The notes: generated from the letters alone by a model not told the origin. Positions 1 to 64,000 are shown, counted from the first letter of the stretch. The stretch: 64,000 bases of DNA from an uncultured delta proteobacterium (GCA_963775425.1 CAVZJB010000007.1:256001-320000); one strand, 5' to 3'. Numbers and translations are program-made.

Positions 1-3000
1 GGCCTCGTAGGTGCCCGGGACCTCGTAGAGGTGCTCGGCCGACAGGCCCGCCGCCGTGGCGCCGAGGTCGACGCCCTCGTCGTCACCGAAGTAGATGAAC
101 GCGGCCACCGCGTAGTCGGCGCCGTTTTCGGGCATGCGCGACGCGGTGCCGTCGAACTGCACGAGCAGCGGCGCGGCGCCCTCGATGGGCGTGGCGGTGA
201 GCGCCGGCAGGAGCACCTTCTCGTCGTCGGGCGGGTCCACGAACGTGATGTCGAGCGCCCGCTCGTCGACGCCCCACGGGTTCACCACGTTCACCGTCGT
301 GTGGCACACGCCGGCGTTTGCCTGGTGGATGATGGCGACGCCGTTTGGCGTCACGAACAAGCAGCTCCCCCGCGGCGACTGGAACTGCATGGGCTGATCG
401 CCGCTGACGGGAACGAGGTAGGCGTTTGGGTCGAGGGCGCCGATCTCGTCGATGCGAAAGACGTAGCCGCCCGGCGGCTCCGCGATCGCGAGCGACGGCG
501 GCGCGCCCGCGCCGACGTCGACGGTGAACCGCTGCGACGCGCTGCCGCTCCGGTCGACGACGAGCAGCTCCACGTCCACCGGCCCCGCCGCCGTGGGCAT
601 CCACAAGAGTCGACCGTCGACGTTGTCGACGACCATCCCCGGCGGCGCGTCGCCGAGCGCCCACGCGAAGGGCGGCTCGCCGTCCGCCGCCGGCAGCGGG
701 CTCGCGTACACGGTCCCCACCCGCGCCGTCGTCACCGGGGTCGACGTGATGGTCGGCGCCGCGTGCGCCCCCCCTGCCGACAGCGCCGCGGCCACGGCGG
801 CGACGACGGTGCCCCGGCGGCGGACGCGCCGCCGCACCACTGTGGTCCTGCGACGGCGGCGGATCAGCGCGAGGCCGGCGAGGACGAGCGCGATCGACGG
901 CGCCGTCGACGACGTCCGCGTCGACGCGCAGCCGCCGTCGACGGCGGCGGCGGTCACGTGCACGTCGAACTCCTGGAGGTCCGCGCCCGCGCCGTTTTCG
1001 GCGACGAGCACGACGTGCTGATCGCCGACCTGGTCCGCCGACGGCGTCCACGTCAGCTTGCCGGTGTCGAAGTCGACCGCGAGCCCCTTCGGCGCGCCGA
1101 TCTTCTTTCCGTCGAGGTCCTTGCCGACGCGCCAGCCGATGGGCCGGCCGCCCTGGGCGCTCGCGCGATCGTCGGCGTCGTAGTGCCAGGCCTGCCCCGC
1201 CACGGCGGCGAGGGCCGGCGCGGACACGACGCGCGGCGCGCGCACGCCGTCGGCGCGCACCGCGATGGTCAGCACGTCGCGGCCGACGAGGCCGTCGTTG
1301 TCGGTGGCGGACAAGAGCACCGGGAAGTAGCCCGGCGTCGGGAACACCGCGTCCACCGACGCGCCCGTGCGCTGCGTGCCGTCGGGCAGCGACCACTTCA
1401 CGTCGACCACCACGCCGTCCTCGTCGCCGACGTCGGCGGTGAGCCGGACGTTCATCGGCTCGTCGCCTTCGGCGGGCGTGGCCGCGATGTGCGCCTGCGG
1501 CGGTGACAGGTCGCCGTCGCGCACGCGGACGTCGACGTCGTCGGTGCCGGTGAGTCCGTCGTCGTCGAACGCGGTCACGCGCACGTGGTAGTTGCCGGGG
1601 CGGACGTACGTGTGCGTGGGCGCGGTCTCGGACGCGAAGCTGCCGTCGCCGTAGCTCCACTGGATACCGGCGATGTGGCCGTCGGCGTCGGCGCAGTCGC
1701 AGGAGAGGTGAACCGTGAGCTGGTCGTGTCCCTCGAGCACGTCGGCGTTGATGCGCGCCGTGGGCGGCTGCCGGGCTCCGTCGAGCACCGAGATGGTGAC
1801 CTTGTCGCTGGAAAAGACCCCGTACGGGTCCCACGCCTCCACCGTGGCGGTGTAGCTGCCCGGGATGACGTAGCGGTAGCTCGCCGTGGCGCTCGCGGCG
1901 TCGCCGACGGGCGCGAGGTTGACGATGGAGCTGCCGTCGCCCGGGTTCCAGTAGTAGAGCCACAGCGGCGAGCCGGCGCTGCCGCGGCTCGGCGAAGCGT
2001 CGAACCTGACATCGAGCGGCGCGGGGCCGGTGGTGGGCGTGGCGGTGGCGGCGACCACCGTGAGGTCGTCGCCGAGGTCCACGACGTCGACGCTGAACGT
2101 GTACGTGTCGATGGTGATGCCGAGGCTCGTGACGAGGTCGAGCGTCACCGGGTACGTCCCCGCGGCCGGCGGCGTCCACAGCACGACGCGTTGGTTGCCG
2201 GCGAGGAGGAACCCGGGCGGCAGAGGCTCGCGCGGCACCACCATCAGGACGTCGCCGGGCAGCTCGTTTTCGATGTCGACGGCGTTGTCCTGATCGTACA
2301 TGTACGAGCGCCCGACGGCGGCGAACGGGTTGGCCGTGTGCGCGAGGTGCGGCAGCGTGTCCGGCGGCCGCGAGAGCACGAAGTCCTGCTCATCGCTGCC
2401 GAACGCGTTTTCGGCTTTGATGCGCACGTCGACGGGATCGGTCAGCACGGGGATCCACGTGATGGCGCCGGTGGCCACGTCGACCACCATGCCCGACGGC
2501 CCCTCCACCAAAGACCAGCGGATCTCGCCGGAGCCGACGGCGGTGGGGGCCCCGCCGGCGCCGTCATAGGTATAGGCGGCACCGACGTTGAAGATCGTCC
2601 TGGGCGTGGAGGTGATGACCGGCGGCGCGTAGACGTCGACCGCGAAGTCCTGCAGGTCCTCTCCGTCGGCGTTGTCGACGGCGATCTCGACGGGCACCGG
2701 GCCCTCGACGTCGGGGAGCCAGCTCACCAAGCCGCTCACCGGGTCCACCGTCATCCCGGGCGGCCCGTCGACGAGCCGGAAGCTCGTGCCCGTGCCCGTG
2801 GCGTTTACGCAGCCGTCGTCGTCATCGTACGCGTAGGGGGCGCCCACCACCGCGACGGTGCGCGCCACCGACGCCACCCGCGGCGCGCCCAGGCCCGCGC
2901 GCACCGTGACGGTCACCGTGTCGGGCGCGCTGGTGAAGGCGCCGTCGCTCACGGTGAGCGCGAAGGAGACAGCGACGTCGCTGAGCACGACGGGCGCGGT

Positions 3001-4806
3001 GAACGTGGGCTGCGCGGCGGAGGCATCGTCGAGGACCACGGGCGGGCCGGCGGTCTGCGCCCAAGAAAACAGGAGGGGCGTGCCGTCGGGGTCGCTGGAG
3101 CCGGAGCCATCGAGCGCGACGGTGCTGCCGGGCGCGGCGTCGGCGTCGGTGCCGGCGCTCGCGGTGGGCGGGGCATTGGCGGCGTCGGTGACGATGACGT
3201 CGACGGTGTCCGTGTCGGTGAGCGCGCCGTCGTCGACGGTGAGCGTGAAGGTGAGCGTGACGCCCGCGGGCGGCGCGACGAAGCGCGGCGCCGGCGACGA
3301 CGGATCATCGAGCGTGACGGGCGGGCCGGCGATCTGCGTCCAGGTGAAGGCGAGCGCGGTGCCGTCCGGGTCGGCGCTGGCGCTGCCGTCGAGGGAGGCC
3401 ACGGTGTTTTCGACGGCGACGAAGTCCGCGCCGGCGTCGGCGACGGGGGCGTCGTTGAGCGCGTCGATGACGGTGACGTGGACGACGGCCGTGTCGGTGT
3501 TGATGCCGTCGCTCACGAGGAGAGTGAACGTGAGCACGGTGTCGGCGGTGACGGTGGGCGCGGTGAACTGCGGCGTGGCCGACGACGGATTGTCGAGCGT
3601 GACCGCCGGGCCCGCCGTCTGCGTCCACGTGAACGACAGCGCCGTGCCGTCGGGATCGGACGACGCGCTGCCGTCGAGGCTGACGACGCTCGTCTCGTCG
3701 ACGCTCTGATCGGGGCCCGCGTCGGCGACGGGCGGGCCGCCTGCCTGGAGGTCGAGCGTCCAGGTCTCGTCGGAGTACACCGACGAGGTGCCGCCGATCA
3801 CCCGGCCACCGAACATCACCACCTTGCCGAGCAACGGCGAGTACGCCGTGCCCGGATCGTCGATGGTGCCGCGGTCGAGGTCCACGAGCTGCTGCTGCGT
3901 CCACGCCTGTGTCTGCGGGTCGTAGGTGAAGGCGCCGCCGAGGAGCGTGTCGACGTCCTGGCCGCCGTAGACGAGCATCTTGCCGTCGGCGTCGTCGAAG
4001 GCCGCGGCGCAGAAGCCGCGCGCTTCGGGAGGGTTGCTCGCGTTCACCAAGGTCCACGCGAGCGTGTCGACGTCGAGCTCCCACGTCTGGTTGTCCATCA
4101 CCGCGGCGGTGCCGACGTAGCCAGTCTGTCCGCCGAAGACGATGAGCTTGTGGCGGGCGGCGTCGTAGGCGCTGCAGGTGGCGGCGCGCGCGGCGGGCGG
4201 CGTGCCGGTGGTGGTGACCTGCGTCCACACCGCCGTGCCGGCGGCGGCGTCGACGCTCAGGCGCCACACGTCGTTGAAGAAGCCGCCGGTGACGTTTCCG
4301 CCGAAGCCCTGCGGCTCGATGTTCCAGCCGCCGAAGAGGATGAAGTCGCCGCGGTGCGGGACGTACTTGAAGACGCCGAAGCCGCGAGGAGAAGGCGCGG
4401 TGCCGCCGGTGTCGAGCGACGTCCACGCCGACGTCGTCGGGTTGAACGCGTAGAGGTCGTTGAGGTGCTCGAAGCGGATGCCGAGGTTGTGGAAGCCGCC
4501 GAAGAGGACGCCGCGATCCGCAGCTTCGTCCCACTCGAACACGTGCTGATCGCGCGGCGACGGCGTGTTCGTCGACGTCACTTGCGTCCATGTGAGGGCG
4601 GCGGTGTCGAAGCGCCAGAGATCGCCGAGCCAGTTGCCGCCGAAGCCGGCGAAGCACCACATCTGCTCGCGATCGGCGAGCGGCTCGAGCGCGCCGCCGC
4701 ACGAGCGACGCGGCGACGGCTTCGAGCTCGGGGTCAATTGATCGAAGTCGACCTGCGCGAGCGCAGGGCCGGAGAACGCGAGCGCGAAGAGCCACGCGAA
4801 GCGCAT
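1..4806 (-). CDS. Large secreted surface protein (3' partial): Kelch beta-propeller, PKD/Ig-like repeats, internal MYXO-CTERM-like anchor, then a second signal peptide and further Ig/PKD domains
   Basis: Translated by hand from ATG at 4806: MRFAWLFALAFSGPALA|QVDF signal peptide, Kelch motifs (FAGFGGNWLGDLWRFD, VLFGGF), ADAGPDQ...LDGSASSDPDG PKD-type repeats. No ORF in this frame appears in the track, consistent with an open frame running off the window edge. Confidence 0.9.
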   Translation of the reverse strand, partial: MRFAWLFALAFSGPALAQVDFDQLTPSSKPSPRRSCGGALEPLADREQMWCFAGFGGNWLGDLWRFDTAALTWTQVTSTNTPSPRDQHVFEWDEAADRGVLFGGFHNLGIRFEHLNDLYAFNPTTSAWTSLDTGGTAPSPRGFGVFKYVPHRGDFILFGGWNIEPQGFGGNVTGGFFNDVWRLSVDAAAGTAVWTQVTTTGTPPAARAATCSAYDAARHKLIVFGGQTGYVGTAAVMDNQTWELDVDTLAWTLVNASNPPEARGFCAAAFDDADGKMLVYGGQDVDTLLGGAFTYDPQTQAWTQQQLVDLDRGTIDDPGTAYSPLLGKVVMFGGRVIGGTSSVYSDETWTLDLQAGGPPVADAGPDQSVDETSVVSLDGSASSDPDGTALSFTWTQTAGPAVTLDNPSSATPQFTAPTVTADTVLTFTLLVSDGINTDTAVVHVTVIDALNDAPVADAGADFVAVENTVASLDGSASADPDGTALAFTWTQIAGPPVTLDDPSSPAPRFVAPPAGVTLTFTLTVDDGALTDTDTVDVIVTDAANAPPTASAGTDADAAPGSTVALDGSGSSDPDGTPLLFSWAQTAGPPVVLDDASAAQPTFTAPVVLSDVAVSFALTVSDGAFTSAPDTVTVTVRAGLGAPRVASVARTVAVVGAPYAYDDDDGCVNATGTGTSFRLVDGPPGMTVDPVSGLVSWLPDVEGPVPVEIAVDNADGEDLQDFAVDVYAPPVITSTPRTIFNVGAAYTYDGAGGAPTAVGSGEIRWSLVEGPSGMVVDVATGAITWIPVLTDPVDVRIKAENAFGSDEQDFVLSRPPDTLPHLAHTANPFAAVGRSYMYDQDNAVDIENELPGDVLMVVPREPLPPGFLLAGNQRVVLWTPPAAGTYPVTLDLVTSLGITIDTYTFSVDVVDLGDDLTVVAATATPTTGPAPLDVRFDASPSRGSAGSPLWLYYWNPGDGSSIVNLAPVGDAASATASYRYVIPGSYTATVEAWDPYGVFSSDKVTISVLDGARQPPTARINADVLEGHDQLTVHLSCDCADADGHIAGIQWSYGDGSFASETAPTHTYVRPGNYHVRVTAFDDDGLTGTDDVDVRVRDGDLSPPQAHIAATPAEGDEPMNVRLTADVGDEDGVVVDVKWSLPDGTQRTGASVDAVFPTPGYFPVLLSATDNDGLVGRDVLTIAVRADGVRAPRVVSAPALAAVAGQAWHYDADDRASAQGGRPIGWRVGKDLDGKKIGAPKGLAVDFDTGKLTWTPSADQVGDQHVVLVAENGAGADLQEFDVHVTAAAVDGGCASTRTSSTAPSIALVLAGLALIRRRRRTTVVRRRVRRRGTVVAAVAAALSAGGAHAAPTITSTPVTTARVGTVYASPLPAADGEPPFAWALGDAPPGMVVDNVDGRLLWMPTAAGPVDVELLVVDRSGSASQRFTVDVGAGAPPSLAIAEPPGGYVFRIDEIGALDPNAYLVPVSGDQPMQFQSPRGSCLFVTPNGVAIIHQANAGVCHTTVNVVNPWGVDERALDITFVDPPDDEKVLLPALTATPIEGAAPLLVQFDGTASRMPENGADYAVAAFIYFGDDEGVDLGATAAGLSAEHLYEVPGTYEA

Positions 4807-4848
4807 CCGGGAATCGTACGTCGCCGCGCGCGTGCGCAGCGGAGTGTC

Positions 4849-6498
4849 TCACTCGAGGCGGAACACGAGCTTGCTCGTCTCGTTCACACGCACATCGATG
4901 ACTTTGTGGTCGCTCTTGTGGCTCGGCGGGTTGATGACGTCGACGGTGTGCTCTCCGATGGTCAGCGCGTGTCCTCGCAGCGGAGAGCGCAAGCCGGCTT
5001 TGCCGTCGATGGTGATGTCGCACCACGGCAGACACGCGACCTCAAGAGAGCCCATCGCCTCCTTGCCCTTGCGGCTCACACGATCTCCGTGCGTCGCGTG
5101 CGACGGCGCCGTCGTCGCCGCGGGCGCGGTCGTCGCCGCAGACGTCGCCGCGGGCGCGGGCGGCGCCGTCGTCGCGGGCGGCGCCGTCGTCGCGGGCGGC
5201 GCCGTCGTCGCGGGCGGCGCCGTCGTCGCGGGCGGCGCCGTCGTCGCGGGCGGCGCCGTCGTCGCGGGCGGCGCCGTCGTCGCGGGCGGCGCCGTCGTCG
5301 CGGGCGGCGCCGGGGCCACCATCGTCGACGCGGCGGCGTCGGGCTCGTCCACCGGCGCGCGCGCCCACAGGCCCACCGCCGCGGCGACGACGAGGACGCC
5401 GGCACCGGCGGCCCAGGGCCAGGCCGGACGGGCGCCCTCGGCGGCGGGCGCGACGACGACGGTGGCGGTGTCGGGCACCGTCGGGGTCGGCTTCGTCGGC
5501 GTCACCCGGCGCGTGGGCGCCTCGGTGTCCGCCTCGAGCACCGAGCGCGCCGGCTCCGCGCGCGCCTCCGCCGCGATCGACGCGAGCTCCTTGCGCGCGG
5601 CTTCGACGTCGACGGGGAACGCGGCGAGCAGCGTGTCGGCGAACGCAGCGCAGTCGGGGAACCGCCCCGCCGGGTCGCGCGAGACGGCGCGCAGGCACGC
5701 CGCCTTGATGTCGGGCAGGGCGGCGGCGTCGTCGAGCTGCTGGCCGATGTCGTCCATGCGCCCGTCGAGCACCGCCTTGATGACGTCGATCTCGCTCTGC
5801 CCGCCGTACACGCGCTTGCCGGTGAGCATCTCCACCACCACCAGGCCGGCGGCGTATTGATCCGTGCGTGCGTCGAGGATCTTGGCCTCGACCTGCTCCG
5901 GCGCCATGTACGTGAGCTTCCCTTTGAGCACGCCGGTCTCGGTCTTGTGCAGCCGATCCGCTGCGTGGGCCACACCGAAGTCGACCAGCTTCACGTCGCC
6001 GTGCACCGACACCAACACGTTGTGCGGGCTCACGTCGCGATGGACGATCGACAGCGGGCTCCCGTCGTCGGCCTTGGCCTTGTGCGCGTGGTCGAGCGCA
6101 CGCAACAGGCCCATGCCCGCGAACAGCGCCGCCCCCTGCGACAACCGCCGCTCGTGCCGCGCGAGGAAGCCGAGGATCTTCGACAGCGCGATCCCTTCGA
6201 CGAGCTCCATCACGATGAAGTACGCGCCGTCGACGCAGCCGCACTGGATCACCTGCGCGATGTTCGGGTGCGACAGGCGCGCGGCGATGCGCGCTTCGTC
6301 GAGCAACATCTCCACGAAGCGCGCGTCGCTCGTGTGCTCCGGCAGGATGCGCTTGATGGCCACCTCGCGCTTGAAGCCGCCGAGGCCGCGGATCTCGGCG
6401 CGGTGGATCTCCGCCATGCCGCCGGCGGCGATCTTCTCGATGAGGAAGTATTCGCCGAACGGCGTTCCCCGCTCGGGCGCGCCCTTGCTCGTGCTCAT
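4849..6498 (-). CDS. Membrane Ser/Thr protein kinase with low-complexity linker and PEGA-like C-terminal domain
   Basis: GGMAEI, VAIKRI, VHRDVSPHN, VDFGVA and YMAPEQ motifs; TM segment (WAAGAGVLVVAAAVGLW); C-terminal PWCDITIDG. Confidence 0.93.
   Translation of the reverse strand: MSTSKGAPERGTPFGEYFLIEKIAAGGMAEIHRAEIRGLGGFKREVAIKRILPEHTSDARFVEMLLDEARIAARLSHPNIAQVIQCGCVDGAYFIVMELVEGIALSKILGFLARHERRLSQGAALFAGMGLLRALDHAHKAKADDGSPLSIVHRDVSPHNVLVSVHGDVKLVDFGVAHAADRLHKTETGVLKGKLTYMAPEQVEAKILDARTDQYAAGLVVVEMLTGKRVYGGQSEIDVIKAVLDGRMDDIGQQLDDAAALPDIKAACLRAVSRDPAGRFPDCAAFADTLLAAFPVDVEAARKELASIAAEARAEPARSVLEADTEAPTRRVTPTKPTPTVPDTATVVVAPAAEGARPAWPWAAGAGVLVVAAAVGLWARAPVDEPDAAASTMVAPAPPATTAPPATTAPPATTAPPATTAPPATTAPPATTAPPATTAPPATTAPPAPAATSAATTAPAATTAPSHATHGDRVSRKGKEAMGSLEVACLPWCDITIDGKAGLRSPLRGHALTIGEHTVDVINPPSHKSDHKVIDVRVNETSKLVFRLE
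5155..5311. repeat. Perfect 18-bp coding tandem repeat, about 8.7 copies (TTAPPA)
   Basis: Unit cgcgggcggcgccgtcgt repeated in phase within the kinase linker. Confidence 0.95.
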
Positions 6499-6548
6499 GC
6501 TTTGGGGAAGGTAGCGCGCGGGGTCGACCGTTAGTAGCGTCGCACCGC

Positions 6549-7697
6549 ATGGAACACGCGTCGTGGCGCGAGGTGAGCGCGAAGGCCCTGCAGCACAACG
6601 TGCGCACGCTGCGGGCGCTCGCCGGTGACGCGCGGCTCGGCGTCGTCGTGAAGGCCGACGCCTACGGCCACGGCCTCGTCCACGTGGCGCCCGCGCTGGT
6701 GGCCGCGGGCGTCGATTGGTTGGTGGTCAACTTCGCCCACGAGGCGCAAGCGGTCCGCGCCCTGCCCCGCTGCGCCGACGTCCCTGTGTACGTGTGCGGC
6801 ACCGTCTTTCCCCACGAGGCCGCCGCCGTCGTCGACGCGCGTGCGCGCACGGTGATCTACGACGGCGAGGTCGCGCAGGCGCTCGACGCCGCGTCCCGCG
6901 CCGCCGGCGTCGTCACCCCCGTTCACGTCAAGATCGAGACGGGCACCCACCGCCAGGGCCTCGAGCTCCCCGCCGCGCTCGGCCTCGCCCGCTTCGCGCG
7001 CTCGTTGCCCGGCCTCGTCGTCGAGGGCATCACCACGCACTTCGCCGACATCGAGGACTCCACCGACCACCGCTTCGCCGACGCGCAGTGGCGCGCGCTG
7101 CAGGAGGCGCGCGCGGCGTTCGCCGCCGAGACGGAGGCGCCGCTCCTCGTGCACGCGGCCAACTCCGCCGCCACCATCCTCGAGAAGAAGACCCACGCCG
7201 ACCTCGTCCGCGCGGGCATCGCGGCCTACGGGCTGTGGCCATCGAAGGAGACGCTGGCCGCCTGGCGCGAGCGGCACACGGGCGAGGCGCCGGCGCTCTC
7301 CGCGGTGCTGTCGTGGCGCGCGCGCCTCGCCCAGGTGAAGGACGTCCCCGCCGGCGCCTACGTCGGCTACGGGCGCACCTACCGGACCACGCGCGCCTCG
7401 CGCATCGGCATCCTCCCGATCGGCTACCACGAGGGGTACGACCGCCGCCTCTCCAACAGCGCGCACGCCCTCGTCGCCGGCATGCGCGCCCCCGTGCGCG
7501 GCCGCGTGTGCATGAACATGACCATGATCGACGTCACCGACGTTCCCTCCGCCAAGGCCGGCGACGTCGCCACGCTCCTGGGCGCCGACGGCGACGAGCG
7601 CGTCACCGCCGAGCAGCTCGCGTCGTGGATGGGGAGCATCCACTACGAGGTCGTCAGCCGCATCCACCCGGGCCAGCCCGCGCTGCTCACCGCCTGA
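6549..7697 (+). CDS. alr: Alanine racemase
   Basis: VVKADAYGHG PLP-lysine motif, VHVKIETG, VGYG, GRVCMN. Confidence 0.96.
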   Translation: MEHASWREVSAKALQHNVRTLRALAGDARLGVVVKADAYGHGLVHVAPALVAAGVDWLVVNFAHEAQAVRALPRCADVPVYVCGTVFPHEAAAVVDARARTVIYDGEVAQALDAASRAAGVVTPVHVKIETGTHRQGLELPAALGLARFARSLPGLVVEGITTHFADIEDSTDHRFADAQWRALQEARAAFAAETEAPLLVHAANSAATILEKKTHADLVRAGIAAYGLWPSKETLAAWRERHTGEAPALSAVLSWRARLAQVKDVPAGAYVGYGRTYRTTRASRIGILPIGYHEGYDRRLSNSAHALVAGMRAPVRGRVCMNMTMIDVTDVPSAKAGDVATLLGADGDERVTAEQLASWMGSIHYEVVSRIHPGQPALLTA

Positions 7698-7757
7698 TCC
7701 GCGCGGCCGCTCCTCCGGTCGCTGATCCCACGCGGCCGCTCCCTCCGGTCCTGATCC
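7694..7757. repeat. Short intergenic tandem repeat (28-29 bp, about 2.2 copies)
   Basis: ctgatcc..cgcggccgct..cctccggtc units starting at 7694, 7722 and 7751. Confidence 0.7.
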
Positions 7758-7795
7758 GGAGAGAACTTCAGGCCGGCGCGCCCGTTCAACAGGGC

Positions 7796-8425
7796 ATGCC
7801 GCGCACCCTCAAGGTCTTCCAAGACGACTCCCTCCTCGATGACATCCAGGTCGCCTCGCCGTGCCCCGCCCTGTGGAGCGACATGGTCGGGTCGGACACT
7901 GTGCGCTTCTGTGCGTCCTGCCAGAAGAACGTCTTCAACCTCTCGGGCATGAGGCGCGACGAGGCCCTCGACCTCCTGCGCGCCACCGAGGGGCGGGTCT
8001 GCGTCCGCTTCTATCGCCGCGCCGACGGCACGGTGCTCACCGAGGACTGCCCCGTCGGCGTCGCCGCCGTGCTGCGCCGCGCCAAACGCATGACCCTCGC
8101 CGCCGCCGCCGTCTCCCTCGGCGCCGTCGCCGCCGTGCTCGCGGTCCTCGGCGGCGCGTTCATGACGCGCACCTGCCGCCGCATCGACGACGCGCGCACG
8201 CGCATCGAGGACGTGATGCCCGACGACGGCGACGGCGGCCTCACCGGCAAGCTGGTCACCCGCCCGCCCGAGGTCGAGCAGGGCGGCGCCGTCCCCGTGC
8301 TGGGGGAGGCGGTGGCGCCCCCTGCCCCGCCGCCGCCCACCATGGGCAAGCCCAGGCTGCCGCCCCGGCAGGACGGCGTGGCTGTGTTCCCCCCGCCGCG
8401 CGATCGAAACATGGTGACGCGCTGA
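7796..8425 (+). CDS. Hypothetical membrane protein with Cys-rich N-terminal domain
   Basis: ATG at 7796 in the frame of the 6716..8425 ORF; PCxxxWxxMxG...RFCxxCxKNVFN...CVRF...DC motif, one TM segment, Pro-rich tail. Confidence 0.8.
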   Translation: MPRTLKVFQDDSLLDDIQVASPCPALWSDMVGSDTVRFCASCQKNVFNLSGMRRDEALDLLRATEGRVCVRFYRRADGTVLTEDCPVGVAAVLRRAKRMTLAAAAVSLGAVAAVLAVLGGAFMTRTCRRIDDARTRIEDVMPDDGDGGLTGKLVTRPPEVEQGGAVPVLGEAVAPPAPPPPTMGKPRLPPRQDGVAVFPPPRDRNMVTR

Positions 8426-8502
8426 GCCACCCGCTCCTCGACGTCGAGCCGCGGCGCGCCGGGTCGTCCTTTCGTCGGTGACGACGAAAAACAGAGCGTC
8501 TC

Positions 8503-9192
8503 GTGCGTGCGCGGCTGCAACCCGAACGTCACACTGAAGATGTGGCCGGCTTCGAGATCCTCTTCACGTTCTTCCTGCTGGCCGCCGGCGGGGCGGCCGC
8601 GTTGGCGATGACGGCCGTCATCGGAGAGCGCCGCAAGCGCCGCTTCGTCGCGCGCGTCGCCGCGGGGCTCGACACGCAGGTCCTCGACGTGGAGAGCGGC
8701 GACATCACCATGCCGCTGTCGTTCACCGTCTGCGGGGTGCGCATCCACGCCGCCGTGCGCGGCGACGTCGAGGTCTGGCAGCTCGAGCGCGCCGATCGCT
8801 CCTTCGCGCAGCCGCCGTTCGCGGTCGTCTACCGCGATTGGCTCGCGCCCGACGCGCGCGGGCTCGCCCCCGTCGGCGACCTCACCTCGCGCCTGCTCGT
8901 CTACGGCGGCGACACCGACAGCGCGCGCGGCATCCTGGCCGCCGCGAGAGCCCAGCTCGCCAACGTGCTCGGCCGCCGCACCCGGCGCTGCCTCATCGGC
9001 GACGGACGGGCGTTCCTCGAAGTCACCCGGCGCGGCCTCGCCGTCGACGATCTCAAGGACGCCATCCTGCGGCTCGACGCCTTGCTGGCGGTGCTCGCCG
9101 GCGGCGACGCGCTCGGCCTCCTGCCCCCGTCCGCGGGCGGCGCCGCCGTCGCGGGCCCGCGTGGAATTCCGATCCCGGCGTTGACCGGATGA
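8503..9192 (+). CDS. Hypothetical membrane protein
   Basis: N-terminal TM segment, high-GC3 codon usage; the start may be the GTG at 8542. Confidence 0.7.
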   Translation: MRARLQPERHTEDVAGFEILFTFFLLAAGGAAALAMTAVIGERRKRRFVARVAAGLDTQVLDVESGDITMPLSFTVCGVRIHAAVRGDVEVWQLERADRSFAQPPFAVVYRDWLAPDARGLAPVGDLTSRLLVYGGDTDSARGILAAARAQLANVLGRRTRRCLIGDGRAFLEVTRRGLAVDDLKDAILRLDALLAVLAGGDALGLLPPSAGGAAVAGPRGIPIPALTG

Positions 9193-9216
9193 TCCGATCC
9201 CTGCGAGCGTGCGCCC

Positions 9217-10833
9217 ATGCGCAGCAGAGACAGGGAGAGGGTGCTCACCGAGCTTCGCAGCCGCATCGTCGATGAGGTCGCGCACGCAAACCTCGAGGAC
9301 GTGCTGCTCGATTCGGTCTACTTCGAGGGCAAGCGCCTCAAGGAGGACCGCCACCCCGACGAGGAAGACCAGGTCTTCTGGCGCGAGGTGAGGGACGACC
9401 TGCGCCGCGCCGGCGAGCGCACGCAGATCGACGTGCTCAAGCGCGTGGTCGACCGCTACGCCGCCGAGATCTGCGGGCGCTTCGACGAGCGCGTCTACAA
9501 CGCCGTCACGCGCGCGGGCGAGCCCTTCATCGGCCTCCTCCTGAACGCGGTCTCGCCCAAGAAGATCATCGCGGAGCTGCCGCGCCTGCCGCACTTCGAC
9601 GACGCCGTGGTGCTGCAAGGGGAGACGGAGCAGACCAAGAAGCTGCGCGAGCGCGGGACGCTGGTGCTCGTCCCCACGCACGTGTCCAACATGGACTCCA
9701 TCGCGGTGGGCTACGCGCTGTGGAAGCTCGGGTTGCCGCCGTTTCTCTACGGCGCCGGCCTCAACCTCTTTCAAAACCCGATGCTCGGGTTCTTCATGCG
9801 CAACCTCGGCGCCTACACCGTCGACCGGCGCAAGCAGGATCCGCTCTACAAGCGCGTGCTCAAGGAGTACGCCGGGCTCACGCTCGAAAACGGCTACGAC
9901 AACATCTTCTTCCCCGGCGGCACCCGCTCCCGCTCCGGCGCCGTGGAGAAGAAGCTCAAGCTCGGGCTGCTCGGCACCACCGTCGGCGCCTACGTCAACA
10001 ACCTCAAGGCCAACAAGCCGCGCGAGCGCATGTTCATCGTGCCCGCCACCTTGAGCTTCCAGCTCGTGCTCGAGGCGGAGACGCTCATCGACGACTTCCT
10101 CAAGGAGGTCGGCAAGGCGCGCTACATCATCACCGACGACGAATTCTCGCGGCCGCGGCGCGTGTTCGACTTCCTCACGCAGTTGTTGTCGCTCGACAGC
10201 AAGATCTTCTTCACCGTCGGCCGCGCCATGGACCCGTTCGGCAACCTCGTCGACGACGACGGGGAGAGCCTCGATCCACGCGGCCGCCGCATCGATCCCG
10301 CGCGCTACGTCCTGCGCGACGGGCTCCCGGTGCACGACGCACAGCGCGACGCCGAGCTCACGCGCGAGGTGGGCGACCGCCTCGTCGAGGCCTACGCGCG
10401 CGACACGGTCATCCAGAGCACGCACGTCATCGCGCACGCCATGTTCAGTCTGCTGCGCCAGGCAAACAACACGGACCTGCTCCGCCTCCTGCGCGGCGGC
10501 GGCAAGGTCGACTCCGTCGAGCTGCTCGCGCTCTACGCCGAGGTGAAGCGCTTGTTGGAGGAGCTGCGCGGCCTGCACGATCGCGGCGGCGTGCGCCTCG
10601 GCCCGGTGATCTCCCGCGGCGGCGCCGAGGACGTCGTGGCCGACGGCCTGCGCCACTTCGCCATCTACCACGCGCACCCCGCGGTGACGCGTGTCGGGGA
10701 CCGCGTGACCACGGAAGACCGCGCGCTGCTCTTTTATTATTCGAACCGGCTCGAGGGGTATCGCCTCGAGCGCAACGTCGGGCTCAAGCCGCCGCTGTCG
10801 CTCGACCACCGCGCGCTCGGGAGGGGTGCATGA
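9217..10833 (+). CDS. plsB: Glycerol-3-phosphate/lysophospholipid acyltransferase (PlsB-like)
   Basis: HX4D motif PTHVSNMD, AGLNL, GAYTVDR, FFPGGTRSRSG. Confidence 0.85.
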   Translation: MRSRDRERVLTELRSRIVDEVAHANLEDVLLDSVYFEGKRLKEDRHPDEEDQVFWREVRDDLRRAGERTQIDVLKRVVDRYAAEICGRFDERVYNAVTRAGEPFIGLLLNAVSPKKIIAELPRLPHFDDAVVLQGETEQTKKLRERGTLVLVPTHVSNMDSIAVGYALWKLGLPPFLYGAGLNLFQNPMLGFFMRNLGAYTVDRRKQDPLYKRVLKEYAGLTLENGYDNIFFPGGTRSRSGAVEKKLKLGLLGTTVGAYVNNLKANKPRERMFIVPATLSFQLVLEAETLIDDFLKEVGKARYIITDDEFSRPRRVFDFLTQLLSLDSKIFFTVGRAMDPFGNLVDDDGESLDPRGRRIDPARYVLRDGLPVHDAQRDAELTREVGDRLVEAYARDTVIQSTHVIAHAMFSLLRQANNTDLLRLLRGGGKVDSVELLALYAEVKRLLEELRGLHDRGGVRLGPVISRGGAEDVVADGLRHFAIYHAHPAVTRVGDRVTTEDRALLFYYSNRLEGYRLERNVGLKPPLSLDHRALGRGA

Positions 10834-11951
10834 AGCCGCCGCCGTCTTCTTCGCGAACGTGGTCGCCGCCGTCGTCGTCGCCGAAGAAGGCCTGGCAGCC
10901 GCCGGCGGCGTCCGGCGCCGGCGCGGCCGCCGACGCGTCCCCCGGCGGCGCCGCCGCCGGGACTTCGGTGGCCACGCTCCAGGTCGCCGTCCTCGGCGCC
11001 GGCAAGGTGGGCACCGCCGTCGCCACGCTGCTCGCGCAGGCGGGCCACGACGTCGCCATCTGGGCGCGGCGCCCGCCCGCGGCGCTGGGCATCGCGCAGA
11101 ACGCGGGGCGCGACGAGCGCATCCGCGCCGCGCCCAGCATCGAGGACGCGTGCCGCGGAGCGGCGTTGGTGGCGTTCGCGGTGCCGGCGCAGGCGCTGCG
11201 CGACGTCGCGCGCGTCGCCGGCGAGGTGGCCGACGGCGGCCAGATCGCCATCCACGCCTGCCGCGGCGTCGAGGCGGGCTTCACGTTGCCTCACCAGGTG
11301 ATCCGCCAGGAGTCGTGCCTGAAGAAGATCGGCGTGCTCGGCGGCCCGCTGTATCTCGACGACGCCGTGGTGGCCGGCGTGCGCGCGCGGCCGCTGGTGG
11401 CGGTGATCGCCTCGCGCTTCGACGAGGTGCAGCGCGCGCTCAAGAAGCTCGTGCAACACACCCGCGTGCGCTTGCACGCCTCCCGCGACGTCGTCGGCGT
11501 GGAGGTGTGCGGCGCCGTCTCCAACGTCGCCCAGCTCGCCGCCGGCATCGCCGACGGCCTCGGCCTCGGGGAGACCGACCAGGGGATCCTCCTCACCCGC
11601 GGCCTGCTCGAGGCCACGCGCATCGGCGTGGCCCTCGGCGCCGACCGCAGCACCTTCGCGGGGCTCGCCGGCGTCGGCGATCTCATCCCGCGCCCGGTGA
11701 CGTCGACGCGCATGCACCGCTCCATGGGCGAACAGATCGGCGGCGGCCGCGACGCCGCCCACGCCACCGGCGCGCAGCCGGACCTCGAGGGGCTGCGCAC
11801 CGTGCGCGAGGCGCGCGGGCTCGGCGAGCGCCTGGGGCTCTCGCTCCCGCTCATCGACGCCGTCGACGACATCCTGTTCCGCGGCGCGTTCCCCGGGGCC
11901 ACGCTCGAGCGGCTCTTGTCGCTCGACCTCGACCTCGACGTGGCCGGATGA
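10830..11951 (+). CDS. gpsA: NAD(P)H-dependent glycerol-3-phosphate dehydrogenase family protein (divergent active site)
   Basis: ATGA overlap with plsB; Rossmann VAVLGAGKVGTA, AVPAQ, DVVGVE, GLAGVGDL. Confidence 0.8.
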   Translation: MKPPPSSSRTWSPPSSSPKKAWQPPAASGAGAAADASPGGAAAGTSVATLQVAVLGAGKVGTAVATLLAQAGHDVAIWARRPPAALGIAQNAGRDERIRAAPSIEDACRGAALVAFAVPAQALRDVARVAGEVADGGQIAIHACRGVEAGFTLPHQVIRQESCLKKIGVLGGPLYLDDAVVAGVRARPLVAVIASRFDEVQRALKKLVQHTRVRLHASRDVVGVEVCGAVSNVAQLAAGIADGLGLGETDQGILLTRGLLEATRIGVALGADRSTFAGLAGVGDLIPRPVTSTRMHRSMGEQIGGGRDAAHATGAQPDLEGLRTVREARGLGERLGLSLPLIDAVDDILFRGAFPGATLERLLSLDLDLDVAG

Positions 11952-12796
11952 ACGACACGGCCGCGCGGAACCTCCCCCGCGGCGCGGCGGGCGACGCCGC
12001 CACGCGCGGCGCGCGGTTCATCGACCGCAGCAACGACCGCGTCTTCCCCCCCGCCTACCAGGGCGACGTGTGCGTCTGGGACATCGACAAGACGTACCTC
12101 GACACGCGGTTCTCGTCGCTGCGCGGGCTGCTCGGCATCCCCTTCGAGCTCGCCGTCGACAAGCACGCGGTCCCGGGCGCCGTGCCGCTGCTGCGCGGGC
12201 TGCGCCACGGACCCGGCGACGACAGCGCGCTCGTGCCGCTGTACTTCATCTCGGGGAGCCCGCGGCAGATGCGGCGCGTGCTCGAGCGCAAGATGACCAT
12301 CGACGCGGTGCAGTTCGACGGCATCACGTTCAAGGATCAGCTCGGGCTTTTGAAGGCACGCCGGCCGCGGGGCATCGTCGAGCAGATCGGCTACAAGCTC
12401 GCCGCGCTCTTGCTGTACCGCAAGGAGCACCCGCCGGGCGTCCGTTACCTCCTGTTCGGTGACGACGTCGAGCGCGACGCCGAGGCCTTCTTGCTCTTCG
12501 GCGAGGTGTGCGCCGGGCTGCGCGGCCCGGCGTTGGAGACGCGGCTGCGCGCGCTCGGGGTCCACGATGAGGACGTCGATGAGTGCGTCTCGCTCGCCGA
12601 CGTCATCGCCGTCGAGAGAGACCCGGTGTCGCACGTCTTCATCCGGGAGGTGCGCGGGCACGCCGTCGGCGCCGCCGACACCCGCGTGCACCGCGCGCGC
12701 AGCTTCTTCGATCACGCGCGCACGCTCCGCGACCTCGGCAAGATCCGCGACGTCGACGTCGCCGCCGTGCGCGTCGAGGTCCTGGAGCGCCGATGA
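11948..12796 (+). CDS. HAD-superfamily phosphatase, App1/DUF2183 phosphatidate phosphatase-like
   Basis: ATGA overlap; DxDxT motif (WDIDKT), YFISGSP, LFGDDVERD. Confidence 0.7.
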   Translation: MNDTAARNLPRGAAGDAATRGARFIDRSNDRVFPPAYQGDVCVWDIDKTYLDTRFSSLRGLLGIPFELAVDKHAVPGAVPLLRGLRHGPGDDSALVPLYFISGSPRQMRRVLERKMTIDAVQFDGITFKDQLGLLKARRPRGIVEQIGYKLAALLLYRKEHPPGVRYLLFGDDVERDAEAFLLFGEVCAGLRGPALETRLRALGVHDEDVDECVSLADVIAVERDPVSHVFIREVRGHAVGAADTRVHRARSFFDHARTLRDLGKIRDVDVAAVRVEVLERR

Positions 12797-13236
12797 GGCT
12801 GCCGCGCACCACGTGGGTGCCCGGCGAGGGAGGGCGCCCCGACGACGAGTGGCTCAAGGAGGTCGACAAGGACCTCCTCGTCGACGTCGGCGCGCTGCTC
12901 TTCGAGCGTGGCCAGGGCTTCGAGGCGCATGAGGCGTGGGAGCTCGCGTGGCGCGAGGCCAAAGCCGCCGGACGTGCGGACGAGGAGCGCGTGCTGCGCG
13001 CCCTCATCAAGCTCGCGGCCGCGATGGTGAAGGTGCGCCAGCGCCTCGAGGTCGGCGTCCGCCAGCACGCCCACGGCGCCGGGGCGCTCCTCGACGAGAT
13101 CGACGCACCGGCCGTCCTCGGCTTCGACGTCGCCGCGCTGCGCGCGCTGGCCCGCCGCGTCGAGGCCGAACCGTTGCCGGCGTGCACGCCCGCCGGTGAG
13201 CCCATGTTCGGACGTCTCGCGCGCGACCGCCGTTGA
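12793..13236 (+). CDS. DUF309 family protein
   Basis: FEAHEAWE motif; ATGA overlap with the upstream gene. Confidence 0.8.
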   Translation: MRLPRTTWVPGEGGRPDDEWLKEVDKDLLVDVGALLFERGQGFEAHEAWELAWREAKAAGRADEERVLRALIKLAAAMVKVRQRLEVGVRQHAHGAGALLDEIDAPAVLGFDVAALRALARRVEAEPLPACTPAGEPMFGRLARDRR

Positions 13237-14381
13237 CGCCGAGCCGCTGCGCTACTCTCCGTGTGGTGCCTGTCGACCTCACTCCGCTGACGAACCGCGT
13301 GCGGCGGCTCCTCGTGACGAGGCACCGGCACTTCCGCGAGCTCAGCGCGTCGAGCCGGCAGCTCTGCCCGGCGGAGACCGCCGTCGCCCCGGAGGCGGTG
13401 TTCCTGAAGAGCGACCTCGACCGCGTCACCGGCGTGCAGGCGGTGACCTCGCTCGAGCACGAGATGCACCGCATCGCAGGCGGCGCCACGGAGCACCAGG
13501 CCACCGTCGCCCATCGGCTCCGCGACGTCCGGCTGCTCGACGGGCACCTCTACCGCGGGGCGATGAAGCACCGGCTGAGCAGCGCCCGCGGTCGGCTGGC
13601 GGCGCTCGGCGGGCCCGACGTCGTCGGCGCCGGCGCGCTCGCGTGCTCGCTCTACGGCAACACGTACTTTGGCCACTTCATGCGCGACGACCTCACCATG
13701 CAGCTCGCGGCGACCGAGCTCGCGGCCCCGTTCACCAGCGCGCGCGAGTCGTACACGCACGAGCCGGGCTACCGCGCCCTGTTCGAGCTGCCGGCGCACC
13801 CGCTGACCCACGCGCACTTTCGCGAGCTCGTCATCCTCGAGGACAACGGACAAAATCGATACAAGCGGCAGCGCTACCGCACGCTGCGGGAGAGGCTCGC
13901 GCGCGCCGTGAAGCCGGCGGGGGCCGCCGGCGCGTACATCCGGCGGGGCTCCTCCGGCGCCCGGCGGTTGCTCACCAACGAGCAGGCGGTGGAGGCGTTC
14001 TTCGTCGACGCCGGCTTCACCGTGGTGGATCCCGCGACCATGACGGTCGACGACATGACGGCGCGGATGGCCGGCGTGCCCATCGTCGCCGGCGTCGAGG
14101 GCAGCCAGATCGCCCACGGCTACTTCGCGATGGCCGACGACGGAGCGGTGCTCGTCCTGCAGCCGCCGTATCGCTTCAACAACGTCATCAAGGACTTCAC
14201 GGACTGCGTGGGGCTCACGTACGCGTTCGTCGTCGGGCGGGAGGACGAGGGCGGGTTCGAGATCGAGCTCGACGGGCTCGCGCGCGTCATCGACCTCCTG
14301 ACGGCCCGCCGGGAGCGGCTCGCGGCGGCGCGCCGCGGCCCCGCGCCTGTGCCGGGGTGGTCGAAGGGGACGCCTTCGTAG
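13233..14381 (+). CDS. Glycosyltransferase family 61 (DUF563)-like protein
   Basis: YFGHF, YIRR...RRLLTNE, AGVEGSQIAH motifs; start codon uncertain. Confidence 0.75.
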   Translation: MTPSRCATLRVVPVDLTPLTNRVRRLLVTRHRHFRELSASSRQLCPAETAVAPEAVFLKSDLDRVTGVQAVTSLEHEMHRIAGGATEHQATVAHRLRDVRLLDGHLYRGAMKHRLSSARGRLAALGGPDVVGAGALACSLYGNTYFGHFMRDDLTMQLAATELAAPFTSARESYTHEPGYRALFELPAHPLTHAHFRELVILEDNGQNRYKRQRYRTLRERLARAVKPAGAAGAYIRRGSSGARRLLTNEQAVEAFFVDAGFTVVDPATMTVDDMTARMAGVPIVAGVEGSQIAHGYFAMADDGAVLVLQPPYRFNNVIKDFTDCVGLTYAFVVGREDEGGFEIELDGLARVIDLLTARRERLAAARRGPAPVPGWSKGTPS

Positions 14382-14446
14382 GGGGATCGGCGCTAGATCG
14401 ATTGGGCCGCCGGCCCGTTTGCACCGGGACCCACCCTGGAGCCTCG

Positions 14447-16300
14447 ATGCGCAAGCTGTTCCCGCTCGTCCTCCTCGCGGCCGCCGTCACCGCCTGCGCC
14501 AGCGGCGCCCCGTCGGCTCCGCAGGCCGCGTCCTCGCCGCGCGCTGCACAGAGCGCGGCGACGAGCGATGCGTCCTCCGTCGCCGTCGCCGACCTTGCCA
14601 ACGGGGACATCGCCAAGCCGAACACCGCCAGGCCGGACACCGCCAGGCCGGACACCGGCAAGGCGGACACCGGCCGCGCCGTCGACCTCCTTGCCCCGCC
14701 GCCGCCGCCGACCTCCGTGCCGCGGTCGGTGCCGAGGCCCGAGGCCCAGCCGGGGCACGGCGGTGCCGCCGCCGGTCCGATGCCCATCCCGAGCGGCGCG
14801 CTCTCGCAGGAGCAGTCGAAGGCCGACCGATTGGCCTTCGATCCGGCCCCACGCGACAAGCGCCTCACCGCCACCTCGCCTGCGGACGGCTTCTTCGCCG
14901 GCCTCGAAGACGGTGACGGCGGCCACTTCGAGAGCGCCGGGGTGAACCCGCTCGTCGACGCGCGCGCGGACAACCTGTCCACCTTCGCCATCGACGTCGA
15001 CACCGGCAGCTTCACCCTGTCCCGCCGCATGCTCGAGAGCGGCGCGATGCCGAACGCCGCGGGCGTGCGGGTGGAGGAGTGGGTGAACGCGTTCCACTAC
15101 AGCTACGCCGGCCCGAGCGCCGCCGACGGCGCCACCCCCTTCGCCATCCACATCGAGGGCGCGCGGCTCGCCAAGCAGAGCAGCGTCTTGCGCATCGGCA
15201 TCCAGGGCAAGCGCATCGAGAAGGCCGACCGGGCCCCGACGCACCTCACGTTCCTCGTCGACGTCTCGGGCTCCATGCGCTCGCGCGATCGCCTCCCGCT
15301 CGCCAAGCGCGCGCTCGTGATGCTCGTGCAGCAGCTCAACGCCAAAGACAGCGTCTCGCTCGTCACCTACGCGGGCGCCACTCGCCTGGTGCTCCCGGCG
15401 ACGACGGTGGACGCGGTGAACCGTCCGCGCGTCCTTCGGGCCATCGAGGGCCTGAAAAACGGCGGCGGCACGAACATGGGCTCGGGCATGGAGCTCGCCT
15501 ACCGTGAGGCCAACAAGGCCCTGGCCGAGGACGGGATCTCGCGCGTGATCGTGCTGTCCGACGGCGACGCCAACATCGGCCACACCTCGCACGCGGAGAT
15601 CCTGCGCTCCATCAAGGGCTACGTGAGCGAAGGCGTCACGCTGTCCACCGTCGGCTTCGGCACGGGCAACTACCGCGACTCGGTGATGGAGCAGCTCGCC
15701 GACGCCGGAAACGGCAACTACAGCTACGTCGGCTCGCTCAAGGACGCCCGGAAGGTCTTCGTCGACGACCTCACCGGCACGCTCCAGGTCATCGCCAAGG
15801 ACGCCAAGATCCAGGTGGAGATGAACCCCGACGTCGTCGCCTCGTACCGCCTCATCGGGTACGAGAACCGCGACATCGCCGACCGCGACTTCAGAAACGA
15901 CAAGGTCGACGCGGGCGAGATCGGCGCCGGCCACACCGTCACGGCGCTGTACGAGGTCACCTTCCGCGCCGACGACGCCACCGGCAACATCGCGACGGTG
16001 CGCGTCCGCTACAAGCAGCCCAAGGGCGACAAGGCCTCCGAGGTGGCGGCGTCGTTCCCCGCGGAGAAGCTCGGGCACGAGGTCATGGACCTGAGCGCGG
16101 ACGGCCGCTTCGCCGTCGGCGTCGGCCTCGCCGCCGAGGTGTTCCGCCACAGCCCGCACATGGAGCGCCTGGGCATCGAGCTCGCCGACGCCGAGGCCCT
16201 CATGCGAACCGGCGCCACCGGCCCGTTCGCCTCCGAGCGCAAGGACTTCATCCGCCTCGTCGCCCCGCTCGCCGCCGGCGCCAACGTCGCCGCGCGCTGA
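14447..16300 (+). CDS. von Willebrand factor A domain lipoprotein (YfbK/DUF3520-like)
   Basis: Lipobox VTAC, STFAIDVDTGS, MIDAS DVSGSM, YRLIGYENR, DAGEIGAGHTVTALYE. Confidence 0.92.
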   Translation: MRKLFPLVLLAAAVTACASGAPSAPQAASSPRAAQSAATSDASSVAVADLANGDIAKPNTARPDTARPDTGKADTGRAVDLLAPPPPPTSVPRSVPRPEAQPGHGGAAAGPMPIPSGALSQEQSKADRLAFDPAPRDKRLTATSPADGFFAGLEDGDGGHFESAGVNPLVDARADNLSTFAIDVDTGSFTLSRRMLESGAMPNAAGVRVEEWVNAFHYSYAGPSAADGATPFAIHIEGARLAKQSSVLRIGIQGKRIEKADRAPTHLTFLVDVSGSMRSRDRLPLAKRALVMLVQQLNAKDSVSLVTYAGATRLVLPATTVDAVNRPRVLRAIEGLKNGGGTNMGSGMELAYREANKALAEDGISRVIVLSDGDANIGHTSHAEILRSIKGYVSEGVTLSTVGFGTGNYRDSVMEQLADAGNGNYSYVGSLKDARKVFVDDLTGTLQVIAKDAKIQVEMNPDVVASYRLIGYENRDIADRDFRNDKVDAGEIGAGHTVTALYEVTFRADDATGNIATVRVRYKQPKGDKASEVAASFPAEKLGHEVMDLSADGRFAVGVGLAAEVFRHSPHMERLGIELADAEALMRTGATGPFASERKDFIRLVAPLAAGANVAAR

Positions 16301-16380
16301 GCGGGCACCCCGACGCGGGGAAGGCGCCGAAGGTGCGCGGCGCAGACGTTCGCGGCGGGGCACGTCGTAACGCGGCCCGG

Positions 16381-16839
16381 TCAATCGTCGACGCTGACCT
16401 TGTCCAGGCGCGCGTCGCAGGTCTGCGTGACCTCGCCGTCCTGGTTCTTGATCTCGAGCGCGCCGGCGAGCCCGTCGGCGTCCTTGTTCAGGGCGAGCGT
16501 GAAGTCGAAGTCGCTCAGGCCCTGCGAGTTGTCGAGGACGTCGAGGTGGCCGCTGAAGCTCCCGTCGTCCTGTTGCGCCGCGTCCTGGATGGCGGCGCGC
16601 CCGGTGAGCAGGATGGGGTTTCCGAGGACGACGACCTGGTAGTCGAGGAACATCTCGCCCGAGAGCGCGCCCTGGGCGTCCTCGTCGATGATGGCGCTGA
16701 GCTTCTTGCTGTCGGCGCCGCACTCGTAGGTGCCCTTCCAGCCCCCGTCGATGTTGGGGCCGGCGGCCGCGGGGTCGGCGCCGCAGCCGGCGGCGCAGGA
16801 GGACAGGACGAAGGCGGCGAGGAAGACGCGCATGTTCAT
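16381..16839 (-). CDS. Hypothetical lipoprotein
   Basis: MNMRVFLAAFVLSSCAAGC signal/lipobox; GWKGTYEC; overlaps the crcB stop. Confidence 0.8.
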   Translation of the reverse strand: MNMRVFLAAFVLSSCAAGCGADPAAAGPNIDGGWKGTYECGADSKKLSAIIDEDAQGALSGEMFLDYQVVVLGNPILLTGRAAIQDAAQQDDGSFSGHLDVLDNSQGLSDFDFTLALNKDADGLAGALEIKNQDGEVTQTCDARLDKVSVDD

Positions 16840-17225
16840 GCCGGCGACAGCGGGCTCAGGGCGCGGCCGACGAGGATGCCGGCGACGCCCGCGAGCCCGC
16901 ACAGGACGAGGGTGGCGACGAGGTAGATCGCGGAGCTGTACGTCGAGGTGGTGCGAAACAGCGACGTGGCGTCCCAGTTGAAGCTCGAGTACGTGGTGAG
17001 CCCGCCGCAGAAGCCGATGGTGACGGCCTCGCGGAGGTCCTCGTTCATGCGCACGCCCCGGTTGAACACCTCCATGACCATCGCGAGGAGGAAGCAGCCG
17101 AGGACGTTGACGACGAGGGTGCCGAGCGGCCACTCCTTGGTCAGGAAATTGCGGGTGAAGAGACCGACCCCGTAGCGACAACTGGTCCCGAGGGCGCCGC
17201 CGAGAGCGATGTAGAGCACCCGCAT
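16836..17225 (-). CDS. crcB: Fluoride efflux channel CrcB/FluC
   Basis: GGALGTSCRY, GTLVVNVLGC, GFCGGLTTYSSF; 4 TM segments. Confidence 0.95.
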   Translation of the reverse strand: MRVLYIALGGALGTSCRYGVGLFTRNFLTKEWPLGTLVVNVLGCFLLAMVMEVFNRGVRMNEDLREAVTIGFCGGLTTYSSFNWDATSLFRTTSTYSSAIYLVATLVLCGLAGVAGILVGRALSPLSPA

Positions 17226-17289
17226 CGCCCCACTGTACCCAAAGGCCGCGGGGCGTTGCCAAACAGCGTCCAACGGGAAATCCGCGGGC

Positions 17290-18384
17290 GTGCACTCCGC
17301 TCACCGAGACCTCGCCGCCCGCTCCGTCCTCCGGGTCCCCCGGGTCGTCCCCGTCCTCCGCGTCCTCCGCGGGGCGGGGGCCTGCGCCGCCGCCCTGCTC
17401 TGCGCGCTTGCCGCGAGCGCCTGCCAGCCGGACGCCGCGCCGGCGCTCCCCTCCTTTCGCGCCGTCACGTTCAACACGGGCACCACGTCGTCGGTGACCC
17501 ACAACGCCGGGGAAAACGGCGGCTACGGCGACGACCAGGCCGGGTACTCCGACACGTACTACGGCAACGGCCTCGCCTGGGCCGCCGCCGTCGACGACGT
17601 CCACGCCTTCTTCGCCGACGCCGGCGCCGACGTCGTCGCGTTCCAGGAGATCTTCTCGAACCTCGACTGCGCCGACATCCCCGCCGAGGCGCGCGCGGGC
17701 TTCGTGTGCGAGAGCTGGCAGGAGGGCGATCCGTCCGTGGCGCAGCAGGTGCTCGGCCCCGACTACGCCGTCGCCTGCAACCTCGGAAAGCCCGACAAGT
17801 GCCTGGCGGTGAAGAAGAGCTTCGGCCACATCCGCGGCTGCGACGGCGACCTCTGCCTCGACGGCCTCGCCGGCGGCGTCGTCGACGGCTGCGGCGGCGG
17901 CTCACGCATCGGCCGCGGCGTCATCGACCTCGCCGACGGCGGCTCGCTCACCGTCGTCACCGTCCACGGCACCTCGGGCATGGCCGCCGGCGACATGGAC
18001 TGCCGCGTGAAGGAGTTCCGCCAGGTCTTCGTCGACCTCAAAGACGGCTCCGACAAGCCCGGCGCCGACGGCGCGCACAACCTCATCCTCGGCGACTTCA
18101 ACACCGACCCGGCGCGGCTCGCCGGAGCGGACCCGAGCGCCGACGAGATCGACGCGCGCGTCAACTTCGAGACGCCCTTCGACTTCATCTCGCCCATCGG
18201 CAAGGACGTCGCCCCCACGTACGCCGGCCTCGTCAACATCGACCACGTCATCAGCGACTCGCTGGTGGGCGCGTGCTTCTCGAGCGGCATCACCCCGGGG
18301 ACGCCGCCGCCGTCGGCCGTCAGCTACTTCGACCATCACCCCATGGTCTGCGACGTCGGCCCCGCCGGTGACGACGTGCCTTGA
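17290..18384 (+). CDS. Endonuclease/exonuclease/phosphatase family lipoprotein
   Basis: VTFN, DVVAFQE, ILGDFN, IDHV, FDH motifs; lipobox AASAC. Confidence 0.85.
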   Translation: MHSAHRDLAARSVLRVPRVVPVLRVLRGAGACAAALLCALAASACQPDAAPALPSFRAVTFNTGTTSSVTHNAGENGGYGDDQAGYSDTYYGNGLAWAAAVDDVHAFFADAGADVVAFQEIFSNLDCADIPAEARAGFVCESWQEGDPSVAQQVLGPDYAVACNLGKPDKCLAVKKSFGHIRGCDGDLCLDGLAGGVVDGCGGGSRIGRGVIDLADGGSLTVVTVHGTSGMAAGDMDCRVKEFRQVFVDLKDGSDKPGADGAHNLILGDFNTDPARLAGADPSADEIDARVNFETPFDFISPIGKDVAPTYAGLVNIDHVISDSLVGACFSSGITPGTPPPSAVSYFDHHPMVCDVGPAGDDVP

Positions 18385-18393
18385 GCGCGGCGG

Positions 18394-19137
18394 TCACACA
18401 TCGTGCACCCAGTACGTCACGTGCACACCCTGCTCGCAGCGCGAAAACGCGAGCGCGCCGGGCGGTGACTCTCCCCGGGCGAGCTTGAGCACCACGCGCC
18501 GCCGCGCCACGCGCGCGGCCTCGGTGAGCAGCTCCTGCGAGGCGCTGCCGCCGACGGCGAAGGCGCGCAGCAGGGCGAAGGCGGGCGCGCTCTTTTGCGC
18601 CCGCTTCATCATCGGGTCGAGGAAGACGACGTCGACGGCGTCGCTGTCCTGCTCGCGCAGCACCTCGAGCGCCCCGCCTGCGCGCAGCTCGATGTGCGCG
18701 CCGTGATCGCGGGCGAAGCGGGCGACGCCGTCTTCGAGGAGCGCGTGCAGGACCGGGCTCCCCTCCACCCCGACAACGCGGCATCCGGTGAAGGACGCCG
18801 CGTGGAGCGCGTCGTTGGCGAGGCCGAGCGTGGCGTCGAGCATCGACGCGAGCGGCTCGCCCGCGCTGATGGCCCGGATGAAGGGGTGGCGCGCGCCCTC
18901 GCCGAGCTTGGTGGCGAGCAAGCCCTCCTGCACGAAGCAACTGCGGCCGGCGTCGTCGCGCACCTCTTCGCGACGACGTCCGACGACGTACACGTAGCCG
19001 CCGCAGCCGGCCGCGAACATCTCGGCGAGCCCGCGTCGGGGCAGGACGGGCGCCGCGAAGCGCTCCGCAAGCGACCGCGCCCGCGCGAGTTGCGCGGGCG
19101 CGGGCCTTCGGCACGTGGTGACCGCGAGCGAGCTCAG
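18394..19137 (-). CDS. rsmJ: Class I SAM-dependent methyltransferase, RsmJ-like
   Basis: LDATLGLANDA, VFLDPM, RRVVLK; start uncertain, near the upstream gene's stop. Confidence 0.75.
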   Translation of the reverse strand: MSSLAVTTCRRPAPAQLARARSLAERFAAPVLPRRGLAEMFAAGCGGYVYVVGRRREEVRDDAGRSCFVQEGLLATKLGEGARHPFIRAISAGEPLASMLDATLGLANDALHAASFTGCRVVGVEGSPVLHALLEDGVARFARDHGAHIELRAGGALEVLREQDSDAVDVVFLDPMMKRAQKSAPAFALLRAFAVGGSASQELLTEAARVARRRVVLKLARGESPPGALAFSRCEQGVHVTYWVHDV

Positions 19138-20753
19138 AAGCAGGTGAAGTTCGTCTGCATCGTGTCGATCGGCGTGACGGTGGTGCCACCGTTGACGTCG
19201 ACGCGGGCGACGGTCCAGGCGTCGTCCGTGTTGTTGAAGTGGCCGGTCATCGCCTGCACGAGCGCCCCACCGACGAAGATCTTCACCTCGAGGTCGGTGG
19301 CGGTGAAGCTGCTGTAGTTGGGGTTGCCGCTGTAGGCGTGCACGAGGATCTCGTAGGAGCCGTTGGCGGGCTGATCGATGTTGATGTTCTCGGGGCCGAA
19401 GCCCTCGAGGTCGTCGATGTCGAGGCTCGGGTCGCCCGCGGTCTGTCCGGGCTGGCCGTCCCAGTCGAGCGACGAGTAGGTGCAGTCGCCGTAGTAGCAA
19501 TCGTCCTGCGAGCACCAGCCGGGGTTGTTGCCCCTGCCGAGGTGGAGGTCGATGTCGTCGACGGACGCCGACCACGTGAGCTGCACGTGCAGGCCCTCGG
19601 TGGGCACCGCGTTGAGCGTGATGGTGGCGTCGTTGGCGGACTGCGCGCCGTTGCTGTCGGTGACGACGAGGCTGATGCGGAAGGTGCCGGCGACGTCGAG
19701 GCCGCTGACCACGCCCGCGGCGCTGTCGAACTGGAAGCCGGTGTCCACGCCCGTGGGGTTCGACAGGCGCACGGTGGAGTCCGTCGGCTGCTCGACGATG
19801 TTCCACTGGTAGGAGACGATGGTGCCCGTCTGCGCCACGCTCTGGTCGCCGCTGAGGACGACGTCATCGAGGGGCTCCACCGGCGGCGTCTGCTGCGAGT
19901 TGGCCACGCCGTTGATGCTCTTGACCCGCGCCACCGCCGTCGGCGCGCTCGCGCCCTGCACGACGAGGGGCACGTTGACCGACGGGTTCTGGCAGTCGTT
20001 GCTGCCGATGATGAGGGTGCCGTTGAACTGCGTGACGCTCGACGGACGCGCGTAGAACGCGACGGTGGCCGCCGTGCCCGGCTGCACGAAGGTGGGCACG
20101 GGGAAGACGCTGGCGGCGCCGAAGACGTCGGCGGGCGTGTCGCTCGAGAAGCCGATGCTGTCGATCTCCAGCTCCTGGTTTCCGTCGTTTTGCAGCGAGA
20201 GCTGGCAGTTGCCCTCGGCGCCGACGCCGACCGAGCCGAAGTCGCACTGCGACGGGTTCACGGCGAGCACCGGGCAGCCGAGGTCCTTGCCGGTGGCCGT
20301 GAGCGCGATGACGACGTCTTCGCCCTGGGCGAGGTTCTCCGCGTCGCTCTTGATGATGACGTTGGCTGTCTCGTCCGTCTCCGTCTGCGGCGCGTACTTG
20401 ATGGTCACCATCTTGCCGATGGCGCCGGTGGCGCTCTCCACCACGTCGGGCACCGTGCCTTCGACGGTGAAGTTGGGCGAGCCGTCGATGGTGATGGACT
20501 GGATGTTCAGGTCCACCTGCGTCGGGTTCTTGATGACGAACGAGAACAGCTTGGGCCGGCCGATGCCGACCTGGCCGTAGTCGTAGGCGCAGTCCTTGAT
20601 GAAGTCCGTGGCGCAGACCGAGAAAGTCGCGTCGTACGGGTCACCAATTTCGATCTTTGGCGCCAGGACCTGCAGGGGCTCGCCACATCGGCAGGCGCCG
20701 AAAGCAGTGGCACCGAAGAGGAGGCTGATAATGGCGATCCGCGACGTCTGCAT
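19134..20753 (-). CDS. Lipoprotein with choice-of-anchor D/Ig-like, PKD and YfaP-like domains
   Basis: MQTSRIAIISLLFGATAFGAC lipobox; DYGQV/DFGSV Ig repeats; LTW..DDIDLH..DIDD..GFGPENINI. Confidence 0.85.
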   Translation of the reverse strand: MQTSRIAIISLLFGATAFGACRCGEPLQVLAPKIEIGDPYDATFSVCATDFIKDCAYDYGQVGIGRPKLFSFVIKNPTQVDLNIQSITIDGSPNFTVEGTVPDVVESATGAIGKMVTIKYAPQTETDETANVIIKSDAENLAQGEDVVIALTATGKDLGCPVLAVNPSQCDFGSVGVGAEGNCQLSLQNDGNQELEIDSIGFSSDTPADVFGAASVFPVPTFVQPGTAATVAFYARPSSVTQFNGTLIIGSNDCQNPSVNVPLVVQGASAPTAVARVKSINGVANSQQTPPVEPLDDVVLSGDQSVAQTGTIVSYQWNIVEQPTDSTVRLSNPTGVDTGFQFDSAAGVVSGLDVAGTFRISLVVTDSNGAQSANDATITLNAVPTEGLHVQLTWSASVDDIDLHLGRGNNPGWCSQDDCYYGDCTYSSLDWDGQPGQTAGDPSLDIDDLEGFGPENINIDQPANGSYEILVHAYSGNPNYSSFTATDLEVKIFVGGALVQAMTGHFNNTDDAWTVARVDVNGGTTVTPIDTMQTNFTCF

Positions 20754-21138
20754 ACGGTCCACCTCTGAGAGATTCCGCACGAGCCGGAAGCGGGTGCGTT
20801 TGTAAGGGCGTGAATCGCACCTTGCAATCGTGATCCGCCGCACAAAGTTCAATCAATTCAAGGTAGTAGAGGGTGAGACACCTACATGTGGGGAAAAGTC
20901 ATTACCAAGAGAAAAGCCACCTTTAGAAAGGTTTCGGCGGTCCCGAGATGTAGGTTTCGCCTCGGCGGAGGAGGAAGCATCGGACAGATGACCGATGCCT
21001 GGGAAGGCCGCGGAGGGACGCGGTGCTGCCGGTCGGGCCGGAGACCGCGCGTGCGCCAGGACACCAGATCAGGGGACATTGTCGGGATTCTGGCGCCCTG
21101 ATCGCGCGGCCGCCATCCACCGGCAGCCTGAGCCGCGG

Positions 21139-22740
21139 CTACTCGGCGGCGAGCGCGGGGGCGGCCGGGCGGGTCGACGGCGCCGGCTCGCGTTTCCGGC
21201 TGAGCACGGGATCGATGTGGACGATGCCCTGCTGGTTCACGACCACCCGCCACCGGTAGCTGGTCACGGTGCCGGTCTGGGCGTCGCTGCACTGGGCGAT
21301 GAGGTTCAGGTGATAGACCTTGGGCATGTCGGCGTGACAGAAGGTCGCGCTCTTGTGGTCGTAGTAGGCGACCTCGTCCACGGGATCGTCGAGCCGCTTC
21401 AAGATCTCGTCGAGCGACACGCGAAACAGCTCCTGCACGCCGAAGCCCTCGGGCACCGGGTCGTCGCCGCAGGTGAAGCGCACGGAGCGGTGGTACTCGA
21501 GCACGGTCTCGAGCTCGGGCGTCACGCCGCGCACCGTGCGGTGCTTGGCGCGCAGCGTGGCGACGTCCTTCGGCACCTCGTCCTGCTCGAGCCAGCGGAG
21601 CCGCTCCTGCGCGCGCCCGGAGAACGAGCCGAGGCCGGCGGCGGCCAGGGCGTCGCCGACGACCTCGCGGTCGTGGTCGTAGCGCAGGAGCCGCTTGCTC
21701 AAGGCGACGCGCACCCACTCCTTGATGCGGTCCTTGAGCATGTACGCGGCGACGCCGACGCCGATGAACAGCACGCTGGTGCCCGCCGACAGCCCCGCGG
21801 AGATGAGCGGCAACTGCGCCAGCGACGCCCAGGTGGCGGCGAGGCCCGCGGCCACCATGGCGGCGGTGTTCCGATAGAACGGGTCGCGCGCGTTGCCCCG
21901 CGTGTCGACGTAGAGCGCGCTCTGCATCTCCTTTTTCAGCAGCCCCTGCCGGTACGTGAAGTACTCGGGGGAGTCGCCCGAGGGCAAAGGGAAGCCCTGC
22001 TCCACGCGGCGGCGCACCACCTCTTCTGCGGCGCGCGCGAGGAGCAGGCGCAGGCGCACCGCGGCGCCCGAGCCGTCGCGCAGCGCGGGCAGCGTGTCGA
22101 CGACGGCCGCGAGCTCTGCGAGGCGCTCGTCGACGACGGCGCCGGCGAACTCCTCGGCGAACGCGAGCGAAGGCACCAGGGTGGACGGCGCCACCGTCCG
22201 GTACGCGCGCGCCTTGGCGCGCAGCCGGCGCACCGCGGCCAGCGCGCGGAGGACGTCGTTGCAGAAGGCCTGGACGTCGTGCTCGAGCGCGGTGACGTCG
22301 TCGCCGTGGCGCAGCGCCTTCATGCGCGCCGCCAGGGCGCGGGAGGCCATGGTGGCGGCGTCCGCCAGCTCGGCGCCGAGGCTCTTGGCGAGGCGCTCGA
22401 GCGACTCCGACGACGGCGCGCGCTCCTCGATGAGCTTGGGCAGCGCGCGCCGCAGCACGCTCGCGGGGCTCGTCTCGTGCTCGAGGTCGGCGAGCTCCTC
22501 GAGCTTGAGGTTGGGCGCGTGCAGCCGCATGTAGACGTTGATGTCCTGGTAGAAGTCCTCGCGCGTCCAGGTCTGCGACGAGATGCCGAAGCCGCGCGCG
22601 AAGTAGAACCACACCTTGGTCTCGTAGCCGCGCTCTTCGCCCTTCCTGCGGGGCAGCCGGAAGAACTGGCGCAGCTCCACCGTGCGCCGGTCGCGCGCGA
22701 CGCACTCGGGCGCCGTCCGGTCAGGGGCGAGGGCGGTCAT
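21139..22740 (-). CDS. Conserved hypothetical membrane protein
   Basis: About 533 aa with two adjacent TM segments; ATGA-coupled to the upstream HAMP gene. Confidence 0.8.
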   Translation of the reverse strand: MTALAPDRTAPECVARDRRTVELRQFFRLPRRKGEERGYETKVWFYFARGFGISSQTWTREDFYQDINVYMRLHAPNLKLEELADLEHETSPASVLRRALPKLIEERAPSSESLERLAKSLGAELADAATMASRALAARMKALRHGDDVTALEHDVQAFCNDVLRALAAVRRLRAKARAYRTVAPSTLVPSLAFAEEFAGAVVDERLAELAAVVDTLPALRDGSGAAVRLRLLLARAAEEVVRRRVEQGFPLPSGDSPEYFTYRQGLLKKEMQSALYVDTRGNARDPFYRNTAAMVAAGLAATWASLAQLPLISAGLSAGTSVLFIGVGVAAYMLKDRIKEWVRVALSKRLLRYDHDREVVGDALAAAGLGSFSGRAQERLRWLEQDEVPKDVATLRAKHRTVRGVTPELETVLEYHRSVRFTCGDDPVPEGFGVQELFRVSLDEILKRLDDPVDEVAYYDHKSATFCHADMPKVYHLNLIAQCSDAQTGTVTSYRWRVVVNQQGIVHIDPVLSRKREPAPSTRPAAPALAAE

Positions 22741-24269
22741 GCGCGCGGGATCCGCAGGGTGGTGCCGTCGGTGTCGACCTCGACGCCGCCGCCGAGGGGC
22801 TCGAGGAGCGGGCGGATCTGGGCGAGCGCGTCCCTGCCGAGGTCGGCCTCGAGCGCGAGCTGCACGCTGGTGTCGTCGACGGTGACGTCCACCGCGAGGG
22901 TGCGTTGGCGGCCCTCGAGGGCGCGCGCGCAGCCGGAGAGGCACGCCGACAACGCGCGCTGCACCCGGTGGCCGACGTCGACGACGAGGACGCTCGGCGC
23001 GCCCGTGACGGCGAGGTCGACGCCGGCGTGGGCGAAGCTGCCGCTGGCGTCGCCCTCGGCCTCCTTCAGGAGGTCGGCGAACGCGAGGGAGCGCACGCCC
23101 TCGACGCCGGGGAGCGTGGTGACGCCCGCCTTCACCGGGCCGCGGCCGAGCAGCACGTACAACGGCGGGACGCCGGGGCGCTTGAGCACGTGGACGGTGC
23201 CGCGGACGACGGCGCCGGGCGCCACCTCGACGTCGATCGGCTCGGGCTCGCCGTCGTCTTCGGCGGCGGCCAGGGCGCGCTCGAACGTCTCGGAAGCCGT
23301 CAGCTCCTTGAGCCGGCGGCTGGCGTTCGGGCCCTCGAGGCGCAGGACGGCGCGGGCGGGCCCGTTCAGGGAGAGCACCTCACCGTCGACCTCGAAGATC
23401 ACGCAGGGCAGCGGCAGGGCGTCGACGAGCTGCGCGACGACGGCGTCGGCGGAGCCGGCGTTGGCCAGGCGCCTGCGGATCTCGGCGGCCATGCCGTCGA
23501 TGGCGCGGCCGGCGTCGCCGACCTCGTCGTTCGAGCTCACCCCGGTGCGCGCCGCGAGGTCGCCCGCGCCGAGCGCCTTGGCGGCGGCGATCACCCGCCG
23601 GAGCGGCCGCTGGAAGCGCACGGCGGCGACGACGGACAGGAAGATGGCCAGGGAGATGGCGGCGGCCTCGATGTTGCGGGCGAAGCGCGTGAGGCTCTCG
23701 GTGGAGGAGCGCACGGCGGCGAGCGGCCGGGCCACGCGGACCACGGGGGTCCCGGCCTCGCGGCTCACCGGCAGCCGGGCGGCGGCGAACAGCGCGTCGG
23801 CGCCGTTGTCGGCCCGGCGCGCGGTGCCGCGGCCGGTGGCGGCGGCGTCGCGCATCTCGACGGGATCGCGGTCGGGGGCGGCGGCGGGCTCGGAGTCGAA
23901 GAGCACCTCGCCGGCGGGCCCGAAGAGGGTGACCCGGTCGCCGGTCATGTGGGCGAGGTCGCGGGCCCGCGCCACCCGATCCGCCGGCGACAGCGGGGCG
24001 AGGACGCCGGCGCTCATCTGGGCGGTGTCGAGGAGGTCGCGGGTGGCGTCGGCGACGAGGTCGTGCTCGAGGCGGGCGGTGACGTAGACGAAGTTGGGGA
24101 CGGCTGCGACGGCGAGGAGCAACACGTACGAGGACAGGAGCTTCGCGGGGAGAGGAACCCGGAGCCGGGCGAGGCTCGCCTTTCGCTCGGAGTTGTCGGG
24201 GCCGGTCACCGCGATCTTCACCTCTTGGTCGTCGCCCTCAGTGTATGACCCCCCACCCGCGCTTGCCAT
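22737..24269 (-). CDS. Membrane HAMP/PAS sensor protein (degenerate PhoR-like kinase)
   Basis: Two TM segments, HAMP (RPLRRV..GDL..DEVGDA), PAS-like region; no H-box or G-boxes; start uncertain. Confidence 0.75.
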
Positions 24270-24348
24270 ATCGCCGCCCGGAAGGGGCTTGCCACCGCGG
24301 CGGCGACCCGCTACCTCCCGCGTTCCGACTTCAGGATTGGTGATCGCG

Positions 24349-24600
24349 ATGACGACGCAGACGCAGGGATCGAACAAGGGCCGCACCCGCCGCCGCCTGC
24401 AGGACTACTTCCTTCAGAACAAGGGCACGGACATCGACTACAAGAACGCCGAGCTGATGCGGCGCTTCCTGTCCCCCGAAGGCAAGATCCTGCCCGGCCG
24501 CCGCACCGGCCTGACGTCGAAGAACCAGCGCAAGATCACCAAGGCCATCAAGCGCGCCCGCGCCATCGGCCTGCTCCCCTTTACCAACCACGACGCGTAG
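24349..24600 (+). CDS. rpsR: 30S ribosomal protein S18
   Basis: [40 protein letters not shown]. Confidence 0.97.
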
Positions 24601-24714
24601 CGAGGGCTCTGCTCTCGCACTTGACCCCCGAAGGACTGGACCGCGCCGGCTGGTCCGGCGACGAGCGGCTCCCAGCGTCGACGTGCCCCGCCGCAAGAGA
24701 CCGCGACCACGACG

Positions 24715-25178
24715 CCCTCCGGGGCCCTGGTCCTCGGCGCTCCCCGACATCTTCGGCCACAAGCTCGAGGGCGCCTGCGGGCGGGCCCGCACAGGTCCTC
24801 GCGCGCGGCCGACCCCGCGGACCTCGTTCTGCGCGGCCGGGCCCCGCGGACCTGCATCGCGTCCGATCCCTCGACTGGGGAGCGTGCGCCGCGGGACGGC
24901 GGCGGAGGCTCCCCGGAGCGCCTCGCGCACGGGGGCGGTCGTGGCTTCCGCGGGGTCACCCTTGTACGCGAGCGCGAGGAGGAGCCGGAGTCGCCGGCCA
25001 AGGCGTGCGCGGTCCGTCGACGTGGGGGTGACGCGGAGCCCGAGGGTGTTTCGACGAGGAGCGCCGCCGGCCGGGGCGGCGGCGAGGGCTCTGCCGAAGG
25101 GGGCCCGCCCGCAGGCGCCCTTGAGCTTGTGGATGCGGCGACGTCCGGGGAGCGCCGAGGACCAGGGCCCCCGGAGGG
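24715..25178. repeat. Element bounded by ~75-bp imperfect inverted repeats (MITE-like or structured RNA)
   Basis: 24715-24788 is the near reverse complement of 25101-25178; inner stems also present. Confidence 0.8.
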
Positions 25179-25230
25179 AGAGGCCTCGTCGCCGCACCAG
25201 GCGGCGCGGCCCGCTCACCCTCGGGGTTGC

Positions 25231-28200
25231 CTACTCGCCCTCGCCCTCGCCTTCGCCTTCGCCCTCGCCCTCGCCGGCGCTCGGGCCGATCGCGATGCCA
25301 GCGAACTGGTCGACGTCGCAGGTCTCGGCGTCGAAGGTCGGGTCGAAGTTGTTGAACGCCTGGTTCTGGTTGCCGCAGAGGAAGACGCCGCAGAGCTGGT
25401 TGTTGGCGACGTCACAGCCCTGATCACCCTGGAAGCCGTCGAGGTCCTGGATGAGGTCGTCGATCTGGCCCTCGTCGAGCTGCGGGTTGTTGGCGATCTC
25501 GACCACGCCGCGATCGCCCTGGGCGTTGTTGCCGCCCTCGCTCTCGAGGTTGGGGTTGGCGTTGCCGACGTTGGTGAGCGCGATGAGGCCGGCGTCGTCG
25601 GCCTGGTCCGCGACGTCCTGCGTGCCGCCGTCGATGAGGACCGTATCGAGCTTGGGGTTGTTGTCGATGGCCAACGCCAGGCCGATGAACGTCACGCTCT
25701 CGAGCCCCTTGAGCGACTCGAGGTTGGCGTTGTTGCGGATGCGCAGGGCGTCCCCGACCGTCGCGAGGTTCATGCCCACCGCGTTGCCGCCGACGTCGTG
25801 GGTGAGGTCGGTGAGCCCGTCCATCAGCGCCACCTCGAAGCTGCCGCCCACCGCGCCGAGCGCGTCGAGCTTCAGCTCGTCGACGCTGCCGTCGCGGGCG
25901 AGGAGGAAGTCGCCGCCCACGGTCTGCACGCCGTCGAGGCCGTCGACGTTGGCGAGCAGGGCGTCGTCGCTCACGATGAAGTCGCCGGTGCCCTGCGCGA
26001 TGTCACCGACGGTGTTGAGGTTGGCGAGCGAGTCCACGTTGACGAGCTTGGGCAGGAACGTGAGCTCGAAGTCGTCGCCGACGCTCTGCAGGTTGTTCAA
26101 CGTGAGGTTGGCGAGCTTGGCGTCGCGCGTGAGCACGAGGTCGGCGTCGACGGAGCCGAGCCCGAGCAGGTTGACGGTGACCAGCTCCGGCAGGTCGTGG
26201 AAGAACACGGCGCCGGCGGTGCCGAGGTTGTTGGAGCCGTCGATGGTGTCGAGCTGACCCGACGCCGTGATCTCGAATTTGCCGCCGATGTCCTGCAGCG
26301 CGGTGAAGCCCACGTCCTGGAGGCTGTCGTTGAACGCGATCAGGACGTCGCCGCCGATGTTGGTGACGTTGTCGAGGTTGAGCGCGCCGAGCTGGTTGTT
26401 GCCCGCGTCGATGGGAGCGTCGTTGCCGTTCTTGATGGCGCCGATGTTGAGGCTGCCGCCGATGTTGGTGACGTCGAGGCCCTGCAGGTCGTTGAAGTCC
26501 TCGGCCACGATGGTGACGTCGCCGGCCACGGCGCCGAGCTGCCCCGCGAGGGACGACAGGTTGTCGAGGTTGTTGTTGAAGCCCACGGCGAAGCCGCCGG
26601 CGCCCAGGGCGTTGGTGCCCAGGCCGTTGAAGGAGTCGAAGTTGTTGTTGCCGCCGGCCTTGAAGTTGCCGTTCTTGTCGATGCTGAGGCCGACGACGAG
26701 GCCGCCGAGGGTGGTGACGCTCTGGAAGCCGTCGAGGTCGTTGAGGTCGCTGTCGTGCATGATCAGCCGGCCGTTGACCGTGGTGAGCGCGTCGGCGAGA
26801 CGCATGCTGCCCGTGTCCGAGAACGCCACGATCACGTCCTTGCCGACGGTGGTGAGCGCGGGCAGCGAGTCGTTGCCCGCGTTTTGCGGGTCGAGGTCCA
26901 CGGTGACGCGCGGGTCGAAGGCCTGATCGTCGGCGGTGTCGAAAAGGCCGTCGGGGCCGGCGGCGAACAGCGTGTCGAGCACCTGGTCGTCGTTGCCGAA
27001 GATCTCGCCGATGGAGAAGGTGCCGCCGATGGTTGCGAGCGCGTCCGCGCCCTTGAAGTCGTCGAGGTTGCTGCCGAGGATGACGAGGTCGCCGCCGATG
27101 GCGGGCAGCGCGTCGAGCCCCTGGAAGTCCTTGAGCTTGTCGTTGAAGCCGAGCACCAGGCTGCCGGTGAGCGTGGTGAGGTTGTTCAAGCCCTGGAGGT
27201 CCTCGAGGTTCTTGTTGCCCGCGGGGCGCGGCTCTTTGAACGCGTCGAAGAACACGCCGACGAAGAGCGAGCCGTTGAGGGTCTGGAGGCCGTCGTTCTG
27301 GCCGTCGTTGCCGCCGTCGCCCTCGAGGCCCGAGAGGTCCTGCAGCGAGTCGTTGCCGGCGATGAAGATGTTCCCCGTGAGCTCCGGCATGTCGTCGAGG
27401 CCGGCCAGGGTGGTCATGGCGGGGTTGAAGCCGATGAAGATGTCACCGTTGGTGACGGTGGTGAGGTTGTCGAGGCCGGTGAGGTCCTGCAGCCCGGCGT
27501 TGCCCGCGGGGATGATGTTGTTGTCGTCGTCGAAGTCGATGCCGATGGCGAGCGCCTGCGCCGCCTTGCCGTCGTTGTCGATCTTGTCGAGGGTCTCGAG
27601 GCCGGTGAAGTCCGTGAGCGAGTCGTTGCCGAACACCCGCACGAAGCCGAAGATCTCGTCGAGCTGCGTGAAGCCGGCAAAGCCCGTGAACGCCGGGTTG
27701 TTGCCGACGATCAGGTTGCCCGCGTTGTCGGCCTTGCCCGCGAAGCGCGCGTCGTCGCGGATGCGCTCGAGGGCGGGGAAGGTGAGGTTCGACAGGGCGG
27801 CGTTGTCGAGCACCGTGATGTCACCGGTGGCCTCGACGACCGCCGGGAACGTGGCCGCGGTGAGGGCGGGGTTGCCGATGATGCCGATGCCGTAGGCGGC
27901 GTTTTGGAGGTTCGGCAGCTCCACCGTGGTGAGCGCGCTGTTGTTGAAGATGAGCAGGTAGCCCTGATCGATCTGCGTGAGCGCGGACAGCGGCGAGAGG
28001 TCGACGATGTCGTCGGAGTTCAGGATGGTGACGTTGCCGACGATGGTCTTGCAGTTCGCCGCCTGCTCGAGCTCCACCTGGTTGGTGATGTTGACGTCGC
28101 CCTCGGTGTCCTGGGCGCCGGCGCACAGGGGGACGCCGACGTTGGCCGGGGCGCCGTTGTCCACCACGGTGTCGGCGATCTGGTCGGTGACGAAGCCCGC

Positions 28201-28284
28201 TCCCTGGCAATCCAACGGATTGCAGCCGAAGCCGAACAGGGTGAGGACGAGGACGAACGCGAAGGCAAGCAGGTGACGGCGCAT
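25231..28284 (-). CDS. Large lipoprotein with receptor-L-domain/LRR-like solenoid repeats and terminal (GE)7
   Basis: Lipobox LFGFGC; repeated L..L.GL..L..IGG.L.I..N units; Cys-capped ends. Confidence 0.88.
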   Translation of the reverse strand: MRRHLLAFAFVLVLTLFGFGCNPLDCQGAGFVTDQIADTVVDNGAPANVGVPLCAGAQDTEGDVNITNQVELEQAANCKTIVGNVTILNSDDIVDLSPLSALTQIDQGYLLIFNNSALTTVELPNLQNAAYGIGIIGNPALTAATFPAVVEATGDITVLDNAALSNLTFPALERIRDDARFAGKADNAGNLIVGNNPAFTGFAGFTQLDEIFGFVRVFGNDSLTDFTGLETLDKIDNDGKAAQALAIGIDFDDDNNIIPAGNAGLQDLTGLDNLTTVTNGDIFIGFNPAMTTLAGLDDMPELTGNIFIAGNDSLQDLSGLEGDGGNDGQNDGLQTLNGSLFVGVFFDAFKEPRPAGNKNLEDLQGLNNLTTLTGSLVLGFNDKLKDFQGLDALPAIGGDLVILGSNLDDFKGADALATIGGTFSIGEIFGNDDQVLDTLFAAGPDGLFDTADDQAFDPRVTVDLDPQNAGNDSLPALTTVGKDVIVAFSDTGSMRLADALTTVNGRLIMHDSDLNDLDGFQSVTTLGGLVVGLSIDKNGNFKAGGNNNFDSFNGLGTNALGAGGFAVGFNNNLDNLSSLAGQLGAVAGDVTIVAEDFNDLQGLDVTNIGGSLNIGAIKNGNDAPIDAGNNQLGALNLDNVTNIGGDVLIAFNDSLQDVGFTALQDIGGKFEITASGQLDTIDGSNNLGTAGAVFFHDLPELVTVNLLGLGSVDADLVLTRDAKLANLTLNNLQSVGDDFELTFLPKLVNVDSLANLNTVGDIAQGTGDFIVSDDALLANVDGLDGVQTVGGDFLLARDGSVDELKLDALGAVGGSFEVALMDGLTDLTHDVGGNAVGMNLATVGDALRIRNNANLESLKGLESVTFIGLALAIDNNPKLDTVLIDGGTQDVADQADDAGLIALTNVGNANPNLESEGGNNAQGDRGVVEIANNPQLDEGQIDDLIQDLDGFQGDQGCDVANNQLCGVFLCGNQNQAFNNFDPTFDAETCDVDQFAGIAIGPSAGEGEGEGEGEGEGE

Positions 28285-28318
28285 GGGGGACCCTCTGGGG
28301 GGCCCGAATGTAGCACGC

Positions 28319-29296
28319 TCACGAGCTCGCGAGGACGTACGAAAAGACCAAGGGCGCGACGATGGTGGCGTCGGACTCGATGATGAATTTCGGGCCCTTG
28401 GCCTCGAGCTTGCCCCAGGTGATCTTCTCGTTGGGGACGGCGCCCGAGTAGCTGCCGTACGACGTGGTGCTGTCCGAGATCTGGCAGAAGTAGGCCCACT
28501 TCTTGACCTCCTTCTTGAGGTCCTGCGTGAGCATGGGCACGACGCAGATGGGGAAATCTCCCGCGATGCCGCCGCCGATCTGGAAGAAGCCGATGTCGCA
28601 CTTCTTCTGCTCCTCGGCGTACCAGCCCGCGAGGAACTGGAGGTACTCGAGGCCGGACTTCATGGGGGCGTAGCTCTTGAGCGTGCCCTGCATCTGGGCC
28701 GCCACGAACATGTTGCCGTTGGTGCTGTCCTCCCAGCCCGGCACGATGATGGGCAGGTTCTTCTCGGCGGCCGCGAGCAGCCACGAGTTCTTGGGATCGA
28801 TCTGGTACTCGAGCTTCTTGGTGCGCAGGAGCTGGTAGAAGTACTCGTGCGGGAAGTAGCGCTTCCCCTCCTTCTCCGCGATCTGCCACAGCTCGATCAT
28901 GTGCCGCTCGATCTTCCGCATCGCCTCTTCCTCGGGGATGCAGGTGTCGGTGACGCGGTTGAGGCCCTCCTTGAGGAGCGCCACCTCCTCCTCCGCGGTC
29001 AGCGAGCGGTAGTGGGGAACGCGCTTGTACTCGTCGTGGGCGACCAGGTTGTAGACGTCCTCTTCGAGGTTGGCGCCGGTACAGCAGATGGCGGAGACCT
29101 TGTCCCGGCGGATCATCTCGGCGAGCGACAGGCCGAGCTCGGCGGTGCTCATGGCGCCGGCCATGGTGAAGAACATCTTCCCGCCGCGTTTCAGCAGCTC
29201 GATCCACGCCTCGGCCGCATCGACGACGACCGCGGCGTTGAAGTGCCGGTAGTTGTGCTTGATGAAGTCGCGGATGTTCTCGTGGGTGTACGCCAT
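28319..29296 (-). CDS. Deoxyhypusine synthase family protein
   Basis: TMAGAMS, TGANLEED, PGWEDS, IGGG, SYSGA..NEKITWGK. Confidence 0.93.
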   Translation of the reverse strand: MAYTHENIRDFIKHNYRHFNAAVVVDAAEAWIELLKRGGKMFFTMAGAMSTAELGLSLAEMIRRDKVSAICCTGANLEEDVYNLVAHDEYKRVPHYRSLTAEEEVALLKEGLNRVTDTCIPEEEAMRKIERHMIELWQIAEKEGKRYFPHEYFYQLLRTKKLEYQIDPKNSWLLAAAEKNLPIIVPGWEDSTNGNMFVAAQMQGTLKSYAPMKSGLEYLQFLAGWYAEEQKKCDIGFFQIGGGIAGDFPICVVPMLTQDLKKEVKKWAYFCQISDSTTSYGSYSGAVPNEKITWGKLEAKGPKFIIESDATIVAPLVFSYVLASS

Positions 29297-29305
29297 CCGC
29301 GCGGA

Positions 29306-30169
29306 TTACAAGCCGAGCGCGCGTAGATCAAGACGGCCGTCCGTGAGCGGCGGGCAGAAGTAGTAGCCGCCGCTGACCGGGCGGGAGAAGGAAAAAAGCC
29401 CATCGACGATGCCGTCGTCGATGCCCGACATGCGGCTGAGCATCTTCTCGAAGCGGGCGAGGCTCTCCACGTACGCGAGGAAGTACAGCCCGTGCTCCTT
29501 CACGCCGCCCCAGGGCATGGAGCGGCGCACCATGAACGCCGGCGGGTCGTAGCTCTCCTGCGCCGCGCGCTTCACGTGCGCCGACGGCGGCGCGTCCGCG
29601 AGCTCCTCGTCGTCCTCGAGGCGGCGGCCGATGACGTGATCGCGGGCCATCTCCGTCATGCGATCGAGCGCACTCAGGTCGTGCACCCACTTCTGCACGG
29701 CGCAGAAGCTGCCGCCGTCGAGGGCGCCGCGGCCGCTCACGACGGCGGCGTCGGTGGCGGCGTCGCCGTGGGGGTTCTCGGTGCCGTCGACGAAGCCGGA
29801 GAGGTCGCGGCCGCCGAGGTAGCTGAAGCCGTCCACCTCCTCCACCAGCTCGAAGGTCCCGCGCAACGTCCGCGCGAGGCGCATGCCGGCCTCGAGCTGC
29901 GCGCCCTTCTCCGCATGCGCGGTGCTTGCCCACAGCGCGTGCTGCGTCGAAGCGAAGAGCGGGAAGTGCGAAGGGAACGGCTTGAGCCCCTCGACGCGGG
30001 CGGCGGGGGCACCCACACCGAGGATGATGTCGTTGTCCCACGGCTTCTGTGAGAGCGCCCTCAAGCCTTCGGCGGGATCGCCGATGAGATCGAAATGAAG
30101 GAAGCGCGCGGAGGGACGAACGGGCTCGAGGACGAGGGGCTGCATGGCCAACGTCAATATCTCTCGCAC
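29306..30169 (-). CDS. Dye-decolorizing (DyP) peroxidase
   Basis: DLSGFVDGTENP, QKWVHDL, AHVKR, RRSMPW. Confidence 0.93.
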   Translation of the reverse strand: MREILTLAMQPLVLEPVRPSARFLHFDLIGDPAEGLRALSQKPWDNDIILGVGAPAARVEGLKPFPSHFPLFASTQHALWASTAHAEKGAQLEAGMRLARTLRGTFELVEEVDGFSYLGGRDLSGFVDGTENPHGDAATDAAVVSGRGALDGGSFCAVQKWVHDLSALDRMTEMARDHVIGRRLEDDEELADAPPSAHVKRAAQESYDPPAFMVRRSMPWGGVKEHGLYFLAYVESLARFEKMLSRMSGIDDGIVDGLFSFSRPVSGGYYFCPPLTDGRLDLRALGL

Positions 30170-30416
30170 CGGTGCGACTCAAGCAGGCGCGTGCGCACCG
30201 TGTCGTCTTCGATGCGTGTTCGGACGACATCGCTGACACGCATGTTTCGTCGATCTGACACGTCGTGTCTCACGACCGACGGAAACTCGGGGCGCAACTG
30301 GACTCGATGTTAGCGTGATTGAACAGAGAGCTCGTTGAGCGAAGGAACAGTCGACGTGACGTCGACGCACTCGACGAGGCGGGCGGGACCGGGAACGCTC
30401 GCAGGAGGATGGGGAG

Positions 30417-30998
30417 ATGATCAGAGCGATTCTTGCCGGGTCGGTAATTGCCTTGTCGACTGGCTGCCTCGTCGATCGGCCCTACGACCGATCACTCGAC
30501 GACAACGCCGGAAACCCCGACGCCACGTCGACGTCCTATCGCCCCGTGCGCTCTGCCGTCGACGGCAGTTTGCAGGGCCAAGTCGGACCGCTGAGCGGCC
30601 TCGACCATGATGCGAGCCTTCTTTCCGCCTATGACGATGGCTACTACCTGAGCGTCGAGACCGTGGTGCAGTTGCAAGACCGCGCGGTGATGACGCTCCT
30701 CTCGGTGAGCAACGGCGCGGACATCTTCCAGCCCGGACTCGACGCGACGTTCACACTCGACAACTACGACACCGACGGCGTTCAGGTCACGATGCTCGGC
30801 TGCGTCGGACAGGACGTCGGCGTCTACGACGAATACGACATGCCCGCCGACGAGGTGCACGTCTCGGTGACACCCGGCCAGGACGACAGCGAGATGGGAG
30901 TGTCGCTGCAGGCCCGCTGGTACGACCGCGACGCACAGACCGGCGAGCGTTTGGCGACCTCGAAGAACGCGAGCACCGAATTCACGTTGCTCCGCTAG
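30417..30998 (+). CDS. Hypothetical lipoprotein
   Basis: GGAG RBS, lipobox LSTGC, followed by a terminator. Confidence 0.8.
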   Translation: MIRAILAGSVIALSTGCLVDRPYDRSLDDNAGNPDATSTSYRPVRSAVDGSLQGQVGPLSGLDHDASLLSAYDDGYYLSVETVVQLQDRAVMTLLSVSNGADIFQPGLDATFTLDNYDTDGVQVTMLGCVGQDVGVYDEYDMPADEVHVSVTPGQDDSEMGVSLQARWYDRDAQTGERLATSKNASTEFTLLR

Positions 30999-31016
30999 TC
31001 ACGCGTCTCTCCCCAG

Positions 31017-31052
31017 GAAAACGGCGGCCCCGCGGCCGCCGTTTTCTTTTTT
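31017..31052 (+). terminator. Rho-independent terminator
   Basis: Stem gaaaacggcggcc / ggccgccgttttc with 4-nt loop, followed by a T run. Confidence 0.85.
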
Positions 31053-31220
31053 CGCGCTTGGCGCGTTCGGGCCTTCGTCTTGCGCTGATGCGGGGCCGCT
31101 CGCGGAGCTCGCGCTTCCGCGAGAGACGGGCCGTCTTCGCCAGCGGCCGCCTCCGCCGCGCTCCCTTGGGGGGCTTGCGTGGCCCCCGTCGTCGTCGTCC
31201 GTCTCGCACGCCTGGAGATC

Positions 31221-31251
31221 CGTTGACAGAAGTGTCAACGGTTGGCACGTT
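31221..31251 (+). promoter_or_regulatory. Palindromic operator overlapping a sigma70 -35; likely leaderless promoter
   Basis: cgttgaca-gaag-tgtcaacg; TTGACA-N17-CACGTT ending 6 nt before the ATG at 31258. Confidence 0.6.
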
Positions 31252-31257
31252 GCGTCA

Positions 31258-33222
31258 ATGAGCGCCTCGAACAACTTCTTCCTCGACAACGACGACCTGC
31301 GCTTCCAGCTCTCCCGGCTCGACTGGGCCACGCTGGTGGAGCTGCAGGAGAGCGCGTTCGACGACGCGGACGCGTTCAAGGATCCGGCGGAGGCGCGGGC
31401 GTTCTACGAGGACGTGCTGCGCAGCCTCGGTGAGATCGTGGCCAAGGAGATCGCCCCGTTCGAGCGCGAGCTCGACGAGCAGCACCCGGTCTTGCACGAC
31501 GGCGAGGTCGAGGTCCCGGCGCGCATGAAGAAGGTCCTGCAGACGCTCCAGGACATGGGCGCGATGTCGATGACGCTGCCGCGCCGCCTGGGCGGCATGA
31601 ACACGCCCATCATCACGTCGAACGTGCTGGTCGAGATGCTCGCTCGTGCGGACGCCAGCGTCGTCGGCGAGGTGGGCTTCCACGGCGGCATCGCGCAGGC
31701 CCTGCTCTTCTACTCGCTCGAAGAAGGCTCGGTGGAGCACGACGACAAGGGCTACGTCCGAAAGACCCGCTTCGACGACGTCGTGAAGCGCATCGTCGAC
31801 GAGGGCGAGCACGGCGCCATGGTGCTCACCGAGCCCGGCGCCGGCTCCGACCTCGCGCGCTTGAAGGCCAAGGCGGACCTGAAGGCAGACGGCACCTGGC
31901 GCGTGACCGGCCAGAAGATCTTCATCACCGCCGGCCACGGCGACCACCACATCGTCATCGCCCGGTCGGAGGACGAGGCCACCCACCCGGGCTTGAAGGG
32001 CCTCTCGCTGTTCTACGTGCCGCGCTTCGTCGACGCGAACGGCAAGCGCTGCCGCTCCTCGGACGCGGGCGCGCGCAAGAACTTCGAGATCGGCGGCGTC
32101 GAGCACAAGATGGGCCAGCACTCCGCCGTCGCGGCCACCATCCACTACGACGAGTCCATCGCGGAGCTCCTCGGGCAGCGCGGGCACGGCTTCCTCGGGA
32201 TGCTGCTGTTGATGAACAACGCCCGCATCGCCGTCGGCTTCGAAGGCATCGGCACGTGCGAGCTGGCGTACCGCAAGGCCAAGGCGTACGCGGAAGAGCG
32301 CGTCACCATGGGCAAGCCCATCGCGCAGCACGAGATGATCGCCGACGCCCTCGACGAGATGGACGTGATGATCCGCGGCATGCGCGCCATCACGTTCGAG
32401 GCCGCGTTCCACGAAGAGGTGAGCGCGCGTCTGAAGGTGAACCTCAAGGCGCACGCCCCCGCGTCGGACGCCGAGCGTGCGGACGCGGAGAAGCGCATCC
32501 GCCGGCACAAGCGCAAGGCGCGCCACCTCACGCCGCTCATCAAGTACCTCGCCGGCGAGGAGTGCGTGCGTCAGGCGCGCATGTGCATGCAGATCATGGG
32601 CGGCCTCGGCTACATCGTCGAGACCGGCGCCGAGAAGATCCTGCGCGACGCGCTGGTCATCCCCGTCTACGAGGGCACCAGCCAGATCCAGGCGCTGATG
32701 GCGCTCAAGGACAACCTGCAGGCGGCCATGAGGAACCCGGGCCGCTTCCTCTCCGAGATCGCCACGGCGCGGCTCGAGTCTTTGTCCGGCGCCGGCGCCG
32801 TCGAGCGCGGCGAGGCCAAGCTGCGCGCCCATGCGCTCTCCGCGATGCAGACCATCATCACGCGCATCGCCGCCGACAAGCTCGGCGACGTGAAGGGCCG
32901 TCCGCTCTCGGAGTGGAAGTCCGCCTTCATGAAGGACTGGGATCCGGGGCGCGACTTCTCGTTCGGCCTGCTTCACGCCGAGCGGCTCACCAAGCTCCTG
33001 TCGTGGGCGGCCATCGCCGAGACGCTGCTGCGCCAGGCGCACGACGTGAAGGGCAGCGCCGATTACGACGAGCGCCTCAACCTCGCCTTGCGTTTCGTCG
33101 AGCGTTTCGAGCCGCGGGCCAAGGGCGTGCTCGGCGAGATCGAGGCCACCGGCGGGTCTCTGATCGGGCGCGTGCTCGCGCGGCCCAAGCGCGACCGCGA
33201 GCGCGCCAAGGCCGCGGAGTAG
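31258..33222 (+). CDS. Acyl-CoA dehydrogenase
   Basis: MVLTEPGAGSD, GQKIFIT, EHKMG, MNNARI, GGLGY, IPVYEGTSQIQ. Confidence 0.95.
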   Translation: MSASNNFFLDNDDLRFQLSRLDWATLVELQESAFDDADAFKDPAEARAFYEDVLRSLGEIVAKEIAPFERELDEQHPVLHDGEVEVPARMKKVLQTLQDMGAMSMTLPRRLGGMNTPIITSNVLVEMLARADASVVGEVGFHGGIAQALLFYSLEEGSVEHDDKGYVRKTRFDDVVKRIVDEGEHGAMVLTEPGAGSDLARLKAKADLKADGTWRVTGQKIFITAGHGDHHIVIARSEDEATHPGLKGLSLFYVPRFVDANGKRCRSSDAGARKNFEIGGVEHKMGQHSAVAATIHYDESIAELLGQRGHGFLGMLLLMNNARIAVGFEGIGTCELAYRKAKAYAEERVTMGKPIAQHEMIADALDEMDVMIRGMRAITFEAAFHEEVSARLKVNLKAHAPASDAERADAEKRIRRHKRKARHLTPLIKYLAGEECVRQARMCMQIMGGLGYIVETGAEKILRDALVIPVYEGTSQIQALMALKDNLQAAMRNPGRFLSEIATARLESLSGAGAVERGEAKLRAHALSAMQTIITRIAADKLGDVKGRPLSEWKSAFMKDWDPGRDFSFGLLHAERLTKLLSWAAIAETLLRQAHDVKGSADYDERLNLALRFVERFEPRAKGVLGEIEATGGSLIGRVLARPKRDRERAKAAE

Positions 33223-33297
33223 TCCCCGGCAGCGCCGGGGACGCGCTCTTCGCCTCCCCGGGCGGCGCGCTCGGTGCCGTCGGGGTAGGATCAAGCC

Positions 33298-33930
33298 ATG
33301 GTCCGCCTGTGCTTCGTCGCGCTCGCGTTTTTCCTCGCCGTGCCGGCCTCGGCGCAGGACCTCAGCGAGGTGCTCCTCGGCAGAAAGCCCAAGCCGTTCA
33401 TCGACCCGGCGGGGTACTGGGCGGCCATCCTGCCCGTGGGCTTCGACTGCGAGGCGAGACCGCGGCACGTGCAGTGCCACAGCAACCGGGGGACCAACGC
33501 CATCCTCAGCGTCGACGTCGTCGATGTCCCCGCCTCCGCCACCGCCGACCTCGCCATGTTGAACCAGATGGACAGGTTCAAGGACAAGCCGCACTTCAAA
33601 AAGATCGCCCAGGGCCGGACCAAGGTCGACGGCACGCCGGCGGTGACGACGTCGTTCTCGTACGACTACCAGGGCAACGTCGAGTACAGCGTGGGCGTGC
33701 AGCAGCTCATCATGGTGCGCGGCGGCAAGCTCTACCTCATCCACCTCGAGGGGCGGCTCAGCCAGTTCGCCCAGTCGCTCAAGGACTTCGAGCAGCTCCG
33801 CCGGAGCTTCAAGCCCGCGCGGCTCGACGCCGGCGGCAACCCCATCCTCGAGGACCTCAAGCCCAAGTCCCGCGACGACACCGCGGGGCTGCCGGCGGGC
33901 GTCAGCGAGGCGATGAAGAAACGATACTGA
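33298..33930 (+). CDS. Secreted hypothetical protein (PsbP/DcrB-like fold possible)
   Basis: Signal peptide ASA|Q; C-terminal LYLIH..FEQLRRSF pattern. Confidence 0.75.
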   Translation: MVRLCFVALAFFLAVPASAQDLSEVLLGRKPKPFIDPAGYWAAILPVGFDCEARPRHVQCHSNRGTNAILSVDVVDVPASATADLAMLNQMDRFKDKPHFKKIAQGRTKVDGTPAVTTSFSYDYQGNVEYSVGVQQLIMVRGGKLYLIHLEGRLSQFAQSLKDFEQLRRSFKPARLDAGGNPILEDLKPKSRDDTAGLPAGVSEAMKKRY

Positions 33931-34580
33931 GCTCGCGTGACGACATCCTCGGCGGCACGACGTTGGTTGGTCGCTGACGACGACGTCGTGCCCCGCCGCG
34001 AATGTCTACGTCGCGCGCCTACGGCCCCTTTCTCGCATCGCGGCGACGGCCGGCGCCGTCGTGGGGGACAAGCCCCCGCCCTACGGGGCGTCGACGCAGC
34101 CGACGTCAAGCCCCGCCGGCTCGGGCGTTCGTCGCTGGCAACGACGTCGTCGTCGCCGCACACGTCGACACGGCACGCATCGAGACGTAGGGCGCCCCCT
34201 TGTGGGGCGCGTCGGAGGCACCGGCGACGTGCGCCTGGCTTTCCAACGCGGGGGACAAGCCCCCGCCCTACGGGGCGTCGACGCAGCCGACGTCAAGCCC
34301 CGCCGGCTCGGGCGTTCGTCGCTGGCAACGACGTCGTCGTCGCCGCACACGTCGACACGGCACGCATCGAGACGTAGGGCGCCCCCTTGTGGGGCGCGTC
34401 GGAGGCACCGGCGACGTGCGCCTGGCTTTCCAACGCGGTGGACAAGCCCCCGCCCGCCGGGGCGTCGACGCAGCCGACGTCAAGCCCGCCGGGGCGTCGA
34501 CGTAGCCGACGTCGCCGTTGCGCGCCGTGGCGTCGGCGCCGATGGATCACATTGCATCGCGTTTGCGCTCAGCGGCGTGA
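33931..34580. repeat. REP/BIME-like composite repeat; 187-bp tandem unit, about 2.3 copies (34063-34490)
   Basis: GTAG-led palindromes in alternating orientation (34063-34084, 34187-34210, 34250-34271, 34374-34397). Confidence 0.85.
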
Positions 34581-34652
34581 CGAAAGCCTCGGCGGCACAT
34601 TGAGCGCCTCGGGTCGGCAGGGGCAATTCGTTCGTGCTACTACGATCGAGCG

Positions 34653-36149
34653 ATGCAGTCCCGGCTCGACGCTCTCATCGAGCAGCTTCACGTGCAGAAG
34701 GCCGACGCGCTTCTGATCGAGGCGGGCAACAGCTTGTTCCTCGTCCGCGGCGCCGAGACCCTGCCGCTGTTGAACGCCAAGCTCACCAACGAGCACGTCC
34801 AGGAGCTGCTGCGCGACTCGGCGCCGCCGGACGCGCGCATCTCCATCGAGAAGCGGGAGGCCGTGGAGTTCGACTACGTGAGCCCGTCGGGCCCGGTGCA
34901 CGTCGAGCTCAAGACGATGGACGACAGGACCTTCGCGCGGCTCACCCCCACGACGTTCCGTGACTCCATCGACGCCTTCAGGGCGGACGGGAACCTGGCG
35001 CCGCCGTCGAGCAGCATCGACGACAACAGCGGCGTCGTGGAGCTGCCGCCCGTGCCGGGCGCCGGGCCGCGGCCGGCCCTCGAGCCGTGGTTCGAGATCT
35101 TCCTCGCCACGCGCAGCTCGGACCTGCACCTGACGCCGGGCCTGCCCGCGATGGTGAGGTCGTTCGACGGTGACATCCAGGAGCAGCCCGAGATCCCCGT
35201 CGTGGGGCCGTACGAGCTCGAGCAGATGCTCCTCGAGATCATGCCGCCCCAGAGCCGCGAGGAGTGGCTGTCCATGCGCGACACCGACTTCGCGTACGAC
35301 CTGCAAAACGCCCGGCTGCGCGTGAACGTCTTCTACGACCTGCGCGGGCCGTGCGCGACGTTCCGCAAGATCCCCGGCGACATCATGACCGTCGCCGAGC
35401 TCGGCCTGCCGCCGGCCGTCGTCGATCTGTGCCGCTTGAAGAAGGGGCTCGTGCTCGTCACCGGGCCGACGGGCTCGGGCAAGTCGACGACGCTCGCGGC
35501 GATGATCGACTGGATCAACGAAAACCGCGCCGACCACATCATCACCATCGAAGACCCCATCGAGTTCGTGCACACGCAGAAGCGCTGCCTCATCCACCAG
35601 CGCCAGGTGGGCGTGCACACGCGGAGCTTCACGCGCGCGCTCCGGGCGGCGCTGCGCGAAGACCCCGACATCATCCTCATCGGAGAGATGCGCGACCTCG
35701 AGACCATCGCCATCGCCATCGAGATGGCGGAGACCGGCCACCTCGTGTTCGGCACGCTGCACACCACCACCGCCGCCACCACCGTCGACCGCATCGTCGA
35801 CCAGTTCCAGGCGGACAAGCAGGAGCAGGTGCGGCAGATGCTCGCCGAGTCGCTCAAGGGCGTCGTCTCGCAGACGCTCTGCAAGCGCACCGACGGCGGC
35901 CGCGTGCTCGCGCTGGAAATTCTCCTCGTCACCACCGCGGTCTCGAACATGATCCGCGAGAAGAAGACGTTCCAGATCCCGAGCGTGGTCCAGACCTCGC
36001 GGGGCGCGGGCATGCGCCTGTTGAACGACTCGCTCCTCGAGCTCGCCAAAAGCGGCGTCATCGACGCGCAAGAGGCCATCGATCGCGCCATCGATAAGGC
36101 GGCCATCAAGCGCGACCTCACCGCCGCGCAGCTCCTCAAGGCCGGGTAG
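34653..36149 (+). CDS. pilT: Type IV pilus retraction ATPase with extra N-terminal domain
   Basis: SDLHL, GPTGSGKSTT, TIEDPIE, LREDPD..GEMRD, TGHLVFGTLHT, AVSNMIRE. Confidence 0.93.
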   Translation: MQSRLDALIEQLHVQKADALLIEAGNSLFLVRGAETLPLLNAKLTNEHVQELLRDSAPPDARISIEKREAVEFDYVSPSGPVHVELKTMDDRTFARLTPTTFRDSIDAFRADGNLAPPSSSIDDNSGVVELPPVPGAGPRPALEPWFEIFLATRSSDLHLTPGLPAMVRSFDGDIQEQPEIPVVGPYELEQMLLEIMPPQSREEWLSMRDTDFAYDLQNARLRVNVFYDLRGPCATFRKIPGDIMTVAELGLPPAVVDLCRLKKGLVLVTGPTGSGKSTTLAAMIDWINENRADHIITIEDPIEFVHTQKRCLIHQRQVGVHTRSFTRALRAALREDPDIILIGEMRDLETIAIAIEMAETGHLVFGTLHTTTAATTVDRIVDQFQADKQEQVRQMLAESLKGVVSQTLCKRTDGGRVLALEILLVTTAVSNMIREKKTFQIPSVVQTSRGAGMRLLNDSLLELAKSGVIDAQEAIDRAIDKAAIKRDLTAAQLLKAG

Positions 36150-36207
36150 GGCCACGCGGGGGCCGAGAGCGGATGGCCTCGGACGCTCGCTGCGCTAGGG
36201 TGCCACC

Positions 36208-36540
36208 GTGACCTGTGAGGAGACGCTCGAGGCTCTGCTGCCGGCGCTTTTGCGACGGAGCCCCGGGGCCGTGGGCGAGGGCGCGGTGCTGCAGATCGTG
36301 GTGCCCGACGTCGCCGGCTGCCGCTACCACTACACCTTCGCCGGCGGCGACGTCGCCGTGCAAAAGGGCGTCTCCGACCGCGTCGACCTCACGCTGTCCC
36401 TGGTGAGCGCCGACCTCGCGCGCCTCTTCGAGGGCGCGCTCGACGTCGAGCACGCCGTGCGCACGCGGCGCATGAAGGTCATGGGCGACGAGTCGCTCCT
36501 GCTCGCGCTGTCCGACGCCGTCGCGGGGAGACAGCCGTGA
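36208..36540 (+). CDS. SCP2 sterol/lipid-binding domain protein
   Basis: DLTL..DL..LFEG.LD..A...RMKVMGD pattern. Confidence 0.75.
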   Translation: MTCEETLEALLPALLRRSPGAVGEGAVLQIVVPDVAGCRYHYTFAGGDVAVQKGVSDRVDLTLSLVSADLARLFEGALDVEHAVRTRRMKVMGDESLLLALSDAVAGRQP

Positions 36541-38786
36541 GCGTTCGCCGGCTCACCGCCCCTCACGTGAAGCCGTCGACGGCGCCGGTGACCGCCGCCG
36601 AGCTGCGCCGGGCGGCGCGCGCGCTGCGGGAAGATCCGGCCGCGCGCGCCACGGACCCTGCGACGTCGGGCGCGCGCGCGTCGACGTCGACGGGGCCCGC
36701 GCCCGTGCGGCGCGAGGACCTGCGGGCGCTCAGGGGGCTCGTGACCCAATACGGGGCCGTCCACGACGTCGACGTCGCCGCCGTCGCCGCCAAGATGGGC
36801 GAGGCCGCCGGCGCCAACCTCGCCGCGCTGTACGCGGCCGTGAAGAAGCTGAAGGCGCAGGGCGCGCTGACCTCGCCGTGGCGCGCGCAGACGGTGACCG
36901 ACACCGCCGTGCAGCAGCTCTCCCGGGCGACGCTGTCGCCGCGTGTCACGCGCCACGTGCAGAAGCTCGCGCGCCTCGAGCTCCTCAAGCTGTTCGCCGA
37001 CCCCGTGAAGGACGCCGCGCTGCACGAGGTGCTGCTCGGCGACCTCAAGAAGAGCTTCCGCGTGCCCGAGCGCGCGCTGCGCGAGCACGAGGTCCCGCCC
37101 GACATCCCGCTGCGCGAACGAAACGCGCGGGCGCAAAACGCGCTGCTCGCGCTGCTGTTCGACCCGGGCCTGCCCGCCGAGCTCAAGCGCGCCGCCGTCG
37201 ACAAGCTCGCCGTGTGCGGCAACAAGGACGCGCTGCCGACGCTGGCGTCGCTCGCAAAGGCCGAGCCCGCCCTCGCCGGCGCCGTGAAGACCACCACCAA
37301 GGCCATCGAGAAGGCCGGCAAGATGACGCTGGTCTTCTGCTCCATGGAGGTGGCGCCGTACGCCTTCGCCGGCGGCCTCGGCAACGTGATGGACGAGCTG
37401 CCCCAGGCGCTCGCGCGGCTCGGTCACCGGGTCATCGTGGTGTCGCCGCGACACGCCATCATCGACAGGAGCACGCTCGAGGACAGCGGCAAGCGCATCC
37501 GCGTGAGCCACCCCACGGGCGACGAGCCGGCGCAGCTCCTCAGGGACGACAAGGACGGCGTGGAGCACTGGTTCGTCGAGAACGGCAAGTTCTATTCGGA
37601 CGGGCGTTACGGGCTCTACGGCGACGAGCACGGTCCCTACGGCGACGTCGCCGAGCGCTACGACTTCTTCTCCATGGCGATCCCCGAGGCGCTCAAGGCC
37701 ATCCTCGGCGACGAGCGCCCCGACATCGTGCAGCTCAACGACGCGCACACGGCGCCCGCCGCCGCCTACCTGAAGCGTGACGACGCCTTCGCCGACACCA
37801 AGACCGTCATGGCCGTTCACAACCTCGGCGGCGCGTACCAGGGAAAGTTCGGCGCCGAGGTGCTGCCGCGCCTCGGCTTCAAGGACTTCGGCTTGTCGTA
37901 TCCGACGGGCCCGGCGGAGTTCTACGGCGGCACCAACTTCCTGAAGCTCGGGCTCGCCACCGCCGACGCCGCCGTCACCGTGAGCCGGCAGTACATGCGC
38001 GAGATCCTCGACAAGGAGCACGGCGAGGGGCTCGAGGGCGTGCTGCGCCTCCTGTACGCCGAGGAGCGGCTGTGGGGGAACCTGAACGGCATCGACACGA
38101 AGTCGTGGGATCCGTCGACGGACCCGGCGCTGCCGGCCCCGTACAGCTTCGCCGATCAGGCCGGCAAGGCCGCGTGCAAGAGCGCGCTTCAGGCGCGCTA
38201 CGGGCTGCCGCAGCGCGCGGACACGCCCCTGGTGGGGGCGGTCAGCCGCATCACCGACCAAAAGGGCATCGACGACATCGTCGCCACCGTCGAGCGCCGC
38301 ATGACGGCCGGCGAGGACGTGCAGTTCGTCGTGTGCGGCACCGGCGACGCGGCCCTGTGCGCGCAGCTCGCGGACCTCGCCAAGCGCTACCCGGACAACG
38401 TGGCCTTCGACGGCGCGTTCGCCAAGGACAAGGAGCGCAAGATCATCGCCGGCGCCGATCTGTTCTTGATGCCGTCGCGCTTCGAGCCCTGCGGGCTGCC
38501 CCAGATGTACGCCATGCGCTACCTCACCGTGCCGGTGGTGCGCGCCGTGGGCGGCCTTGAGGAGAGCGTGCAGCCGTACGACGCGCTCGAGCAGACCGGC
38601 ACCGGCTTCAAGTTCGGCGGCGCTCGCGGCGGCGGCGTCGACGACGGCCTCGACGCAGCTCTCGCGTGGTACCGGCAGGGGGACGGCGCGCGCGCGGCCC
38701 TCATCCGCAACTGCGCGCTCGCGGACTTCTCCTGGGAAACGACGTCGGCGGCGGAGCAGGTCGCGTTCTTCCGGACGCTGACTTGA
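36537..38786 (+). CDS. glgA: Glycogen synthase (GT5) with ~260-aa N-terminal extension
   Basis: EVAPY..GGLG, TVSRQY, NGID, SRITDQKG, MPSRFEPCGL. Confidence 0.88.
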   Translation: MSVRRLTAPHVKPSTAPVTAAELRRAARALREDPAARATDPATSGARASTSTGPAPVRREDLRALRGLVTQYGAVHDVDVAAVAAKMGEAAGANLAALYAAVKKLKAQGALTSPWRAQTVTDTAVQQLSRATLSPRVTRHVQKLARLELLKLFADPVKDAALHEVLLGDLKKSFRVPERALREHEVPPDIPLRERNARAQNALLALLFDPGLPAELKRAAVDKLAVCGNKDALPTLASLAKAEPALAGAVKTTTKAIEKAGKMTLVFCSMEVAPYAFAGGLGNVMDELPQALARLGHRVIVVSPRHAIIDRSTLEDSGKRIRVSHPTGDEPAQLLRDDKDGVEHWFVENGKFYSDGRYGLYGDEHGPYGDVAERYDFFSMAIPEALKAILGDERPDIVQLNDAHTAPAAAYLKRDDAFADTKTVMAVHNLGGAYQGKFGAEVLPRLGFKDFGLSYPTGPAEFYGGTNFLKLGLATADAAVTVSRQYMREILDKEHGEGLEGVLRLLYAEERLWGNLNGIDTKSWDPSTDPALPAPYSFADQAGKAACKSALQARYGLPQRADTPLVGAVSRITDQKGIDDIVATVERRMTAGEDVQFVVCGTGDAALCAQLADLAKRYPDNVAFDGAFAKDKERKIIAGADLFLMPSRFEPCGLPQMYAMRYLTVPVVRAVGGLEESVQPYDALEQTGTGFKFGGARGGGVDDGLDAALAWYRQGDGARAALIRNCALADFSWETTSAAEQVAFFRTLT

Positions 38787-39127
38787 GCGGCGTTACGACA
38801 TTCACAGCGGCACAGCGTTCGTCGTCGACAACGACGTCGTGCCCCGCCGCGATTGTCTACGCCGCGCGCCTTCGGCGCCTCTCCCGCATCGGGGCGACGG
38901 CCGCCGCCGATGGATCACGTTGCGTCGCCCTTTGCGCTCAGCGGCGTTCAGACATTCACGACGTCGTGCCCCGCCGTTCTCGCATCGGGGCGACGGCCGG
39001 CGCACACGGCACGCACGGCATCGAGACGTAGGGCGTTTCCGACGCGGGGGACGAGCCCCCGCCCTACGGGGCGGCGACGCAGCCGACGTCAAGCCCCGCC
39101 GGGCCGACGTCGCGAATGGCAAACGGG
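38787..39127. repeat. Second copy of the REP/BIME-like composite repeat family
   Basis: Shares blocks with 33931-34580 (acgacgtcgtgccccgccgcga; gatggatcac..tttgcgctcagcggcg; gcccccgccctacggggcg). Confidence 0.85.
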
Positions 39128-39940
39128 CTAGTACGCGGCGTTTTCGAGGATGAGCTTCATGCGCACGAGGGCCAGCGTGCCGTTGGTGGGCGCGACGCGG
39201 ACGGCCTGGACGCCGCCGCCGGGGACGAGGCAGTCGGCGAGGTCGACGTCGACGACGTGGACGGTCCAGTCGTTGCTCATGGTGACGCCGGTGACGCCGC
39301 AGCCGTTCAAGGGGTTGTAGACGTCGAAGGTCACCGGCGACGACACCTCGCGCGCGCGCCCCTCGAGGCGCACCACGGCGCGGTCGTAGGACTGCAGCGA
39401 GCTCAGGCCGACCATGAGCTGGAGCTCGCCGTCGAGCTCCAGGCTGGTGCCGATGGGATCGTCGACGACCTGCATGTTGTTGAAGCGGTCCCAGGCCTCG
39501 GGATAGCTGGCGCCGTCGGCGGCCCACGAGGAGCCGGTGAAGCCCGGCGTCTGCGAAAAGGTGAACGCCGGCGACGTCGGCGTGAACGCGCTCGAGTAGT
39601 CGATCTGCAACCACACGTTGCCCGCGCCGTCGCCCTCGCCCTCGCCCTCGCCCTCGCCCACGACGTCACCTTCGCCTTCGCCTTCGCCCACGACGTCGCC
39701 TTCGCCCTCGCCCTCGCCGGCGACGTCGCCTTCGCCTTCGCCCTCGCCCGCGACGTCACCCTCGCCCTCGCCCTCGTCCCCGACGACGACGCCGGCGCCG
39801 GCGCCGTCGCGGTCGTGCATCTCGCGCGCGCCCCAGAAGCCCATGGGCATGCAGCCCACGAGCCCGAGGAGGCACAACCCGCCCAGCGCGCGCCACGGGG
39901 ACGGGCCAAAGACCGGATGAGCGGAGGCGGGGACGAGCAT
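39128..39940 (-). CDS. Lipoprotein with GDVxGEGEGE repeats
   Basis: Lipobox LVGC; about 5 acidic repeats followed by a beta-rich domain; start uncertain. Confidence 0.8.
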   Translation of the reverse strand: MLVPASAHPVFGPSPWRALGGLCLLGLVGCMPMGFWGAREMHDRDGAGAGVVVGDEGEGEGDVAGEGEGEGDVAGEGEGEGDVVGEGEGEGDVVGEGEGEGEGDGAGNVWLQIDYSSAFTPTSPAFTFSQTPGFTGSSWAADGASYPEAWDRFNNMQVVDDPIGTSLELDGELQLMVGLSSLQSYDRAVVRLEGRAREVSSPVTFDVYNPLNGCGVTGVTMSNDWTVHVVDVDLADCLVPGGGVQAVRVAPTNGTLALVRMKLILENAAY

Positions 39941-39998
39941 CGAGCGCGGCTTGTGCCCCGGCGGCGCCGGACACAAAAGACACGGAGGTGTGCAGCGG

Positions 39999-41447
39999 TC
40001 ACACGCCCGCGTCGACGGCCGCCCTCTCGAGGAGCCGCTTTTGCACCTTGCCCATGGCGTTTCGCGGCAGGGCGTCGACGACGAGGACGCCGCGAGGGAC
40101 CTTGGCCGACTGCAGCGTCACGTGGCCCTGGATGCGCGCGAGCAGCTCCGGCGGCGGCAGGCCCCCAAGCGGCGGATCGAGGACCACGCAGGCGACCACG
40201 CGCTGGCCCCACTCGCGGTCGGGGACGCCGACCACGGCGCACTCGCGCACGCCCGCGAGGGTCTGGAGCTTCTCCTCGATCTCGCGCGTGGAGATCTTGT
40301 AGCCGCCGACCTTCAGGATGTCCGTGGAGATGCGGCCGGCGACGGTGACGTACCCGTCGGCGTCGACGGTGACGAGGTCACCGGTCTTGAGCCAGCCGCC
40401 GTCGGCGAGCGCGGCGCGCGGCGCGTCGTCGTTGCGCCAGTACCCGCGCATGACGCCGGGCCCGCGGATCTGCAGCTCGCCGTCGACGACGCGCATCGAC
40501 ACGCCCGGGACGGGCTTGCCCACGGTGCCCGCCTTGCGCTCGCCGCGCACGGGGTTCGACAGCGTGATGAGCGTCTCGCTCATGCCGTAGCGCTCGACGA
40601 TGCGGTGACCGGTCTTGCGCTCGAAGTCCTCGAGGTCCGCCGCCGGCAGCGGCGCCGACCCCGACGTGAACAGCCGCGCCTTGGCGAGCACGGCGCCGTC
40701 GTCGGGGTGCGCGTCGAGGTGGTCGAGGAGCCGGCGGTACATCGTGGGCACGCCCATGAACACCGTGCCCCCGCGGGCGACGGCGTCGACGACCGCGGAC
40801 GGCGAGAACTTCGGCAAGAGCCGCGTGCGCGCGCCCTTGATGAGCGCGCCGTGGAGGGCGACGCACAGGCCGTGGACGTGAAAAAGCGGCAGCGCGTGCA
40901 CGACCTCGTCGTCACTCGTGATCTCCCAGAGCGTGGCGAGCGCGTCCACGGCGCCGACGACGTTGGCGAACGAGAGCGTGCAGCCCTTGCTCTTGCCGGT
41001 GGTGCCCGAGGTGTAGATGAGCAGCGCCACGTCGCCGTCCGCCGGCAGACCCGCGGCCCCGTCGGGGGCGCCATCGCGGGTCTCCGGGCCGGCGGCGAGG
41101 GCGGCGGCGGGGCCGGCGGCGAGGGCGGCGGCGTCGAGGACGAGGCGGGCGCCGCTGTCGCCGACGACGTGGGCGCGCTCCTCGGCGCCGTAGCCGGGGT
41201 TCACCGGGACGTGGACGAAGCCCGCGCGGTGGTTGGCCAGGGCGGCGACCACGACGGCGACGCTGTTGTCCGCGCACACGGCCACGCGGTCGCCCGGGGC
41301 GGCTCCCTGCGCCGCCAGGGAGGCCGCCAGGGCGCGTGAGGCGTCGTCGAGCTCCTTCCACGTGACGGCGGAGTCACCGTGGCGGAGCGCCGGCGCCGCG
41401 GATCGACCGATAACGTGATGCAGGAGTTGACGCGACGCAGCGTGCAC
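39999..41447 (-). CDS. Acyl-CoA synthetase (MatB/malonyl-CoA synthetase-like)
   Basis: YTSGTTGKSKG, LPLFHVHG, ERYGMSE, TGD, PRNAMGKVQK. Confidence 0.92.
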   Translation of the reverse strand: MHAASRQLLHHVIGRSAAPALRHGDSAVTWKELDDASRALAASLAAQGAAPGDRVAVCADNSVAVVVAALANHRAGFVHVPVNPGYGAEERAHVVGDSGARLVLDAAALAAGPAAALAAGPETRDGAPDGAAGLPADGDVALLIYTSGTTGKSKGCTLSFANVVGAVDALATLWEITSDDEVVHALPLFHVHGLCVALHGALIKGARTRLLPKFSPSAVVDAVARGGTVFMGVPTMYRRLLDHLDAHPDDGAVLAKARLFTSGSAPLPAADLEDFERKTGHRIVERYGMSETLITLSNPVRGERKAGTVGKPVPGVSMRVVDGELQIRGPGVMRGYWRNDDAPRAALADGGWLKTGDLVTVDADGYVTVAGRISTDILKVGGYKISTREIEEKLQTLAGVRECAVVGVPDREWGQRVVACVVLDPPLGGLPPPELLARIQGHVTLQSAKVPRGVLVVDALPRNAMGKVQKRLLERAAVDAGV

Positions 41448-41485
41448 TTTCGAACCCCGGTGATACGAGACACCTCCCCGAGATC

Positions 41486-41989
41486 ATGACGAGCCTTCAG
41501 GATCAATACGCGCCGAGAAACGCTTGCTTCGGGTGCGGACCCGCGAACGAGCGAGGCTTGCGCATCAAGTCCTTCGTCGAGCACCGCGAGGACGGCGACG
41601 TCGTCGTGTGTAGCTGGACGCCGGAGAAGCACCACGAGGCCTTCGACGGCATGCTGAGCGGCGGCATCGCCGGCACGCTCCTCGACTGCCACTCCAACTG
41701 GGCCGCCGCCTGGCACCTCATGAACAAGCGCGGCGAGCGCACGCCGCCTTGCACGGTCACGGCTGAATTCCACGTGAAGCTCAAGCGCCCCACGCCCACC
41801 AACAACGGGCCGCTCAAGCTCACCGCGCGGGTGGTGGAGAGCACCGACGACAGCGCCACCGTCGAGGCCACGCTCGAGGCCCCGTACCCCGGAAGCGACG
41901 GCGGGCCCCCCACGTTCAAGGTGACGTCGACCTGCCGCGGCGTCTTCGTCGCGGTGAAGGAGGGGCACCCGGCCTTTCATCGATGGTGA
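41486..41989 (+). CDS. PaaI/hotdog thioesterase
   Basis: CFGCG..N..GL, GGIAGTLLDCH, VTAEFHVKLKRPTP. Confidence 0.88.
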   Translation: MTSLQDQYAPRNACFGCGPANERGLRIKSFVEHREDGDVVVCSWTPEKHHEAFDGMLSGGIAGTLLDCHSNWAAAWHLMNKRGERTPPCTVTAEFHVKLKRPTPTNNGPLKLTARVVESTDDSATVEATLEAPYPGSDGGPPTFKVTSTCRGVFVAVKEGHPAFHRW

Positions 41990-42387
41990 TGCGCACGCTC
42001 TCCGGTGGTTGCCACTGCGGCGACGTCCGCTTCGAGGTCGACATCGACTTCGAGGTCACGCAGGTCGTCGACTGCAACTGCACCATCTGCAGGAAGAAGG
42101 GGACGCTGCACGCCATCGTCCCGCCCGCGCAGTTCCGCCTGCTGACGCCGGCGGAGGCGCTCAGCACCTACCGCTTCAACACCGGCGTCGCCGCGCACAC
42201 CTTCTGCGCGCGCTGCGGGATCCACGCGTTCTACCGGCCGCGGAGCCACCCGGGGCACATCGATGTGAACGTTCGTTGCCTCGACGATGTGGATGTCTCA
42301 GCCCTCCCCATCCGGCCCTTCGACGGGCAGAATTGGGAGGCCAACGTCGCCTCTCTGCACGCCGCCGCCGCGGCGGAGGTCCCTTGA
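41989..42387 (+). CDS. GFA/CENP-V family zinc protein
   Basis: GGCHCG, CNCTIC, HTFCARCG, VNVRC. Confidence 0.92.
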   Translation: MRTLSGGCHCGDVRFEVDIDFEVTQVVDCNCTICRKKGTLHAIVPPAQFRLLTPAEALSTYRFNTGVAAHTFCARCGIHAFYRPRSHPGHIDVNVRCLDDVDVSALPIRPFDGQNWEANVASLHAAAAAEVP

Positions 42388-43181
42388 AGCTGGAGCTGCA
42401 CCGCTACCCGCGGACCCGTCACCTCGAGGGCAGCGCCGTGCAGCACGGCGACGAGGACATGGATCGCGTGCCGTTTTCGGCCATGGCGGACAAGCACCTC
42501 GTGGTGAGCGAGAAGGTGGACGGCGCCAACGCGGCCGTGTCGTTCACGTCGGGCGGGCGGCTGCTCCTGCAGAGCCGCAGCCGCTTCCTCGACGAGGTGC
42601 TCCTCGAAAATCGCGCCTTCGACGGCCCCTACGCGGGCTTTCGCGAGTGGGCGTGCGAGCACGAAGACGTGCTGTGGCCGGTGCTGCGCGACCGCTACGT
42701 GATGTTCGGCGAGTGGGTGCTGGCGAAGCAGGCGGTGTTCTACGACGCGCTGCCGAACGCCTTCCTCGAGCTCGACGTCCTCGACAAGGAGACCGGGCTG
42801 TTCCTCTCGACGCCCGTGCGGCGCACCCTCCTGCGGCGGCTGCCCATCGTGAGCGCGCCGCTCCTCGCCGAAGGCCGCTTCTCCACGCTCGACGAGGTGC
42901 GCAAGCTCATCGGGCCCTCGCGCTTCAAGACGCCGGGCTGGCGTGACGAGCTGTTGTGCGCCATCGCCGACGCCGAGGTCTCCGACAGCGAGCGCTTCGT
43001 GCGCGAGACCGACCCGTCCGACGACATGGAGGGCGTGGTGCTCAAGGTCGAGGTCGACGGCGCCGTCGTCGAGCGCGCCAAGTTCGTGCGCGAGGGCTTC
43101 AAGTCCCCGTTCCTGCACTCGAGCTCGCAGTGGTTCGCCGCCCGCAAGGTGCGCAACCGCATCGCCGGGCTGTCCCCGTAG
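42384..43181 (+). CDS. RNA ligase family protein (ATP-dependent nucleotidyltransferase)
   Basis: TTG start with GGAGG RBS; YPRTRHL, EKVDGAN, FGEW, MEGVVLK, RAKFVR. Confidence 0.85.
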   Translation: MKLELHRYPRTRHLEGSAVQHGDEDMDRVPFSAMADKHLVVSEKVDGANAAVSFTSGGRLLLQSRSRFLDEVLLENRAFDGPYAGFREWACEHEDVLWPVLRDRYVMFGEWVLAKQAVFYDALPNAFLELDVLDKETGLFLSTPVRRTLLRRLPIVSAPLLAEGRFSTLDEVRKLIGPSRFKTPGWRDELLCAIADAEVSDSERFVRETDPSDDMEGVVLKVEVDGAVVERAKFVREGFKSPFLHSSSQWFAARKVRNRIAGLSP

Positions 43182-44600
43182 CTAGAACTTGAAGTAGATG
43201 AAGGGCTGCACCTCGAAGCTCGCGATCTGCTTGATGAACAGCGCGAGCGCCACGAGGACCAGGGCGCGCACCACCACCGGGGTGCGCGCGAAGACGTCGG
43301 CGAGGCGGCCGTAGGTCTTGTGCGTCAGGAAGTGGCCGACGACGGCGAGGGCGAGCACCAGCAGCAGCGTGGGCGTGAGGTTGGGGTTGTTGGAGGAGTC
43401 CTTGAACTGCTCCCAGAACATCATCTTGGCGTAGTCGATGTCCTTGGCGCGGAACACCAGCCGCGCCTCCATGACGGCGAGGAAGGTCGCCAGCGTGGAG
43501 ACGACGACGCCGAACGTCCCCGGGTTCTTGGGCGGGCCGCCGCGCCACCACCACCAGATGCGGTTCAAGGAGAGGCCGACGCCGTGCACCGCGCCCCACA
43601 GCGCGAAGCGCCAGTCCGCGCCGTGCCACACGCCGCCGAGGATCATGGTGATCATCAGGTTCACGAGCGTGCGCGCCTTGGTGCTGCGGTTTCCGCCGAG
43701 CGGGATGTAGAGGTAGTCGCGCAGCCACGTCGACAGCGAGATGTGCCAGCGGCGCCAGAACTCCGAGAGGTTCTTGGAGAGGTACGGCTTGTTGAAGTTC
43801 TCTTTGATCTTGTAGCCGAACAGCGCCGCGATCCCGATGGCCATGTCGGAGTACGCTGAGAAGTCGTAGTAGATCTGGATGGTGTAGGCGAAGACGGCGG
43901 CCGCGACCTCGAGCCCGGAGTAGTTCGTGGGATCGGCGAAGACGCGGTCGACGAGGTTGGCCGAGAGGAAGTCGGCGATCACCAGCTTCTTGAACATGCC
44001 GGTGGCGATGCGGAAGAGCGCGCGCGCGCCGGTCTTGTCGTCGAGGGTGGGGCGCTCGTCGATCTGGGGCAGGAAGTCGGCCGCGCGCACGATGGGGCCG
44101 GCGACGACGTGCGGGAAGAAGGTCATGAACACGGCGACGTCGAGCCAGTTGCTGCGCGCCTTGAGCTCGCGGCGGTAGACGTCGATGCTGTAGCTCATGC
44201 CCTCGAACACGATGAACGACAGGCCCACGGGCAGGATGAGCCCGAGCGGCTGGTAGACGAGGTGGACGCCGAGCAGCGCGGCGCCGTCGACGACGCTCTT
44301 GGTGATCCAGTCGGCGTACTTGAACAGCCCCAGGAGCCCGAGGTTGTTGAGGATGGAGATCGCGACGACGGCCTTGCGCTTCCACGGCGTTTCCACGCGG
44401 GCGAGCCAGCGCCCGACGAGCCAGTCCACGGTGGTCAGGTGGATGAGCAGCACCGCCGGCGCGGGGTTCCACGCCATGTAGAAGATCATGCTGCCGATGA
44501 AGAGGAACAGCTTGCGCAGCCAGGGCCGGTCGGCGGCCGACCAGTACAGCGTGAAGACCACCGGCAGGAACAGCAGGAACTGCAGCGAGTGGAACAGCAT
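43182..44600 (-). CDS. MBOAT O-acyltransferase (AlgI/PatA-like)
   Basis: MLFHS, LPVGLSF, DFSAYSDMAIG, EFWRRWHISLS, GVWHGA. Confidence 0.95.
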   Translation of the reverse strand: MLFHSLQFLLFLPVVFTLYWSAADRPWLRKLFLFIGSMIFYMAWNPAPAVLLIHLTTVDWLVGRWLARVETPWKRKAVVAISILNNLGLLGLFKYADWITKSVVDGAALLGVHLVYQPLGLILPVGLSFIVFEGMSYSIDVYRRELKARSNWLDVAVFMTFFPHVVAGPIVRAADFLPQIDERPTLDDKTGARALFRIATGMFKKLVIADFLSANLVDRVFADPTNYSGLEVAAAVFAYTIQIYYDFSAYSDMAIGIAALFGYKIKENFNKPYLSKNLSEFWRRWHISLSTWLRDYLYIPLGGNRSTKARTLVNLMITMILGGVWHGADWRFALWGAVHGVGLSLNRIWWWWRGGPPKNPGTFGVVVSTLATFLAVMEARLVFRAKDIDYAKMMFWEQFKDSSNNPNLTPTLLLVLALAVVGHFLTHKTYGRLADVFARTPVVVRALVLVALALFIKQIASFEVQPFIYFKF

Positions 44601-47600
44601 CAGCCACCCCGCCTGTCGACGAGGGACGCCCGCTGTCCGCCCTGTCCGGCCTGGCCGCTCTGTCCGCCCTGGCCGTCGTCGTCGTCGGCGAGGGCGGCGG
44701 CGTCGACCTCCTCGAGCGCGCTGTCGTAGGCGTACGCCGCCATGAGGTCGTCGATGACGAGGTCGGCCAGCTTCTCGTAGCCCTTCCTGGTGAAGTGGAC
44801 GTGGTCGGCGTTGCCGAGGCCGGCGGCGACCCACTTGTCCATGGAGCCCGGCCCGCCCATCGCCGTGCGCAGCGAGAAGAACGCGCAGCCCTCGGCGGCG
44901 GCGACGCGGCGCTGTACGCGCTCGACGAGGTCGTGCGCCGGCGCGCGCTTCCACACCCCGTTTTTGTCGTCGAGGCGGTCGGACGCGCCGATGATGAGGC
45001 AGTCGGCGCCCGGCGACGCGGCGAGCAGCGTGCGCAGCGTCTTTTCGAAGTGGTAGCGGTAGGTGGCGTCGTCGAGCGAGCGGATGCCCGCCTCGTTGGT
45101 GCCCCACGCCGTGACCACGAGGTCGTAGTGGCGCGCGTGCACCTCGGCGCCGAGCAGGTCCTGGCGCCAGCGCTGCGGCGTCATGCCCGTGGTGCCCGGC
45201 AGGCCGACGGCGTCGAAGACGATGCCGGGCCGGTCGCGCTCCTCGACGACGGACAGCAGGTGTACCGGCCCCCCCTCGCCGCCGGCGCCGCGGCCCGAGC
45301 GCGCGTCGGCGACCGGGGAGAGCGGCCGCGCTCGATCGCCGCGCACGTCGATCTCGACAGACGCGAGCGTGCCGTCGATGGGGAGCTTCAGGAACTGCAC
45401 GTCGCTCGTGGGGTCGCGGTCGTCGGGCGAGATGGCCGCGACGGTCTTGCCGTCGACGGCGACGTCGGCGATGCCCATGTCGGGCGTGTACAGCCACGCG
45501 ATCTGCAGCGTGCCCGTGGACGGCGCGCAGCCGAAGGGCGCCTCGCGCTTGCCGATCGACGAAGGCACGGGGTTGCAAAACGAGATGGAGAACTGCGCGC
45601 CCGGCTCGAGCCTGGCCTTGGTCCCCGACATGCCGACGGCGCCGCCGAGCACCACCTCGCGCCCGTCGGCGATCTCGAACGGCCCCGACAGCGAGCGCGA
45701 CACGCCGCCCGCCTCGAGGCGTCGGCTGCGCCGCTCCACGCTCACGAAGCCGCGGCCCGCGACGCCGAAGCGCGCGCCCAGCCGGCGGCGCATGCGATCC
45801 GTCCACATCTGCCCGGCCGTGTGCGAGGCGCCGAGCTGGCCGATGGTGACGTGCCCGTCGGTGAGCGTGTCGACGTCGCCGTCTTCGAGCGCGCGCAGCT
45901 TCTTGAAGAAGCGCCCGAGGGCGCGCTTCTTCGGCGGCGGCGCGTCCTTGCCCTTGATGACCACCGCCGGGCGCTCCTCGGAGGGGAACGACAGCCCGGC
46001 GTAGACGGGCGCGCGCACGCGCGCGCTCTTGCGCCGCGACACGACGACGGCGTCGCTCTGCGCCGGCGTCTTCACGTACGCGTCGAGGAGCGCGTCGGCG
46101 AAGAGCTGCCCGAGCACGTCGCCGCCGCGCCACGTGGGGTGCACGAGGTCCTCGGAGAGCATGCCGTGGTCGCGGAAGCGCGTGAGCGCGCCCGAGCCGC
46201 CCATGGCGGAGAACAGATCGAAGTACGCGCAGCCCTCGCGCTCGGCCACCGCGCGCTGCACCTTCATGACCTCGTAGATCTGCGGCCGCGTACGCAGCTC
46301 CTCGCCCGCCGCCGTGGCCTTGACGGCGTCGATGGGCGCCACCAACAGGCACGACGCCGACGGCGCCGCCGTCTTCAGCCGCTGCACGAGCTCCGTGAGG
46401 GCCTTTTCGAAGGTGGGCGGATCGAGCGTGCCGTAGCTCAAGGAGCGGGTCTCGTTGCCGCCGAGCATCACCGTGTAGAGCGCCGGCTCGCGCTGGGCGA
46501 TCTGCCGCTCGAAGATGTCGGCGTCGGAGCCGTCGACGTAGAGCTTGGCCGACGCCGCCGGAACGCCGATGGTGTCGACCATGACGCCGCCGTGGTCGGC
46601 CTCGAGCGCCACGCCGAACACGCGGGCGTCCCTGCCCTCCGCGACCAACGTCAGCGCGGTGGTGCCCGCGGGCAGATCGACGTCGACGAGCTCGTCCGTG
46701 GTCTTGACCGGCGACACCTTGGGGATGGCCTCGATCTTGGCCACCACGAGCGAGCCCGAGGTCCCGCGCGCCTCGAGGTGCATGGCCGGCTGCCCGGCGT
46801 GCTCGAGGTAGAAGAGGCGGGCGTGGTCGGCGCCGCGGGTCTTCCACGTGGTGCGCTCGCCGGGCCCGCTCGACGCGTGCAGCGAGCCGGTGAAGCCGAA
46901 CGGGCCGAGCTTGCTGCCGTCCCTGGGCGCGTCCTCGATGAAGGTCTCGATGTCCCAGCCGGGCGTGCCCTCGCCCGTGCGCACGCGGCGGCCCGCGACC
47001 TTGCTCAGGCGCTCGGGCAAGAGGAAGCCGCGGCCGGCGGAGCCGAAGCGCTCCACGAGGCGCGCGCGCACGACGTCGGTGACGTGGTCGGAGGCGATGA
47101 GCGAGTTGCCGAGGACAACGACGTCGGCGCGGGCGCTGTCGTCGCCGGCGGCGATGGCGTCGAGGGTGGCGAAGAACGCGCCGAGCGCCTCGGGGTGCTC
47201 GACGGCGGCGCCGGGCGCCTTCACGCTCCTGGCCTGCGCGCGGAAGTGGTCCGCCTTGGGAGAGCGCGCGTCGGCGACGACGGCGGCGCGGTCGACGTGG
47301 GCGACCCGGGCCTGCGCGGGCCGGGAGGGGGCGGACGGCGACACGGGGACGTCCTTCAAGGCCTCGACGTCGGCGCGGCCGTCGCGCTTCTTCCACAGCT
47401 CGCGCTCCTCGGCGTCGATGCCCTGGCCCTCGGGGGCGTCGCGCCCGTCGACGCCGCCGCCGGCCGCCAGCTTCTCCTCGACGTGCTGCAGCGTCATCTT
47501 GGGCTTGGCGAACACGCGAGCGGCCACGCGCTTGGCGTCCGCGGGGGAGCGCAGCTCGAGCGGCTTGAGCCACGACGGCAGCGGCGCTACCGCGAGCGCC

Positions 47601-47701
47601 ACCGACACGCCGAGGAAGATGGCCAGCGTCGCCGCCGTCGAGCGGATGCTCCCGCGCGCGGGCGGGGTGATCTCGGGGCCGGACGGGCGCTGTGCTTCCA
47701 C
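44600..47701 (-). CDS. Membrane-anchored protein with two SGNH/GDSL domains (PatB/Ape-like)
   Basis: GNSL..GGNE..DLVHP and GASH..GTNE..DHVHF catalytic sets; N-terminal TM segment. Confidence 0.88.
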   Translation of the reverse strand: MEAQRPSGPEITPPARGSIRSTAATLAIFLGVSVALAVAPLPSWLKPLELRSPADAKRVAARVFAKPKMTLQHVEEKLAAGGGVDGRDAPEGQGIDAEERELWKKRDGRADVEALKDVPVSPSAPSRPAQARVAHVDRAAVVADARSPKADHFRAQARSVKAPGAAVEHPEALGAFFATLDAIAAGDDSARADVVVLGNSLIASDHVTDVVRARLVERFGSAGRGFLLPERLSKVAGRRVRTGEGTPGWDIETFIEDAPRDGSKLGPFGFTGSLHASSGPGERTTWKTRGADHARLFYLEHAGQPAMHLEARGTSGSLVVAKIEAIPKVSPVKTTDELVDVDLPAGTTALTLVAEGRDARVFGVALEADHGGVMVDTIGVPAASAKLYVDGSDADIFERQIAQREPALYTVMLGGNETRSLSYGTLDPPTFEKALTELVQRLKTAAPSASCLLVAPIDAVKATAAGEELRTRPQIYEVMKVQRAVAEREGCAYFDLFSAMGGSGALTRFRDHGMLSEDLVHPTWRGGDVLGQLFADALLDAYVKTPAQSDAVVVSRRKSARVRAPVYAGLSFPSEERPAVVIKGKDAPPPKKRALGRFFKKLRALEDGDVDTLTDGHVTIGQLGASHTAGQMWTDRMRRRLGARFGVAGRGFVSVERRSRRLEAGGVSRSLSGPFEIADGREVVLGGAVGMSGTKARLEPGAQFSISFCNPVPSSIGKREAPFGCAPSTGTLQIAWLYTPDMGIADVAVDGKTVAAISPDDRDPTSDVQFLKLPIDGTLASVEIDVRGDRARPLSPVADARSGRGAGGEGGPVHLLSVVEERDRPGIVFDAVGLPGTTGMTPQRWRQDLLGAEVHARHYDLVVTAWGTNEAGIRSLDDATYRYHFEKTLRTLLAASPGADCLIIGASDRLDDKNGVWKRAPAHDLVERVQRRVAAAEGCAFFSLRTAMGGPGSMDKWVAAGLGNADHVHFTRKGYEKLADLVIDDLMAAYAYDSALEEVDAAALADDDDGQGGQSGQAGQGGQRASLVDRRGG

Positions 47702-47817
47702 CGGAGCCCATTGGAGCCCGATGGAGCCGCCCGCTCAAGTTTTCGGACGCACGTCCCCGATCTCCGACGATCGCGCACCGCATCGCACATCCCGCCCGGG
47801 GCTGGTATGACGCCCCC

Positions 47818-48159
47818 ATGACGACGGCGACGAGCGACACCATGGACGAAAAGACCTTCCGCGACCTCGCCGGCGCCACCGTCGAGCGCCTGCGGGCGTC
47901 GCTCGACGCGCAGGACCCCGACGTCGTCGAAGCGGTGATGGAGGCCGGCGTCCTGAAGCTCGCCTTCCCCGCGGGCACGCCGTGGGTCGTGAACCTCCAG
48001 CCTCCCGTGCGCGAGCTCTGGCTCGCCGCCAATCGCCAGGCCTGGCACTTCCGCTACGACGGCGCCCGCTGGCTCGACAAGAAGGGCAGCGGCGCCGAGC
48101 TCTTCTCCACCCTGTCGTCGCTGCTGTCGACGCGCCTCGGGGCGGCCGTCGAGCTGTGA
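47818..48159 (+). CDS. cyaY: Iron donor protein CyaY (frataxin)
   Basis: GVLKL, VVNLQPPVRELWLA, WHF. Confidence 0.9.
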   Translation: MTTATSDTMDEKTFRDLAGATVERLRASLDAQDPDVVEAVMEAGVLKLAFPAGTPWVVNLQPPVRELWLAANRQAWHFRYDGARWLDKKGSGAELFSTLSSLLSTRLGAAVEL

Positions 48160-48322
48160 CGGCGAAGGATGGACGTCCGCCCCATGGCGCCACGACGCCC
48201 GGCGCGGGAGCAACAGCGCGGCGTCGAGCGTGGCAGGGCCCGCGGCCGCAGCGACGACGCGCGCGGACGCCGTTGCCGGCCGTAACGGCGTCGCATATGC
48301 CCGCGCGAAACGGAGCACCGCC

Positions 48323-49639
<1,317 letters not shown>

Positions 49640-49902
49640 CGCCTCTCGAAGGTCGCAGCGGACTGCGCGGCCGCCGCGCTTCCAGTTGGGGGCTTGTCGT
49701 CGTCGTCGACGCGATGCCGCGCGCCGAGACACGTTTGCCGCGCGCTGGCCGACTTCGCCGCGGGTCTTTGGATCGCGGCGCGCCGCACAACGCATGTGTC
49801 TCGCGGAAGCGCGAGCTCCGCGAGCGGGCCCGATAGAGCCGATCGGGTAAGCGGGGGGCCCCGCGCAGCGGGGGGCCCGGAGGGCCCGGCTGTCCGCGCG
49901 CG

Positions 49903-50754
49903 TCAGCGCGCAGAGCTCACGTCGTGCTCGATGGAGGCGGCGATGGCGCCGACGGCGTCGACGGTGCCGTCGACCAGGGCGCTCGTCGAGCGCACGCCGA
50001 GCTCCGAGGCGAAAAAGGCGCGGGCGGCGTCGAGGGTGTCGTCGTCGAGGTCCTTCCACAGGAACGCGAACGCCACCACGAGCTGATCGGGGTCGCCGGG
50101 CTTGGGCACCTGCGCGATGGCCAGCAGGTCCGCGCGCCGCGTGACCTCGTCGTCCTTGAGCGCCGCGGCCACGATGCGCGCGGCGGCGCTCACCGGCGCG
50201 CGCGTGAGTCGATCGACGGCGCCCGCGGACCACGTGAGGTCCACGAGCGCCTTCACCCTCGCGCGACGCGCCTCCGGCAGCGCCTTTTCGTCCTCGACGA
50301 AGTGCTCGAGCGCCTTGCTGTCCGGGACGGACACCACGGCCGCGTCGATGACGGCGGCGACGGCGGGCTCGGCCAGCGCGTCGCCGAGGGCCTTCAGGTC
50401 GTCGGCGTCCAGGGCGTCCTCGAGCCGGCGCCCGACCTCGTCCTCGAGCCGATCCGCGGACAGGTCGCGCGAGACCGCCGTGGCCAGGCGGTTCCTGCGG
50501 TCCTCGTCGAGCGGCACCATGGTCACCAGCCGCGCCACCCCGCTCCTCGTCACCGCCGGCGCCTCGCGCACCACGCGCTGCACCAGCGATCGCCGGACGA
50601 CGCCGAGCGTCTCCTCGCGCGCGTGCGCCTCCGGCCGCGGCGGCGGCAACGGCGCTGGGTCGGTGGCGCAGCCCGCCACGAGCAGCGCGAGCAGCGCCGC
50701 GGCCGGCGGGGCGGACGGTGAGCGGGGGCGCGCGCTGTCGACGAGGAGGGACAC
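49903..50754 (-). CDS. Hypothetical lipoprotein
   Basis: Lipobox LVAGC; helical body; abuts the upstream gene. Confidence 0.75.
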   Translation of the reverse strand: MSLLVDSARPRSPSAPPAAALLALLVAGCATDPAPLPPPRPEAHAREETLGVVRRSLVQRVVREAPAVTRSGVARLVTMVPLDEDRRNRLATAVSRDLSADRLEDEVGRRLEDALDADDLKALGDALAEPAVAAVIDAAVVSVPDSKALEHFVEDEKALPEARRARVKALVDLTWSAGAVDRLTRAPVSAAARIVAAALKDDEVTRRADLLAIAQVPKPGDPDQLVVAFAFLWKDLDDDTLDAARAFFASELGVRSTSALVDGTVDAVGAIAASIEHDVSSAR

Positions 50755-50755
50755 G

Positions 50756-52192
50756 TCAGGCGGACTTGATGATGCGGGGCTTGGGCTTTCCGTCGGCGCC
50801 CCGCTTGTCGTCGTCGGGCTTGTCGTCGTCGGGCTCGTCCACGGTGTTTTCGGGGTTCGACGGGGGCGGCGAGATCATCGTGGGACCGGAGATCTCCGCC
50901 GGCGCCGGCGGCGTCGAGGCGGCCCCCGGGGCGCGCTCGATCTCCACGCGCGCCACGCGCTTTTCGTCGGCGTCGCGCACGATGAAGGTGTGGCCGGAGA
51001 ACACCACGCGGTCGCCCCGCTGCGGCATGCGTCCCGTGCGCGCGATGAGGAAGCCGCCCAGGGTCTCGTAGCCGCCGTCGTCGGGGAAGGTGATGCCGAG
51101 GGTCTCGCCGAGCTCGTACAGCGACGCGCGCCCCTCGGCGATGAGGCGGCCGTCGTCGAGGCGCTTGATGGGCGTGTCGTCCTCGTCGTGCTCGTCCTGG
51201 ATGGGCCCGACAATCTCCTCGAGGACGTCCTCGAAGGCGACGATCCCGGCGGTGCCGCCGTACTCGTCGACGACGACAGCGAGGTGGGTCTTTCGCTTCT
51301 GGAACAGCTTGAGCAGGTCGCTCACGCGCATGAGCTCGGGGACGTAGAGCACCGCGCGCAGGTGGTTTCGCAGCGAGAAAGGCTTGTCGTGGTCGGCGAG
51401 GGCGTGCAGCAGGTCCTTGGTGTGGAAGAAACCCTTCACCTCGTCGAGGTTGTCGTCGAAGACGGGCATGCGCGAGTGGCCCTTCTCGCGCGCTTCGGTG
51501 AGCACCTCTTCGAACGAGGCCGACAGCGGCAGCGCGGCGATCTCGGTGCGCGGGATCATCACCTCGCGCACCATGGTCTCGCCGAGGTCGAGCACGCTCT
51601 TGAGCATGCGCCCCTCCTGCTTGTCGAGGACGCCCTCGCGCGAGCCGAGCTGGATCATGGCGGCGATGTCGTCTTCGGTGACGAACGGGCCACTGCGGGT
51701 GACGGCGCCGCCGGAGGCGCGCACGAGCACGTGGGAGAACTTGGTGAACAGGACGACGAGCGGGAAGAACGCGATGTACGTCAGCCACACGAGCGGCATG
51801 AGCGTCGGGCCGATGGCGGCCGCGTGCGTCTTGGCGAACGAGCGCGGCGTGATCTCGCCGAAGACGAGGACGATGATCACCATCACCGCCACCACGATGG
51901 TGACGGGCAGCGAGTGGAACACGCGCTCGGTCACGAGGGCCGCGAGCACGGCGATGACGGTGTTGGCGGCGTGATCGCCGATGAGCGTGGCCGTGAGGAC
52001 ATGGTGGGGCTTTTCGAGCCAGAGGGCGAGGAGCTTGCCGCGGCGGCCGCCCGCGTCGACGATGCTCTTGGCGCGCGCCTCGGAGAGCGCCGTGAGCGCG
52101 GTCTCGGCGCCGGAGAAGGCGGCCGAGAGCACGAGGCAGATCACGAGGATCACCCCTTCGCTCAGCGACACGGTACTTGGGGGCTCAGGCAC
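50756..52192 (-). CDS. CNNM/hemolysin-family CBS-CorC transporter
   Basis: SAAFSGAETAL, FGEITPR, VREVMIPR, HSRMPV, VVDEYGGTAG. Confidence 0.93.
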   Translation of the reverse strand: MPEPPSTVSLSEGVILVICLVLSAAFSGAETALTALSEARAKSIVDAGGRRGKLLALWLEKPHHVLTATLIGDHAANTVIAVLAALVTERVFHSLPVTIVVAVMVIIVLVFGEITPRSFAKTHAAAIGPTLMPLVWLTYIAFFPLVVLFTKFSHVLVRASGGAVTRSGPFVTEDDIAAMIQLGSREGVLDKQEGRMLKSVLDLGETMVREVMIPRTEIAALPLSASFEEVLTEAREKGHSRMPVFDDNLDEVKGFFHTKDLLHALADHDKPFSLRNHLRAVLYVPELMRVSDLLKLFQKRKTHLAVVVDEYGGTAGIVAFEDVLEEIVGPIQDEHDEDDTPIKRLDDGRLIAEGRASLYELGETLGITFPDDGGYETLGGFLIARTGRMPQRGDRVVFSGHTFIVRDADEKRVARVEIERAPGAASTPPAPAEISGPTMISPPPSNPENTVDEPDDDKPDDDKRGADGKPKPRIIKSA

Positions 52193-52195
52193 GTC

Positions 52196-53746
52196 TCACT
52201 CTCGCTCCGCCACGCGCTCGAGCATCGCCGCCGCCGTCAGCCCGATGAAGCGAAGCACCTCCATGTGCGCGGCGTCGAAGCCCGCGCGGGAGTTGATGAG
52301 CTGCACGGCGCCGAAGAGCCTGCCCTCCTTCTCGGCGCTCGCGCACAGCGTGTCCGTCGGCTGGTAGTCGATGGTCCTGGCGATCCACGCCAGGAAGCGC
52401 GGATCCTTCTGGATGTCCGAGACCGCGAGGCAGACCCCCTCCTGCGCGCAGAAGCCGATGATGCCCTGCCCCACCGGCACCGTCATTCCGGAGCGCTTCA
52501 GCGCGTCGGCCTTGGGTCCGCGGACCGCGGCGAAGGTAAGCGCATGTCCGTTCACGTCGGCGAGGTAGAAGGTGCCGGCGTCTGCGGGGATGTGCGCGAG
52601 CGCGATGTCGAGCAGCTTGTCCGCCACGTGCTGCGCCGACAACTGCGCCTCCTCCATGTAGAGGTCCTGGGTGGCGTCGAAGACGGCGGCGATGGCCTCC
52701 TGCACGTCCACCTGCTCGTGGTCGCGCTCCTTGTGGACCGTGCGCCCGATGTGCGGATCCGTCCGGGGGTCGGGCTTGCTCACCTCGCGCGACACCGGCG
52801 ACGGCGCCTCGGAGAACTGCCCCGACGGCCGCCGCGGCGCGGGCGCGGGCACGCCGCGCGGCGTCGGAGGACCAAAGGGCATCGGCGTCGCCGCCGACGG
52901 CGCGCGCGGCCGCGCGGTGGAGCCGGTGACGGTGGCGACGTCGAGGCGCATGGTGTCGCCGTCGGTGGGCGGGGGCAGCCCCGAGGACGACGGCGACGGC
53001 GACGGCGGCGACGGCGACGGCGACGGCGACGGCGCGGCCGCGGACGACAACGGCGCCGGCGCGACGCCCGGCGATGGGGGCGGGGCGGCCGGGCGAGCCG
53101 GCATCGGCGTCGCCGCGGCGGTGACCGGCGCCGGCGCGATCTTGCCCGGCACGTCGCTGAGCGCGCCGGGCGACACGAGCGTGCGGGGATCGGGGATGTG
53201 CGGCGGGCCCGGCGGCGGCATCGCCGTCCACGGCACCGAATGCTCCGGCGCCGTCGCGACGGCCGGCCGGCTCGCAGGGGGCGGCGTCACGGACGGCGGC
53301 GTCGCCATCGGCGCCGGCGGCGCCGGCAGCGGCGCGAGCTTCGGCGCCGGGAACTCGACCAGGGTCTTCGGCGACGGCGACGCGAACCCCGGCGGCCGCT
53401 CGTTCTTCTCCGTCTGCTCGGCGTCGACGGGGGCGGCGTCGGGGATGGAGATCGGGCGCGGGCCCGTGTCCGGGCGCTTCGCGTCGAGGACCGTCGGCGC
53501 CTCCTCCTCCACCTTCGGCGGCTGCACCTCGCGCAGACGGAAGACGCGCCGCGTGGCGACGTCGGTGACGTGGATGGAGTTGTCCTCCTTGATGTCGCAC
53601 ATCACGTTGGCGATGGCCTCCTGGCCCTCGCCGATGCTCTTGAGCCCCGACCTCAGCGCGCCGATCCAGTTGGGCGCCTCGAGCGTCATCGTCACGTTCG
53701 GCGTGCCGGCCTCACGCCCGGGAATGAAGACTTCGAAGAGGGCCAT
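52196..53746 (-). CDS. GAF domain protein with long Pro-rich linker
   Basis: Compact ~75-aa N-domain, ~250-aa Pro/Ala linker, C-terminal GAF (GQGIIG..DPRF..GAVQLINS..F). Confidence 0.85.
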   Translation of the reverse strand: MALFEVFIPGREAGTPNVTMTLEAPNWIGALRSGLKSIGEGQEAIANVMCDIKEDNSIHVTDVATRRVFRLREVQPPKVEEEAPTVLDAKRPDTGPRPISIPDAAPVDAEQTEKNERPPGFASPSPKTLVEFPAPKLAPLPAPPAPMATPPSVTPPPASRPAVATAPEHSVPWTAMPPPGPPHIPDPRTLVSPGALSDVPGKIAPAPVTAAATPMPARPAAPPPSPGVAPAPLSSAAAPSPSPSPSPPSPSPSSSGLPPPTDGDTMRLDVATVTGSTARPRAPSAATPMPFGPPTPRGVPAPAPRRPSGQFSEAPSPVSREVSKPDPRTDPHIGRTVHKERDHEQVDVQEAIAAVFDATQDLYMEEAQLSAQHVADKLLDIALAHIPADAGTFYLADVNGHALTFAAVRGPKADALKRSGMTVPVGQGIIGFCAQEGVCLAVSDIQKDPRFLAWIARTIDYQPTDTLCASAEKEGRLFGAVQLINSRAGFDAAHMEVLRFIGLTAAAMLERVAERE

Positions 53747-53838
53747 CCCCTGGAATTACCATCGAATCCGGGGCCACCCAACCAACCCGCCGCGACGTCC
53801 GTTTTCAGGGGGTTAGGCGCGCTTGTTCCAAGGGAGCT

Positions 53839-54324
53839 TCAAGCGAGGCCGAGGCTCTTCGCCGCCTCGGCCTCGACGTTGGCCCCGACGGACAGCACCA
53901 GCCGCTCGTGGCGCTCCACCCGCGTCACCCGGTGGCGCATCACGTCCGGCCGGAACAGGTAGGCGTCGCCCGCGTCCAGCGGCACCTCGGCGCCGTCGAC
54001 GTAGAGGACGCCGCCGGCGCCGCCGAGCGCGAGCGCGTTGATGCGGACGTGGCACAGGCCTTCCGCCGCGGGGTCTGCGTGCTCCGGGATCTCGGTGTCG
54101 ACGGGGTAGCGCAGCACCCACGCGTCGTAGAGCAGCGGCCCGCCGAGCGCCGCCAGGCACTTCTTCACCAGCCGCTCGCCCATGATGCTGTCGAGCAGGC
54201 TCGCCTTTTCGTAGCCCGTCCCCTGCCGCCCCGGCTCGAACGCGCCGGCGCGCGCGAGGTTGGCGACGACGACGCGATCGCGCGGCGACAAGAACCCCGG
54301 GACCAGGCGCGGCTCGAGGGCCAC
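53839..54324 (-). CDS. 2OG-Fe(II) oxygenase family protein
   Basis: HxD (EHADP), GG, distal H (MRHRV), RLVLS. Confidence 0.8.
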   Translation of the reverse strand: MALEPRLVPGFLSPRDRVVVANLARAGAFEPGRQGTGYEKASLLDSIMGERLVKKCLAALGGPLLYDAWVLRYPVDTEIPEHADPAAEGLCHVRINALALGGAGGVLYVDGAEVPLDAGDAYLFRPDVMRHRVTRVERHERLVLSVGANVEAEAAKSLGLA

Positions 54325-54325
54325 G

Positions 54326-56185
54326 TCACTTGCCTCCGAGCAGGTTGCCGACGAGCCCCACGATGCCGACGCCGAGCACGAAGAGGCTCTCTCCCGCGAT
54401 GAGCCCGCCGCCGACGAGGCTGGTGGCGCTCATGTCCTCGGGGAGCGCCTCGCCCTCGCCGGGCGATCCCGCGGCGACGACCCGCCGGCGCGCCACGCCG
54501 AAGTTGATGAGCGACGCGACGATGCCGCCGAGGCCGAACCACAAGGACGTATCGAACTCCACGAAGCCGCCGAAGCTCGACGCGTAGGGCGAGGCGATCA
54601 GCAGGGAGTCGAGGATCCAGTCGAAGGTCTTGGTGGCCGACGACGAGCCCTTCCACGCCTTGTAGCGGGGGTGGCGCAGGATGATCTTGCGCAGCACCTC
54701 GATGAAGAGCCCCGCGGCCACGCCGAGCCCCATCACCGAGAGCGTGCGCGACTTGTCGCCGGAGAGCGTGTTGAGCACGCCGACGAACTTGTACGTCATG
54801 GTGCTCTGCCACTCCTTGCCGCTCTCGCTCGCCGCCTGAATGTTCGGGTGGGCGAAGAGGTTCTCCTTGAGGACCGGGTACGCCTCGAGGAACAAGCGCG
54901 TCACCATCACCGCGAGCAGGGCGCCCATGACGATGCCCACCATCTGGTAGCGGAACTGGATGGTGCGGTTGCTGCCGAGCCGCCAGCCGGTGGAGCGATC
55001 CTGCTGCATGTCGACGCCGACGGTGCACGACACGAGCAGGATGGACCCGCCGAACAGGCCGATGAGCGGGCTGCGCAGGCCGAGCACGCCCATCAAGAGC
55101 ACGCTGACCACGAACGCCGACGAGATGGGGTTCTGGTCCGTGATGCCCTGCGAGATGCCGTTCACCATCTGGAAGATGAAGGCCATGAAGATGGCGAACA
55201 GCACCCACTGCGCCGGCACGTGCAGCACCTGCGTGGCGACGATGAGCAGCCCGGTGCCCCACACGCCGACCCACAACAGGAGCCGCTTCACGTTGGTGGG
55301 CTGACCGGACCCCTCGGGCGGCGCCTCGGTGCGCGCGGCGCGCAGGCGCGAAGCGGCGTCCTTGGCGAGGAGCGACATGTCGACGATGGCGGCGCCGAGG
55401 ATGGTGCCGAGCGCGAAGATGAACGTGATCTTGCGGTAGGGATCGTCCTCGCCGATGTAGCCGTTGGATCGCAGCCACGGCGTGATCAAGGTGGCGATGA
55501 CGGCGATGAGGATGGCGGACGCGGTGATGCGCGAGCCGCAGATCATGCCCGCGCCGAACGTGGCCGACGAAAAAGCGCCGAACGCGCGGCCCACGCGGGC
55601 GCCGAGCACCTTGGCGAAGCCGCCGCCGATGGCGTCGACGAGCTTGGAGACGAGGAGGCCGCCGCCGATGCCGCCGCCGAGCGTGCCGACGCTGCGCTTG
55701 AGGATCTTCGGGTCCGTAAGCGCGCGCAGGATGTTGGCGACCGCGAGGCCCGAGGGGTAGGTGAGCTTCAGCTTGTCGACGAGGATGGGCGTGTAGAGCA
55801 TGCCGACGCCGATGCCGAACATGCCGATGCACAGGAAGTAGAGGATGAGCTGCCACGCCGGCGGCGGGGGCATGCCGAGCCACACCATGGCCTGGATGAG
55901 CACGCCCATGGCCGACATGGACGCCACCGACGCCGCCATGGTCTGCATGTAGTTGGCGCCGTGCTTACCGTCGGGCCCGTAGCCGAACGTGACGACGCTG
56001 CCGAGGATCCCCGCGAGCACCTGCCCGCCGACGAAGAAGCCGAGCGAGAAGTTCATGTAGCTGGCGGTGATGCCGCCGAGCGGGCCGAGCACGAGGATGG
56101 CGACGGCGCCGAGGAGCACGTAGTAGCCGGGCGTGCCGGTCTTCGGCAGGAACTTCCAACGCTGCGTCGAGGGTGCGTCGCTCAT
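54326..56185 (-). CDS. OPT/YSL family oligopeptide transporter
   Basis: NYMQTMAAS, LTYPSGLAVA, DMQQD..G, GGGLIAGES; many TM segments. Confidence 0.9.
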   Translation of the reverse strand: MSDAPSTQRWKFLPKTGTPGYYVLLGAVAILVLGPLGGITASYMNFSLGFFVGGQVLAGILGSVVTFGYGPDGKHGANYMQTMAASVASMSAMGVLIQAMVWLGMPPPPAWQLILYFLCIGMFGIGVGMLYTPILVDKLKLTYPSGLAVANILRALTDPKILKRSVGTLGGGIGGGLLVSKLVDAIGGGFAKVLGARVGRAFGAFSSATFGAGMICGSRITASAILIAVIATLITPWLRSNGYIGEDDPYRKITFIFALGTILGAAIVDMSLLAKDAASRLRAARTEAPPEGSGQPTNVKRLLLWVGVWGTGLLIVATQVLHVPAQWVLFAIFMAFIFQMVNGISQGITDQNPISSAFVVSVLLMGVLGLRSPLIGLFGGSILLVSCTVGVDMQQDRSTGWRLGSNRTIQFRYQMVGIVMGALLAVMVTRLFLEAYPVLKENLFAHPNIQAASESGKEWQSTMTYKFVGVLNTLSGDKSRTLSVMGLGVAAGLFIEVLRKIILRHPRYKAWKGSSSATKTFDWILDSLLIASPYASSFGGFVEFDTSLWFGLGGIVASLINFGVARRRVVAAGSPGEGEALPEDMSATSLVGGGLIAGESLFVLGVGIVGLVGNLLGGK

Positions 56186-56245
56186 CGCGCCCGCATAGCG
56201 GATCCCCCTTCGTGCGTGAACCGCGAACGCGCGCGGCCTCCCGGC

Positions 56246-56752
56246 TCACAGCGCGCCGGACGGCTCGATGGCGTTGGCCCAACGGGCGTCGCCGACGGTG
56301 CCCCAGGTGACGCGCACGGCTTCCCCCGGCAGGAGGGCCGCGAGCTGCGAGGGGTGCGCATGCACGAGCAACGCGCCGTCGTTGAGCTCGAGCATCCCCG
56401 ACGACAGGAACACGCGTGTCACGGTGCCGTCGTCGGTGCGTGGGTCGGTCACGGTCTGCTGCGCCGACGACGGCTCGATCCACGCGACGCCGCCGTAGTC
56501 GACGAAGCTGATGCTCACGAGGTCGCCGCTCTCGATGCGGGCGATGTCGATCGGGCGCGCCTGCAGCGTGGTGGTGACGAGCTCGCGGGATCCGGGCACG
56601 TCGATGTCGACGCCGGCGCCGGTGATGCGGATGTGGCCGGTGGCGGCCTCGCGCGTGGTGACGGTGAGCGTCGAGAGGTCGCGATCGACGATGTCGACCG
56701 TGCCCTGGACCGTCTGCACCTGCGCGGCGAGGAGGGCGGCGAGGAAGATCAT
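56246..56752 (-). CDS. Exported tandem OB-fold-like protein (paralog 3)
   Basis: GGAGG RBS; MIFLAALLAA|Q; shares motifs with the two upstream genes. Confidence 0.75.
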   Translation of the reverse strand: MIFLAALLAAQVQTVQGTVDIVDRDLSTLTVTTREAATGHIRITGAGVDIDVPGSRELVTTTLQARPIDIARIESGDLVSISFVDYGGVAWIEPSSAQQTVTDPRTDDGTVTRVFLSSGMLELNDGALLVHAHPSQLAALLPGEAVRVTWGTVGDARWANAIEPSGAL

Positions 56753-57450
56753 GGTGGCCTCCTGTCCTCGACGTAGCGACCGCCTGCCGCCCCCTGCAGC
56801 GTGAGCGCCTGCACCCAGACGCCGGCGCCCATGCGCGAAAACGACACCGTCGCGCGCATCCCGGGGAGGACGCCGCGCAGCGCCTCTGGGTGGATACGCA
56901 GCCGCGCCCCGCCGACGTCGACGACGCCGGCCGCGCGATCCTCGGCGGTCACCGTCGCCGTGAGCGCGCCCTCGACCACCGGCGGCGGCGGCGAAGGCGG
57001 CATCCACAGGCGGTCGCCGTAGGCGCGGACGTCGACGTCGACGAGGGTCCCCGCGGCGTAGCGCGCGGCGTCGGCCGGCGTGTCCTGCAGGGTCACGTGG
57101 CGGCCGGCGTCGACCACGAGGGTGCCCGCCTCGAGGTCGACGCGCTCGACGATGCCGCGGATGCGACGCTCGTCGGCGCCGATGAGGCGCACCGCCGCGG
57201 CCACAGGCGACGGAGGCGACGGAGGCGACGGCGACGGAGGACGCGGCGGCGAAGGCGGCGACCGGTCAAGCGGCGACGCGCGCGCGGGAGCGGGAGCCGC
57301 GCCGGCGCCGGTCCCCTCGGAGGGGGCGCGCAGCCCCTCCGCGGGGGCCTCCGACCGGGGGGGTGCGCCCTTTCTCTCTGAACATGAAATCAACGCGAAG
57401 GCGGCTGCACCAAGCAACAGTAAACGCCTGGTCCAGCCGCCTATCGCCAT
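56749..57450 (-). CDS. Lipoprotein, tandem OB-fold-like (paralog 2)
   Basis: Lipobox LISC, Pro-rich linker, two repeats with conserved HP..PG..W. Confidence 0.75.
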   Translation of the reverse strand: MAIGGWTRRLLLLGAAAFALISCSERKGAPPRSEAPAEGLRAPSEGTGAGAAPAPARASPLDRSPPSPPRPPSPSPPSPPSPVAAAVRLIGADERRIRGIVERVDLEAGTLVVDAGRHVTLQDTPADAARYAAGTLVDVDVRAYGDRLWMPPSPPPPVVEGALTATVTAEDRAAGVVDVGGARLRIHPEALRGVLPGMRATVSFSRMGAGVWVQALTLQGAAGGRYVEDRRPP

Positions 57451-57491
57451 TGTTTCACCGGCAGAGCCGAGGTGCCTCACGGTCGCGAGGC

Positions 57492-58229
57492 CTACTCCTT
57501 CTTGTCTTCCTTCGGCTGCTGCGCCGCGGGCTGCTGCGCCGCGGGCTGCTGCGCCGCGGGCTGCTGCATCTGCGGCTGCACGCGCAGGTAGCCGCTCGTT
57601 CCGGTGCCGGTCCCGAGCGTCTCGACGCCGGCGCCGGCCTCGAGGCCGCTGACCCACGGCTCCGACCCGATCATCGCGTACGTCAGGCTCACGAACTGAC
57701 CGGGGAACAGGCCCTGGGTGTCCTCAGGGTGAGCGCGGAAGCGTTGCCCGCGGACCTCGATGAGGCCCTGCGCGCGGTTCACGCCGGTCACCGGACCCGT
57801 GAAGGTGCCGGTCTGCGCCCACGACTGCAACGACGGGGCGGAGTTGGTCGGCTGCACCCAGAGGTTGCCGTTGTAATCGCTGTAGTCGAGGGCGACGACG
57901 TCGCCCGGGGTCACGTTCATGATGTCGAAGGGCCGCGCGTTCAAGGTCACCGTGCCGGAGAGCCCGGCGCTGCCGCTCGCGCCGGTGTTGCCGTGCAGCA
58001 CGCGAACGCCACCTCTCCCCGAGCCGCGGAGGAGCCCTCCGGAGCCGGTGTCGATGGTGATGGTCGCCCGTTGCAGGTCGACGGACTGTACGGTTCCTTG
58101 CAGCGTGCCGACCACGAAAGTGCGGCCCACCGGGGCGCCGATCGTCTGCGCCATGGCCGCGGGCGCGAGTGCGAACGCGGCGCTGGCGAAGGCGGCTCCG
58201 ACCCAGAGGTGCCGGGATTGCCTTTTCAT
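57492..58229 (-). CDS. Exported tandem OB-fold-like protein (paralog 1) with QQPAA tail repeats
   Basis: Signal AMA|Q; GTVQSVD..PGDVV..W and GPVTGVN..AHP..PGQFV..W. Confidence 0.8.
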   Translation of the reverse strand: MKRQSRHLWVGAAFASAAFALAPAAMAQTIGAPVGRTFVVGTLQGTVQSVDLQRATITIDTGSGGLLRGSGRGGVRVLHGNTGASGSAGLSGTVTLNARPFDIMNVTPGDVVALDYSDYNGNLWVQPTNSAPSLQSWAQTGTFTGPVTGVNRAQGLIEVRGQRFRAHPEDTQGLFPGQFVSLTYAMIGSEPWVSGLEAGAGVETLGTGTGTSGYLRVQPQMQQPAAQQPAAQQPAAQQPKEDKKE

Positions 58230-58623
58230 ATCAGACTCCGTTCCAGTATTGTGTTGTTCACGATCACACCGTTTGTTTCTGTGATCTACGAAAAGATTAA
58301 CAACGACCGGAAGGGATCCGTTCTTTGCTCGCTCGTCTATCGGCTCGCTCACGGTCACCGGCGCCGCGCGCGGTGAGCGCTCACGCGGCATCGATGCGGA
58401 CGATGGACCTCGAGCTGCGCGCGCCGAGCGCGCGCCGGGAGCTCACCGACGACGACAAGCCCCAGGACTCCGAAGCGCGGCGGAGGCAGCCCCCGAAGCC
58501 CCTCCGGCAACCGCAGCGACCCGCCACGGCGACGAAGGCGACCTCGGAGTCTGCGGACGCCGCCGCGCGGGGAGCGCGCCGCGACGACAGGCGCCGTGAG
58601 CGCGCCGACGCGCGCGCGGACCG

Positions 58624-60993
<2,370 letters not shown>

Positions 60994-61401
60994 CTCGCGC
61001 TGTCCTCTGGCGTCTGCGGGCGTCGCCGACTGGCGCGGGGGTTACGACGCGGCGATGCGCTCGCGCCTCGCTAAACCCTAGGAACGGAAACGCCCCCGAC
61101 AAGCGCCGGGGGCACGCACCTTCGGGCAGAAAATTTGTGGCGGCCCGGCGGCGACGGCTAGCGTCGAGCTGCATCCAAGGAGGCCGCCATCGTGCCCGCC
61201 AACCCGCCGTCGTTCTGGAAGGGCCTCGCGCTCGCCGTCGCCACGCTCACGGTCTCGACGTGGGCCCTGGGCACACTGTGGCTCCACGCCCAGCCCCCGC
61301 CGCAGGGCGAGACGGCCCGCATCGCCGCCCGCTGAGGCCGAAGCGCCGCGAGACCCGACGACGCGCGCCCGACCAGCGGCGCCCGGCGACGGCGCCGCGG
61401 C

Positions 61402-62841
61402 TCACGGCGCGAACGAGACGTTGTCGATGCCGGACTCGTCGGCGACGTTGCTGGTGATGTCGATGGTCGTGAACGGTTCGTCGGCGGAGAAGCCGATGAA
61501 CCCGGCGGCGGTGTCGGGGACGGGCTTGTCGAACGCGCCGACCCCGGCGACGTCGAAGTGCATGATGAACCCGCTGGAGCGCGCCTTGGTGTCCATCGCG
61601 AGCCGTGTCACGGGCGCGTCGAACACCATTCGGAAGACGCGGGTGTCGCCGGCCTGCGTCTGAAGCCGCACGTATGTGGTGCCGTCGATCGCGTCGTCGC
61701 CGCCGCTCACGAACGGCGCGGCGTCGAGGCCGCAGGGCGAGGGCTGCGTCCCCGCCTCGACGATGGTGAAGGGCCCGGCGTCGAACGGCGCTCCGTTGAA
61801 GGGCGCCTGCGGCTCGATCTCCACGTCCTCGGTGACCTCGTTGAAGTCGACCGTCGTTTGCCCCGTCCCAAGCGCCAGATCCCAGTCCGCGCGATCCGTG
61901 AAGAACGAGATCGTCGGGGCGCCCGCGCGGACGAAGGAGATGTTGTCGAGGCCGGCGGAGCCCGCGAAGTTGCTGGTGATGTCGATGTGGCTGAAGGCGC
62001 TCGGGGCGATGAAGCCGAAGAACACGGTGGTCTGCGGCACGTCGGCGACGGGATCGCCGGCGTCGGTCAGGAAGTCGAGCTGGTAGCCGGGGAACTGCGC
62101 AAGCATGTCCGCTCCGAACGCGATCTGCGGCGCGTCGAAGTCGAGGGTGGTGACGCGCGAGTCGCCGGACTGCGTCTGCGACCAGAGGTAGGTGGTGTCG
62201 TCCGGCGGGACCTCGGAGCCGTCGAACGGCGGCGGGGAGATGATCGTGGGCACCGCGTCCGTGCCTGTGTCCGAAACGGTGAACGGTCCCGCGTCGAAGG
62301 GCGCACCGTTCAAATCCGGGTCGAGGGCGACGACGGTGGTGATGTCGTTGAAGTCGACGATGTTCACGCTGCCGAAGCCCGCGGCCGTCGCCTCGGCTTC
62401 CCACGCCGCCCGCGACGAGCAGACGATGAAGCCGCTGGCGGCGGAGGCGCAATCGTCGCCTTCGCCCTCGCCCTCGCCCTCGCCTTCCCCTTCGCCTTCG
62501 CCTTCGCCTTCGCCTTCGCCCTCGCCTTCGCCTTCGCCCTCGCCTTCGCCTTCGCCCTCGCCTTCGCCCTCGCCCTCGCCTTCGCCCTCGCCCTCGCCTT
62601 CGCCTTCGCCTTCGCCTTCGCCTTCACCCTCGCCTTCGCCCTCGCCTTCGCCTTCGCCTTCCCCTTCGCCGGCGGGAGCGTCGATGCACAGGCCGTCGGC
62701 TTGATTGCAGACGGGCAACGAAGCGGGACAGTCGGCGTCGGTGGTGCACGCGGCCTGCTGGCCGAGGATGCGGCACGCGTCGAGCGAGCCCGTGAGCGCG
62801 ACCAGGACGACGACGAGGGAGATCCGGGTACGCATCATCAC
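61402..62841 (-). CDS. Lipoprotein with Cys-rich motif, (GE)35 tract and two duplicated beta domains
   Basis: Lipobox LDAC; CTTDADC..C..C; duplicated [25 protein letters not shown](I/V)SF units. Confidence 0.87.
62458..62670. repeat. Coding hexamer repeat encoding G(EG)35
   Basis: cttcgc/cctcgc units with synonymous variation. Confidence 0.95.
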
Positions 62842-63722
62842 TCCGCAACCACCGAGTAGCCGGCGAGCCCGACGCCAGCGAGGGCGACGACGCCGGCGAC
62901 GCAGGCGACGCCGATGACGACGGGGCCGTTGTCGAGCGCCGCTTGCTTGTCCTTGGCCGGCGTGTCCGGCCGGCCGAGGCCGTCGTCGAGCGCGAGCGCG
63001 TATGACGCCGCGCCGATGGACACGAGGGCGGCGGCGCCGCCTGCGATCGCGCCACCGAGGAACAGCGCCGACGGCCCGCGGTCAGGCTCCTCTGTGTGCG
63101 GGAGCGGCTCGCCGAACAGCGAAGCGAGGGCCGTGTCGAGCTCGGACGGCAGCTGCTCGGCGTCGCGCACCTCGATGCGCTGGCGCCCGGCGGCCTTCGC
63201 GGCGCGCGTGTCGAAGAGGCTCAGGGTGACGACCGTGAGCGTGCCGAGCCGCCCAAGGGTGCCGAACACGACCCAGCGCGCGCCCATCGCGCCCGCGACC
63301 TCGGCCAGGCACGACGAGGTTTCGCAGCCGGCCGCCGTCTTGTCCGCCTCGACCTCCACGAGCTGACGAACGTCGCCGGAGGAGACCACCTCGTACTTGC
63401 CGAGGCGCGCGACGGAGTCCGTGACGAGGCCGTTGATGAGCTTGGTCTGCACGGTGTCGGCGCTCGACACGTCGAGATCGAGCACGAGCACGCGCGGCTT
63501 CTCCGGCCGCGGCGGCGACGGCGACGCCGCGGGTGGCGCCGCCTCGGGGGGCGGCGAGGCCGGCGCCGCCTCGGGGGGCGGCGAGGCCGGCGCCGCCTCG
63601 GGGGGCGCGGCAGGAGCGGTCTCGGGAGGGGCGGGGGGCGTCGAAGGGGTGTCTGCTTGCGCGAACGCCGTGGAGGAAGCCAGCAGCACGACCGCCAGGA
63701 ATCTCATGCGAATCGTTCGCAC
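62838..63722 (-). CDS. Exported protein with Pro-rich repeats, CsgG/TolB-N-like domain and C-terminal hydrophobic helices
   Basis: Signal AFA|Q; PPEAAPAS repeats; GCETSSCLAEVAGAMGARWVVFGTLG; overlaps the start of the next gene. Confidence 0.8.
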   Translation of the reverse strand: MRTIRMRFLAVVLLASSTAFAQADTPSTPPAPPETAPAAPPEAAPASPPPEAAPASPPPEAAPPAASPSPPRPEKPRVLVLDLDVSSADTVQTKLINGLVTDSVARLGKYEVVSSGDVRQLVEVEADKTAAGCETSSCLAEVAGAMGARWVVFGTLGRLGTLTVVTLSLFDTRAAKAAGRQRIEVRDAEQLPSELDTALASLFGEPLPHTEEPDRGPSALFLGGAIAGGAAALVSIGAASYALALDDGLGRPDTPAKDKQAALDNGPVVIGVACVAGVVALAGVGLAGYSVVAE

Positions 63723-63818
63723 GCTCGGCGCATTGTCGCCAGCGAAAACGTCGACGTGGAACGGCGTTGACCCCGTGGTCGATGGGCGGCGCCCGACTCG
63801 CGCGAGAAGCGCGGCCGA

Positions 63819-64000
63819 TCAGGGCTCGGTCTCTTCGACGTCGGCGAGGAGCTGAGCCAGCGGCCACAGCGGCGTGCCGGCGGCGTCGACGCGGTAGACG
63901 CTCCAGTGGATGCCGTCGTCTTCGCCGCCGGGATCGTCGAGGACGCGGCAGGCGTCGACGACGGCGGTGCGCTGGGCGAAGCGAACGACGGCGTCGAGGT
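63819..64000 (-). CDS. 3' end of a hypothetical protein (partial)
   Basis: Open frame ...LDAVVRFAQR..HWSVYRVD..EETEP* entering from the window edge. Confidence 0.55.
   Translation of the reverse strand, partial: LDAVVRFAQRTAVVDACRVLDDPGGEDDGIHWSVYRVDAAGTPLWPLAQLLADVEETEP

Follow-up and report, generated by a model that had tools for sequence, protein, structure and literature searches.

Signal peptidase I acts on substrates that consist of a basic n-region, a hydrophobic core of approximately 7-15 residues and small residues at positions -3 and -1, with no proline at +1. In viral polyproteins, for example the flavivirus structural region, stop-transfer sequences alternate with internal signal sequences and the cuts are made by the host signal peptidase; the likeness to the arrangement proposed below is that a precursor passes to and fro across the membrane and is separated into individual proteins by signal peptidase acting on the far side, whereas the viral case concerns the eukaryotic endoplasmic reticulum, involves no lipid-anchoring sorting tag and shares no homology with the present locus. 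A sorting signal placed away from the C terminus is reportedly known from archaea, where Abdul Halim et al. (2017, J Bacteriol) are said to have described a substrate of Haloferax volcanii ArtA with a tripartite sorting structure that is not C-terminal; going by the title of that study and the sentence that cites it, this resembles the present case in that an internal signal of the C-terminal type is still processed, and it is said to differ in being a Tat substrate of the archaeal PGF-CTERM/archaeosortase system.

In the MYXO-CTERM system, the tag is cleaved by MrtX following a proposed lipidation of its cysteine, and the type II secretion system moves the product to the cell surface (Guo, Haft and Wall, mBio 2025; PMC11980579). 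Internal MYXO-CTERM tags are also published in that article, whose passages on the subject call them rare and describe MXAN_5598 of Myxococcus xanthus, an ORF with a tag in its middle that is likely to be a fusion of two genes, specifying a tagged adhesin and a beta-barrel/OmpA part; processing is proposed to occur at the internal tag, leaving the N-terminal part anchored to the surface (PMC11980579). The same source presents TraA of M. xanthus as a surface receptor bearing a MYXO-CTERM tag and TraB as the OmpA protein that partners it, the two being encoded by overlapping ORFs (PMC11980579). The word 'internal' does not occur in a Haft preprint of 2023. Considering that internal MYXO-CTERM tags are already published, the hoped-for novelty of such a tag is absent, and the surmise of an earlier note on the present DNA, that internal tags may already be known in myxobacteria, is borne out by MXAN_5598.

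The locus analysed here has the layout of MXAN_5598, as described in the passages on that protein, in that a tag within a single ORF is followed in frame by a second part. It differs in the nature of this second part, which is an untagged outer-membrane beta-barrel/OmpA domain in MXAN_5598 and a paralogue of the first part with a tag-like tail in the present case; those passages make no mention of a second signal peptide or of a hairpin. TraA/TraB share with the present locus that a tagged surface protein is directly followed by a partner bearing a signal peptide, and such fusions can, by analogy, arise from a two-gene state of this kind; however, in the account given of them TraA and TraB are two separate ORFs for a receptor and its anchor, whereas here two adhesin-like paralogues are joined. 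A fused counterpart of the TraA/TraB layout is present elsewhere in the genome under study, at C16:417316-426069, where a Calx-beta adhesin, a tag and a TraB/OmpA-like part (NF033763, 1.1e-63) follow one another across a junction.

Two related modules joined in one reading frame

The window, this being the whole stretch of 64,000 nucleotides that was analysed, corresponds to G000:C7:256001-320000 of an 8.26-Mb draft genome in 18 contigs (94.55% complete, 2.79% contamination). On its minus strand, an ORF initiating with the ATG at 4806 remains open through the window start (1..4806, 1602 codons), and translation confirmed the open frame that the earlier note had read from this position, including the residues quoted from 936 to 757 and the absence of a stop. 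In the whole genome, the same ORF comprises 1955 codons and ends with a stop at C7:254939-254941, 1061 bases past the window start. The gene located upstream (window 4852-6726, minus strand) specifies a Ser/Thr protein kinase in which PPATTA is repeated nine times in tandem and which also has a transmembrane segment; it shares its frame with the fusion ORF, with one stop and 14 codons in between. When the junction was compared as DNA, similarity appeared at C7:261134-261329, C11:678171-679364 and elsewhere; these matches were set aside, the one that was inspected lying in the Pro/Ala/Thr repeat of this upstream kinase. The order to which the 8.3-Mb genome belongs also includes a family (f6) with 21 genomes of 0.3-3.4 Mb, an unusual spread of sizes within one order.

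The first part of the ORF, here termed module A (aa 1-1320), opens with a signal-peptide-like start (4756..4806, minus strand), in which MRFAWLFALAFSGPALA is followed by QVD; the MRFAWLFALAFSGPALA|Q layout is that expected of an N-terminal signal peptide as judged by eye, and the AAAQVD boundary is conserved in the orthologues described below. This is followed by a Kelch beta-propeller (aa 49-354; 3745..4662, minus strand; PF24681 1.9e-43, PF24981 1.8e-24) and by a region of three K319L-like PKD domains, He_PIG Ig-like domains, PKD and a last He_PIG (aa 363-1287; 946..3720, minus strand; PF22352, PF05345, PF18911 and PF00801), within which the limits between domains are approximate. Module A is closed by a MYXO-CTERM tag. 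The second part, module B, extends over aa 1350-1955 (606 residues), of which aa 1350-1602 fall in the window (1..759, minus strand) as established by family scan and genome extension, and consists of a He_PIG domain, a region without a family match, PKD repeats, a further He_PIG and a terminal tail. The earlier note had left to extension of the contig whether further tags follow, and beyond the window the ORF indeed ends in a second tail of cysteine, hydrophobic run and RRRRR, reading SCAS...ALALALAALSLRRRRR with an Asp just before the hydrophobic run and with the stop directly after, which is the normal position for such a tail; it remains below the TIGR03901 cut-off in both the protein scan and the genome search.

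Module B aligns collinearly with aa 726-1287 of module A (35% identity, E 3e-71), in agreement with the earlier observation that the downstream part restarts the upstream architecture, and its first He_PIG begins exactly at the predicted cut described below, with profile positions 1-95 of 96 matched on aa 1350-1431. Since each module combines a signal-peptide-like start, domains and a tag or tag-like tail, both are laid out like the complete precursor of a surface protein with a tag. By these sequence relationships, modules A and B are paralogous predicted surface-protein modules, fused in frame.

The junction between them starts with the internal tag (aa 1291-1320; 847..936, minus strand), in which a GGC motif, an uncharged hydrophobic helix and an Arg cluster succeed one another (GGC ... 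SIALVLAGLALI RRRRR), all of these being conserved in both orthologues. This tag matched TIGR03901 over profile positions 2-33 of 34, exceeding the cut-off of 20 bits only just in the single-protein scan (21.5 bits) and reaching 29.5 bits in the whole-genome search; it is thus borne out as a MYXO-CTERM tag, and the 635 codons that separate it from the next in-frame stop constitute an atypical, internal configuration for MYXO-CTERM. The tag is followed by the loop TTVVRRRVRRRG (aa 1321-1332; 811..846, minus strand), predicted to be cytoplasmic, and the loop region contains 11 Arg in 17 residues. An AGGA at 849-846 overlaps the last Arg codon of the tag and is followed, after a 5-nt spacer, by a GTG at 840-838, forming part of GTG GTG at 840-835; the spacing given by the earlier note is therefore found in the sequence, as are the rare codons that it placed at the junction, with AGG accounting for 3/87 Arg codons and ACA for 3/187 Thr codons of the ORF.

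The loop leads into the hydrophobic core and c-region of an internal signal peptide, TVVAAVAAALSAGGAHA (aa 1333-1349; 760..810, minus strand; delineated from the sequence and the orthologues). Judged by eye and by the conservation of its parts, this signal peptide covers aa 1323-1349 and reads RRRVRRR / TVVAAVAAALSAGG / A-H-A | A-P, with A1349|A1350 as the site at which signal peptidase I is predicted to act (window 760|759; AHA|AP at 762-757) and APTITSTP downstream. The basic n-region, hydrophobic core and A-H-A that had been recognized after the tag hence correspond to a canonical signal-peptide layout by eye, in which the -3/-1 rule is kept in 3/3 orthologues.

Orthologues and the origin of the open junction

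A search of 5.8 billion proteins retrieved two full-length orthologues from other assemblies (1979 and 1985 aa), which are 57% and 56% identical to the present protein from end to end and in which a single ORF holds the parts in the same order with the same junction. The earlier note had considered that homologues might always be split into two genes, and this is not what was found, as 2/2 close homologues are fused. In all three orthologues the GC/Cys motif, the Arg cluster or loop, and the small residues at -3 and -1 followed by AP are kept, the latter as A-x-A, V-x-A and T-x-A (V-H-A|AP and T-L-A|AP in the two relatives), and the sequences of the hydrophobic cores differ. The linker is approximately 8, 12 (here) and approximately 19 residues in length and variable in sequence, and is in frame and free of stops in each case. 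In both orthologues, a Met is aligned with the GTG, within an otherwise unconserved linker.

None of the 23 shorter-protein matches represented a stand-alone module B, these being generic PKD matches and one close fragment of 105 aa; no orthologue of the junction was found in the 40 nearest species genomes, and 9/41 genomes matched the query, on the Ig and tag parts only. When the DNA of the two orthologues was sought, the scan of species genomes returned nothing beyond one Kelch match, 28% identical, from a Bacteroidetes MAG, and the scan of JGI metagenome contigs returned no match. Among the matches in the nearest genomes, an unrelated protein, by eye similar to N-acetylmuramoyl-L-alanine amidase, was seen to be fused in the same way (G009:C556, loci L017/L027): a Glu-Gly repeat and a tag are followed by an in-frame linker of low GC content with GGAG and ATG, and then by a signal peptide, the mature start of which, APTID, resembles the start of module B.

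The orthologues bear on whether an assembly or sequencing artefact may mask two ordinary genes with a stop or frameshift between them, a possibility for which the draft state of the genome, with its 18 contigs and the completeness and contamination given above, leaves room. An assembly error is unlikely considering that two orthologues from other assemblies keep the single ORF and the same open junction. Moreover, five more tags of the same genome that exceed the cut-off share the layout, and the tag, the signal peptide and the flanking domains are all in one frame; the other two frames are without a nearby stop across 850-760, so that a single-base indel would not restore a normal end of the tag. 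An artefact is accordingly regarded as extremely improbable.

The retained start codon bears on a second alternative, according to which the locus would be the relic of an operon: module B would mainly be self-initiated at the GTG at 840, and reading through from module A would be a tolerated by-product of a lost stop, made in no fixed proportion. The AGGA, the 5-nt spacer and the GTG are all present, Met occupies the GTG column in both orthologues although the linker is otherwise unconserved, and the signal peptide of module B has an n-region of its own, RRRVRRR. However, both the frame and its openness are kept in the three orthologues despite indels in the linker, and initiation at that Met would, in one of the orthologues, yield a signal peptide without a charged n-region. 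The absence of a stop furthermore entails that every ribosome finishing module A enters module B, and the fused precursor is consequently made in any case, which counts against this alternative. Further evidence on both sides comes from the junctions of related genomes.

Junctions in this genome, its family and the phylum

Searching the genome with TIGR03901 yielded 43 matches over the cut-off, whose distance to the next in-frame stop is bimodal, being 0-31 codons in 37/43 and 183-635 codons in 6/43. All six internal tags run directly into a signal-peptide-like stretch, and this junction layout is more than chance. Approximately one tag in seven is thus internal in this genome, as opposed to the description of internal tags as rare in the corresponding passages of PMC11980579. 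A seventh junction of the genome, at C4:660718, has a tag below the cut-off; the seven include the Calx-beta adhesin fusion mentioned above and the LPMO-like tandem described next, and two of them carry lipoboxes. The genome furthermore contains a myxosortase core gene (NF040914, C16:1167191-1167502, 102.1 bits against a cut-off of 100) alongside its many tagged proteins.

At C16:22985-24439 (L025), an ORF of 484 codons contains two tandem SCE4755-type LPMO-like units, each with a signal-peptide-like start and a MYXO-CTERM tag; two TIGR03901 stretches are found in it, and the units are joined as RRRRRR-TSALPALVV with no start codon in between, which looks like an in-frame tandem duplication of nearly the whole gene. 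Two neighbours on the same strand, C4:379604-382216 and C4:383223-387029 (L021 and L022), lie approximately 1 kb apart and each contain an internal tag with a signal peptide after it; one of these signal peptides ends in AQA|A and the other has the lipobox LTAC. A profile match at C17:254437 was not counted as a junction, its tag being followed by 87 residues that bear no resemblance to a signal peptide. AGG serves as the last Arg codon in 4/6 internal versus 2/37 terminal tags of this genome and in 0/27 junctions from other genomes; therefore, the rare AGG codon was rejected as a general feature of junctions. In two cases from this genome, a CTG lies 6-8 nt downstream of GGAGG or AGGA, and this pattern of AGG and CTG may be what is left of a ribosome-binding site and of a start that has mutated.

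A profile of the seven junctions was then applied to the 11 genomes of the family, consisting of the present genome and ten sisters. Among rows without a stop in which the full model was covered, 18/18 from the ten sister genomes were confirmed as junctions on inspection, as were 7/8 of the same kind from the present genome, and junctions were present in every sister genome searched. A profile of 22 family junctions was in turn applied to a sample of 151 genomes of the phylum, giving at least approximately 46 full-length, stop-free rows from at least approximately 32 genomes outside the family among the 150 matches listed; where loci corresponding to such rows were examined, 18/18 hold a junction (13 by pattern, 5 by eye). 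Together with the 18/18 rows of the sister genomes, this answers the question, raised at the outset, of whether such junctions occur in other Myxococcota, and establishes a recurrent type. Five of these 18 loci, all from one genus (g62), consist of a tag, RRFRR, a loop, a hydrophobic core, AHA|Q and a beta-barrel/OmpA part; they fit the architecture published for MXAN_5598, the match being one to that architecture as described, and show in addition the hairpin with a second signal peptide. In a further genome, two full-length junction matches at G114:C1:3156157-3156318 and 3162184-3162357, approximately 6 kb apart, both fall in an open frame of 3905 codons, which may represent one ORF with two internal junctions and three modules.

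The family junctions also speak to the operon-relic alternative. Between the Arg cluster and the hydrophobic core, the 22 junctions have loops of 0-13 residues, with no residue at all in 8/22 and 0-4 residues in 16/22; by the same rule the loop of the present junction comprises 11 residues and is longer than most, and together with the Arg-rich n-region, the AGGA and the GTG aligned with Met in both orthologues this gives it the look of a separate start that is still used. Versions with two genes separated by a stop exist in relatives, an example being G010:C914, where a tag is followed by 8 residues and a stop and, two codons later and in frame, by a Met and a lipoprotein signal peptide; a single substitution would, judging from this sequence, fuse such a pair. 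On the other hand, 12/22 family junctions lack any ATG, GTG or TTG in the stretch from the Arg cluster to the hydrophobic core, so that their downstream part can be made only by translating through. Taken with the evidence from the orthologues, predominant self-initiation of module B seems unlikely.

With respect to cleavage, nearly all 22 family junctions end, by eye, in a small-x-small motif or a lipobox, the latter being clear in three and near in one; a junction that ends in a lipobox is sensible only if the peptide is cut. This has a bearing on the possibility that the product of the present ORF is a permanent hairpin, that is, one inner-membrane protein with two periplasmic arms in which neither signal is cut. 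The experimental basis of the sorting machinery, as given in PMC11980579, is compatible with such a possibility to the extent that C-terminal tags only were tested, in Myxococcus, yet the same article states that sorting tags function in mid-protein, for which Navarre and Schneewind 1994 and Abdul Halim et al. 2017 are cited. A plain hairpin would, moreover, need neither the conserved Cys motif nor the conserved small residues at -3 and -1. At approximately 12-14 residues the hydrophobic cores are short, module B has a terminal tail of the same kind of its own, and cutting is also suggested by those junctions that carry a lipobox. We therefore hold an uncut hairpin to be quite improbable.

Proposed processing and its meaning

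The reading that we prefer, and that we consider probable, is that the conserved in-frame fusion of modules A and B gives rise to a precursor which threads out, in and out again across the membrane, and which myxosortase and signal peptidase cut to give two lipid-anchored surface proteins. Of the polyprotein reading as originally put forward, the single ORF, the genuine internal tag and the signal-peptide layout have stood; for the topology and both cuts, we infer the following order of events from the features of the junction. The N-terminal signal peptide would start Sec export of module A, which would proceed until the hydrophobic helix of the tag acts as a stop-transfer sequence, and the Arg-rich loop, with its 11 Arg, would remain in the cytoplasm. 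The second hydrophobic core would then restart Sec export with its N end in and its C end out, resulting in the export of module B. Myxosortase would cut at the Cys motif, after lipidation, and signal peptidase I would cut after AHA. The expected products are two lipid-anchored proteins, which the type II secretion system would bring to the surface, and a hairpin peptide of approximately 55 residues, which would be discarded. This model of a precursor cut in two fits the finding that, although the hydrophobic cores differ, all three orthologues have kept the small -3/-1 residues along with the Arg loop and the Cys motif. Since the position of the GTG is taken by a start codon throughout, with Met in the two relatives, module B may in addition be initiated internally at this retained GTG.

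While the idea of processing at an internal tag is in print for one Myxococcus protein, what the present locus adds is that both fused modules are paralogues with a tag or tag-like tail, that the fusion is conserved at 56-57% identity, and that internal tags reach a frequency of 6/43. With 6/43 internal tags in this genome and junctions in every sister genome, annotation pipelines and tag censuses that consider the C terminus only will overlook, or join wrongly, an appreciable fraction of surface proteins. As a compact substrate, the junction would also allow myxosortase and signal peptidase to be tested together on one chain. If both cuts occur, the locus would specify a bacterial polyprotein made at the membrane, in which one translation leads to two surface proteins by means of general export and sorting enzymes only. 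At a more general level, we put at about even the chance that the pair of tag and signal peptide is a general and selected linker of the Myxococcota, by which one precursor would give two or more lipid-anchored or outer-membrane proteins upon being cut on both sides of a disposable hairpin, and to which, at the present locus, the start codon would add a second, adjustable route to module B.
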